A program made the translations under genes and the position numbers. This document shows positions 1 to 64,000 of a DNA stretch of 64,000 nucleotides, in pieces. Below the pieces are notes generated by a model. It was not told the origin of the DNA. It saw only the letters and a program-made list of their open reading frames with translations, and searched no databases. The stretch spans positions 96,001 through 160,000 of the forward strand of contig CAVRUH010000005.1 of the NCBI GenBank assembly GCA_963724325.1. Direction: 5' to 3'. Each line of letters starts with the position of its first letter. The first letter of the stretch is position 1. This stretch comes from Waddliaceae bacterium. Its GTDB lineage: Bacteria > Chlamydiota > Chlamydiia > Chlamydiales > Waddliaceae.

Positions 1-562
1 AATGATTGCCCGTATGGAATGGGGACTCGTAGCACAGGTGGGAATACCTGAACTAGAAACCCGCGTAGCCATCATTCAAAGTAAAGCTCAACAAAAAGGG
101 CTCGATTTATCAAGCGATGTAGCCTTTTTTATTGCCGAACACATCTATAATAACGTCCGTCAGCTAGAAGGAGCGATCAATAAATTGAGCGCCCACTGTC
201 GACTCCTTAACATGAAGATTACCGAAGAGCTTGTTTCGAAAACTCTACGGGAAATGATGCAAAGCGCCCCTTCCAAAAAGATTTCTGTAGAACAAATTTT
301 GAATGCCGTTGCTTCAGTATTCCAAGTCAGAGTCACCGACCTAAAAGGGTCAACAAGAACTAAAGAGATAGCATTACCCCGTCAAGTAGCTATGTACTTG
401 GCCTGCAGATTGATCTCGGGTACCTTGCAAATGCTAAGCGATTCATTCGGTAAAACACACTCGACGATTCTACATGCCTGCAAAACCATCGAGAAAAAGG
501 TCGCCCTAGACGAGACCCTCCGTCGTCAAATCGGCATGGTCGAAAGAAATATCAATTCCTAG
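1..562 (+). CDS. dnaA: Chromosomal replication initiator DnaA, C-terminal part (5' truncated by window edge)
   Basis: End of AAA+ domain (NVRQLEGA) and domain IV ([15 protein letters not shown]...KTHSTILHA). Confidence 0.95.
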
Positions 563-576
563 TCAAAAGAATTCCT

Positions 577-620
577 AAAAGGGCAAAAAAGACATAAATT
601 ATGTTCTTTTTTGCCCTTTT
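577..620 (+). terminator. Hairpin after dnaA, probable intrinsic terminator
   Basis: 16-bp arms aaaagggcaaaaaaga / tcttttttgccctttt followed by T-rich sequence. Confidence 0.6.
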
Positions 621-656
621 TGCCCCTTTTTTAAAGATTCCGTTTAAAAATATTAC

Positions 657-685
657 TTGTTGTATAATTTATTTAATTTTATAAT
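657..685 (+). promoter_or_regulatory. sigma66/sigma70-type promoter of the chaperone-kinase unit
   Basis: TTGTTG-N17-TATAAT; similar copy at 3101-3129. Confidence 0.6.
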
Positions 686-744
686 AGAGGTATGGTGAGT
701 TAGGTTTTTAATTAAGTAAAAATGATAAGATTTTGGGGCTTGTT

Positions 745-1443
745 ATGAATAGAAATGATGATTTGGATATAATTGCAAGACAAAGACTACGCTCCAACGT
801 GAGCATGGTCTCTCAAGAATTAAAATCGGATAAATCCCGTGAGGAACAGTTGTCCTCCGAAAAGCGCATTCTGTTGAATCGTGATTTGAAAAATTTTAAA
901 AATGGATATGAAACAATAATAAAATTCTTGAATGAAGATCCCAAATTTTTCCAAAATTACGAACTTCAGGAAATGAATATTGCATTGGGATTGGAAGATT
1001 GTATTATCGATAACTCCCATCTAAAAATCCTAAATGACTTAGAAGCTTTCTCCAAAGTTATTTCTGGAACTTCAACAATCCAACAATTATGGAATATATC
1101 ATCAGATGTTCTTGTTGTGTATTACGTAATCGGTGATAGCCTGTTTCAAGAAAAGAAATTTTTAGATGCCGAAAATGTCTTTACATTTTTGACTCAAGTT
1201 AATCCTTATATTTATTCCTTCTGGATATGCAAGGGAAGATCTAATGAATCTCAAGAAAAGTGGGAAGATGCTCTTATCAGTTTTCAAATGGCACAGTCAA
1301 TAAACCCCGAACATCCCCTATCACATGAAGGACTCATTCGAGTATATGAAAATATCGGCAAGACTGAAGAGTTAGATAATTGCATTAATTTAGTTTTAAA
1401 AACTCCGGAAATAAGAGAAAAAATTATGCCGGAAAATGAGTAG
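745..1443 (+). CDS. TPR protein, SycD/LcrH-like type III secretion chaperone
   Basis: TPR pattern YVIGDSLFQEKKFLDAENVFTFLTQVNPY...FWICKG...AQSINPEHP; ATG at 745 preferred over TTG at 733. Confidence 0.7.
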   Translation: MNRNDDLDIIARQRLRSNVSMVSQELKSDKSREEQLSSEKRILLNRDLKNFKNGYETIIKFLNEDPKFFQNYELQEMNIALGLEDCIIDNSHLKILNDLEAFSKVISGTSTIQQLWNISSDVLVVYYVIGDSLFQEKKFLDAENVFTFLTQVNPYIYSFWICKGRSNESQEKWEDALISFQMAQSINPEHPLSHEGLIRVYENIGKTEELDNCINLVLKTPEIREKIMPENE

Positions 1444-1452
1444 GTCATTTAA

Positions 1453-3015
1453 ATGAATGTTAATAATTGGCAACGTGCAGCCCCTCAAATTGGTGTCACT
1501 CAGCCCGCTGTAACAGGCGAAGTTACTGAGATTAAAAAGACTCAGGTGTTGTTAGCCGCCCGCAGAGGAGCCAATAATGATAAGCCTGGTCCGCCAGCCA
1601 AAGAAGTAAAAAAAGAAATAGACGGCAATAACAATGCGAAGCGTCCTCAAGCAAAGGCAACTGGTGAGCCGGAAAAGGCAGTGTCATCTAGACCTCCTCA
1701 AGCAGTACATGGGAAGGCGTTGCCAGTGCCAGTCAGACCGCAACAAGCGATGCTTGGGAAGGCCTTGCCAGGGATGCCAACAAAAGCCGATAAACCTGCA
1801 CCTGGAAAGCGTTCGGAGCCGGAAGTTATTAAGGGAATGATCACCCAATTTGAGAGATTAAAAGGAAAATCTCTGAGTCAGGATGAAAAAGCACGCATTA
1901 CAGCTATGGTACAGGGAATGGTAAAAGTTTCCAAAAAATTAGATCCTTCCAACAAAAAATTCATTGAAACGAAGATGAATATCGGGGGTACCGAGTATAA
2001 AACTATGATAAATAGCAAATTGAAAGTTAAGGTGTATCTACCAGATGAAAAAGTTGGGATACTTGGAAAAGGAGGCTTTGGAATTGTTAAGGAAGTGGGA
2101 ATGATAATTAAAGGTACTGCAGCCCCAGTAGGAATCGCAGAAAAGACTGCTGTGGGGGCAGCAGTGGGCGATCTAAATACAGAGAATCGTTTGTTAACAA
2201 AGATTAATGATCTTGCTAAGAAAGAGGGAATATCCTTGGCGATACAAAAAAAACCTCACATATTCACTAATTTTAAAAATGGCGAGAGCAGCTATGAAAC
2301 CACAAAGCACCATGGGGATCTGTCTCCTAAAAGACTGGTTTCAATGTCTCAGGATGAAAAAGGAAGTTATGGGCTTGATAATACTAAAGGCCTTGCTAAA
2401 ATCGGTGAAGATCTAATGACAGCCATAGCATTCGCGCACAAGAATGGTGTGGCTCATAGGGACATTAAAATGGATAACCTTGCTTTTGGACAAATTAAAT
2501 CAGGAAAAGGAAGGATAGAGGTTCATGACCTCGGATTAGCAGCAGACAGGATCAATCTAAAGGAGGCAGGCATTGGTGGAACTCCAACCCATATGACACA
2601 CTTAGATGATGCACGTCAAAGGGCGGAAAGAAATCCTGCAAATCGCTTAGAATTACAAAAAAAACAAGATTCGTTTGGAATGTGCCATACTCTTCTTACA
2701 CTTTTAGACACCGCCATAACCAAGAAAGTACCATATACAATGAATGATGGTAATATAACTCCAGAGAAAGGTTGGGTAGGAGATTTCCTTAAACTCACTC
2801 GAGCTTGGGGTGATGCTGATTCAGGAAAAAACCCTGCTGAACAACCTAGCATGAAGGACTTATTAAAAAATATTGAAAAAACGATGGGAAAAGGATTCAC
2901 TGATGTTTTAAAAGGAATGATGCATCCAGATCCAAATAAGAGGATGCCAGTCGATGAAGCCCTGGCTGCATGGCAAAAAGCTAGCGACGCGATAAAAACC
3001 GGTGTAAAATTATAA
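1453..3015 (+). CDS. Hanks-type Ser/Thr protein kinase with low-complexity N-terminus (candidate effector)
   Basis: GKGGFG, IAEK, HRDIKMDN, DLG, GTP motifs. Confidence 0.85.
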   Translation: MNVNNWQRAAPQIGVTQPAVTGEVTEIKKTQVLLAARRGANNDKPGPPAKEVKKEIDGNNNAKRPQAKATGEPEKAVSSRPPQAVHGKALPVPVRPQQAMLGKALPGMPTKADKPAPGKRSEPEVIKGMITQFERLKGKSLSQDEKARITAMVQGMVKVSKKLDPSNKKFIETKMNIGGTEYKTMINSKLKVKVYLPDEKVGILGKGGFGIVKEVGMIIKGTAAPVGIAEKTAVGAAVGDLNTENRLLTKINDLAKKEGISLAIQKKPHIFTNFKNGESSYETTKHHGDLSPKRLVSMSQDEKGSYGLDNTKGLAKIGEDLMTAIAFAHKNGVAHRDIKMDNLAFGQIKSGKGRIEVHDLGLAADRINLKEAGIGGTPTHMTHLDDARQRAERNPANRLELQKKQDSFGMCHTLLTLLDTAITKKVPYTMNDGNITPEKGWVGDFLKLTRAWGDADSGKNPAEQPSMKDLLKNIEKTMGKGFTDVLKGMMHPDPNKRMPVDEALAAWQKASDAIKTGVKL

Positions 3016-3100
3016 TATTTCCCTATTGAAATAATTCTTATTAGTCCTTTTTTGTCAAGACTCAATTAATATAATAAAATTTTCAATTAAATAAATAAAC

Positions 3101-3129
3101 TTGTTGTAAAAATTATTTTATTTTATAAT
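3101..3129 (+). promoter_or_regulatory. sigma66/sigma70-type promoter of the second kinase
   Basis: TTGTTG-N17-TATAAT, similar to 657-685. Confidence 0.6.
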
Positions 3130-3187
3130 TAGTATATAGGCTGAGGTGTTTTATATAATTAAATTGGTTATTTAAAGGAGCAATCCA

Positions 3188-4801
3188 ATGAACGTGGATC
3201 GTCCAATCCATCAAGCAGTCCCTCAAACTGGAGCAGCACCTGTTAAACCAGGTGAGATTAATGAGGCTGAAAAGGCTTGGCTGAAGAATTTCGCTAAAAA
3301 AGAAGGTGGTAATAATAGGCCGGGTCCCCCAGCTCGTGAAGTAAAAAAAGAAGTAATTTCACAAAACAATGCAGGAGCGAATAAAGTAGGAGCAACTCCC
3401 GCTAAAACAGGAAAGGTTGAAGAATTTCGCCAGGCTTTGCTGAAGAAACCACTTTTTAAAGCTGGCTTTGATAAAACCCCTGGTCCTTCATCCAGTGCAG
3501 TAAAAAAAGAAGGAGTAGATCAAAATAATGCGAAGGTGTCACCTAGATCATCACAAGCTGTAAGTGGGAAACCCTTGCCAGTGCCTCGTAAGCTTTCGGA
3601 GAAGGAAGTTATTACGGGATTGAACAATCAGTTCGAAAAATTAAAGGGAAAATCACTGAGTCGGGATGAAAAGACACGCATTGAAGTTATGGTAAAGACA
3701 ATGGTGAAAATTGCTAAACCTTCTGACAAAGCTTTCCGGGCCATAAAGATGAATATTGGGGGTACCGAGTATAAAACTATGATAAATAGCAAATTGAAAG
3801 TTAGGGTGTATTTACCTGATGCAAAAGTTAAAACACTTGGACAGGGCGCCATGGGAATTGTTAAGGAAGTGGGAGTGTTGCTTAAGGGTACCGCTTCAAT
3901 AGCAATTGCAAAAAAAACTACTCTTGATTCACAGGCAAAAAGTAGTCTTAGAACTGAGAATCGCATATTAACAGAACTTCATGATCTTGCAAAGAAAGAG
4001 GGAGTTTCATTGGCGGTGCAAAAGAAACCTCACGTTTATACCGACATTAAAAATGCTGAGAGCAGCTACGAAACCACCAAGCACCGTGGGGATCTGGATC
4101 CTAAAAACATGCTTTCATTGTCTGATGATGAAAAAAGAAAATATGGGCTTGATAATACTAAAAGCCTTGCTAATATCGGTGTAAATCTGTTGAAAACTAT
4201 AGCTTTCGGACATAAACATGGTATAACTCACAGGGACCTCAAAGTGGAAAACCTTGCTTTTGGACAGGATAAGCTCGGAAATGGAATGATAGGGGTCTAT
4301 GACTGGGGATTAGCTTCAGACAGGAAAAATCAAAGTGGGGCAGGCATTGCCGGAACACCAAACCATTTTACAGATTTAGATAGGGAACTTCAACTTGACC
4401 AAATCAAAGCTGAGTTGCCAGATGAAATACTTCTCGAGAAGTTGCGACAAAAACAAGATTCATTTGGAATGTGTCATACCCTTCTTATACTTTTAGACAC
4501 AGCTATAACCAAGGAAGCACCTTATTTACTCAATGAAGAAGGCAACGTAACTCATGAAAAAACTTGGGAAACAGTTTTCCAAGATTATACTTTAGGCGGC
4601 GATCGAACAGGTAACCCAGCCGATGCGCCCGATGTAGAGGAATTATTAGCAGATATTGAGAAAGCAATGGGAAAAGGATTCACTGAGGTTTTAACAAAAA
4701 TGATGGATCCTGATCCTATAGCTAGGATGCCAGTCGATCAAGCCCTCGCACTATGGCAACAAGCTACTGACGCAATAAAAACCGGTGTAAATTTATTATA
4801 A
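3188..4801 (+). CDS. Hanks-type Ser/Thr protein kinase, tandem paralog of 1453-3015
   Basis: GQGAMG, IAKK, HRDLKVEN, DWG, GTP; shares KMNIGGTEYKTMINSKLKV and QKQDSFGMCHTLL-type blocks with the upstream kinase. Confidence 0.85.
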   Translation: MNVDRPIHQAVPQTGAAPVKPGEINEAEKAWLKNFAKKEGGNNRPGPPAREVKKEVISQNNAGANKVGATPAKTGKVEEFRQALLKKPLFKAGFDKTPGPSSSAVKKEGVDQNNAKVSPRSSQAVSGKPLPVPRKLSEKEVITGLNNQFEKLKGKSLSRDEKTRIEVMVKTMVKIAKPSDKAFRAIKMNIGGTEYKTMINSKLKVRVYLPDAKVKTLGQGAMGIVKEVGVLLKGTASIAIAKKTTLDSQAKSSLRTENRILTELHDLAKKEGVSLAVQKKPHVYTDIKNAESSYETTKHRGDLDPKNMLSLSDDEKRKYGLDNTKSLANIGVNLLKTIAFGHKHGITHRDLKVENLAFGQDKLGNGMIGVYDWGLASDRKNQSGAGIAGTPNHFTDLDRELQLDQIKAELPDEILLEKLRQKQDSFGMCHTLLILLDTAITKEAPYLLNEEGNVTHEKTWETVFQDYTLGGDRTGNPADAPDVEELLADIEKAMGKGFTEVLTKMMDPDPIARMPVDQALALWQQATDAIKTGVNLL

Positions 4802-4803
4802 TC

Positions 4804-6015
4804 CTAACCCAATTGTGTCTTTGTTGAAGAGGGCGGCATCGTTTGCATGACACTTTCGAGGGCGGAAAACTCTTCAATAACATTCTTGACATTTTGAATA
4901 ATCACCTGTGCATCCCGATGTGATGAAACTGGCTCAGCGGCAAAAAGGGCTTTTAATTGAATAAAAGGCAATAATAACATTTTAATGTTTGTCGTTTTGT
5001 CTTGTCTGAAAGTTTCCTTAGCGATTTCATGCATGTAATGGATAATACTGAGAAAAACATCTCTGATTTCAAGATATTGCAGATTTTTGTCCTGTACAAT
5101 CACTTTTCCTACTTCTAGCAAAGTCAGCGTGGTCCTGTCTGCCACTTCTTGCATTTTGTGTTCTTGAGCTAACTGAACGAATTTTCCCATGTAGTGCACT
5201 GGAAAGGCAACAAGCGAGATGTCAAATTGTGAAGAATATATCGCAATTTTTCCAAGCAATGCCATTAAATCGCTGCATAAGGGTTCCAGGCGTCCTTCTA
5301 GAGCCTTTTCATTAATCATTTCCAGCTTTTGAAACATGAAAAAAAGTGTGTAGCTAATAGGATCCGCTCCACCCACTTCTTTGGATTCCCCCTCATCTCT
5401 ATGAGCAATGCTTTTTTCAGATTCTAAAAATACCTTTATTATTTCACCCAGGCTATTCATTCCTTCTACAGCCAATGTAGTACTATTGCGTTCAATAGCT
5501 TTGATGGTGATCTCTGAAATGGCGTCGATCCATTTGCACAGTTCAAGTTCGTGAAAATTGGGAACGCTTGTTTTTGCATGTTGCGTGTACATGTCGAGAA
5601 CATGAAAAGGATCCAAAAACTGCATGATGCGGTGCATCGAATGGACTTTCATATCTATGGTAATCCCTAGAGCTAATGTCCAGATCATGATCAACGCATT
5701 GGGTTCGATTTTTTTCAAAAAGAGGATGTCTAAAGCGAAGAAATAGGAAAGAAAGAGAAATGCGGCCATGAGCAAATGCGTTAATTTAAAATTTTTATCG
5801 TTGCTGAAGGTTTCCATGATGCGCGGCGTCATATTTTTTTCAGCTTTTTGCAGAGGAATCCAAGCGAAAGCAATGATTAATATTTCTGAGATTAAGAGGG
5901 GGATCGGTACGATAATTAGTGCCAGTGCTATCCAGTTAAATCCCTGAATTCCTTCTAGAGAGAAAGGAAAAAAGTAAAGAAAAAGAACAATTACAAGCGA
6001 AAACAGCGTTGCCAT
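4804..6015 (-). CDS. Hypothetical membrane protein (N-terminal TM helices, helical C-terminus; possibly DUF2254-like)
   Basis: Long ORF with about 4 hydrophobic segments; ATG at 6015 after AGGAG. Confidence 0.7.
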   Translation of the reverse strand: MATLFSLVIVLFLYFFPFSLEGIQGFNWIALALIIVPIPLLISEILIIAFAWIPLQKAEKNMTPRIMETFSNDKNFKLTHLLMAAFLFLSYFFALDILFLKKIEPNALIMIWTLALGITIDMKVHSMHRIMQFLDPFHVLDMYTQHAKTSVPNFHELELCKWIDAISEITIKAIERNSTTLAVEGMNSLGEIIKVFLESEKSIAHRDEGESKEVGGADPISYTLFFMFQKLEMINEKALEGRLEPLCSDLMALLGKIAIYSSQFDISLVAFPVHYMGKFVQLAQEHKMQEVADRTTLTLLEVGKVIVQDKNLQYLEIRDVFLSIIHYMHEIAKETFRQDKTTNIKMLLLPFIQLKALFAAEPVSSHRDAQVIIQNVKNVIEEFSALESVMQTMPPSSTKTQLG

Positions 6016-6360
6016 ATTAGTACTCCTTATTAATGCCACTTATATTTTAAATCCCCATTTTGTGGCAACAAATGATTTTTTTAGGCAATCATTAGAGATA
6101 GCCATTCAGACAAAGAAAAAGGAAGCATCGAAGTAAAACAAAGTTTTGCGGAAATCGAAGGAGAAGATTTTTTTAGAATAGAAGATTTAAAGCAAGAAGT
6201 CATCAATGAAATCATGTGGTAGAGTATTTTGCCTTTTTCTAGAAGTTTAATTAGAAACTGTTGAGAAACATTTAATAGGTTCCCTGCTAATACAATTGTA
6301 TTTCTCTCTTGCGGGGAATGGGGAAAATTGAGAAAATGTATGAATAACGAGAGTTTTGAG

Positions 6361-6951
6361 ATGAAAAATTTAATTTTAAAGTCTGTGACTGATTCTATCG
6401 ATGCAGTGGCGCAATTGCAACAGCCTGATGCCATTAATTTTATCGAACAGGCTGCAATTATGCTCTCGGAGACCTTCCAGAGGGGAAATAAAGTTATCAT
6501 AGCCGGCAATGGGGGAAGCCTATGCGATGCCGCACACTTTGCTGAAGAGCTGACTGGCTTCTTCCGTTCTCACAGAGCCGCCTTGCCCGCCATTGCACTG
6601 ACCGAACCTGGTCATATCACCTGCACCGCCAACGATTTAAACTTCGAATCTGTATTTTCCAGAGGAGTCGAAGCTTATGGCAAAGAAGGCGACCTTTTCG
6701 TCGGTTTAACAACAAGCGGGAATTCACCCAATATCGTGAAAGCCTTCGAAACAGCCAAAAATCTGAATCTCAATACCATCGCTTTTCTTGGGAAAACAGG
6801 TGGAAAACTCAAAGGTGTGGCCGATTTAGAACTGATTATCCAAGGATTCTCAACTTCTGATCGAATCCAAGAGGCCCACATGTCAGCGATTCATATCATC
6901 ATTGAAATGACCGAATCTCTTCTCTTTGCGGAAAAGGTTGCGGCATTTTAA
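6361..6951 (+). CDS. gmhA: Phosphoheptose (sedoheptulose-7-phosphate) isomerase
   Basis: GNGGSLCDAAHFAEEL, TSGNSPN, DRIQEAH; start may be 6340. Confidence 0.93.
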   Translation: MKNLILKSVTDSIDAVAQLQQPDAINFIEQAAIMLSETFQRGNKVIIAGNGGSLCDAAHFAEELTGFFRSHRAALPAIALTEPGHITCTANDLNFESVFSRGVEAYGKEGDLFVGLTTSGNSPNIVKAFETAKNLNLNTIAFLGKTGGKLKGVADLELIIQGFSTSDRIQEAHMSAIHIIIEMTESLLFAEKVAAF

Positions 6952-6952
6952 A

Positions 6953-8059
6953 ATGAGCTGTGAACTGTATTTTCAAGAGATCATTAAGGGAAAAAAACAA
7001 GGTTTTATTCCGTTTCTGCTTAAAATTCCACTGTTTCTCTTGAGCTGCCTCTATTGCTTCGGAGTCTTTTGCCGCAACCGCGCATATGATCTCGGCTATG
7101 TTCGCCAATACACTCCACCGGTTCCTTGTGTCATTAGCATCGGAAATATTGCTGTCGGCGGTACTGGCAAAACGCCAGTGACGATTCTTTTAGCCAAGAA
7201 CTTTTCCAATGTATCAACCGTGGCCATTGCGTCTAGGGGGTATCGTTCTAAAGCGGAACGTCTTCCTGTGCCGGTACTGGTTAGCAAAGGAGAAGGGCCT
7301 ATTCTTCCCGCTTCGTACTGTGGGGACGAGCCGTTTCTATTGGCCGAGAACCTCCCTTTGGTACATGTTTTTTCAGGTAGAGATCGGTTGCAAGCCTCAG
7401 ATATGGCTGCACAGGCTGGAGCTCAAATATTAATTCTAGATGATGCTTTCCAACATAGGCAGCTGGCCAGAGATTTCGATATTGTCCTTTTGGACGCCGC
7501 CGAGCCTTTTGGAAAGGGACATTTTTTGCCATATGGCCTTTTAAGAGATAGTGCGAAGTCTTTATCACGCGCTCATTTGATTTTGTTAAATCACATTCAA
7601 GATACCTATCACTTTAATGAACTCAAAGAAGAAATAGCAAAATATTCAAAAGCTTCCGTTGTAGGAATCCGAATGGATGTCGAGAAGATTGTTGATGTTT
7701 CCGGGCAAAAGGTTGAAACGATTAGAGGTAGGAAAGTGGGGATATTTTGTGGAATTGCTCATCCCGAGAGGTTTCTTGCTACAGTGAAAGGTTTAGGCGC
7801 TGAGGTTGTGAAAGAAAAGTATTTTCCTGATCATTGTATGTTTGATCATGGTGTCCTTGCCCGATTTGCTGAGGATTGCCGTTTGGCAGGTGTCGACTTT
7901 TTGATTTGTTCCGAAAAAGATAAAGTAAAGCTTGATACCCATTTCAGTTTACCTGTATTTTGGGTCAAAATGGAAATGAATGTCGTTGAAGGGAACGAAA
8001 TTTGGAATTTATTTATTGAAAATGTGAAAAAGACACTTGACGCAAGAGTAATTAGATAG
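6953..8059 (+). CDS. lpxK: Tetraacyldisaccharide 4'-kinase
   Basis: SIGNIAVGGTGKTP, SRGY, GDEP, LDDAFQH, GIAHPERF, FPDH. Confidence 0.95.
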   Translation: MSCELYFQEIIKGKKQGFIPFLLKIPLFLLSCLYCFGVFCRNRAYDLGYVRQYTPPVPCVISIGNIAVGGTGKTPVTILLAKNFSNVSTVAIASRGYRSKAERLPVPVLVSKGEGPILPASYCGDEPFLLAENLPLVHVFSGRDRLQASDMAAQAGAQILILDDAFQHRQLARDFDIVLLDAAEPFGKGHFLPYGLLRDSAKSLSRAHLILLNHIQDTYHFNELKEEIAKYSKASVVGIRMDVEKIVDVSGQKVETIRGRKVGIFCGIAHPERFLATVKGLGAEVVKEKYFPDHCMFDHGVLARFAEDCRLAGVDFLICSEKDKVKLDTHFSLPVFWVKMEMNVVEGNEIWNLFIENVKKTLDARVIR

Positions 8060-8082
8060 TAAGTATTAATTTTTAAGTAAGA

Positions 8083-9345
8083 ATGGGAGAGAGCATGAAG
8101 CTTTGGATGAAAATTTTGGTAGCCCTTTTATTCGGTATCATTGTAGGTGGGCTGATACATAATTATGTAGGATCGGAAGTACCTCTGTTGATGGTTTTTA
8201 AGACCATTGGGGATATCTTTCTTAGAATGATTAATATGATCATTATAATCCTTGTACTTTCTTCGATGACACTTGGCATCACAAGCATTCATGACCCTCA
8301 GAAACTGGGAAGAGTTGGAGGAAAAACTTTACTCCTCTATTTTTCCACGACAATCGTAGCGATATTGATAGGTATAGGATTTGGGAAATTATTTCAACCT
8401 GGCGGAGGAATGAACTTTATTGCTTCCACGGATAAAGAAGTTATTAATGCACCATCTGTCTGGGATATGGTTTTATCGATAATTCCAAACAACCCTGTGG
8501 CCTCCATGGCGGAAGGAAATGTTCTGCAAATTATCGTATTTTCCTTATTCTTAGGAATCGCTATCAATTTCGCTGGAGAAAAGGGCAAACCATTGCGCAA
8601 TGTACTGGCATCAATTGCAGATGTGATGTATAGGCTCACTTCTATTGTAATGGAATTTTCACCCATCGGGGTTTTCGCTATTATGACATATGTGATTGGA
8701 ACTTTTGGATTAGCTCCTTTGTGGAATTTATCACAGTTTCTTTTCACTTACTATTTAGCCTGCTTATTTCAAGTATTAGCCGTTTTTTGTTCTATGCTCT
8801 GGTTTATGGGAAGGCTGCATCCATGGCCATTTTTCCGTGGAATGAGCGATGCGATGATGATGGCATTTTCCACTTCAAGCAGCTCTGCAACACTTCCTGT
8901 GTCTATGCATTGTGTTAAGGAAAATCTCGGTGTCACAAAAAATATTACGAATTTTGTTTTGCCTCTTGGATCCACTGTGAACATGAATGGAGCAGCAATT
9001 TTCCAGGGAATGGCAGCGATATTCATTGCCCAGGTATATAATATAGAATTAGGGTGGTACAGTTTGGCTACATTGGTTTTCACCGCAGCACTTTCCGCTA
9101 TAGGCGCTGCAGGGATTCCTGGATCAGGTTTTATCATGCTGACAGTTACCTTGGCTTCGGTCGGCCTTCCAATTGAGGGATTGGCTTTACTTGCCGGTAT
9201 AGATCGTGTGCGTGAAATGGGTTCTACAGTATTGAATATCCTAGGCGACGCAGTTTGCGCCGTGGTCATCGCCAAGCAGGAAGGCGAACTCGATGAACGA
9301 CAATACTATCACGAAAAGCTCGTCGAACTCGAAGGATACGAGTAA
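8083..9345 (+). CDS. gltT: Dicarboxylate/amino acid:cation symporter (GltT/GltP family)
   Basis: AFSTSSSSATLP, LPLGSTVNMNG, GAAGIPG motifs; chlamydial synteny with lpxK. Confidence 0.9.
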   Translation: MGESMKLWMKILVALLFGIIVGGLIHNYVGSEVPLLMVFKTIGDIFLRMINMIIIILVLSSMTLGITSIHDPQKLGRVGGKTLLLYFSTTIVAILIGIGFGKLFQPGGGMNFIASTDKEVINAPSVWDMVLSIIPNNPVASMAEGNVLQIIVFSLFLGIAINFAGEKGKPLRNVLASIADVMYRLTSIVMEFSPIGVFAIMTYVIGTFGLAPLWNLSQFLFTYYLACLFQVLAVFCSMLWFMGRLHPWPFFRGMSDAMMMAFSTSSSSATLPVSMHCVKENLGVTKNITNFVLPLGSTVNMNGAAIFQGMAAIFIAQVYNIELGWYSLATLVFTAALSAIGAAGIPGSGFIMLTVTLASVGLPIEGLALLAGIDRVREMGSTVLNILGDAVCAVVIAKQEGELDERQYYHEKLVELEGYE

Positions 9346-9381
9346 CGACCCTAGAAAACACTCTCATACTATTTTACAGGA

Positions 9382-9497
9382 CCTTTTCTCCTATCCTGCA
9401 TATCCTGTCGCGTGCGATCATGCATATCCTGTTATACCTTTAAAGAACAGGATATGCATGATCGCACGCGGCAGGATATGCAGGATAGGAGAAAAGG
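9382..9497. repeat. REP-like long hairpin between convergent gltT and icd
   Basis: 52-bp arms (9382-9433 / 9446-9497) with one mismatch and a 12-nt loop; same core motif as the array at 14834-15613. Confidence 0.9.
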
Positions 9498-9527
9498 ATT
9501 AGAAAAAGTTTGATGAAAGGTATCATA

Positions 9528-10970
9528 TCACTGTTCGTCTTGGGAGAGGGTATAGCCCGCTATTCCATCGAAGGTGCAGAGGTTTTCTGTCTGGACGAAA
9601 TCGACTCCTGCAGCTGCAAGCTTTTCAAGCAGACCTGAAATTTGACCATGTGTCACTGATTTTCCCTTCGTTGATGAAATGAAACGGCAGCGCCAAATGT
9701 CAATACAACTTGTTTCAGGATGCCCCTGAGGCCATACCATGACTCCACGATTGGCAATCATTTTTAACTTCAGTCCATCTTCTTCAAAGCGGGACATTTT
9801 CTTCGCTATCTCTTCAGGGGTTCCCTCGAAATCGACAAAAACATCCACACCTAGAGTTTCCTTTTTGCTCCCATTTTTTGCATGGTGCATAGAGAACTCG
9901 AGAATGCTTGGCTTTCCATATTCAACTTCTTTGAGAATTTTAGGCTTCTGTCCTAATCTGGCTATGACTGCTTGAGCAAATTCTTGTGTACCGACCTTTT
10001 GTTTGCTTACGCCCTCTTTAAAAATATCGTAGGTGTGTACTCCATCTTCAATCGTCTTCAGCCACGCATTGTGAATAGTAGAGGCATAATCTATCAGTCC
10101 CAAGTGGACGAGCATCATAACCGAACCGAGAAGTAATCCTGAAGGGTTTGCCAAATTCTGATTGGCCCTGCGAGGAGCAGACCCATGTATGGCCTCGAAC
10201 ATGGCTCCTTTTTCCCCAATGTTTGCCGACCCGGCTAATCCCACAGAGCCTGTGATCTGTGCCGCTACGTCGGATAAAATGTCTCCATAGAGATTAGGCA
10301 TGACGATAACATCGAATGTTTCGGGGAATGATGCTAATTTGGCCGCGCCGATATCGACGATCCAGTGTTCGTTTTCGATCTCTGGATATTCCTTAGCGAT
10401 TTGATCAAAAATTTTGTGAAATAGGCCATCAGATTTTTTTAGGATATTGTCTTTTGTGAAGCAGGTTACCTTTTTTCTATGGTTGGATTTGGCGTATTCG
10501 AAGGCGTAACGGATGATTTTTTCACATCCAGAGTTAGAGATGATTTTTAAGGCGTGGACAGCTCCTAAGCTTTGCTGGTATTCGATGCCTGTATAGAGAT
10601 CTTCCTCATTTTCACGGACAATAACCACATCCATGACAGGATTTTTTGTAGAAACATAAGGGTGATAAGAAACACATGGTCGAACGTTGGCATAGAGTCC
10701 TAAGGCTGTGCGGATTGTGACATTTAAACTTTTAAATCCGCCTCCCTGAGGTGTGGTGATCGGAGCTTTTAGGAATGCTTTAGTATCGCGGATGGTGTTC
10801 CAAGTTTCTGGAGCTATCCCAGCCGATTGCCCGCTGAGATAAACTTTTTCTCCAATTTCAACCTTGTGGTATTCAAGAGGAACTTCAGCAGCCTTGAGAA
10901 TTTTCATTGTTGCAGCCATGATTTCGGGTCCAATTCCGTCCCCTTCGGCAATAGTAATTGGTATTTTCAT
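9528..10970 (-). CDS. icd: NADP-dependent isocitrate dehydrogenase
   Basis: GDGIGPEI, KAPITTPQGGG, RENEEDLY, NLYGDILSD, EAIHGSAP. Confidence 0.95.
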   Translation of the reverse strand: MKIPITIAEGDGIGPEIMAATMKILKAAEVPLEYHKVEIGEKVYLSGQSAGIAPETWNTIRDTKAFLKAPITTPQGGGFKSLNVTIRTALGLYANVRPCVSYHPYVSTKNPVMDVVIVRENEEDLYTGIEYQQSLGAVHALKIISNSGCEKIIRYAFEYAKSNHRKKVTCFTKDNILKKSDGLFHKIFDQIAKEYPEIENEHWIVDIGAAKLASFPETFDVIVMPNLYGDILSDVAAQITGSVGLAGSANIGEKGAMFEAIHGSAPRRANQNLANPSGLLLGSVMMLVHLGLIDYASTIHNAWLKTIEDGVHTYDIFKEGVSKQKVGTQEFAQAVIARLGQKPKILKEVEYGKPSILEFSMHHAKNGSKKETLGVDVFVDFEGTPEEIAKKMSRFEEDGLKLKMIANRGVMVWPQGHPETSCIDIWRCRFISSTKGKSVTHGQISGLLEKLAAAGVDFVQTENLCTFDGIAGYTLSQDEQ

Positions 10971-11026
10971 GATACACTCCTATTTTGGCTTGAGATTATC
11001 CCTTTAATAGATTAAAATCTACACTT

Positions 11027-11998
11027 ATGAAGAAAAAAATACTCAAAGATCTTTTGCAGGCTGAACAGAAATATCTCAACCACTTTTTTGAATCGGTGGA
11101 TATAAGTTCGCTTGAAAATGTGTTGGATGTTCTCGCGGCATGCAAGGGGTTAATTATTATCACCGGAGTAGGAAAAAGCGGGCTTGTCGCTGAAAAAATT
11201 GCTGTTACCATGACCTCTACAGGCTCAAGGGCCCTATTTTTGTCACCTTCAAATGCGCTGCATGGCGATATCGGCATTATTAATCCAGATGATGTATTCA
11301 TTGTGATCAGCAAGAGCGGCGAGAGTGATGAAATTTTGCATCTGATCCCATTTGCACGAAATAGAGGTGTGAAAATAATCGGGATGGTATCAAACACGGA
11401 AAGTCGCATTGCCAAGGCTGTTGATGTTGTGCTGCAACTGACAACCGAACCGGAATTATGTCCATACGATCTGGCACCGACCACCTCGACTACGATACAA
11501 GGAATTGTTGGTGATGTTCTCGCCATGGCTTTAATGAAGTTAAAAGAGTTCAGTCTGGCAGATTTCGCAAGATCACATCCATCGGGTCGCATTGGCAGAA
11601 GGATGATTATCAAAGTTAATGAACTCATGTTGAAGGGGGATGATATTCCTCTTTGCAGCCCCAATGATAAGCTTATTGATACTTTAGTCGAACTTTCCAA
11701 TAAAAAATGCGGGTGCGTCCTTATCGTAGATGAGTCGAAATCACTTTTAGGAATATTCACCGATGGTGATTTGCGCCGCTCTCTTCAGAAAAATGGAGCA
11801 GGGGCTTTAGAATCTCAAATGCGCGAATTAATGAATCAATCAGCACGCCATATTGGCCCTGACGAACTCGCTTGGGATGCCCTGAAGACAATGGAACAAG
11901 ATCAAAAGCGTCCTATTACGGTTCTTCCAGTATTAGTTGACCACAAAAAAGTCGCGGGCATTATCAAGATGCATGATATTGTTCAATCGGGAATTTAG
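11027..11998 (+). CDS. kdsD: Arabinose-5-phosphate isomerase (KdsD/KpsF/GutQ; SIS + CBS domains)
   Basis: TGVGKSG, HGDIG, SKSGES, APTTST, HPSG, FTDGDLRR. Confidence 0.93.
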   Translation: MKKKILKDLLQAEQKYLNHFFESVDISSLENVLDVLAACKGLIIITGVGKSGLVAEKIAVTMTSTGSRALFLSPSNALHGDIGIINPDDVFIVISKSGESDEILHLIPFARNRGVKIIGMVSNTESRIAKAVDVVLQLTTEPELCPYDLAPTTSTTIQGIVGDVLAMALMKLKEFSLADFARSHPSGRIGRRMIIKVNELMLKGDDIPLCSPNDKLIDTLVELSNKKCGCVLIVDESKSLLGIFTDGDLRRSLQKNGAGALESQMRELMNQSARHIGPDELAWDALKTMEQDQKRPITVLPVLVDHKKVAGIIKMHDIVQSGI

Positions 11999-12003
11999 GA
12001 ATC

Positions 12004-12771
12004 ATGAATCATCAGAAAAAAAGTAAAACTTCTTGGGAGGGTGTTTCCCGTTGGTATGATGACCTAGTAGGTCAACAGGGACATTATTATCATCAGGAAG
12101 TTATTTTCCCCAACATTACGTCTCATCTCGAACTGAAAAATACCAAATCTGTTCTTGATCTATGCTGTGGACAAGGGGTCGTTTCACGTCACCTTCCCGA
12201 TCATATTGAATATTGGGGTGTCGATATTGCCCCTTCCCTAATCGATTCTGCCAAAAAAATGGTCAAAAATCCGAGGCATCATTTTTCTGTTGGAGATGCA
12301 ACAGCAAAACTTAATATTGAAAAGAAAGATTTTGATTTAGCCCTCCTAGTATTATGTCTTCAAGATCTTAGCGATGTAGCAAAAGTATTTAAAAATGCGT
12401 CGGATCATCTGGCGCCTGGAGGCAGCTTGCTGCTTGTATTGAATCATCCCTGCTTCCGTGTTCCAAGACAGTCCTCCTGGGGATTCGACGAAAATTCAAA
12501 ATTGCAGTACAGACGCATCAATAGGTATTTAACACCTTTGACGATTCCTATTTTTACAAAGCCAAGTCTTGGAGCAGATTCTCCATCGGTAAATTATTAT
12601 CACAGGTCCTTGAGTGAATACACAAAAGCGCTCAAAGGAGCCGGATTTACCATCGAATTACTGGATGAATGGGTTTCACAGAAAAAAAGCACCGGACCCA
12701 AAGCTGCCATGGAAGATCGGGCTCGGGCTGAATTTCCTTTATTCCTCTTTATTAAGGCAAAAAAATCATGA
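12004..12771 (+). CDS. Class I SAM-dependent methyltransferase
   Basis: VLDLCCGQG motif I, GVDIA, LNHPCF. Confidence 0.85.
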
Positions 12772-14762
12772 CTATTTATACCTGCCCGATGCATCCTGAA
12801 ATAGAACAAGATCATCCTGGGCATTGTCCGATTTGCGGCATGAGTCTCGACTCGATAATGCCTGCCGAAGAAGAAGACAATTCGGAATATCGCAATATGT
12901 TCCGCAGATTATGGATCAGCGCCCTTCTGACTATTCCCGTGATGATACCTTCAACACCTTTATGGGCTCAGCTGATCATCAGTACTCCAATTGTTTTTTG
13001 GACTGGATTTCCCTTTTTTCAACGAGCTTGGGCTTCATTAGTCAATCGTTCCCTGAATATGTTTACACTAATTGCTATGGGAATAGGTACAGCCTATATT
13101 TACAGTGCTATCGTTGTATTATTTTTTAGTTTATCAGGACTTTTTGTCTATTTCGAAGCAGCTTCAGTAATAACTGTTCTAGTCCTTGCAGGGCAAGTGC
13201 TTGAACTCAAAGCCAAAAGCAGCACTAATGCAGCAATCAGGGCGTTGCTGGACAAATCCGCCAAAACAGCACATCGATTAATCGGTGATCAAGAAGAAGA
13301 GATCACCATTGAAAAAGTGCTTGTTGGAGATATCCTGAGAGTAAAACCAGGTGAGAAAATTCCTGTGGACGGCATCGTCATTGAAGGTATTAGCTTTGTT
13401 GACGAATCGATGATTAGCGGTGAAGGTATGCCTGTGGAAAAAAGGGCTGCAAGCTATGTGATCGGAAGTACTATTAACGTGATGGGCAGCTTTCTCATGG
13501 AAGCCAAAAGAGTCGGAAGCGAGACTACTCTTGCTCGCATCGTCCAAATGGTTTCAGAGGCCCAAAGAAGCAAGGCGCCTATTCAAAAATTAGCGGATGT
13601 TATTTCCAGCTATTTTGTCCCTTTGGTAGTCATCTCAGCAATTATTACATTTCTCGTTTGGGCTTCGATAGGTCATATGAGCTATGCTATTATTAATGCT
13701 GTGGCTGTATTGATTATCGCTTGCCCCTGTGCTCTTGGCTTGGCAACACCTATGTCTATCATGGTAGGTATCGGCAAAGGAGCTGAAATAGGCATCCTCG
13801 TCAAAAATGCCGAAGCCCTCGAGAGGCTAGAAAAGGTCAATATTGTCATTATGGACAAAACAGGCACCATCACCGAAGGAAAACCAAGAATTATACAGAT
13901 TGTATCCTACGAACAGGCTCAAGAAAATGAATTACTAAGATTGGCTGCTGCTGTTGAAATGCACAGCGAACATCCTTTGGCTAAAGCCATCATACAAGAA
14001 GCCCAAGAAAGAAAATTAGCCATTCCAGAAGCAGCGCATTTTAAAATAATTCCGGGAGGGATCACTGCTCAGGTCGGTGGAAAGACGGTCTTTATTGGCA
14101 AAGCAGATTCTACGAATGAAGCTATAAAAGCCGCTCAAGAAAAGGCTCAAACGGTCATATGTGTCACCATTGACGGAATTACCGTCGGATTTATTGCCAT
14201 TGCCGATCCAATTAAGAGTTCCACACTATATGCAATCCAAGAATTACATCGGCTCGGGATCCGCGTTATTATGTTGACAGGGGATCACGAACATACTGCG
14301 CGTGCAGTTGCCAAACAAGTGAATATTGACGAGGTCTATGCCGGTGTCAATCCTAAAGATAAGTACAGCTTAGTGAGAGAGCTCAAAAGCAAAAAACAAG
14401 TTGTGGCTATGGCAGGAGATGGAATTAACGATGCACCCTCACTTGCCGAGGCCGATGTGGGAATTGCCATGGGAGCCGGAACCGACGTTGCAATGGAAAG
14501 TGCTGGAATTACCTTGGTTAAAGGGAATCTAACAAGTATTGTAAAAGCTATTCACCTGAGTCGTGCCACTATGCGCAACATTAGGCAAAATCTTTTCTTC
14601 GCTTTTATTTATAACATGGTCGGCGTCCCCATTGCCGCCGGAATCCTCTATCCCCCTTTCGGCATCCTATTAAGCCCCATCATCGCCAGCGCAGCCATGT
14701 CCTTCAGCTCAGTCTCAGTCATCGCCAACGCCCTCCGCCTCAATAAAATCAAATTACGTTAG
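12768..14762 (+). CDS. copA: Copper-translocating P1B-type ATPase
   Basis: YTCPMHP...[33 protein letters not shown] and MSFSS motifs. Confidence 0.92.
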
Positions 14763-14778
14763 AAAAACCTTCCAATCC

Positions 14779-15703
14779 CATACGCATCAACTTAAAATAT
14801 CTTTTACCACAGAGAACACGAGAGAAGTCATTGATATCTTGTTATTTCTCTAAGAAAAAACAGGATATGCAGGATCGCAAGCGGCAGGATATGAACGATA
14901 TATGTAACTTCTTACCCTGCTTTAAAATAAAAAGTAATTGACATCATCTTCCTAAAATCCTTCATATCCTGCCGCTTGCGATCCTTCATATCTTGTTATT
15001 TCTCTAAGAAAAAACAGGATATGCAGGATCTCAAGCGGCAGGATATGAACGATATATGTAACTTCTTACCCTGCTTTAAAATAAAAAGTAATTGACATCA
15101 TCTTCCTAAAATCCTTCATATCCTGCCGCTTGCGATCCTTCATATCTTGTTATTTCTCTAAGAAAAAACAGGATATGCAAGATCGCAAGCGGCAGGATAT
15201 GAACGATATATGTAACTTCTTACCCTGCTTTAAAATAAAAAGTAATTGACATCATCTTCCTAAAATCCTTCATATCCTGCCGCTTGCGATCCTTCATATC
15301 TTGTTATTTCTCTAAGAAAAAACAGGATATGCAGGATCGCAAGCGGCAGGATATGAACGATATATGTAACTTCTTACCCTGCTTTAAAATAAAAAGTAAT
15401 TGACATCATCTTCCTAAAATCCTTTATATCCTGCCGCTTGTGATCCTTCATATCTTGTTATTTCTCTAAGAAAAAACAGGATATGCAAGATCGCAAGCGG
15501 CAGGATATGAACGATATATGTAACTTCTTACCCTGCTTTAAAATAAAAAGTAATTGACATCATCTTCCTAAAATCCTTCATATCCTGCCGCTTGCGATTC
15601 TTCATATCCTGTTTTCTTTTTGCAGGGAGGTTAACAAGGTATCAATATCAATGATCTCTCTCGTGTTCTCTGTGGTAAAAGATATTTTAGGTTGATGCGT
15701 ATG
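14779..15703. mobile_element. MITE-like non-coding element bounded by 58-bp terminal inverted repeats
   Basis: 14779-14836 matches the reverse complement of 15646-15703 with 3 mismatches; no ORF inside. Confidence 0.6.
14834..15613. repeat. Tandem array of five near-identical 154-bp units, each with a 41-bp inverted-repeat pair (REP/BIME-like)
   Basis: caggatatgc unit marker at 14861, 15015, 15169, 15323, 15477; first-unit arms at 14859-14899 and 14957-14997. Confidence 0.95.
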
Positions 15704-15731
15704 CCGCAAGGCTGTGGCCCACTCTCTCCGT

Positions 15732-16214
15732 TCAGCTTGAGTTTTTTTCCATTTTGAAGTTGGTGAATTCTATTTCCCCTAAGAAAACCTTTTGTTCTTT
15801 GAGAACTTTGAAACCGTGTTTTTCAAAAAATGGGCGTGCAGTAATACTTACTTCGGCAAATATTAATGAAATGTTGTGATGATTTGCGACTTCGTAGATA
15901 GCTTTCATTAAGGCAGAACCAACGCCAACGCCTATCCATTCATGATGGCAGTAGAAGCAATCGATATGTCCATTAAGTTCGAACTCTACGAATCCTACGA
16001 CCTTTCCATCAACAACAGCAACTAATGGGTTTGTTCTTTCAAATTTCTTTGACCATTTCTCTACTTCAAGACTTGCTTCAGGAGCCCATGTGTCTATTTG
16101 TTTTTTGTTGTAGTCTTTAGCATTTATCTTATGGATGGTATTGTAATATATATTGGCTAGATCCTGTGCATCGCTACTATCATAGGCGCGAACAGCTATT
16201 TTTATTCTATCCAT
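15732..16214 (-). CDS. GNAT family N-acetyltransferase (YafP-like)
   Basis: GHIDCFYCH...GVGSALM, EVSITARPFFEKHGF. Confidence 0.9.
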   Translation of the reverse strand: MDRIKIAVRAYDSSDAQDLANIYYNTIHKINAKDYNKKQIDTWAPEASLEVEKWSKKFERTNPLVAVVDGKVVGFVEFELNGHIDCFYCHHEWIGVGVGSALMKAIYEVANHHNISLIFAEVSITARPFFEKHGFKVLKEQKVFLGEIEFTNFKMEKNSS

Positions 16215-16362
16215 TATGTTTCCTCCATGTTTGTAGTTACCTAGGCAAAGAGTATAATAAATTAGGCGAAACGAGTCAATAAGATCTTCCGGAAATGTTA
16301 GCGCAAAATCTTAAGGGTTGTATGTCTGTAGAATGGCGAAGGATGATTAAAGAGTGAATTGC

Positions 16363-16485
16363 CTAGGAGATCGTATTAACCAACTTAGCCATTGTATGTA
16401 GAGTGGGGTTTTTGCTACGGAAAGCGTGATAGATGGTCGTTCTTGGCAATTGATGTTCCTGTGAAATTACAAATACTGCTTTAAT
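16363..16485 (-). pseudogene. C-terminal fragment of an HTH antitoxin (addiction-module antidote type)
   Basis: Manual translation IKAVFVISQEHQLPRTTIYHAFRSKNPTLHTMAKLVNTIS*; no start codon, in-frame stop upstream. Confidence 0.55.
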
Positions 16486-16524
16486 TTATTTTTTGTTGTA
16501 TTTTCTTGCAATGTATAGGTCAAA

Positions 16525-16583
16525 ATGTCACAATAGAAGTAAATATGACATTTGCGATGTCAAAAACGCCGCGGAAATGACAT
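16525..16583. promoter_or_regulatory. Tandem pair of palindromic operator-like sites
   Basis: ATGTCA-N15-TGACAT at 16525-16551 and 16557-16583. Confidence 0.6.
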
Positions 16584-16605
16584 TTAATTATAATAAGGAT
16601 ATTTT

Positions 16606-17766
16606 ATGCATTTTACGAAGAGATTATTCAGGGAGCCCAAACAAAGTTTTTTTCTTTTTGGACCGCGGGGAACGGGAAAATCTACCCTAATTCGAAAAAT
16701 ATACCCGGATGCTCTAATTATTGATTTACTGAATCCTGCAGTCCAACGAATGTATGCGGCACATCCGGAAAGACTACTCGATGTAGTAAGAGCTGAACCT
16801 ATTGGAAAAGTCATTTTAATTGATGAAATACAGAAAGTCCCAGATTTACTTTCAATAGTTCATATATTAATCGAAGAGAAAAAGCAGTGGCTATTTGTAT
16901 TGACCGGCTCAAGTGCTCGTAAACTAAAAAGGCAAGGTGTAGACCTATTAGGAGGCAGGGCTCTAAAAAAATCACTTCATCCCTTTATGGCAGTTGAACT
17001 TAAAGACGACTTTAACTTCGAAGATGCCCTCTTATATGGTCTTTTGCCCTTAAGATTTGCCTCTAAAGATCCCTTGAGCACTCTTTCTTCGTATATTAGT
17101 CTCTATCTTGATGAAGAAGTAAAGGCAGAAGGCGTGGTGCGCAATATTGAGCCCTTTTTCAGATTTATGGAAGTGCTCAGTTTTTCACATGGCGCCGAAT
17201 TAAGTATTAGCAACATCGCTCGCGAGTCTATGGTCAAAAGAACGACTGTGCAGAATTGGATGACGATTGCCGAGGATTTACTAATTTGTTTTCATATAAA
17301 TGTATTTAAAAAACGGGAAAATCGAGTTTTAACTTCCCATCCTAAATTCTATTTTTTTGATGCTGGGGTTTATAGAGCTCTTAGGCCAAGATCTGTTTTA
17401 GATATAACATCCGAAATTGACGGATCGGCGATTGAAGGTCTTGTCGCACAGCATCTTCGAGCTTGGATAGAATATACAGAAGAAAAACACTCATTGTATT
17501 TTTGGAGGACTAAATCTGGATTGGAAGTGGACTTTGTCCTTTATGGTCCACAAGTTTTTGCGGCTATAGAAGTAAAAAACAGTCAATATATTCATCCAAA
17601 GGACTTGCAGGGATTAGAGGCTTTTTTAGAGGATTACCCAGAGGCGCAAGCACTCTTGTTATACAGGGGAAAGGAAAAAATGTTGTTAAAGGAAAAAATT
17701 TTATGTCTTCCCTGTAATGATTTTTTGAGGCAGTTACATCCAAATACCTTGCTGATTAGAACGTAA
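16606..17766 (+). CDS. AAA_14 ATPase with DUF4143-type / PD-(D/E)XK-like C-terminus
   Basis: GPRGTGKS, LIDEIQ, LTGSS, KFYFFDAG, YFWRTKSGLEVDFV, IEVK. Confidence 0.9.
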   Translation: MHFTKRLFREPKQSFFLFGPRGTGKSTLIRKIYPDALIIDLLNPAVQRMYAAHPERLLDVVRAEPIGKVILIDEIQKVPDLLSIVHILIEEKKQWLFVLTGSSARKLKRQGVDLLGGRALKKSLHPFMAVELKDDFNFEDALLYGLLPLRFASKDPLSTLSSYISLYLDEEVKAEGVVRNIEPFFRFMEVLSFSHGAELSISNIARESMVKRTTVQNWMTIAEDLLICFHINVFKKRENRVLTSHPKFYFFDAGVYRALRPRSVLDITSEIDGSAIEGLVAQHLRAWIEYTEEKHSLYFWRTKSGLEVDFVLYGPQVFAAIEVKNSQYIHPKDLQGLEAFLEDYPEAQALLLYRGKEKMLLKEKILCLPCNDFLRQLHPNTLLIRT

Positions 17767-19393
17767 GTTGATCGAGTAATCTATTTAGGTGATTTTTGGT
17801 ACCCTGGGGGATGACGAGATTGACTTTTTCCTTATCCACTTCTTTACGCATGATCTTGCCTACCTGCTCGTCATGAATGATGGCCATCTGCTGATTGATC
17901 TGTAATAATTTCCAAGCAGCCGCCTCATAGATAGAGAAATTTCGACCAGTTTCAAAGGCATCCTCAGATAAACTCAAAAACAATGAACCTAATTCCCTGG
18001 CACTCTTTTTTACATGATGGAACTCATCTAATGATAATTCGTCTCTTGCTATAAGTAATTTGATCGCCTGTATTTCATTTTTTAGAAATTGTTGCAGATT
18101 TTTAGAGTTAGCTGCTATAAATGCAGTGCCTTTAAGGATATCATCATTTTTTATTAAAAAAACATGTATCCATTGAGCTTCTTTTATTATTTTTTCTTTG
18201 ATATTATGCTTTATTGCATCTTTTAATTTTCCAAATTTCTTCACAAACTTGTGGTATTCTGCCGGTGCTTGATGCCCCTTGGCAAACATATGATAAGCGC
18301 TTCTCATGTAGGTAGCTTCTTCACGAATTCGATTTAATTCCATTATCCTATCACGCGTTAAATGCTCAAAATGCCCTTCTGCAACTTCAGTTAAAAGTTT
18401 ATAATCCATTTGGTCTAATGTCATAATCCATCTTCTATGTGCGACTTGAATTAACCGTACGATATCCTCATTTGTTAAAGTAATCTGAATGCGCGCAGTG
18501 TAATAATGGCTCAAAATCACACTGCTTAAATCAACTGTCGGCACCATAATAACGGTATTTGATTGAACCCCATATACCTGCAAATGTTTCTTTAATACAA
18601 CCAGTGATTCATAGGAGGGAATGAAATGTCCCGATTTGTTTGAAATAAACATGAGTTGTTTATCTTCAACGCGATATAGAATCATTGAACCAGCCGTAAG
18701 AATGGCTTGATTGGCACCCCCTGCCAAAATAGTGTGATTTGGATATGCAAAGTCACTATCTAATTTGTCTTGATTGAAAAGATAGTCCTTTCGACCTGGT
18801 TTTTCCAGGGCCGCCCGAATTGATCCATCAGGAAAAAGGACAAAATTATAGGTTTTTCCAGATTCCATTGTTTTTAGAGTTACCTCATTGAGGTCAAAAG
18901 GCTTAAAAACACCATCTTTTTGGTATTGATGCCACTCTTCTTGGTATAGCCGTTCCCTTTCTGCATCACTTAATTTTCGTCCTGTCTTGAATGTATTGAG
19001 GAAGCCTATTTTGTTCCCAACATTCACAGTCTGAGGAAATAACGTTTTTGGACAGTCAGGATTGTAAAAATCCATAACGGTCGCAGCGTAGGTAAGGTTT
19101 TTGTGGAATTGATCGAGTTGTTTTTCAATAACAGTCATTCCACGAAGAAATTCCTCTTGACTTTCAGCATCGTGAAGATAAGAGAGCCAAGCATCCTGTA
19201 GATAACTACATCGGAGTAATTTATCGGATAATGTTTTGCCTTGTTCTATTTCGCGGTCGAGCTTTTGAAATGTGCATATAGTTTTTTCGGTCGTTGGAGT
19301 GAGTGGTTTTTCTATATCGTAGGCGGACAATCCCCCTAAAAAAATCCCAAAAAATATGGATAGAAAAATCAGTCGTTTAAGCGATAAAAGCAT
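17756..19393 (-). CDS. Exported hypothetical protein with an SNxSGH-motif domain and a CHAD-like C-terminus
   Basis: Signal-peptide-like N-terminus; NHTILAGG...AGS...ISNKSGHFIP; helical His/Arg/Lys pattern in C-terminal half. Confidence 0.7.
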   Translation of the reverse strand: MLLSLKRLIFLSIFFGIFLGGLSAYDIEKPLTPTTEKTICTFQKLDREIEQGKTLSDKLLRCSYLQDAWLSYLHDAESQEEFLRGMTVIEKQLDQFHKNLTYAATVMDFYNPDCPKTLFPQTVNVGNKIGFLNTFKTGRKLSDAERERLYQEEWHQYQKDGVFKPFDLNEVTLKTMESGKTYNFVLFPDGSIRAALEKPGRKDYLFNQDKLDSDFAYPNHTILAGGANQAILTAGSMILYRVEDKQLMFISNKSGHFIPSYESLVVLKKHLQVYGVQSNTVIMVPTVDLSSVILSHYYTARIQITLTNEDIVRLIQVAHRRWIMTLDQMDYKLLTEVAEGHFEHLTRDRIMELNRIREEATYMRSAYHMFAKGHQAPAEYHKFVKKFGKLKDAIKHNIKEKIIKEAQWIHVFLIKNDDILKGTAFIAANSKNLQQFLKNEIQAIKLLIARDELSLDEFHHVKKSARELGSLFLSLSEDAFETGRNFSIYEAAAWKLLQINQQMAIIHDEQVGKIMRKEVDKEKVNLVIPQGTKNHLNRLLDQLTF

Positions 19394-19578
19394 TTCAAAA
19401 CGATCCTTTTAGTTATAATTAACGCATATAATACTAGGAAATTTAATTCAATGCAATTGAAAAGTAATGCAATTTATTTTTTTAATAATTTTTCGCATTA
19501 ATGAGGTAAATGGGAAATTGCCCTTGCCTTTAAGTAATAAATTTTTCACAATGCAGAATTTATGAGAATGTATATTCT

Positions 19579-21306
19579 ATGGTAAACATTTATAAATGGA
19601 TTCAATTATTTTTCCTTTCAATCTGCTGCGTGGCATTTGGTGGAGAAGTTGGTAATACTAATGAGGAATCTCTTTTAAAAGAGGCGAAAGCCCTTAATTC
19701 AGAGCAGCGATATAGTGAAGCAATTACCATTTATGAAAAACTTCTAGAACATTCACCAAAAAATACCGACTATTATTTCTTATTAGGAAAAACCTATTTA
19801 CAAATGGAATCCTTTGAAACAGCGATTGATACTTATGCTGAAGGATTAAAGATCCAACCGAATAATGCAGAATTAAAAGTTGCAATGGGCTACGCTTATT
19901 TACAAAGAGGAATCCATTTTCCCCGACTCTGGCCCCAGTATCAATGGTTTTGGTATCCGCCTTATGTATTCTATTTAACCCGAGAAGAGGTCTATCCGCG
20001 ACCAAATTGGAATGATATTTCAATAAGTCAAAGTATATTCGAAGGGGTTTTGGCACAAAATCCACAAGATTCCGATGCACTAACCGGCATCGGTCGTATT
20101 GAAGCCCTTAAGGACAATAAAGTACAGGCAGAATGCTATTATGCTGAAGCTCTTCATATTCGACCCAATAATGATACTACTTTTGCTTATTACGCAGCAT
20201 TGTTGTCAACGAATGGAGAATACTATTCCTCCAGAAATATGTATGAAAAATACTTAGAATTAGATCCCGCTGATGCCGGCACCCGAAAGGACTATATTGA
20301 TGTTGTAAAAAGAAGTAATCCAGAGGTCAATTTTGCAGGATTTTATGCTCAAGAAAACGAACAAGATCCAATTTCTACAACCCAAAGAGCTTGGACTGCA
20401 AGATTATACAATTATGGAGGGTTAGTTGCAGCTTCCTATGCACCCTTCGACCGATTAAAAGTTGCAGGGTCCTTTATCGATGAATATATCAGACTTAAAA
20501 ATTTAATCGGTAAAACGTATATATATTCTTTAAGTGTTCAAAGGGGTAATCTTGGATTCGTATGGAATGCCACTCCATATGCATCTGTTTCAGGAGCCCT
20601 TGGCGCCACATATTATGCAAAATATAAAAGTTCAACAACTTCTATACGCTCAGGATATTATATTCAACCCGCATTGAATATTACTTATACCAGAAATCAT
20701 CAAAGCACATTTATAGAAACAAATTCAGATACCATCCTTGTTGCAAGAGATCCTATAAGCAATCGTTCAACATTAATAGATCGTCAATTCCTGCGGGGAT
20801 TTTATGAATACAATTTTGGAAATCGAACTCAAGTAGGTGTCACAGCTGCAAATATTTGGTACATTAATCGAATAAAATGGAATCAACAGCAAATTGGGAC
20901 GACTTGGATTCAATGGGGTCCCCCACGCCTTTGGCAGTATATCACTTTCCGTTACCAATTTATCTATGGACGTTTCAATAAACTTACCCCGGATTATTAT
21001 GTGTACCGTTTTCAAACAACTCATTGGCTGAATGTCACCCTTTCCAAAAACTGGTTTAATGATAAATTGATCACAGAAGCAGGATATGGGCATGCCTGGC
21101 AGCGTGGATTCGAAACAGGACAAATTCTAACGACCACTCCCACTCCAACATTTCATATATTGTATCGCGAAATCAACGCCGCATTCGCTCGATTGGAATT
21201 CGATCCAAATGATTCAATATCTATGAGTTTGACAGGAACGTACACTCTGGATACATTTAATTATACAACGGCTTCAGTGACTGGAAAATTCCAGTGGAAC
21301 TTCTAA
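19579..21306 (+). CDS. TPR protein with probable C-terminal outer-membrane beta-barrel (polysaccharide export-like)
   Basis: Signal peptide, TPR repeats, aromatic-rich beta-strand region ending QWNF. Confidence 0.75.
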   Translation: MVNIYKWIQLFFLSICCVAFGGEVGNTNEESLLKEAKALNSEQRYSEAITIYEKLLEHSPKNTDYYFLLGKTYLQMESFETAIDTYAEGLKIQPNNAELKVAMGYAYLQRGIHFPRLWPQYQWFWYPPYVFYLTREEVYPRPNWNDISISQSIFEGVLAQNPQDSDALTGIGRIEALKDNKVQAECYYAEALHIRPNNDTTFAYYAALLSTNGEYYSSRNMYEKYLELDPADAGTRKDYIDVVKRSNPEVNFAGFYAQENEQDPISTTQRAWTARLYNYGGLVAASYAPFDRLKVAGSFIDEYIRLKNLIGKTYIYSLSVQRGNLGFVWNATPYASVSGALGATYYAKYKSSTTSIRSGYYIQPALNITYTRNHQSTFIETNSDTILVARDPISNRSTLIDRQFLRGFYEYNFGNRTQVGVTAANIWYINRIKWNQQQIGTTWIQWGPPRLWQYITFRYQFIYGRFNKLTPDYYVYRFQTTHWLNVTLSKNWFNDKLITEAGYGHAWQRGFETGQILTTTPTPTFHILYREINAAFARLEFDPNDSISMSLTGTYTLDTFNYTTASVTGKFQWNF

Positions 21307-21323
21307 AATAAGGGGATCTATTA

Positions 21324-21731
21324 ATGGAGAATGATGAAAAAAAACGATTTAAAATTGTCATTGTTGATGACGATGATGACCTTTTGAAATTGATGATATA
21401 TTTATTTGAAGCACAAGAATTTGATGTAATATCGCTCTCTTCAGGAAAAGAGGCCTTAGCTTATTTTTCAGATGAGGCAAAGATAAAATCAATAGATTTA
21501 CTCATTCTGGATCGTATGCTTCCAGATTTAGATGGACTTGAAATTCTAAAAAAATTAGAGAAAATGTATCCAAAAAAAACGCCTATTGTTCTTTTCTTGT
21601 CAGTGCTTGGTGCGGAAAAAGATGTTTTAAAAGGTCTTGAGGCTGGTGCTGTTGATTATTTGACAAAGCCATTTAACCTGGATGTTCTGCTGGATAAAGC
21701 ACGATCCTTGCTCACAAGGTACAGGAAGTAA
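21324..21731 (+). CDS. Single-domain response regulator (receiver)
   Basis: VDDD, LDRMLPDLDG, FLS, DYLTKPF. Confidence 0.93.
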   Translation: MENDEKKRFKIVIVDDDDDLLKLMIYLFEAQEFDVISLSSGKEALAYFSDEAKIKSIDLLILDRMLPDLDGLEILKKLEKMYPKKTPIVLFLSVLGAEKDVLKGLEAGAVDYLTKPFNLDVLLDKARSLLTRYRK

Positions 21732-21740
21732 ATTAAACCG

Positions 21741-22787
21741 ATGGAACTGTTATATATAATAGTCATCTACGCCCTTCTTACTGAAATACTCATTGTTCTA
21801 TTTCTTGTACTGCTCATCCCATTTCATCGACTAATTCTTCATTACAAAAAGACCTCTAGAGAGGCTGCACGAAAAAAAATATCTGAAATGATCATCGATT
21901 GTCTACAGCACAAGAAAATATCTGCAATAGATGAATCCCTAAAGAAATATACAAGTACCACAACCCTTCTCGCAACGGTAGAGGCTTTCGACAGAAGAAT
22001 ATCTGAGGCTGAATGGACTGAATTAAAAAACAAAATTGTAACAGTATATCTCTTGCCAACTGCTCGAAAAAAAGCGACTAGCTCTTCTTGGTTCAAAAGA
22101 AATTTTGCAGCTCGCTGTTTTGCTCTTACACCCTTGAAAGAAGATGAAAGCCTCATTTTTAAGCTCATCAGTGATCCTGTATTCCTTGTTCGAAGCGTTG
22201 CTGCAATCGCTATCCTTAACCTAGAAAACAAAGAAGGAATTTTTAAGATCATCAAGCAGATGAGTTGCGAAAAAGGATACGCTCGCTACTATTATCGAGA
22301 TCTGCTTTTGCAAGGTCCTACTAATATTACCAATTTTGTGAAAGAAATCGCTGAGTCTGAAACAGATCCTGCCATTCACCTTGCATGTCTCGAACTGCTG
22401 ACCGATAAATCGATTGTCATTATTCCCCATTATATCAAAGATGATCTTGAATCGACAAATGATAGCATTCGCTTGCAAGCTGCAAAAATTGTCGCACGTA
22501 ATCCGCAGAAAGATACTGTCAGTATTTTAACTAAATGCCTAGGTGATTCCAACTCAGAGATTAGAGCCGAAGCAACAAGGGGTTTTCACTATTTCCCAAC
22601 AAATGAGGTGTTTGAAACTCTTCAACAAATTTTAAGCGATCCTGTATGGGTGGTCCGGCTGCAAGCAGCAAAAACATTAAAAAAAATGGGTCAAAAAGGA
22701 CTCAACATCCTGAAAAATCAGGATTCTCTTGTCAATAAAATAGCTTACGATGTTGCCCAAACTGTACTCCAATATGATGGGTGGTAA
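21741..22787 (+). CDS. Membrane-anchored HEAT-repeat protein
   Basis: N-terminal TM helix; repeated D..VR..AA motifs. Confidence 0.85.
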   Translation: MELLYIIVIYALLTEILIVLFLVLLIPFHRLILHYKKTSREAARKKISEMIIDCLQHKKISAIDESLKKYTSTTTLLATVEAFDRRISEAEWTELKNKIVTVYLLPTARKKATSSSWFKRNFAARCFALTPLKEDESLIFKLISDPVFLVRSVAAIAILNLENKEGIFKIIKQMSCEKGYARYYYRDLLLQGPTNITNFVKEIAESETDPAIHLACLELLTDKSIVIIPHYIKDDLESTNDSIRLQAAKIVARNPQKDTVSILTKCLGDSNSEIRAEATRGFHYFPTNEVFETLQQILSDPVWVVRLQAAKTLKKMGQKGLNILKNQDSLVNKIAYDVAQTVLQYDGW

Positions 22788-24227
22788 TTGATGCATGACT
22801 TATTAAAGCCCCTATACATAATTCTCGACCCATTTTTTCTAATCTATTTTTCCATTGTCAACCTAATTTACGTCATTTTTTTCATTATAGGCTCCTTTGG
22901 AACCTTTAAACGGATAAGAGAAATCTATGCTGAAGATCTCACAAGTATTTTGAAATCAAACTCTTTGCCAGAAATGACTTTTATCGTCCCTACGTATAAT
23001 GACGAAGCATTTATTATGTCCTGCATTGATAGTTTAAGAAATCTTTCCTATCGATATAAACAGATCATTATCGTCAATGACGGATCTACCGACAACACCT
23101 TCAAAGTGCTTTTTGAAAAACTTGAGCTCAAACATATTCCGGTATTCTTTAACCAAACACTCCCGACCAAGCCAATTCGTGGTGCCTATGAAAGTACCCT
23201 ATATCCGGAAATCATCGTTATTGATAAAGAAAATGGTGAGAAATTTGATGCTGTAAATGTTGCTCTAAATGCCTGCCAAACTAACTACTTCGTTCTCATT
23301 GATTCAGATACCTTTATTGAAGATAGCGAATTCGAGGCCCTCATACGTCCTATTTTTTCCTCACCTGAAATTATTGCCGTAGGGGCTGCAGTCAAGATTC
23401 AAGATGGATGCGAAATTGTCGGAAGAAATATCGAAACTACTGCCTTTCCCCAAAATTATATTTCTGCTGTCCAGGCCATCGAATATCTCCGTGCCTTTCT
23501 CATGCGTGTAGGTTGGGATTTTTGTGACAATAACTATATTATCTCTGGGGCATTCGGCGTGTTTATTAAAGATGTTGTTGTGCAAGCCGGAGGATATGGA
23601 CCTACTATTGCAAATGATCTTGAGATGATTCTTCGGTTAAATCGAATCATGATCGCGTCTGGGACAAAATATCAGATCAAATATCTTCCAGATCCAGTTG
23701 CATGGACGAAAGCTCCTGGAACATGGAAGGCATTAGCCGACCAACGATTGAGGTGGCATAGGGGATTGCTTGAATGTCTTTGGTTTCACAAATCAATGAT
23801 ATTTAATCCCAAATATGGAGCGCAAGGAATGTTGGTACATCCTTTTTTGCTAATTTATGAGGGCTTTGAACCTGTCATCGAGAGTTTAGGATATATCTAT
23901 ATTCTTGTAGGTTGGTGGTTTGGTGTTGTGAATTCATATTTTGTGATATTATTTCTTATGATTACTGTAGGATTCGTCTTTATTCAAACTTTATTTTGTT
24001 TATTAATGGAAGAGTTCAGTTTTAAGAAATACCCATCTGTTAGAACTATTTGGTTGCTGTTTCTATATAGTTTAGTGGAAAATTTTGGATATCGCCAACT
24101 TACACTCATTTGGCGTCTGCGGGGCTTTATCAGTTTTTTCAAAAGATACAGTGAAATAAAAAAAGATACCGACAAACTCAATGCTTCCATCAATGAAATA
24201 CTCAAAAAAGGCAAGCTCCATTGGTAG
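22788..24227 (+). CDS. Processive GT2 glycosyltransferase (PgaC/IcaA-like)
   Basis: VNDGSTD, IDSD, ANDLE (ED position), QRLRW, several TM helices. Confidence 0.9.
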   Translation: MMHDLLKPLYIILDPFFLIYFSIVNLIYVIFFIIGSFGTFKRIREIYAEDLTSILKSNSLPEMTFIVPTYNDEAFIMSCIDSLRNLSYRYKQIIIVNDGSTDNTFKVLFEKLELKHIPVFFNQTLPTKPIRGAYESTLYPEIIVIDKENGEKFDAVNVALNACQTNYFVLIDSDTFIEDSEFEALIRPIFSSPEIIAVGAAVKIQDGCEIVGRNIETTAFPQNYISAVQAIEYLRAFLMRVGWDFCDNNYIISGAFGVFIKDVVVQAGGYGPTIANDLEMILRLNRIMIASGTKYQIKYLPDPVAWTKAPGTWKALADQRLRWHRGLLECLWFHKSMIFNPKYGAQGMLVHPFLLIYEGFEPVIESLGYIYILVGWWFGVVNSYFVILFLMITVGFVFIQTLFCLLMEEFSFKKYPSVRTIWLLFLYSLVENFGYRQLTLIWRLRGFISFFKRYSEIKKDTDKLNASINEILKKGKLHW

Positions 24228-24331
24228 ATGTCAACAGGCAATCGAATCTGTTTTGTTAGGTCTTTCAATGTGCCGACTGGTTGCAATAAATAATAAAAGT
24301 AATTACAATCTAACTAGATAAGGAGGTAAGT

Positions 24332-24586
24332 ACGGCACATCTAATTCGCGTGGGAAAATCACTTGGAGTGAGAATTCCAAAAACAATTATCAATCAAGTC
24401 GGTTTTAGGGAAAATACTAATCTCGTCTTTAAAGTGACTGATAAGGGATTGCTCATTTCTCCCAATCGACAAAATAGGCAAGGTTGGAATGAAATCTTTA
24501 AAACAACTTCTTCAAGGCAAAAAGAGCAGCTAATTATCAGCGAGGAAATTGTCAATCAGTTTGAAAAGGACGAATGGCAATGGTAA
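24332..24586 (+). CDS. AbrB/MazE-type antitoxin (canonical start codon missing; possibly pseudogene)
   Basis: TAHLIRVGKSLGVRIPK...RQGW...EWQW; GGAGG present but no ATG ahead of the conserved N-terminus. Confidence 0.7.
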   Translation, partial: TAHLIRVGKSLGVRIPKTIINQVGFRENTNLVFKVTDKGLLISPNRQNRQGWNEIFKTTSSRQKEQLIISEEIVNQFEKDEWQW

Positions 24587-24657
24587 AGCATTTCGATCTT
24601 ATATCGCTTGATCCGACTAAAGGCAGTGAAATAAAAAACAAGATATTCGCTTATTAG
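24580..24657 (+). pseudogene. Truncated MazF/PemK toxin remnant
   Basis: MVKHFDLISLDPTKGSEIK matches the PemK N-terminal LDPTxGSEI motif; stop after 25 aa; overlaps antitoxin stop. Confidence 0.75.
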
Positions 24658-24666
24658 GTCAAAAAT

Positions 24667-25485
24667 TCAGTACAATTTTCCTGCGAACCTGGAAAGAACA
24701 TAGGTACAAAAACTAATGGCGCTAATCAAAAATGAAACAGGCCAATTTGTAAGATAGGAAAGTGCAATTCCCAACCAAACGACGACAACTCCAATAAATA
24801 TTGATAGCGTTATTCCTCTCCAAAATGTACGCGTGATACAAAGTGCACTGGCAGCAGGTCCTATCAACAAAGTAAATACCAACAAAACTCCCACGACTTG
24901 ACTAGCCTCTGTCACAGCAATTGCAACCATCATCAGAAAAGTAATCGAAATAAAATGTAGAGATATTCCCTTCGCTTCTGCCAAATCAGGTTCTAAGCTC
25001 GCAAATAAAAGCTGTCTTCCAATCAGCACAATCCCCAATAAACTGACAATAGAATAAATAAACATCGATTTGATGAGATCATTCGAAACACCAAATATAT
25101 CACCAAATAATATAGACATTGCTTGGCCAGCATAATTCGTGTAAAAATGGAGAAATAACACTCCCAACCCCAAAGACAAGGCCAAAATCATCCCAATAGC
25201 AATATCGCTCTTGGAAGCTTTTTCCCCAAGACTTCCCATTCCAATAGCCGCCAAAAGAGTTAATATTAACTGCCCCGTTGCTGGAGAAAAGCCTGCTAAT
25301 CCTGCTCCCGCTGCCCCAGCGAAAGCAATATGACTGAGTGCATGTGAAGCAAAATTCTGACTCCTTAAAACAATGAAATATCCAATGATTGCTGAAACTA
25401 TTGCAGCCATTGTCCCTGCCATAAAGGCATTCCGCATAAAATCATAAATAAATAAATCGCTAATCATTTCAAGTACAGCCGTCAT
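24667..25485 (-). CDS. Zn/Mn ABC transporter permease (ZnuB-like)
   Basis: HALSHIAFAGA, ILFGDI, VGVLLV; multi-TM. Confidence 0.9.
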   Translation of the reverse strand: MTAVLEMISDLFIYDFMRNAFMAGTMAAIVSAIIGYFIVLRSQNFASHALSHIAFAGAAGAGLAGFSPATGQLILTLLAAIGMGSLGEKASKSDIAIGMILALSLGLGVLFLHFYTNYAGQAMSILFGDIFGVSNDLIKSMFIYSIVSLLGIVLIGRQLLFASLEPDLAEAKGISLHFISITFLMMVAIAVTEASQVVGVLLVFTLLIGPAASALCITRTFWRGITLSIFIGVVVVWLGIALSYLTNWPVSFLISAISFCTYVLSRFAGKLY

Positions 25486-26257
25486 GATCATCCTTCTCGG
25501 GGTTTTTGGGCATGATCCAAACATTATTTCCCGATCTTATCACCTCTACAGGGGTATTATAAAGTTGACTCAATGTCGTAGTGTTCACCACTTCATCAAC
25601 AGTGCCAATTGCCGCTTGCCCATGCGATAAATAGATAATATTATCCATGACATCAATCAATGGATTTATATTATGCCCTGTCATCAATACTGTGAAATTT
25701 AATGCTTTCTGAATGGAGTGTATTAATTTGATAATTCTCTCCTGTTGGCCAGGGTCAAGAGCACTTAATGGTTCATCCAATAGCAATATTTTTGGCTTTC
25801 CCAATAAGGCAAGCGCAAGGCCCAATCGTTGCCTTTCTCCTCCAGAATACTGCATGAAAGGTCTGTCGATATAATCTTGCAATTCTACCAGTTGAATAAC
25901 TTCTTCAATTTCTAGATTTTGCTTTTTATTCAAAAAAGGAAATCCCCAACGGCAACCCTGAGCAGCAGCAGAAAGAAAAGATCTTCCTGACAGAGGAAAA
26001 GATTCTAACTCATGATGAAATTGAGGCAAATATCCGATCGATAAAAGACCTCTTTTGGGTGGTGTGCCATAAATTAGGATTTTGCCATCTATTAAGTTCG
26101 TCAACCCCAAAATTGTGCGGAGCATTAATGTCTTTCCAGCTCCATTAGGTCCAAAGATTCCTACAAAACTACCATGAGGTATTGAAGCGGTTAAGTTGTT
26201 CAAAATAGATTTCGTTCCAAATCCAAATGAGGCATTTTGAAATTCAATAGCATTCAA
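25469..26257 (-). CDS. Zn/Mn ABC transporter ATP-binding protein (ZnuC-like)
   Basis: GPNGAGKT, SGGERQR, LLLDEP. Confidence 0.9.
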   Translation of the reverse strand: MNAIEFQNASFGFGTKSILNNLTASIPHGSFVGIFGPNGAGKTLMLRTILGLTNLIDGKILIYGTPPKRGLLSIGYLPQFHHELESFPLSGRSFLSAAAQGCRWGFPFLNKKQNLEIEEVIQLVELQDYIDRPFMQYSGGERQRLGLALALLGKPKILLLDEPLSALDPGQQERIIKLIHSIQKALNFTVLMTGHNINPLIDVMDNIIYLSHGQAAIGTVDEVVNTTTLSQLYNTPVEVIRSGNNVWIMPKNPEKDDHDGCT

Positions 26258-26259
26258 AA

Positions 26260-27117
26260 TTAACCGCCTAAACTTTTATCTAATTCGTTCAACTGATTCA
26301 TCATCCATTCAATATAACTTTGCCCTGCAGGTTCTGTTTCGCTAACCCCAACTACAGGAATACCAGCGCTTTCAGCTATATTTTTCATTGTGGTTGTAAT
26401 TGGATTAATGACTTGATTATTAAAGATAAGAACCTTGACTGCGTGATTTCTTAAATTGTCTTCAAATTTTTTGATGTCTTGAGCGCTGATGTCAGTATCA
26501 TTCATAACACTCAATTGAAAATTGATGCCCTTCATAATTAATCCCAGACTCTCTGCCATGTAATTAAATACAGGTTCTGTTGCAATCACTGGAGTTCCCT
26601 GATAGCGCTTTTTCATTTCAGCTATTTTATTAAGAAATGGTTTATTTTCTTCGGAAAATTTGAAAAATTGTTGTTTGAAATATGTCTTGTGTTCCGTATC
26701 AAGTTTACCCAATTCTTCGGTAAGTTTATTTGCAAAAGCGAGCATGGTGTTAGGATCATACCAGATATGCGGGTTGTCACCTTCTCTTTTATTAACCAAC
26801 TCTGCAACAACTATAATTGTTTTTGTTGAGTTATTGTCTGTTTTCGTTAAATTTTTCACCCATGGATCATAATTGATCCCATTATAAATAATAAGGTTGG
26901 CCTTGGCTATAGCCCTGGCTGTATCGGCCGACGTGCTAAATAAATGTGGATCCTGATTTGGATTATTAAGGATGCTAGTCACTTTTACATATGGCCCGCC
27001 AATCTCGCTAGCAATATCCCCATAAAAATTCTCTGCAGCAACAATTTCTATTATGTTGGCATCTAAAGATGCATAAAAAAATAACCATAAAAATAGATTA
27101 AGGATTTTCTTGCCCAT
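26260..27117 (-). CDS. Zn/Mn ABC transporter substrate-binding protein (ZnuA/TroA family)
   Basis: DPHLF, NPHIWYD, signal peptide. Confidence 0.9.
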   Translation of the reverse strand: MGKKILNLFLWLFFYASLDANIIEIVAAENFYGDIASEIGGPYVKVTSILNNPNQDPHLFSTSADTARAIAKANLIIYNGINYDPWVKNLTKTDNNSTKTIIVVAELVNKREGDNPHIWYDPNTMLAFANKLTEELGKLDTEHKTYFKQQFFKFSEENKPFLNKIAEMKKRYQGTPVIATEPVFNYMAESLGLIMKGINFQLSVMNDTDISAQDIKKFEDNLRNHAVKVLIFNNQVINPITTTMKNIAESAGIPVVGVSETEPAGQSYIEWMMNQLNELDKSLGG

Positions 27118-27225
27118 CGTAAGCCACTCAGCAAAATGTTAATCTCTTTCTAATAATATAAAATTATTTTCTTGACAATGTCCAAGTATTTACTATGATG
27201 AAAATAACAAGAAAAGGAGACAATT

Positions 27226-29283
27226 GTGGAAAAAATATTTGCTGATTCACCGCAAAATAAGCAAAAAAAAATCATTCTCCTTATTGATGACGACGTCGAT
27301 TGCTGCATCTACCTTGAAAAAGCCCTCCGCCATTCCGACTACTCCATAGTAATCGCACCAAATGGTAAAGAAGGATTAGAATTTATCGATAACGGAGTAT
27401 GCGATGCGGCGCTCGTCGATATCTTTCTCCCTGATGTCGACGGCGTGGAAGTTGCACGTCGCGTCCGGGCCAAAAAAGGCCACTTCTTCCCAATCATTGG
27501 CTTGACAAGTTTATCCATTGATACTCTTAAACAACAGTTTCCAAACGACCTCATCCATTTTTCCGATATCTGTATCAAACCCTTTGCATATCAAACGATT
27601 CTCAATGTATTACAAAAGTCTTATCCTTCATATTACAAAGAAAAAAGTTCCTTCCAACATCTGATTAGCGACTATCAAGCCTCCATTCCCGATAGACTTG
27701 AACTCCTCCGTAGCCTTATTAACGAAATTAAAAAGAAACCAAGTGAAAAAACTATCAACGAACTTCGATTACAGGTTCACAAATTAGCCGGAAGCGCCGG
27801 CCTCTACGGATACGACGAAGTAAGTACTGTCTGCAAAGAATTCGATGATGTCTTAGGGCAACATATCACCCTTTTCCAACAATCCGCCGATACTGCAAAT
27901 TGGGTCGATAAATATATAGAATTCATGAAAAAAATTACAGAGAGCTTTGCAAGTAAAAATGCAGTGAGTATTGGCGTCCTCGAACAAAAAATTATCGATA
28001 AAACAGCCATAATAGGTGTCATCGGCCTCGGCACGATCGGCCTTTCACTACTCGATGCCTTCGGAAGAGCAGGATTTTCCCTCGTAGGATACGATTCTAG
28101 CACTCAAAAAATGCAAATGCTCAAAAATAGAGAATCGTATCTTAATTTTATGGATATGAGCCACCTCTTCGGAATGATGGACGAAAATCGATTCATCCCT
28201 TCCTCAGATTCTAATGTTCTCAAAGATGCCGACGTACTTATTATAAGCGTGCCAACCTCCATTGATCGCTATGGAACGCCAAATCTCACCAACCTCAGAG
28301 CCGCATTCCAAACTGTAGCCGCATACCTCAAAAAACACCAACTCGTTATCCTCCAAAGTTCCACCTACCCCGGAACTACCCAAGAAGAACTCCTACCCAT
28401 ATTGTCGAAATCAAAACTCAGCGTCGGGATCGATTTCTACCTGGCTCACGTACCCGAAATCACAGATATCGGCAACCAAGATTTTAACTTTATTCAAATG
28501 CCTCGCATTGTCAGCGGCATCACCCCCTCATGTATGAAAAGCGTCTCCCTTCTTTATCAATATGTGAGCTCGAAAATTATACCGTGCTCCTCAACACAAG
28601 TTGCCGAAGCAGCGAAATTGCTTCAAAATGCCTTTCGATTAGTAAATATCTCGTTCATCAACGAAATGAAAATTCTATTCGATACAATGAATATCGACGT
28701 CTGGGAGGTAATCGCCGCTGCAGCTACAAAGCCTTTTGGATTTATGCCATTTTATCCAAGTCCTGGGATCGGCGGCGATTGCATTCCCATCGCTCCTTTT
28801 TATCTGGTTTGGAAAGCAAAGGCATCTGGAGGACCCACCACAATGCTCGAAGATGCCGGTCGCATTAATGATGGCATGCCCCATTACGTAATCAACAAGT
28901 TGATTTATGGTCTAAATCAACATAAAAAAACCATTCGTGATTCCAAAATCCTCATTCTTGGTGCGGGTTATAAAAAAGATGTTAATGACATCAGGGAATC
29001 CATCGCTCTAAAAATACTGCCAATTCTCAAAGAAATGCAAGCCAATGTCGACTATCATGACCCTTTTGTAAAATCAATCTCAAATTTTCCCAGCCATCCC
29101 GAAATGGCTATGGAATCTATTGAGTTCAATCTCGAAAACCTTAATCAATATGATGCCGTGGTGATTCTAACCGATCACTCTTTCTACGATTGGCCAAAGA
29201 TCGTAAAAAATAGCAACCTCGTTGTTGATACACGCAATGTTTCAGCAAATCTCATCGACACTAGAAAAATAATCAAGGCATAG
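27226..29283 (+). CDS. Fusion protein: receiver domain + Hpt domain + UDP-N-acetylhexosamine dehydrogenase (WbpA/WecC-like)
   Basis: IDDD...VDIFLPDVDG...LTS...KPF; VHKLAGSAGLYG; GVIGLG, STYPGTT, GIGGDCIP, YKKDVNDIRES. Confidence 0.85.
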   Translation: MEKIFADSPQNKQKKIILLIDDDVDCCIYLEKALRHSDYSIVIAPNGKEGLEFIDNGVCDAALVDIFLPDVDGVEVARRVRAKKGHFFPIIGLTSLSIDTLKQQFPNDLIHFSDICIKPFAYQTILNVLQKSYPSYYKEKSSFQHLISDYQASIPDRLELLRSLINEIKKKPSEKTINELRLQVHKLAGSAGLYGYDEVSTVCKEFDDVLGQHITLFQQSADTANWVDKYIEFMKKITESFASKNAVSIGVLEQKIIDKTAIIGVIGLGTIGLSLLDAFGRAGFSLVGYDSSTQKMQMLKNRESYLNFMDMSHLFGMMDENRFIPSSDSNVLKDADVLIISVPTSIDRYGTPNLTNLRAAFQTVAAYLKKHQLVILQSSTYPGTTQEELLPILSKSKLSVGIDFYLAHVPEITDIGNQDFNFIQMPRIVSGITPSCMKSVSLLYQYVSSKIIPCSSTQVAEAAKLLQNAFRLVNISFINEMKILFDTMNIDVWEVIAAAATKPFGFMPFYPSPGIGGDCIPIAPFYLVWKAKASGGPTTMLEDAGRINDGMPHYVINKLIYGLNQHKKTIRDSKILILGAGYKKDVNDIRESIALKILPILKEMQANVDYHDPFVKSISNFPSHPEMAMESIEFNLENLNQYDAVVILTDHSFYDWPKIVKNSNLVVDTRNVSANLIDTRKIIKA

Positions 29284-29291
29284 TTGCAAAA

Positions 29292-30269
29292 ATGAATAAA
29301 AAAAATATTCTAATTACCGGAGGCGCAGGTTTCATCGGCTCAAATATGGCAGTCCATCAGCTCGCAAAAGGCAACGCTGTTTGGGCCGTAGATAATCTCA
29401 TGACAGGACGCAAAAGCAATATAGAGCCTCTTTTATTAAATCCAGCTTTCCGTTTTGAAGAGGCCGACCTTGCTGCATGGAAACATCTGCCAAAAGCCGT
29501 TGAATGGGCAGATTATATCTTTCACTTCGCCGCAAGCATCGGACAACGTTTCGTCCTAAACAACCCCGTTTACACTATCACAAATAATATTCGAAGCTGT
29601 GAAGAAATTCTAAAAGCCATGGACAAAGTAAATCACAATGCACGTCTCCTAGTAATTTCCACTTCAGAACTCTACTGCCATAGTGAAGAGAATCCCGACG
29701 GCACTACCTCTGAAGATGCCATTATCTGCTTTTTATCAAATAATTTTTTGCAAGATACTTATCCTGTAAGCAAACTAGTCAACGAGGTCATGGCACTTTC
29801 CTACGGATACGAAAAAGGTCTCCACTGTACCATTGCAAGGATTTTTAATACTATCGGTGCCAATCAATGCAGCACCTACGGAATGGTTGTTCCCACATTC
29901 ATCGAGCAAGCCCTAAACAATAAACCTATTACAATCTACGGGGATGGATTGCAATCCCGTTCGTTCAGCGACGTACGGGACACCATTAGAGCCCTAGACT
30001 TACTTTTGCAAGCCCCAGACAGCAAAGGGGAGATCGTTAACGTTGGAAATGATGTGGAATGCACCATCTTAGAACTAGCAAATCTCGTTCGAAAAAAAAC
30101 AAACAGCAAATCAGAAATAGTTTACATGAACTACAAAGATGCCTATGGCGTCCCATTTGTAGATGTCAGAAGACGCCAACCAGATCTCACCAAATTAAAG
30201 CGTCTCACCAATTTCGAACCTCAATGGACCCTAGAAAATACCATTGAGTACCTTATTGAATTATTTTAG
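29292..30269 (+). CDS. NAD-dependent nucleotide-sugar epimerase/dehydratase
   Basis: TGGAGFIG, STSELY, YPVSK, RIFNTIG, YGDGLQSRSF. Confidence 0.9.
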   Translation: MNKKNILITGGAGFIGSNMAVHQLAKGNAVWAVDNLMTGRKSNIEPLLLNPAFRFEEADLAAWKHLPKAVEWADYIFHFAASIGQRFVLNNPVYTITNNIRSCEEILKAMDKVNHNARLLVISTSELYCHSEENPDGTTSEDAIICFLSNNFLQDTYPVSKLVNEVMALSYGYEKGLHCTIARIFNTIGANQCSTYGMVVPTFIEQALNNKPITIYGDGLQSRSFSDVRDTIRALDLLLQAPDSKGEIVNVGNDVECTILELANLVRKKTNSKSEIVYMNYKDAYGVPFVDVRRRQPDLTKLKRLTNFEPQWTLENTIEYLIELF

Positions 30270-30319
30270 GCATTTTGCTAATATCTACTCCAGCAACATC
30301 ACCCAGAGAGTAAAACCCT

Positions 30320-31423
30320 ATGTTAAAATGTTTATTATCTATCTTCCTATTCATCTTCACATTTTCACTTCAAGCTGATCAACAACCGGAATTTCATGGA
30401 AAAATTATCGTTCTGTGGTCCGGCCTCGGCGAATATGCCTGGGCAAAAAGATTAGAGGTCGCCTGCAACCGCCTCGGATGGGAATGCATAACATCATTTG
30501 ACTCCAAACAAATGTCTAATTTTGATAAAATGGTGCAAAAAGATCCCGTCACCCCAGACGAAATCAAAACCCTCATAGAAAAACATCAGCCCGATTTTGT
30601 CCTCAACCTTAAATCAGATACAATACACTCGGCAAAAGTCTGCAACTATTTTTCTGCCACAGGAACTCTCGAATCAGTTTTCGATCTAAAATTTTCTCCT
30701 CCTACAAAAATCCTGGCCTTTGATGGAATCCTATACTGCTCCCGAAGTATCAACGGACTAAAACTATTTTTTGAAAGACACGGAAAAAAATTCCACGGCA
30801 TGGAATGGTACCCCTCATCCCCAAAAACCGATTACCAACCAGTCAGCGCAACACGACTGTTCTACTGCGGATTCCAATGGGACAATAAACGAAATGGCGC
30901 AGAATACCGTAAATTATTTTCAATGCTCGATAAACAGGGGACCCTAGATATCTATGGCCCCGCCTCAAGTTGGGACTGCGCTCCCAATTCCGTTAAAGGC
31001 TTCACCTTCGATGAAGAAGAATTCCGTCAAGCCATGCGAAAATCGGGGATCGTCCTCATCCTCCACGCTCAAGGCAACCTAGACTTGGGTACCCCAGCCG
31101 CCCGCATCTTCGAAGCCTCAGCAGCTTCATGCGTCATCATAAGCGATCGTCATCCTTTCGTAGTACAGGAATTTGGAGACTCCATCCTCTACGTCGATCA
31201 TACTCAACCGGGTGATATCCTTTTCCAACAAATCGATGCACATCGCCAATGGATTCTAACCCATCCTGCTGAAGCCGAAGCCATGGCCCGCAAAGCCCAC
31301 GGAATTTTTGTGAACAAATTCACCCTAGAAAAACAACTTCAAGATCTAAAAACAATGCATCTTAACGTTCTAGCTGAAAAGATCGGAAAAAGTAAAATTG
31401 ATTTAAAAGAACCTTTCTTGTAA
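30320..31423 (+). CDS. Exported glycosyltransferase-like protein (CgeB/Glyco_trans_1_2-like C-terminus)
   Basis: Signal peptide; RIFEASAASCVIISD, EAEAMARKAH...FTLE. Confidence 0.7.
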   Translation: MLKCLLSIFLFIFTFSLQADQQPEFHGKIIVLWSGLGEYAWAKRLEVACNRLGWECITSFDSKQMSNFDKMVQKDPVTPDEIKTLIEKHQPDFVLNLKSDTIHSAKVCNYFSATGTLESVFDLKFSPPTKILAFDGILYCSRSINGLKLFFERHGKKFHGMEWYPSSPKTDYQPVSATRLFYCGFQWDNKRNGAEYRKLFSMLDKQGTLDIYGPASSWDCAPNSVKGFTFDEEEFRQAMRKSGIVLILHAQGNLDLGTPAARIFEASAASCVIISDRHPFVVQEFGDSILYVDHTQPGDILFQQIDAHRQWILTHPAEAEAMARKAHGIFVNKFTLEKQLQDLKTMHLNVLAEKIGKSKIDLKEPFL

Positions 31424-31453
31424 AATGGTATATTTTAGTCAACACAGATTGAG

Positions 31454-32338
31454 ATGATAACAACAAGTCCTAACATTAAAAAAGCATCCAGATTCCAACG
31501 GACAATAAAATCCGATGTTTCCTTCTCCGGTATCGGCATCCACACCGGCACCAAAGTTTCCATCCGCTTCCGCCCAGAAAAAGAAGGCTCTGGCATATAC
31601 TTCAAGCGCATCGACCTCCCCGGACAACCCATCATCCCCGCAACACTCGAATACGTATGCGATACCTCCCGCAGCACCTCCATTGGCGTGGCCGATATCC
31701 GCATCCACACCATCGAACACGTCCTAGCAGCCGTTCGCGCTTTCAACATCGACAACCTATGCATCGAAATTTCCTCCATAGAACCTCCCGTCGGCAACGG
31801 AAGCTCCGACGTCTTCATCAAAATGCTCGAAAGCGTCGGCATCGAAGAACAATCAACTACAACTCCCATCTTCAAACTAACCCATCCAATCTACTGGGCA
31901 GAAGACGACATCCAACTCATCGCCATCCCCCACGACACCTACCGCATCAGCTACACCCTCAGCTACCCCGAATCTCAAATCCTCAAAGCCCAATTCCACT
32001 CCATCGAAGTAAATAAAGAAAACTTCATAAACGAAATCGCTCCCTGCCGAACCTTCTCACGATACGAAGAAATAACCTATCTCATGGACAGAGGCCTCAT
32101 CAAAGGCGGCAGCCTCGACAACGCAGTGATCATCAAAGACAACGTAGTCTTCAGCAAAGAAGGTCTTTTCTTCCCCAATGAAATGGTCAGACATAAAATA
32201 CTAGACCTCATCGGTGACCTCTCTCTCGTTGGCTTCGACTTCCTCGCACACATCATTTCAATCCGCTCAGGCCACCGCTCAAATGTCCTCTTTGCCGAAA
32301 AAATCCTAAATGCCATAACGATGGAGAAATCCCTATGA
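31454..32338 (+). CDS. lpxC: UDP-3-O-acyl-N-acetylglucosamine deacetylase
   Basis: QRTI, GIGIHTG, TIEHVLAA, IAPCRTF, RHKILDLIGDL. Confidence 0.97.
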   Translation: MITTSPNIKKASRFQRTIKSDVSFSGIGIHTGTKVSIRFRPEKEGSGIYFKRIDLPGQPIIPATLEYVCDTSRSTSIGVADIRIHTIEHVLAAVRAFNIDNLCIEISSIEPPVGNGSSDVFIKMLESVGIEEQSTTTPIFKLTHPIYWAEDDIQLIAIPHDTYRISYTLSYPESQILKAQFHSIEVNKENFINEIAPCRTFSRYEEITYLMDRGLIKGGSLDNAVIIKDNVVFSKEGLFFPNEMVRHKILDLIGDLSLVGFDFLAHIISIRSGHRSNVLFAEKILNAITMEKSL

Positions 32339-32787
32339 CCGAAAAGAAACAACTTTTCATAAAAGATATTATGAAAATTCTTCCCCACCGCTATCCCTTC
32401 CTTCTCATCGACCGAGTCATCGATCTAGATCTAGAAAAAGGAAATATCCTCGCACAAAAAAATCTGACAATTAACGAAGAATTTTTCCAAGGTCACTTCC
32501 CCGGAGCTCCCATCATGCCAGGTGTGCTAATCCTAGAAGCCCTAGCACAAGCCGGCGCAGTCCTAGTATACCTCAATGGCCAAAGCGACCAAATAGCCGT
32601 TCTCATGAGCGTAAAAAATGCCAAATTCCGCGCGCCCGCAAAGCCAGGAGATATCCTCTATCTCAAATGCGAAGGTCTCCACCTGAGTAGCAAAGGAGGA
32701 CGCATCAAAGCCACTGCCACCGTCAATGATAAAATCGCCGTCGAAGCCGAAATTGGTTTCGCACTTGTCGATAAAAGCCAAATTTAG
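32335..32787 (+). CDS. fabZ: 3-hydroxyacyl-ACP dehydratase
   Basis: LPHRYPFLLID, FQGHFP, MPGVLILEALAQ. Confidence 0.97.
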   Translation: MTEKKQLFIKDIMKILPHRYPFLLIDRVIDLDLEKGNILAQKNLTINEEFFQGHFPGAPIMPGVLILEALAQAGAVLVYLNGQSDQIAVLMSVKNAKFRAPAKPGDILYLKCEGLHLSSKGGRIKATATVNDKIAVEAEIGFALVDKSQI

Positions 32788-32820
32788 GATAATAACATTT
32801 AACATAAGAGAATTTTGCGC

Positions 32821-33642
32821 ATGTCCCAGTCTAATATACATCCTATGGCACTCGTTGAGCCAGGAGCCATCATCGGCAATAACGTAACCATCGAAGCCTT
32901 TGCCGTGGTCAAATCCAATGTCCGCCTCGACGACAACGTAACAATCAAATCCCACGCCTATATCGACGGCTGCACCACCATCGGCGAAGGTACCACCATC
33001 TATCCAAGCGCCAGCATAGGCACCAAAACCCAAGACCTCAAATTCATCGGAGAAAAAACCTACGTAAAAATCGGAAAAAAATGCGAAATCCGTGAATTCG
33101 TCACCATTAATTCATCCTGCGGCGAAGGAACATCGGTAGAAATAGGGGACCAATGCCTCATCATGGCCTACTGCCACATAGCACATAACTGCATCGTCGG
33201 AAACCGAGTAGTCATGGTCAATAACGCCAGCCTCGCCGGCCACGTCATCGTCGAAGACTGCGCCATCATCGGCGGACTCACAGGTATTCACCAATTCGTA
33301 AGAATCGGCGCCCACGCAATGGTAGGCGGTATGAGTCGTGTGACTAAAGACATCCCCCCATACACCATCGGAGCAGGTATTCCATTCAAATTCGGCGGCA
33401 TCAACCGGATAGGCCTCAGCCGTCGCGGATTCACTTTGGCAACCAGAATGGAACTCAATAAAGCTTTTAAACTCGTATTCCGCTCAAAACTTACTTTGGA
33501 AGAAGCCATTCAACAAATTGAAACTACCCTCGACCCCATTCCTGAAATTCAACACTGGATCAAATTCTGCAAAGAATCAAAAAGGGGATTAATGGGCCTC
33601 GAAGGCGTCACCCAGGGCTCTGAAGAAGAAATCACTGTATAA
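32821..33642 (+). CDS. lpxA: UDP-N-acetylglucosamine acyltransferase
   Basis: Hexapeptide repeats, QDLKF, REFVTI, HIAHNC, HQFVRIG. Confidence 0.97.
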
Positions 33643-33643
33643 T

Positions 33644-34579
33644 ATGATAAAAGTTGTCTACTTCGGCACACCCGAATTCTCCGCCTCAGTACTGAAATAT
33701 CTTCTCGATAGCGGCATAAGCATCTGCGCCGTCATCTCCAAACCCGATAAACCCAAAGGACGCTCTGGAGATCCAGTTCCAACACCCGTCAAAATCATTG
33801 CCCAAAATTCCATACCTGTTTATCAACCCGACATTGTGTCAAATATAGAATTTACACCAATCATCCAAGCTCTCGAACCAGATCTATTCGTCGTAGTTGC
33901 CTATGGAGAAATCATCAAACAACATCTGCTCGATATCCCAAAATTAGGTTCAATAAACCTGCACACAAGTCTTCTGCCAAAATATCGAGGCGCTGCACCC
34001 ATTCAACGTGCTATCATCAATGGCGAAACAGAATCTGGTATTTCCATCATCCACATGGTCAAAAAAATGGACGCAGGCAATGTCATCAAAATGATAAAAG
34101 TGCCTATCCAAGAAAATGAGACCTTTGGTGATCTCGAAAAAAACCTACTCGAAGTAGGTTCCAAAGGAATTCTTGATGTCATCCTTCAATTCGAAAAAGG
34201 AACTGTTACCGACACTCCCCAAAATCCCAATGAAGTTACCTTCGCTCCAAAAATTGAACTCGAAGACTGCCAAATCGATTGGAAACTTCCAGCTCAAACA
34301 ATTCATAACCTCGTTAGAGGAGTCAACCCCTACCCAGGCGCCTGGTGCAATGTTATCTCCAATAACCAAACAAAACGTCTCAAAATCCACATCACACGAG
34401 TCCAAAAAGGAATAGAAAATACCCCAGGAAAAATTATCTCCTGTGATAACTCAGGAATGCTAGTTGCCTGCGGACAAAATGCTATCAATGTCCTCGAACT
34501 CCAACTCGAAGGCAAAAAACGGATGACCCCAATAGAGCTCTTCCGCGGCGGCCGCTTCCTCTTCATAGAAAAAATTTAA
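33644..34579 (+). CDS. fmt: Methionyl-tRNA formyltransferase
   Basis: FGTPEF, VVAYG, NLHTSLLPKYRGAAPIQ, MDAG. Confidence 0.97.
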   Translation: MIKVVYFGTPEFSASVLKYLLDSGISICAVISKPDKPKGRSGDPVPTPVKIIAQNSIPVYQPDIVSNIEFTPIIQALEPDLFVVVAYGEIIKQHLLDIPKLGSINLHTSLLPKYRGAAPIQRAIINGETESGISIIHMVKKMDAGNVIKMIKVPIQENETFGDLEKNLLEVGSKGILDVILQFEKGTVTDTPQNPNEVTFAPKIELEDCQIDWKLPAQTIHNLVRGVNPYPGAWCNVISNNQTKRLKIHITRVQKGIENTPGKIISCDNSGMLVACGQNAINVLELQLEGKKRMTPIELFRGGRFLFIEKI

Positions 34580-34641
34580 TGTACTCAAATTTCGAAAATG
34601 TGATATATCCATTCCAAGTTTGACTTTTTTTAAAAAAGTGA

Positions 34642-36863
<2,222 letters not shown>

Positions 36864-36883
36864 TAAAGTAACCTGAAAATTCG

Positions 36884-36930
36884 CCTGATTGCTGTTTAGC
36901 CAACTCGGTTAACAGCAATCAGGTTTTTCT
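36884..36930 (+). terminator. Intrinsic terminator after the collagen-like gene
   Basis: cctgattgctgtt / aacagcaatcagg stem followed by ttttt. Confidence 0.8.
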
Positions 36931-36981
36931 TTCCCACTAAAAAATAAAAAAATCAGCTCATATCTACTCATCATCAATAAA

Positions 36982-37080
36982 TATCGTCCATCCCGTCCCT
37001 ATCGTCCATTTCCGTCCATAACCTCATGTCCATACTGCCCATCCCGTCCATCCCCTTCATCCCATCCATACCCCATCCCC
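36982..37080. repeat. Degenerate C-rich short repeats (gtccat/cccat)
   Basis: Recurrent cgtccat-like units in the intergenic region. Confidence 0.55.
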
Positions 37081-37167
37081 TTAATTTTGTTGTAATAAAT
37101 TACCCCTATTCCATAGAATTAGCATTTATCTTAAAAATTCCTAACGAACAAATTTAAATAATAAAAA

Positions 37168-37758
37168 ATGAATGTAACAGAACTCATACGAACTTTTATC
37201 ACCTATATACCCAAGGCATATCCTCTTGTTCAGGGTGTGTTCTTTGCCGGATATGGAGCCAAAGAACTCGTTGCCGATGGAGTTATTGCCAACTATAAAA
37301 TTGCCCCTCTAAGCCCAACTGCTGCACCCACAACAAAAGCCGCTCACAAAATTCGATCCTTCATGGCAAAATTCAATTTTCTTCATGGACCTCTTTATAT
37401 GGCTTCCGCAGCCGCTTCCATCGTTTCTGAATTGCATACACTTAACCTCATAAATGTAGGTCCCATCGCCCCCATCCTAAATCCCATAAGCAATATACTA
37501 TTTATCGGTGCCTGCGCCCTCGCCATTGGTCAACAAATATACCTTCTAACTACTGCAAAATCTCTTCCCCCTGAAAAAGCTAAACCTCTTCGCGTCTCTT
37601 GTACCTTAGGAATCATTGGAAACGTTGGATATATTGCTGCCGTAGGCGCCATCTTTCTTGCAGCTCCCATAGCCCTCAGCATCATTTTAGGCGCCATCGC
37701 CCTTGCCATCGGCATCATCAAATTCTTCTACGACTACTACAAACTTAATTTGGAATAG
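37168..37758 (+). CDS. Hypothetical membrane protein with bilobed hydrophobic C-terminus (Inc-like)
   Basis: Long hydrophobic hairpin LGIIGNVGYIAAVGAIFLAAPIALSIILGAIALAIGIIKFF. Confidence 0.65.
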   Translation: MNVTELIRTFITYIPKAYPLVQGVFFAGYGAKELVADGVIANYKIAPLSPTAAPTTKAAHKIRSFMAKFNFLHGPLYMASAAASIVSELHTLNLINVGPIAPILNPISNILFIGACALAIGQQIYLLTTAKSLPPEKAKPLRVSCTLGIIGNVGYIAAVGAIFLAAPIALSIILGAIALAIGIIKFFYDYYKLNLE

Positions 37759-37966
37759 AAGGATAGTTGCAAAACTCAGGTTTTACCACTTTTTGGCGCT
37801 TTTACCAGTTTTTGCTCTTTGACACAAATAACCTTTACACACTACTCTATATAATTTTTCTTTAATATTTACAGGTGCAAAAATTTCTGGTATCTTCTTG
37901 GGTTTTGTTGGATGTAACAATCCAAACAAGTTCAAGAAAAACCAAATAAATGGGAGAATAATTAAC

Positions 37967-38887
37967 ATGAAAATCGGAGAAAAAATCGATTACGCATTAA
38001 CAGGTGTTGGAAAACTGGCTAAAAGTATAACCGCCGGTACTCTAGATGTTGCTGATAAAACAGCAAAATTCGCAGTTGCTATATTTAACGTCATCTCGAC
38101 ATTCCTCCAACACTTTGCAGCCAATGCAGTCAAAGCAATCGCATTCATCACAAACTCGGAAAAATTGCCATTTAAACAATTTATCGACTTTGTCGACCTA
38201 ATTGCACCTATTGGAGCTCTTAGACATGTCTTAGACGCTGATGAACGTAAAAAATTGGCTGGAAAACCCCTCAAAATTGCCCACACAGTTGCCATAGCCG
38301 CAGGCCAAATCGTCGGCTCTGTTAATATACTCAACAAATACGAAGCTATCAACCTCGGCGCAATCGCCTCTACAACAGTTGGCAACATGCCTGTTCTCGG
38401 CTTTGTAAAGAACACCCTATTCACTGTTGGCACAGGTTTCAACATTGCCGAAGGTATCAGAATTCTCGCTAAAGAATGCCCTGCTAAGAAAGTTGAAGTA
38501 ACCAAGAATGTAAATAAAATAAATACTCTAAGTAATGAAGCAATCATAGCAAAAGCCGGTCATAACCCAGATTATGACACGAGCCTTATTGATGACAACA
38601 AACAAGCATTCGTCGATTCAAAAAAAGCCCTCTGGAAAGCAAAAGCTTATAACGCCGGCATCACACAAAGAAAAGCAGTTATAGGCCTTATCGCAGATAT
38701 CGCAAAAATTGCCATTTTAATCCTCTCAACAGTCGCACTGGCATTTGCCCTGACTAACCCCATACTATGGCTCATTATACCAGTCATCGGCCTTGCTTCA
38801 GCTTCAACCGGTTTCTTTAAGTCACTCTACACAGAATACTTCTGCGAAGTAAAACAACTTCCACAAGTTGCATTCAAAACCGCATAA
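37967..38887 (+). CDS. Inc-like membrane protein, possible positional homolog of Cap1 (CT529)
   Basis: Between fmt and rplC; C-terminal bilobed hydrophobic domain; ATG at 37967 after GGGAG. Confidence 0.6.
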   Translation: MKIGEKIDYALTGVGKLAKSITAGTLDVADKTAKFAVAIFNVISTFLQHFAANAVKAIAFITNSEKLPFKQFIDFVDLIAPIGALRHVLDADERKKLAGKPLKIAHTVAIAAGQIVGSVNILNKYEAINLGAIASTTVGNMPVLGFVKNTLFTVGTGFNIAEGIRILAKECPAKKVEVTKNVNKINTLSNEAIIAKAGHNPDYDTSLIDDNKQAFVDSKKALWKAKAYNAGITQRKAVIGLIADIAKIAILILSTVALAFALTNPILWLIIPVIGLASASTGFFKSLYTEYFCEVKQLPQVAFKTA

Positions 38888-38890
38888 ATA

Positions 38891-39250
38891 ATGCACGTTC
38901 CCACACAACGACTGCCTATCCACGAATGGATAGCAGTCGTTATAATCATCTCAGTCTTCTTATTCCTTACCATAATCACCATTTCTAACTACGAACCACC
39001 CCTCATCGAAACCAACACAGTCGCAATCTCACAACCCCTAGTCGATGTAACCATCATAGGCGCCGTAAAATTCCCAGGCACCTACCAAATCGAAAAAGGC
39101 TCAACCATCCAAACTCTCTTAGATATGGCCGAACCTCTCCCAAATGCAAACCTCAATTCTCTCAATTTTGACTCAAAAATCACAAAAAAAAGAAAAATCA
39201 CCATAAAAGAAATCCCAATAAGAAAAACAAGAAAATCATCTTCTAGATAA
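38891..39250 (+). CDS. Membrane-anchored SLBB-domain protein (ComEA N-terminal-like)
   Basis: TM helix then VTIIGAVKFPGTYQIEKGSTIQTLLDMA. Confidence 0.75.
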   Translation: MHVPTQRLPIHEWIAVVIIISVFLFLTIITISNYEPPLIETNTVAISQPLVDVTIIGAVKFPGTYQIEKGSTIQTLLDMAEPLPNANLNSLNFDSKITKKRKITIKEIPIRKTRKSSSR

Positions 39251-39374
39251 CCCCTGAAACCGATTCAAAACAATAAAATAAAGTTAAAATTATAGGGGAG
39301 TAAGGAAAAATGAGAAAATATTGTGTTTTGTGCTTGTGAGAAAATAGGAAGATTTGATATTCTTTCCATTTTCG

Positions 39375-39462
39375 GCATTCAGAAGATTAACTTTTGAATG
39401 CGTCCCTCTCTAAACACTGAAAAGAACACATCTCGTGTGTAACTTATCACATGTTTAAGAGG
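39375..39462 (+). promoter_or_regulatory. Putative structured 5' leader of the ribosomal protein operon
   Basis: Hairpin gcattcagaag/cttttgaatgc (39375-39401) and a second stem cctct-taaaca...tgttta-agagg. Confidence 0.4.
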
Positions 39463-39495
39463 AAAGAATGATCAATATTATAAGGATTAGAACAT

Positions 39496-40158
39496 ATGTC
39501 GCAACAACTGATGGGAAAAAAACGTGGAATGTCTAACATCTTCGATGACAAAGGCAATCTTGTCGTTTGTACAGTCATAGAAATCGAACCAAACGTAGTC
39601 ACCCAAATCAAAACTATAGAAACCGACGGATATAACGCTGTTCAAACAGGATTCGACAAAATTAAGGGCAAAAAACCCGAAACTATCGAAAAAAGAACCG
39701 GAAAACCTCAAGCAGGTCACTTCAAAAAAGCCAACGTCGAACCACGACGACACCTCGTTGAATCAAGAGTCGAAAACGTAAACGACTACAACGTCGGTCA
39801 AGAAATATCCGTCGAAATGTTCAAAGACATCAAATTCGTCGACGTCAAAGCCATCTCTATCGGTAAAGGCTACCAAGGTGTAATGAAATTACACAACTTT
39901 AGCGGTCTCGGATCCTCCCATGGCGTGAAAAAAGTACATAGATCCCTAGGATCAACCGGTAACCGATCTACTCCAGGTCGTTGCTTCCCAGGTGGAGAAC
40001 GCGATAGCCACATGGGCAACGAAAAAGTCACCGTCCAAAACCTAAAAGTAATTGAAGTTAATACTAAAGAAAATTACATCATCGTCAAAGGCGCTGTTCC
40101 CGGACCAAAAAATGGCCTCGTAACAATGCAAAAATCCATCAAGCTGGCTGGAGTATAA
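39496..40158 (+). CDS. rplC: 50S ribosomal protein L3
   Basis: GKKRGM, DGYNAVQ, GKGYQGVMK, KGAVPGP. Confidence 0.97.
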   Translation: MSQQLMGKKRGMSNIFDDKGNLVVCTVIEIEPNVVTQIKTIETDGYNAVQTGFDKIKGKKPETIEKRTGKPQAGHFKKANVEPRRHLVESRVENVNDYNVGQEISVEMFKDIKFVDVKAISIGKGYQGVMKLHNFSGLGSSHGVKKVHRSLGSTGNRSTPGRCFPGGERDSHMGNEKVTVQNLKVIEVNTKENYIIVKGAVPGPKNGLVTMQKSIKLAGV

Positions 40159-40162
40159 CAAT

Positions 40163-40849
40163 ATGACAACACTCAAAAAATACAACATCGAAGGAAAAGA
40201 AACCGGAACAATTTCCGTAACCGAACCCTTCGAAAATGCAAAAGCCCATTCACAAATGGTAAAAGATTACATCATCGCCCTACGCGAAAACGCAAGACAA
40301 TGGTCTGCCTCAACAAAAACACGTAGCGAAGTAAAACACACCACCAAAAAACCCTGGAACCAAAAAGGTACCGGCCGCGCTCGCCAAGGTTCTTTCGTCT
40401 CCCCACAATTTAAAGGAGGCGGTATCGTGTTCGGACCAAAACCTAAATTCGACCAACACGTCCGCATCAACAAAAAAGAAAGAATCGCAGCTATCAGATA
40501 CCTGCTTGCAAACAAAATTAAAAATAACAAAATCATCATCCTCGAAGACACTAAACTTGAATCTCCTAACACAAAACAACTTGCTTCCTTCCTAAAAACG
40601 ACCGGATGCAATAGAAAAGTCCTCTTCCTCGGAGAAGGTTCCTACGAAAACGTCGAAATCACAGAAAATGTAACCCGCAAGGTCAGCGTTCACTCTGATA
40701 AACACAGCAACATGCGTTTGAGCGTTCGTAATATACCAAAAGTTCAATTTAACCTCGCTACCAACGTCAGCGGTTACGACGTGCTACTCGCTGACCACCT
40801 CGTGGTTACAGAATCAGCGCTAAACGAAATTAAACAGTGGCTCGCATAA
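40163..40849 (+). CDS. rplD: 50S ribosomal protein L4
   Basis: TKTRSEV, QKGTGRARQG, GGGIVFGPKP. Confidence 0.97.
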   Translation: MTTLKKYNIEGKETGTISVTEPFENAKAHSQMVKDYIIALRENARQWSASTKTRSEVKHTTKKPWNQKGTGRARQGSFVSPQFKGGGIVFGPKPKFDQHVRINKKERIAAIRYLLANKIKNNKIIILEDTKLESPNTKQLASFLKTTGCNRKVLFLGEGSYENVEITENVTRKVSVHSDKHSNMRLSVRNIPKVQFNLATNVSGYDVLLADHLVVTESALNEIKQWLA

Positions 40850-40858
40850 GGATAGAAA

Positions 40859-41194
40859 ATGAATAATAAGAACCCATACCAAGTTATAAAGTCCAGGCAC
40901 GTGACAGAAAAAGCTCACATGCTCGAGTCCCTAAAAGACTCAGAAAGCAACGCCTGCTCAAAAAGATGCAAATCACCGAAATATGTCTTTCTCGTAGATA
41001 TCGCTGCAAATAAACAAGAAATTGCCAATGCACTCGAATCCATCTACTCAGAAAAAAATATCAAAGTGAAAAAAGTGAACACAACTACCACCAAACCGAA
41101 AATAAGACGTGTTCGCGGTCGCGTTGGATCAACGACGGCATTCAAAAAAGCAATCGTTACCCTTGATCAAGGTGATAACCTCGATAACACATAA
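40859..41194 (+). CDS. rplW: 50S ribosomal protein L23
   Basis: TEKA, ANKQEI, VNT, KKAIVTL. Confidence 0.95.
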   Translation: MNNKNPYQVIKSRHVTEKAHMLESLKDSESNACSKRCKSPKYVFLVDIAANKQEIANALESIYSEKNIKVKKVNTTTTKPKIRRVRGRVGSTTAFKKAIVTLDQGDNLDNT

Positions 41195-41209
41195 GAAGGA
41201 ATACACCAC

Positions 41210-42055
41210 ATGCTGAAAACTTATCGACCCATTACACCAAGCACAAGGACCCTAGTCCTCCAAAAACATGAGGAACTCACACGTCCTAACCCAAAATCAC
41301 GTGCTACAGTAAAACCGACTAAATCACTTCTCGCCCCAAAGAAAAGAAAAGGCGGTCGTAATAACAACGGTCACATAACCTGCCGCCATAAAGGTGGAGG
41401 ACACAAAAAACACTATCGTATCATCGACTTCAAACGCAATAAACTCGATATCCCAGCTCGCGTTGCATCCATCGAATACGATCCAAATAGATCATCCTAT
41501 ATCGCCCTCCTCAATTATGCTGATGGCGAAAAAAGATACATCATCGCTCCTCATGGCATCAAAGTTGGCGACTCAGTTCAATCCGGTTCCAATGTACCTT
41601 TCAAAACCGGAAACTGCATGAGACTCAAAGAAATGCCTCTCGGTTCAGTTGTACACAACATCGAAATGAACCCAGAAAAAGGAGCAAAATTCGTTCGCTC
41701 AGCCGGACTTTCAGCACAGCTCATGGCCCGAAGCGGCGGCTACGCAACATTGCGTATGCCCTCCGGCGAAGTCCGCATGGTCAGTGAAAACTGCCGCGCC
41801 ACTTTCGGCGCCGTCTCCAACCCGGAACACAATCTCCGAGTAGAAGGCAAAGCAGGAAGAAAAAGATGGAAAGGTATTAGACCTACCGTTCGTGGTATCG
41901 CGATGAACCCAGTCGACCACCCAATGGGTGGCGGTGAAGGACGCGGAAAAGGAAACATCCCCCAAACACCTTGGGGCGTATATGCAAAAGGTTTCCGCAC
42001 TCGTTCACCTAAAAAATCAAGAAAGTTAATTGTTAAAGACCGAAGGAAGAAATAA
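41210..42055 (+). CDS. rplB: 50S ribosomal protein L2
   Basis: [28 protein letters not shown]. Confidence 0.98.
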
Positions 42056-42057
42056 TT

Positions 42058-42328
42058 ATGGCTGAAGGTCACTCAAAAAAGGATCCTTTGTCGATCACCA
42101 CCTCTTCAACAAGGTTAAGAAACAAAATGAAGCCGGCAGCAAAAAACCCATCAAGACATGGTCCCGTCGTTCTATGATCACTCCAGATATGGTAGGACAT
42201 ACTTTTGAAGTCCACAACGGTCGTAAATTTTTTCAGTATTCGTGTCCGAAACTATGGTAGGTCACCGACTAGGCGAATTTTCACCAACTCGTGTCTTTAA
42301 AGGACACCCATTGAAAAAAGCAGCATAG
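42058..42328 (+). CDS. rpsS: 30S ribosomal protein S19 (two apparent indels; absent from the ORF track)
   Basis: [36 protein letters not shown] read in shifting frames. Confidence 0.93.
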
Positions 42329-42339
42329 GGAGCTAATTA

Positions 42340-42678
42340 ATGACACAAGCAAAATCAATATCTAAATACCAGAGAATCAGCCCCCAGAAAGCTCGCTTAG
42401 CCGCGGGACTAATCCGAGGCCTACCTGTTTCAGACGCCTTACACCAATTGAAGTTCTCCAAACTAAAGGGAGGACGTCTTTTGACGAAAACACTAGAAAG
42501 CGCCGTCGCCAACGCCGAAACACAACTTGAAGACGCTCGTCGTGAAAACCTCGTCGTCGCCGAAGTGCGAATCGATGAAGGTCCAAGAATGAAAAGCGCA
42601 CGCGCCAGAAGCCGCGGTGGTCGTCATCCGATTATAAAGAGAACCAGCCATTTAACCGTGGTCGTGAGCAAAGAATAA
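42340..42678 (+). CDS. rplV: 50S ribosomal protein L22
   Basis: RISPQKARL, SAVANA, KRTSHLTV. Confidence 0.97.
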   Translation: MTQAKSISKYQRISPQKARLAAGLIRGLPVSDALHQLKFSKLKGGRLLTKTLESAVANAETQLEDARRENLVVAEVRIDEGPRMKSARARSRGGRHPIIKRTSHLTVVVSKE

Positions 42679-42690
42679 GGAGCAGGATCA

Positions 42691-43338
42691 ATGGGACAAA
42701 AAGTTAATCCGATTGGATTTCGATTAGTACAAAGAAAAAATTGGCGATCCAAATGGTATGCGAACAAAAGCGAATTCGGCGATCTTTTCTTTGAAGATCA
42801 ACTTATTCGAAAATATATCCTTAAAACAAAAGGATTCCAAGGCGTATCGAAAATAAAAATCCGCCGCATGAGCGAAAAAGTTGAAGTGACCATCGTAACA
42901 GCTAGACCCGGTAACGTAATCGGCAAAAAAGGCGCTGAAATCGACGTCCTAAAAGAAGAACTCTTCAAACTCACAGGCAAAGAAGTCTGGGTTGAAGTTG
43001 AAGAAGTCAAACGACCAGACCTCGATGCACAAATCGTTGCCGATGGAATCGCAAAACAACTCGAACGACGTATTCCTTTCCGCCGCGCTATGAAGAAAGC
43101 CATGCAATCAACCATGGATGCAGGCGCCCTCGGTATTAAAGTTCAATGCTCCGGCCGTCTAGGCGGCGCAGAAATCGCACGTACCGAATGGTACAAAGAA
43201 GGAACTGTACCACTACATACCATTCGCGCCGATATCGATTTCGCTATGGGACGCGCTGAAACAACTTACGGTAGCATCGGCGTAAAAGTCTGGATCTACC
43301 GCGGTGAAGAAGAGAATGTGAAAAAGGAGATTGCTTAA
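42691..43338 (+). CDS. rpsC: 30S ribosomal protein S3
   Basis: [23 protein letters not shown]. Confidence 0.98.
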
Positions 43339-43340
43339 CC

Positions 43341-43760
43341 ATGACACTAATGCCAAAAAGAACAAAGCACCGCAAACAACAAAAAGGCCAAATGGCTGGC
43401 ATCAGCAAAGGCGCAAATTTTGTACACTTCGGTGACTTCGGCATCCAAGTCCTAGAAAGAGGTTGGATCACCGCACGACAAATAGAAGCATGCCGCGTCG
43501 CTATCAACCGCTTCTTCAGCCGACGTGGTAAAGTCTGGATGCGCATATTCCCAGACAAACCAATTACTAAAAAACCTGCCGAAGTTCGTATGGGTAAAGG
43601 TAAAGGCGCCGTAGATCAATGGGTTGCCGTCGTTAGACCAGGCAGAATCCTCTTCGAAGTAGGCAACGTACCAAGAGAACTAGCGCAAGAAGCTCTAAGA
43701 AGAGCCTCTGCAAAATTAGGACTAAAAACACGATTCGTTGATCGCGTAGAACAAGTATAA
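43341..43760 (+). CDS. rplP: 50S ribosomal protein L16
   Basis: [22 protein letters not shown]. Confidence 0.98.
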
Positions 43761-43769
43761 GGTAAAAAT

Positions 43770-43967
43770 ATGTTAAAAGCAAAAGACCTAAGAGATAAGT
43801 CCGACGAAGAGCTACAAATGGCCCTTGAAGACACTCAAAAAGAGCTATATAAACTTAAAGATGAGAGAAAACTGACAAAAAAATTGGATAAACCACATCT
43901 CTTACGTACTAAACAGAAAGATATTGCCCGAATTCTAACTGTACAAACCGAAAAGAAAAAGGCATAA
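43770..43967 (+). CDS. rpmC: 50S ribosomal protein L29
   Basis: KAKDLR...KDIARILT; operon position. Confidence 0.95.
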
Positions 43968-43980
43968 AAGGAGACCAATA

Positions 43981-44238
43981 ATGGAAAATACAACTAGAGA
44001 TACACGTAAAACCAAAACAGGTACTGTCGTTTCTAACAAAATGGAAAAAACTGTCGTCGTTAACGTCGAAAGAACACTTCTCCACCCACAATACGGAAAA
44101 GTTATCCGTCGCGGTAAGAAATTCTACGCACACAACGAAAACGAACAACTACAAATCGGCGACAAAGTTGTAATTAGTGAAACAAGACCGCTCTCCAAAA
44201 CAAAAAGATGGCGCGTCGTTTCTAAAATAGAAGCTTAA
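43981..44238 (+). CDS. rpsQ: 30S ribosomal protein S17
   Basis: [25 protein letters not shown]. Confidence 0.97.
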
Positions 44239-44256
44239 ATATTAAAGGGAACTAAA

Positions 44257-44625
44257 ATGATACAACAAGAATCGGAACTAGAGGTAGCTGACAACAGCGG
44301 TGCCAAACGTATAAAGTGCTTCAAAGTACTCGGCGGCTCAAAACGACGCTACGCAGGCGTAGGCGATATCATAGTCGCTTCCGTGCGCGAAGCTGACCCA
44401 CATGGCGCAGTAAAAAAAGGCGAAGTTGTCAAAGCCGTAGTCGTAAGAACTAGAACCCCCATCAAACGCGCAGACGGCTCTCAACTACGATTCGATACCA
44501 ACGCCGCCGTTCTCATAAATGATAAAAAAGAACCACGCGCATCACGCGTCTTCGGACCCGTAGCCCGTGAAATCCGTGAGAAGAATTTTCTTAAAATTTG
44601 TTCTCTAGCACCAGAGGTAATATAA
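44257..44625 (+). CDS. rplN: 50S ribosomal protein L14
   Basis: VADNSGA, FGPVARE, SLAPEV. Confidence 0.98.
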
Positions 44626-44894
44626 TGACAACTAAGGAAAAAAAGACTGTAAGACACCAAAGACATATCAAAAAAGGCGATAACGTTTACGTCATTGCCG
44701 GTAACGACCGTGGACTGTCAGGTTCCGTTCTTTCACGAACAAACGATTCCGTCACCATCCAAGGGATAAACGTAAAAAAGAAACACGTAAAGAAAAGCGA
44801 ACAAAATCCCCAAGGCGGTATCATACAGTTCGAAAAGTCAATTCATATCTCTAACGTTGCTCCAAATAAAGAGAATGAATCAACCGGAAAATAA
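44625..44894 (+). CDS. rplX: 50S ribosomal protein L24
   Basis: IKKGDNVYVIAGNDRG, IHISNV; TAATG overlap with rplN. Confidence 0.95.
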   Translation: MTTKEKKTVRHQRHIKKGDNVYVIAGNDRGLSGSVLSRTNDSVTIQGINVKKKHVKKSEQNPQGGIIQFEKSIHISNVAPNKENESTGK

Positions 44895-44935
44895 GCTAAA
44901 TAAATAAGGTGAAACACTTAAAAGAGTTAAATGTA

Positions 44936-45493
44936 ATGTCAAGGCTAAAAAAACGATACAAAGATCAAATCAAAGCTGAACTTCAAAAGAAGTTCAACTA
45001 CACAAACCCAATGATGATCCCCTTTCTCAGAAAGGTAGTCATCAATATGGGCGTTGCCGAGGCGGCTAACGATAAAGGCATCCTGCAAGCACACGTAAAA
45101 GAACTTGCCCAAATATCTGGTCAAAAACCCATTCTCACTAAATCGAGAAAGGCGATCTCAAACTTCAAACTTCGCGAAGGCCAACCAATCGGCATCAAAG
45201 TGACCCTCCGCGGATTAAGAATGTACGATTTCATCGACCGTCTATTTAATATCGTCGCACCACGCATCCGTGACTTCCGAGGCTTCAACACCAAAGGCGA
45301 CGGATCAGGCAACTACACCCTAGGGATGGACGATCAACAAATTTTCCCAGAAATTAACCTGGATGAAACTAAACGCACACAAGGGATGCATATCTCATTT
45401 GTAACTAGCGCTAAAACGGATGAGGAGTCAATCGAACTACTTCGCTTGCTCGGTCTTCCATTCAAAAACCTGCCCGTTGTGGTAGCAGCTTAA
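44936..45493 (+). CDS. rplE: 50S ribosomal protein L5
   Basis: [22 protein letters not shown]. Confidence 0.97.
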
Positions 45494-45510
45494 GGAGAGG
45501 AGAAGGAATT

Positions 45511-45912
45511 ATGGCAGTAAATGATCCAGTAGCCGACTTTCTCACAAGAATTCGTAATGGTGTGAAAGCTCAACACCGCTATATCGATGTGAGTTGGAGC
45601 AAAATGAAAGAGAGCATCTCAAACATCCTAAAAGATTTCGGCTTCGTCGAAGGCTTCCTCGTTAAAAAGGACGCACCACAACGAGGAACGATAAGAATCT
45701 TTTTAAAATACGGTACCGAACGTAACCCTGTTATTTCAGGTCTCAAAAGGGTCTCAAGACCCGGTTTGCGAAAATACGTTTCTTACCAAGAGATTCCATC
45801 GTTCTACGGAGGCTTCGGTCTCTCAATCGTGTCAACCTCCCAAGGCATTTTCGCCGGGAATCAGGCAAGAGATAAGAAAATCGGCGGCGAACTGCTGTGC
45901 CTAGTTTGGTAA
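45511..45912 (+). CDS. rpsH: 30S ribosomal protein S8
   Basis: DPVADFLTRIRN, SRPGLRKY, GGELLC. Confidence 0.98.
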   Translation: MAVNDPVADFLTRIRNGVKAQHRYIDVSWSKMKESISNILKDFGFVEGFLVKKDAPQRGTIRIFLKYGTERNPVISGLKRVSRPGLRKYVSYQEIPSFYGGFGLSIVSTSQGIFAGNQARDKKIGGELLCLVW

Positions 45913-45933
45913 TGAAAGGATAGGAGAAAAAAA

Positions 45934-46476
45934 ATGACACGCAAAGGAAAAATGCCCATACCAGTACCAAAAGGTGTTGAAGTATTAGTGAAGGATTCCC
46001 AAATCCATGTAAAAGGACCCAAAGGAACTCTCCATCAAGATCTCATGCCAGAAGTCGTTATAGCAATTGAAGACGGACACGTGATCGTATCAAATAACGA
46101 TAAGATCAACACAAGAGCTAACTTCCATGGCCTATACAGAGCCCTCATCGACAATATGGTTAAAGGCGTCACCACCGGTTACCAAAAAGACCTCGAAATG
46201 ATCGGAGTAGGTTACCGTTCAGCCGTCCAAGGTAATAATCTGAACGTACAAATTGGCCACTCTCACCCGGATCTGCTTCCTATCCCAAAAGGTATCGAAG
46301 TCACCATCGAGAAAGGTACCAAAATAACAATTAAAGGCATCGACAAACAAATGGTAGGACAATTCGCGGCTACCATTCGCGCCCTAAGGAAACCAGAACC
46401 ATATCAAGGTAAAGGTATCCGATATGTCGGAGAACACGTAAGAAGAAAAGCAGGAAAAGTAGCAGCAAAAGCATAA
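45934..46476 (+). CDS. rplF: 50S ribosomal protein L6
   Basis: VKGPKG, GVGYR, PEPYQGKGIRY. Confidence 0.98.
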   Translation: MTRKGKMPIPVPKGVEVLVKDSQIHVKGPKGTLHQDLMPEVVIAIEDGHVIVSNNDKINTRANFHGLYRALIDNMVKGVTTGYQKDLEMIGVGYRSAVQGNNLNVQIGHSHPDLLPIPKGIEVTIEKGTKITIKGIDKQMVGQFAATIRALRKPEPYQGKGIRYVGEHVRRKAGKVAAKA

Positions 46477-46486
46477 TAAGGTAAAT

Positions 46487-46858
46487 ATGAAAACATTCCA
46501 TAAACAAAATCAAATTAAACGCATGAAGCGCATGGGGCGTGTACGTAAACACCTTCATGGCAACAGCATAAAACCAAGACTCTGCGTGTTGAAAACAAAT
46601 TACAACATTTATGCTCAGCTGATCGATGATGAAATCGGCCACACTCTCTGCGCTGTATCCACGCTTTCTAAAGAATTTGCAAATACCGAATTCACAAAAA
46701 AAAATAAAGCGACAGCAAAAAAAATCGGCGAAAGAATTGCCGAAATTGCTTTAGAAAAAAACATCAAAGAAGTTATCTTTGATCGCGGACCCCATAAATA
46801 CCATGGTATCCTCGCCGAATTGGCTGACGGTGCTCGCGGTATAGGTCTTAAATTTTAA
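46487..46858 (+). CDS. rplR: 50S ribosomal protein L18
   Basis: PRLCV, YAQLIDD, FDRG...YHG. Confidence 0.97.
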   Translation: MKTFHKQNQIKRMKRMGRVRKHLHGNSIKPRLCVLKTNYNIYAQLIDDEIGHTLCAVSTLSKEFANTEFTKKNKATAKKIGERIAEIALEKNIKEVIFDRGPHKYHGILAELADGARGIGLKF

Positions 46859-46874
46859 TCTTTAGGGAAAACTA

Positions 46875-47387
46875 ATGGCGAAACAAAAAGAATCACACGG
46901 TAAAGAAAAACCAGCTAGCGATATTACAGAAAAAGTTCTCTATATCAACCGCTGCTCCAAAGTTGTTAAAGGTGGTCGTAAATTTAGCTTTTCAGCCCTA
47001 ATACTAGCAGGGGACGGAAAAGGACGCATCGGATACGGCTTCGCAAAAGCAAACGAACTGACCGACGCAATCCGCAAGGGCGGCGAATCAGCAAAAAAAG
47101 ACCTTAAATCATACGCCATCGAAGGAAACACAATTCCACATGAAGTTGTCGTAGAATATGACGGCGCACGCATCCTCATGAGACCAGCTCCAGATGGCGC
47201 CGGAGTTATCGCGGGTTCCCAAGTTCGTTCCATTCTAGAAATGGCGGGAATAAAAAACATTATGGCAAAAAGCCTTGGATGCAATAACCCAATCAACCAA
47301 GTTAAAGCAACTTTTAAAGCACTAAGCATGCTTCGCACACGCAGCGATATACAAAAGCTAAGAGGTAAAAATGATCAATCTGCATAA
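46875..47387 (+). CDS. rpsE: 30S ribosomal protein S5
   Basis: INRCSKVVKGGRKFSF. Confidence 0.98.
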   Translation: MAKQKESHGKEKPASDITEKVLYINRCSKVVKGGRKFSFSALILAGDGKGRIGYGFAKANELTDAIRKGGESAKKDLKSYAIEGNTIPHEVVVEYDGARILMRPAPDGAGVIAGSQVRSILEMAGIKNIMAKSLGCNNPINQVKATFKALSMLRTRSDIQKLRGKNDQSA

Positions 47388-47838
47388 CCTAAAAAATACC
47401 ACAAAAGAACGAAAACCACGCAAAGTGTGCGGTCGTGGAATCGGCTCTGGCCTAGGTAGAACATGCGGCCGCGGAGAAAAAGGCGCAGGCTCACGCTCAG
47501 GCTACAAACGTCGCTACGGCTACGAAGGTGGTCAGTTCCGTCTATTCATGAAAATCCCCATTCGCGGATTCAACAACGCACAATTTCAACGTCGTTTAAC
47601 ATCTATTAATCTTGCTCAAATCGAACAAGTTTACAATGACGGCGATGTCGTGAATGCTGAATCACTCGCTAAACACAGTTTTTTCTCAGGAAAAATCCAT
47701 GGGATCAAACTACTCGGAACCGGCGAACTGACGAAAAAAGTATCTTTCGAAATTCATGCAATTTCAAAAGGTGCCAGAGATAAATTACAGAATGCAAAAA
47801 TTTCTTTTACTCTTCTCGGAGAGCAAAAGGACGCCTAA
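47371..47838 (+). CDS. rplO: 50S ribosomal protein L15
   Basis: GRGIGSGLGRTCGRGEKG, EGGQ. Confidence 0.97.
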   Translation: MINLHNLKNTTKERKPRKVCGRGIGSGLGRTCGRGEKGAGSRSGYKRRYGYEGGQFRLFMKIPIRGFNNAQFQRRLTSINLAQIEQVYNDGDVVNAESLAKHSFFSGKIHGIKLLGTGELTKKVSFEIHAISKGARDKLQNAKISFTLLGEQKDA

Positions 47839-47882
47839 GATCGTTTGATATTTCAAATGAATAACTTAAATGTGGGGAATTG

Positions 47883-49251
47883 ATGTTACAAGCACTACAA
47901 AGAATCAACCAAATTCCAGAGCTTCGCTCTAAAATTGTGTTCACTCTCCTGATGCTCATCGTATACCGTATTGGCGGTTTTATACCCGTTCCCGGAATCA
48001 ACGGCGAAGTAGCTGTCGGCTATTTCCGCCAACTGACCGGCGGTGGTCAAAACCTATTCCAAATGGTCGACATGTTCTCAGGCGGCGCGTTTTCTCAAAT
48101 GACCGTCATCGCCCTTGGCGTCGTTCCCTACATCTCAGCTTCTATCATCATGCAACTGTTTGTCGCCCTTTGGCCTTCTCTCCAACGCGAAGTTCGTGAG
48201 AACCCCGACCCAAGGCAAGCGAAAAATCAACAAGCTTACCAGACTAATGACCATCGGATTGGCCATCATCCAATCTACCCTGTTCGCAAAATACGCAATA
48301 GGCATGAACCTTTCACGTCCAGGTATAGTTTCTAGCGATTTACTACAATTTCATATGTTCGGCTCACCCATACTTTTTTACCTAATTTTTATCGCAACCA
48401 TGACTACCGGTACAGTATTCCTCATGTGGGTAGGTGAACAAATCACCGAAAGAGGCATCGGAAACGGAATGAGCATGATCATCACCGTAGGTATCTTATC
48501 TCAATTCCCATCCGCAATAGGACTCATCATCCAACAACTCAACCTCGACTCCCAAAACGCCGGCCAAATGAACTTCGCTTCCGTCCTCGTTCTTGTTGCA
48601 CTATTTGTATGCGTCACTCTTGGAACCATACTTATCATCCAAGGCCATCGACGCATACCACTCCAATATGCTCGCCGCGTTGTCGGAAGAAAAGAAGTTC
48701 AAGGCGGAAACTCCTACATCCCACTCAAAGTTAACTATGCAGGCGTCATACCCGTGATCTTCGCTTCATCTCTCCTGATGTTCCCAGCTACACTGGCAAC
48801 ATTCCTTGGAGGAACCTGGCTATCTACACTATCAGGTTTCTTAGATCCACGCTCATCCACTTACCTTTTCTTCTTCGTCATGCTCATCGTATTCTTTACC
48901 TACTTTTGGACCGCTACTCAATTCCGCCCCGACCAAATAGCTTCCGATATGAAGAAAAATGGCGCCTTCATACCTGGCATCAGACAAGGCAAACCAACAC
49001 AAGAATATCTCGAATCCACTATGAATCAAATCACCTTTATTGGAGCACTATTCTTAGCAATTATAGCCATCCTTCCCAACCTCGTTGGAAAATTTCTTAA
49101 TGTACCCTCAACCATAAGCTACTTTTTTGGCGGTACCTCACTACTTATTTTAGTCGGTGTCGTTCTCGATACAATGAAACAGATTGAATCCCACCTCCTC
49201 ATGAAGCGATATGAAGGCTTCATGAAAAAAGGAAGAATTAGAGGAAGATAA
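47883..49251 (+). CDS. secY: Preprotein translocase SecY (apparent frameshift near 48210)
   Basis: IPVPGI and [13 protein letters not shown] in one frame; [31 protein letters not shown] in another. Confidence 0.95.
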
Positions 49252-49321
49252 AGAATTGCACGAAATTAGAAAAGATGGTAAGATTTTAATATTCAATTTT
49301 GAAAACAATTAGGAGAGATCA

Positions 49322-49705
49322 ATGCCAAGAGTTATCGGTATCGATATACCCGACAACAAAAGATTAATCATCAGCCTCACGTATATCTACGGTGTTGGTC
49401 GATCCCGTTCGAAAGAAATTATTGAAAAATTGGGACTCAACCCCGACATGCGCGCCCTACACCTAACTCAAGACGACATTGCCCGAATTAATGGCATGCT
49501 CCAATCCGAATACATTGTAGAAGGCGATCTTCGTCGTCAAGTCCAAAACAACATTAAGAGAATGATTTCTATCCACTGCTATAGTGGAACGCGCCATCGC
49601 ATAGGACTTCCTGTACGAGGCCAACGCACAAGGACAAACTCCAGAACACGTAAGGGTAAGCGAAAAACTGTAGCCGGTAAGAAAGCGGCTGTTGCGAAAA
49701 AATAA
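49322..49705 (+). CDS. rpsM: 30S ribosomal protein S13
   Basis: [26 protein letters not shown]. Confidence 0.98.
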
Positions 49706-49723
49706 GATAAGGAGAATTTAACT

Positions 49724-50149
49724 TTGGCTAAACAAACAACTGCAACAAAACCTACGACAAAAAAGAGTCCTGTTAAAACTAAAAAACGTGTCCACAGAAA
49801 TGTTCCATCTGGAATCGTACATGTAAAAGCAACATTCAATAACACCATCGTTACCATCACTGACCCAGCTGGAAGCGTCATCTCCTGGGCATCAGCAGGT
49901 AAAGAGGATTCTTCAGGATCGCGAAAATCTTCCGCATTCGCTGCCACCCTAGCTGCCCAAGATGCCGCTAAAACAGCCATGTTGCTTGGGATTAAGAGAA
50001 GTTGAAGTGAATATAAATGGACCCGGCGCCGGCCGTGAATCCGCAGTACGCGGACTGCAAAGCTCAGGTCTGGTTGTAACAACCATTACCGACGATAGAC
50101 ACCAGTACCACACAACGGGTGCCGTCCACGTAAACGAAGAAGAGTGTAA
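49724..50149 (+). CDS. rpsK: 30S ribosomal protein S11 (apparent indels)
   Basis: [36 protein letters not shown] read in shifting frames. Confidence 0.93.
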
Positions 50150-50211
50150 ATTTTTCATGTAGGATGTTGGTATGTCCCAACACCTACAATAACAATTTAG
50201 GAGTGTTTTAC

Positions 50212-51326
50212 ATGTCAGTTAAATATGGCAAATTTGAAATGCCGCAAAAAATCTCAGTAGACGAAAAAACCGCATCCAATACCTTCGCACAATTCGTTGC
50301 CGAACCATTTGAAAGAGGATTCGGTCACACCATCGGAAATTCCATGCGTCGGTATGCTGCTATCTTCCTTGAGGCACCTGCCATCATTGCTGTTCGTATC
50401 GAAGGGTTCCCCATGAATATATGTCCATCGAAGGCGTTATCGAGGATATGACGAACATCATCCTTAATTTAAAAGGAGCACTCCTACGTAAATTACCTAC
50501 CGACGAAGCACCAAACGCCCGTGGATACCGCATCCTTACTACCATTCTCGAAATCACTCAAGAAGATCTCGATAAAGGTAAAGGTCAATATGAAGTCACT
50601 CTTGGTGATATCGTTGAAAGAGGAAATTTTGAAGTCGTAAACCCTGAACTCAAAGTATTCACTGTCACCAAACCAATGAAAAAGCAAATCGACCTCCGAG
50701 TTGCTTTTGGTCGCGGTTATGTCCCTTCCGAACGCCACATTGTTTTTGATAAGACTTCAGATGAAATCCTCATCGATGCAGCTTTCTCACCTGTACGCCT
50801 CGTCAATTACCACGTAGAAAATACGCGTGTGGGACAAGATACTGATTTCGATAGATTAATCATTGAAGTCACTACTGACGGCAGAGTTACCCCAATCGAA
50901 GCCCTAAGTTTCGCCTCGCAAATCATCAATAAACATTTCGAAGTGTTTAATACACTGAATGCTCAATCACTCAGTTTTGATGAAGAAGAGGGCGTTTCAA
51001 GTTCCGATCAAGATGAAATCATGGAGAAACTCGCTCTTCGTATTGACGAAATTGAACTTTCCGTCCGTTCAACAAACTGCCTAAGCGGTGCAAATATCGA
51101 AACAATTGCAGAACTCGTTTCAATCCCAGAACGTCGTATGCTTGAATTTAGAAACTTCGGTAAGAAGTCACTCAATGAAATTAAAGCAAAACTAACCGAA
51201 ATGGGCCTCGGACTTGGCATGGACCTAACAAGATATGGAATCACTGCTGATAATGCGAAAGAAAAAGTCAGAAAATTCCAAGAAGAACAAGCAAAAAAGA
51301 AAAATAATTTTGAAGAAGCAGGATAA
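50212..51326 (+). CDS. rpoA: RNA polymerase alpha subunit (apparent indels near 50350-50420)
   Basis: EPFERGFGHTIGNSMRR; FSPV; ELSVRSTNCL; NFGKKSLNEI. Confidence 0.95.
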
Positions 51327-51332
51327 TTTAAC

Positions 51333-51761
51333 ATGAGACACCTTAAACAAAGACGAAAACTGGGACGCACCACTTCGCATAATCGTTGCATGCTAGCTAA
51401 CATGCTTAAGTCACTTATTATCAACGAACGCATAAATACAACCGTCCCAAAAGCAAAGCTATTGAGATGTTATGCAGACCGCATGATAACACTTGCAAAG
51501 CAAAACTCACTAGCCGCTAAACGTCGCGCGATTGCTGAAATGATGATCCGATACAATACTTTAACCCCAAAAGAGGCTCGCCAAGCTAAAGCCGGTGACA
51601 CCTCTGCCTACAACGACGACCGCAATGTAATCAACAAGCTCTTCGCAGATCTTGGTGTTCGCTTTGCAACTCGAGATGGCGGTTATACCCGTATCATCAA
51701 AAATGACCATCGCGTTGGTGATGGAGCAGATACTTGCATCATTGAATATCTGGAAAGATAA
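51333..51761 (+). CDS. rplQ: 50S ribosomal protein L17
   Basis: MRH...[19 protein letters not shown]. Confidence 0.97.
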
Positions 51762-51807
51762 TTAGGAATATGAGATCATCCGATCTCAACCCTAATGGAG
51801 GTATTCT

Positions 51808-52833
51808 ATGGCAGTTAATGTTGCAATAAATGGATTTGGTAGAATAGGTCGTCTCGCTTTTCGCATAATGGCGAAACGAGGCGATTTTAATATTGTTGCT
51901 ATAAACGATCTTGTCCCTCCGGATAATCTCGCTTACCTCCTCAAGTATGATACAGTCCATCGTCAATTTCCTGGTGAAGTTTCCTTTGAAGGAAATAACC
52001 TGATTGTGAATGGAAAGAAAACACAAGTGCTTTCTGAAAGAGATCCAGAGAAGTTGCCCTGGAAGGCCCTCAATGTCGACTATGTCATTGAGTCTACAGG
52101 ACTATTCACTTCCCCAGAGCTAGCTCAGAAGCACCTGAAAGCAGGGGCTAAACGTGTTCTTATTTCAGCACCAGCAAAAGGGGATGTGCCTACTTTTGTA
52201 ATGGGAGTTAATAACCAAAAGTTTAACCCATCGACAGACTTCATAGTTTCTAACGCATCGTGTACAACGAATTGTTTAGCGCCTATTACTAAAGTTTTGC
52301 TCGATAACTTTGGCATTGAAGAAGGGTTAATGACGACAGTTCATTCTCTAACGGCTTCACAACCTACAGTGGATGGACCATCTCATAAAGACTTGCGTGG
52401 TGGTAGAAGTGCTTCCCAGAATATTATACCATCATCAACTGGAGCTGCAAAAGCTGTAGCGCTTTGCATACCTGAAATAAAAGGCAAATTGACTGGAATG
52501 GCCTTCAGGATACCGACGGTGGATGTTTCTGTTGTAGATTTAACAGTTCGATTGACAAAATCTACAACATATGAAACAATCTGTCAAGCTATGAAAAAGG
52601 CCTCTGAGAATGAGATGAAGGGAATATTATCGTATTGTGATGAACCAGTGGTGTCATCTGATTTTATTGGAAGTACCTTTTCTGCCATTTTCGATAAAGA
52701 GGCAGGAATTGCTTTAAATGATAAATTTATAAAAGTTGTCGCCTGGTATGACAATGAAAATGGCTATGCCTCACGCGTTGTGGATCTTCTAGCATATATG
52801 GCATCGCGCGAGCCTAGCAATAAAAACTCCTAA
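51808..52833 (+). CDS. gap: Glyceraldehyde-3-phosphate dehydrogenase
   Basis: [26 protein letters not shown]. Confidence 0.98.
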
Positions 52834-52846
52834 CCTGGAAAAAAAA

Positions 52847-53578
52847 GTGGATTTTACTCGAGAACCAATTATAGAAAGCATTATATCTCCGAAAGAAGGT
52901 TATAAGCTTGTTATTAGAAGCAGCAAAGGTGCAGGACACGAAGAATTTTTTGTGGACGTTGTCGAAGTTGTATCTTTTGGACACACATTTTTTCTTCGAT
53001 CGCTTGAAAGGGCAAAAGCTTTCTTAGTTCCTGCTTCGGACTATGAAATATTAGAAGTCCGTGAAACACGCATGGTATTGAAGAATGTCGGAATGGACAG
53101 CAACATCAAGATTGGTGGAGGAAAGGAACAGCCATCTAAAAAAGAGGAAAAACCACAACAACCTAAAGAAGCTGCTGAAGCCGAAGACAAGTTGGAGAAG
53201 CGAAGGGATAGAAGAAGGCAGTCACGTCGAAGACGCAATCGTGAAGATGTTGAACAGAAGGATCAGCCGCTAGAAGAGGTACTTGCGGTTCCTCAAGACG
53301 CTGTAACTGAAGAAGGCAATCCCACTCCGCCTCGTGGAACGGGATTTGCAACATTGTTGCCGCCTCCTTCAACACTGATTTCGGAGACTATTGCGCGGTA
53401 TAAGGGAGATCAGTCATTTAAGGATGTTTTTTTTCCTAAGGAAGAGGCAGTACTTGAATCAGAGTTTGTGCCTCCTTTTGAGCCTGAGGATGAAGAGCTC
53501 TCTGACGATCCATTTAATATAAAGGATGAGGAGCCGGAGGATGTTTCTGCTCCATCGATGGAGCCAGACGAACAATAA
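52847..53578 (+). CDS. grgA: Chlamydial transcription factor GrgA (CT504-like)
   Basis: N-terminus FTREPIIESIISPKEGYKL...FLVPASDYEILEVRET resembles recalled GrgA; basic middle, acidic tail; downstream of gap as in Chlamydia. Confidence 0.8.
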   Translation: MDFTREPIIESIISPKEGYKLVIRSSKGAGHEEFFVDVVEVVSFGHTFFLRSLERAKAFLVPASDYEILEVRETRMVLKNVGMDSNIKIGGGKEQPSKKEEKPQQPKEAAEAEDKLEKRRDRRRQSRRRRNREDVEQKDQPLEEVLAVPQDAVTEEGNPTPPRGTGFATLLPPPSTLISETIARYKGDQSFKDVFFPKEEAVLESEFVPPFEPEDEELSDDPFNIKDEEPEDVSAPSMEPDEQ

Positions 53579-53609
53579 ATATGTGGAGCCAGTTATTGGT
53601 TCCCCACCT

Positions 53610-53692
53610 GCTCGGGTGGTGAAATGGTAGACACTAAGGACTTAAAATCCTTTGTCCTAACGGACGTGCCGGTTCGAGTCCGGCCCCGAGCA
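53610..53692 (+). tRNA. tRNA-Leu (anticodon TAA)
   Basis: Acceptor gctcggg/cccgagc, D-loop TGGTAGAC, anticodon arm aagga-CTTAAAA-tcctt, long variable arm, GGTTCGAGTCC; CCA not encoded. Confidence 0.96.
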
Positions 53693-53772
53693 ATACAAAA
53701 CCACATACGACTCCCTCGTATGTCTCCCTAACAGATGCATATCAAGATTATACAAGCACGTGAATTTGGAGT

Positions 53773-53819
53773 GACCCAATTCATTGGGTCTTATTCCGAG
53801 CCCTATTTATTGGGCTCGG
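53773..53819. repeat. Pair of small REP-like hairpins
   Basis: gacccaattcattgggtc and ccgagccctatttattgggctcgg. Confidence 0.5.
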
Positions 53820-54121
53820 TGAGCGGTGATATTCTCCCTTTCCCTACACAAGACGTGTGAGTGCGATGGTCACCCCTTTAGCCTGGTCATTTCAGCTTCC
53901 CGACCAATGAATTTGGAAAGACTCATTTTTATTGCTCCATTTTTAATCTTATCATAAACTTTTAGCTTTATAAAATCAATCAGCAAAATGCCATTTGTCG
54001 ATTTGTTGATCGTTTTTGAATTGATCAAATTCAATCAACAAAAGGTTATTTGTCGATTTACTGATGATTTTTTGTCATAAAATTTGAGGGCACCAGTCCA
54101 TCAACAGTTTGCAAAAGACTT

Positions 54122-54202
54122 GGCCTTCGCTTCGCTACGGCCGGCGGCGATTTTGGGCGCTTTGCGCCCAAAATCGCCGCCGGCCGTAGCGAAGCGAAGG
54201 CC
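54122..54202. repeat. Perfect GC-rich palindrome (39-bp arms, 3-nt loop)
   Basis: ggccttcgcttcgctacggccggcggcgattttgggcgc-ttt-exact reverse complement. Confidence 0.95.
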
Positions 54203-54252
54203 TTTCTTTTAAGTTTTGAAATACCAGGCTTGACCTCTAAAGAAAAAAAGAC

Positions 54253-54286
54253 TTGCAATTAATGTTGTAATGTTGTAATATTACAA
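54253..54286 (+). promoter_or_regulatory. sigma66-type promoter overlapped by a TrpR-operator-like palindrome
   Basis: -35 TTGCAA (54253-58), N17, -10 TAATAT (54276-81); TTGTAAT-N8-ATTACAA at 54265-54286; trpR 2.4 kb downstream. Confidence 0.75.
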
Positions 54287-54308
54287 TATATTTTAAGGAA
54301 GACAGATT

Positions 54309-54365
54309 ATGAAACATTTTATGATACACCAATTTCGTTGGCGTTTTTGGGCAACAGCCCGATAA
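54309..54365 (+). CDS. Putative Trp leader peptide MKHFMIHQFRWRFWATAR (TrpL-like)
   Basis: AAGGA RBS, 18 codons with two TGG, lying between the operator and the first gene. Confidence 0.7.
   Translation: MKHFMIHQFRWRFWATAR

Positions 54366-64000: not shown

Follow-up and report, generated by a model that had tools for sequence, protein, structure and literature searches.

The window, i.e., the whole 64-kb stretch of chlamydial DNA analyzed here, contains at 27226..29283 on the plus strand an open reading frame with a GTG start and no internal stop. According to Pfam and to its homologues, it encodes a 685-aa fusion of a receiver domain (REC), an Hpt domain, and a nucleotide-sugar dehydrogenase (DH). 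The REC (aa 17–128; 27274..27609, plus strand) carries D21/D22, the phospho-acceptor D65 (codon at 27418), T94, and K118, with Ile115 at the beta-5 switch position. The Hpt helical bundle (aa 146–241; 27661..27948, plus strand) contains His185 (codon at 27778). In the DH (aa 252–685; 27979..29283, plus strand), E411, K464, N468, R471, C519, and K583 are kept, and Q377, I412, Q467, D518, and A523 replace the canonical E, R, E, H, and D. All Pfam matches scored above their cut-offs, with Response_reg at 17–128 (E 1e-13), Hpt at 146–213 (E 1e-8), and the N-terminal, central, and C-terminal UDPG_MGDP_dh domains spanning aa 263–672; the TIGR03026 score was 341.6 bits versus a cut-off of 189.8. By its three Pfam domains, this score, and its fold, the DH belongs to the nucleotide-sugar dehydrogenase family, and the REC has the acidic pocket, Asp acceptor, Thr/Ser, and Lys of a phosphorylatable receiver. 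An earlier note on this DNA had described a single 685-aa frame of this composition with named motifs, all of which are present: D21-D23, D65, T94, K118-P119, H185 in HKLAGSAG, C519 in GGDCIP, and PEITDIG. The fusion protein looks soluble.

A sigma-70-like promoter match (TTGACA-16-TATGAT, 11/12; 27172..27199, plus strand) lies back to back with a match for znuA and would serve a transcript of the fusion and the two genes behind it. It is the best of 25 promoter-like sites between 24200 and 31500. Since shuffled sequence gives 19.5 such sites, we count it as a consensus match only. Together with an AGGAG at 27215–27219 ahead of the GTG codon, it lends support to the predicted start. At the junction between Hpt and DH, which the earlier note had singled out for a check, we found neither a stop nor a frameshift. 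One Logan contig of 151 bases, identical to 27925–28075, spans it, and may derive from the window's own source.

A homologue search with residues 1–330 of the fusion as query returned 43 proteins. Sixteen of them, namely the protein of the window and a further 15 (counted as clusters at 90% identity from several sources), comprise 628–688 aa, show the REC-Hpt-DH architecture, and are 57–72% identical over the whole length. The architecture, for which the earlier note knew no characterized example, is thus not absent in relatives. Close homologues are labelled by source as Chlamydiales, Parachlamydiaceae, or Chlamydiota proteins. Mean pairwise identity among the 16 fused clusters is 48% for REC, 54% for Hpt, and 73% for DH. 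D65 is nevertheless conserved in 15 clusters, and T/S94, K118, and H185 in all 16. Conserved despite the low REC and Hpt identity, the relay residues appear to be under selection. The linker from F241 to L252 measures 11–13 residues in every cluster; at its switch position, the REC has no aromatic residue (Ile115 in 13 of 16).

Among 400 scored genomes of the phylum, the intact fusion occurs in the window's genome (G000) and in G188, and a frameshifted copy in G234. A search of 73 genomes of the family of G188 added G427. The distribution is patchy, with the fusion in three of six genomes of one genus. It is kept across two families, down to 65% DH identity. No copy was found in the second genome that represents the window's genus (97% complete), nor in five further ones of its family. 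A metagenome scan with a single fusion protein gave no match, and the ESM Atlas returned only receiver/Hpt clusters, below 0.9. A full-text literature search, from whose scope subscription journals are largely excluded, yielded no paper on this architecture, on a HEAT-GT2 operon, or on chlamydial pel genes.

The fusion belongs to a gene cluster. Upstream of the fusion, on the plus strand, it includes a gene for a TPR protein (19579..21306), likely an outer-membrane export component, of which only the TPR part matched families and is weakly PgaA-like. A single-domain receiver, REC1 (21324..21731, plus strand; D63, S93, K115), is the likely Hpt acceptor, as judged from Pfam, sequence comparison, and relative loci. 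It is followed on the same strand by a membrane-anchored HEAT-repeat protein (21741..22787), assigned by Pfam and relative loci, and by a GT2 glycosyltransferase (22788..24227), PgaC/IcaA-like below cut-off and likely the polymer synthase. An inverted operon for a znuA-znuC-znuB-like metal ABC transporter (24667..27117, minus strand), recognized by Pfam and comparison with relative loci, splits the cluster here; neither znuA nor znuB had a match in the relative loci examined. The fusion comes next, and then an extended SDR (29292..30269, plus strand) of epimerase/decarboxylase-like type. Its catalytic Thr/Ser, Tyr157, and Lys161 are intact, its nearest solved structure is a UDP-glucuronate decarboxylase, and it accompanies the DH in 17 of 17 tabulated loci. 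It is followed by a gene for a glycosyltransferase-like protein (30320..31423, plus strand; Pfam PF13524). None of the relative loci examined has such a gene next to its DH.

In relatives, REC, Hpt, REC1, DH, and SDR are separate genes of one exopolysaccharide cluster of either the HEAT-GT2 or the Pel-like type. G264 and G305 have the order TPR-Hpt-REC1-HEAT-GT2-DH-SDR, with a DH and an Hpt that are sister to those of the fusion. On one contig from a metagenome (L157), unfused genes stand in the order REC0-Hpt-REC1-HEAT; this REC0 is 44.5% identical to the fused REC, and an SH-aLRT of 98 supports their grouping. G137 has an unfused Hpt gene, separated by 15 bases from the DH gene that follows it. 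The fusion of G427 and G234 adjoins pelG/pelF-type genes, with REC1 at the far end. Among 14 relative loci whose DH shows the complete set of active-site changes described below, REC1 is present in 13 and Hpt in 12, with either synthase type, and the single locus lacking REC1 stops at a contig end. In the loci with a basal DH, which keeps PER and EN, neither Hpt nor REC1 was found (0 of 3, within 31–37 kb per locus). Because the tabulated loci are related, and few, we read this co-occurrence over 17 loci as a pattern and not as a statistic. The surface-polysaccharide context proposed in the earlier note is supported by the gene cluster in the window and in its relatives.

The joins were traced with trees of the DH and the Hpt. 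In the DH tree, the 18 REC-Hpt-DH rows fall into a single clade, which is embedded in unfused proteins and sister to the G264 type. P0122–P0124, three Hpt-DH proteins without a REC (Hpt at Pfam 1e-5 for two and from a precomputed annotation for the third), cluster with G137. Monophyly of all Hpt-DH joins was rejected both on the DH (42 rows; p-AU 0.0005) and on the Hpt (26 rows; p-AU 0.001), in AU tests that used quick LG+G4 trees on subsets, with groups defined by Pfam architecture and set after the first tree had been seen. These tests reject a single origin, and the Hpt-DH joins appear to have arisen at least twice. A further regulatory fusion, P0207, is a singleton in which a REC is joined to a DH of canonical type; it lies far from the fusion clade and is evidently a separate, unrelated join. 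It was the one addition from a profile search (best 150 matches among 1.84 billion representatives) in which 15 of 147 new matches, picked mainly by length, were scanned with Pfam. Descent of the fused REC-Hpt part from the genome's own REC-Hpt-REC paralog was dismissed at 29% identity, the free REC0 and Hpt of the operon being closer. A recent foreign origin of one half was likewise dropped, the GC content of 0.39–0.42 in all three parts being uninformative.

The active site of the DH was compared in an alignment of 225 rows, 115 canonical and 110 divergent (after removal of one short row; roughly nine of the rows are near-duplicates that entered both by protein id and by locus). The canonical set came from a pattern scan of genome contigs with generic patterns and includes at least 79 non-chlamydial DH loci and one chlamydial locus. 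The divergent clade, with approximately 46–100% identity, consists of 18 REC-Hpt-DH, 3 Hpt-DH, and 89 unfused rows. E377, R412, E467, H518, and D523 are invariant in all 115 canonical rows, and all five are changed in the DH of the window. The divergent clade has Q at 377 in 109 rows, R at 412 in 2, Q at 467 in 106, and D/E at 518 in 107 of 110. Position 523 varies freely, with Asp in 28 of 110 rows and in none of the 21 fused ones; the window has Ala523. E411, K464, N468, R471, C519, and K583 occur in 110 of 110. Of 85 canonical near-invariant columns, 54 stay at or above 90% in the clade; in the rest, some have fixed a new residue and others are relaxed. The subfamily motifs EST, PER, KxxEN, and GGHC..D read QSS, PEI, KLLQN, and GGDC..A in the window. 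The earlier note had spoken of a full WbpA/WecC-type dehydrogenase. This assignment does not stand, given the five changes and scores far below the equivalog cut-offs (TviB, 194.7 versus 592 bits; WecC-type, 182.5 versus 459 bits). It had rightly pointed to GGDCIP and PEITDIG as deviating and had overlooked the loss of the catalytic Asp at Ala523.

Human UGDH offers a measure for these changes. Its six conserved active-site residues are T131, E161, K220, N224, C276, and D280, as given in an excerpt of PMC3129169. The DH of the window has equivalents of Cys276, Lys220, Asn224, Glu161, and Thr131, the last in the form of Ser379, and has Ala523 in place of Asp280 (Cys+4). Ser379 is presumably tolerable, since the rate of human T131S falls by less than one order of magnitude (PMC3265891, in excerpt). 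For D280A, the same excerpt gives a rate drop of about five orders of magnitude, in agreement with a passage on D280 in PMC3184952, and for E161Q a trapped thioester. Among proteins beyond the clade, 96 of 99 with His-Cys retain Asp(+4), as against 1 of 4 with Asp-Cys; the Asp-Cys proteins sit on different branches, and these counts rest on matches from a profile favoring such motifs. One clade member, P0070, has neither acid (518 nor 523), and P0207 has His and Ala at the two positions and is missing the C-terminal Arg. There is also a second lineage of chlamydial DH in this operon, in which the catalytic Glu has become Gln or His in two loci. From the alignment, we infer that Asp518 may replace the lost Asp523 in a remodeled active site; such a rescue is a guess. 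We also considered a phosphate transfer from His185 to Asp518 but, finding no support for it, did not adopt it. The DH model is of high quality (pLDDT 95, pTM 0.91; TM 0.87 to 4r16). The full-length AlphaFold model, built on a shallow alignment of 16 sequences, reached a pTM of 0.34, did not fix the domains relative to each other, and had a poor DH core. A complex prediction of the Hpt domain with the DH dimer scored 0.00 and weighs neither way. An ordinary UDP-glucose dehydrogenase is encoded elsewhere in the genome (C7:335585-336952).

Parts of a multistep relay are available to the fusion: the conserved Hpt His, kinases in the genome, and REC1 as a downstream receiver. The genome has seven HisKA and three Hpt matches. 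None of the seven HisKA matches lies in the 64-kb window, as the earlier note had said of histidine kinases, and the four genome loci of the fusion contain no linked kinase. The kinases include a GAF-PAS kinase beside a REC-Hpt-REC protein and a receiver, three others that match PAS families, one of the KdpD type, and a REC-kinase from a Che-like cluster. Candidate kinases for the relay are those at C7:267408, C1:203183, C1:280683, C7:413451, and C5:19888. The earlier note had called two-component systems few in this phylum. A 2015 survey of 108 Chlamydiae agrees, with Hpt domains in 1.85% (PMC4558063); the matches in the window's genome, and the presence of the fused Hpt family in 66 of 400 phylum genomes, speak against it. 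Because the conserved partner of the Hpt is the separate receiver REC1, the main output of the relay is probably the synthase.

The diguanylate cyclase and the receptor subunit of a c-di-GMP-activated exopolysaccharide system were both sought. No GGDEF match was found in the four fusion genomes G000, G188, G427, and G234 (74–99% complete; G000 85%, G427 74%), nor in G264 and G305. GGDEF matches are present in G137, G180, G253, G147, and G116, and G137 and G180 combine Hpt/REC1 with a GGDEF match. The RxxD-bearing C-terminal domain of PelD binds c-di-GMP. In all three Pel-like loci that have Hpt/REC1 (G427, G180, G234), the PelD-like protein is short, ending after the GAF domain, and the RxxD domain is missing; in both loci without Hpt/REC1 (G253, G147), this domain is kept. 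With GGDEF in none of the four fusion genomes and short PelD-like subunits, c-di-GMP looks to have been replaced in fusion-type systems.

We regard it as an even call that the fusion is the mid-part of a phosphorelay that switches polysaccharide synthesis, and that it carries an active, remodeled DH, which the relay would probably tune. Phosphate would pass from an unlinked sensor kinase to Asp65, on to His185, and then to the separate receiver REC1. REC1 would act on the HEAT-GT2 (or Pel-like) synthase and switch on a secreted polysaccharide. With Asp518 standing in for the lost Asp523, the DH would still be able to oxidize C6 of a UDP-sugar and hand its product on to the neighboring SDR. Phosphorylation, or docking of Hpt and REC1, may alter or localize DH activity, and precursor supply would follow the same signal as the synthase, via allostery or docking. 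Several observations count against this reading. The REC does not adjoin the enzyme and has no aromatic switch residue, the full-length model has no fixed domain arrangement, the kinase is unlinked, and GGDEF matches occur in G137 and G180. P0070 has neither acid, and the second chlamydial DH lineage has an altered catalytic Glu.

Three other explanations were weighed. An assembly or gene-calling artefact could be suspected from the G234 gene, which lies in several frames, and from P0045/P0047, 446-aa calls within a fused cluster. The G234 copy is, however, approximately 98% identical to the intact P0014 and lies in N-rich sequence, and for the same reasons we discarded it as a natural split gene. 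Because 16 clusters from several sources share the architecture, and the identical Logan contig bridges the junction, the fusion is a genuine single frame and no assembly artefact; these independent intact copies refute the artefact reading and leave it next to no probability. The join might instead be a passive tether. Neighboring REC-Hpt and DH genes in an operon undergoing rearrangement would have been joined by a lost stop, each half would work independently, and the fusion would do no more than set their stoichiometry or hold the enzyme close to the synthase. Such a read-through fusion would be easy, since the Hpt-DH spacing in G137 is 15 bases and Hpt-DH fusions occur in that clade. The unfixed domains of the full-length model and the 89 of 110 DH-clade rows that are unfused, yet share the active-site shift, agree with it. 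We nevertheless consider it rather unlikely. The join is kept across two families, to 65% DH identity, with a near-constant linker; the Hpt lies three genes from the DH in the sister operons, so that the fusion needed a rearrangement; and an unrelated REC-DH protein exists.

The signal could also run in reverse. A catalytically weak DH would sense UDP-sugar or NAD(H), possibly via a covalent Cys519 adduct, and gate phosphotransfer through the Hpt, so that the synthase would be active only in the presence of precursor. The Asp280 equivalent, whose replacement by Ala nearly inactivates human UGDH according to the excerpted PMC3265891, is missing from all 21 fused rows. This point, which also weighs against an active remodeled DH, is matched by the unrelated P0207, with Ala at the same position and no C-terminal Arg. 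It is joined by the Gln or His at the Glu161 equivalent in the second DH lineage of the same operon, comparable to the change that traps the thioester in the human enzyme, again as excerpted. The DH-SDR pair accompanies two unlike synthases, GT2 and PelF-type GT4, which suits a sensor and is odd for a dedicated donor pathway, and the retained ordinary UDP-glucose dehydrogenase points the same way. Against such a sensor, Cys, Lys, Asn, and Glu are invariant in 110 of 110 divergent rows and a new acid stands beside the Cys, which looks like changed chemistry and not decay, and the catalytic Tyr and Lys of the partner SDR are intact. We hold the sensor reading to be unlikely.

If the relay reading is true, the fusion is a direct physical link from a His-Asp relay to a precursor-making metabolic enzyme, and differs from tyrosine kinases or c-di-GMP as a way of gating a surface polymer. 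The literature searched describes no Pel-like or relay-controlled polysaccharide system in the chlamydiae, which are host-associated. A farther-reaching version, possible but in our view doubtful, is that environmental chlamydiae replaced c-di-GMP control with a His-Asp relay. The DH would then have been rebuilt, with a new catalytic Asp-Cys arrangement, into a module that senses precursor or is switched by the relay, was wired directly onto an Hpt at least twice, and is portable between GT2 and Pel-type synthases. The 110-row DH clade, with its His-to-Asp swap beside the Cys and its dispensable "essential" Asp, provides a natural test of nucleophile activation in this enzyme family, and the natural unfused counterparts are ready controls for an in vitro study of the fusion.

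The DH can be set beside UDP-N-acetylhexosamine 6-dehydrogenases of the WbpA/TviB/WecC type (S. aureus Cap5O, 3ojl; P. horikoshii 4r16) and human UGDH. It shares with them the three-domain fold, the NAD-binding glycine motif and Asp, the catalytic Cys, Lys, Asn, and Glu, and a gene paired with an SDR. It differs in the N-terminal REC-Hpt part, in five changed family-invariant residues including the catalytic Asp, and in scoring below all equivalog cut-offs. Response regulators with enzymatic output (CheB, PleD/WspR) and multistep His-Asp relays (RcsC-RcsD-RcsB, ArcB, BarA) form a second point of reference. Like them, the fusion has an intact receiver and an Hpt on one chain with an enzyme. Unlike them, it has the Hpt between receiver and enzyme, no kinase core, a metabolic enzyme, and a stand-alone receiver as conserved partner; NCBIfam matches of the relay kind on the fusion are weak. 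Pel, Pga, and Bcs are synthase-dependent exopolysaccharide systems activated by c-di-GMP. The chlamydial clusters resemble them in grouping GT2 or PelF/PelG synthase genes with a TPR export protein and precursor-modifying enzymes. They depart from them in the four fusion genomes without GGDEF, the PelD-like proteins without the RxxD domain, the REC/Hpt set found instead, and the uncharacterized HEAT partner. The nearest functional precedent is the activation of CapO by a tyrosine kinase, where, according to an excerpt on CapO/Ugd control, CapB2 acts on CapO at Tyr89 (PMC3795738). In both cases, phosphorylation is tied to the precursor-making dehydrogenase of a surface polysaccharide, in the fusion as a prediction from its domains. 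The fusion, in turn, has His-Asp relay domains on the enzyme's own chain and no BY-kinase. To judge from these comparisons, it should work like a nucleotide-sugar 6-dehydrogenase joined to relay domains.

Several signalling genes lie outside the window in the same chlamydial genome (G000). A complete Che-like chemosensory cluster (L226, G000:C5:19888-28706) comprises genes for CheA-REC, CheB, CheR-TPR, MCP, CheW-like proteins, and a REC-kinase. The locus L222 (G000:C7:264490-268982) encodes a REC-Hpt-REC protein, a PAS-HisKA protein, a single receiver, and a GAF-PAS kinase, and is a candidate for the upstream relay. The PAS-HisKA protein gave no ATPase match in Pfam.

Within the window, a znu-like ABC transporter (24667-27117) forms an inverted insertion inside the polysaccharide cluster, and back-to-back promoter matches are shared by the transporter and the REC-Hpt-dehydrogenase fusion. 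A collagen-like repeat protein is encoded at 34660-36421; its Gly-X-Y pattern stops mid-frame near the 3' end, which suggests a frameshift in the gene. Two tandem proteins (1453-4801) showed weak matches to protein-kinase domains, and a 545-aa ORF on the minus strand (17756-19393), divergent from the TPR gene, had no match in Pfam or NCBIfam.

Four loci (L211, L212, L214, and L171) carry the Hpt/REC1-HEAT-GT2 operon with a second, separately derived dehydrogenase lineage. Its active site differs in another manner, with the catalytic Glu replaced by Gln or His in two loci and an altered YK motif, and in the genome G328 the DH-SDR pair is duplicated. A REC-dehydrogenase fusion unrelated to the one in the window, P0207 (a 576-aa NCBI singleton on an 8.8-kb contig), keeps its receiver residues intact and has a catalytic Asp-to-Ala exchange in the dehydrogenase. 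Among the best 150 matches of the profile search, many canonical dehydrogenases (P0162, P0176, and similar proteins of 590-940 aa) carry an interruption directly behind the catalytic Cys; of these, P0162 and P0176 were scanned with Pfam, and both match an intein domain.

A full-text literature search found no paper on PelD, PelF, and PelG together in Chlamydiae. Pel-like operons, with PelF above the NCBIfam cut-off and PelG recognized by Pfam, were detected in five chlamydial genomes: G427 (L147:407-13093), G234 (L112 and L204), G180 (L118 and L207), G253 (L123 and L205), and G147 (L124 and L206). At these loci, the RxxD domain of the PelD-like subunit is present where Hpt/REC1 is absent, and absent where Hpt/REC1 is present.
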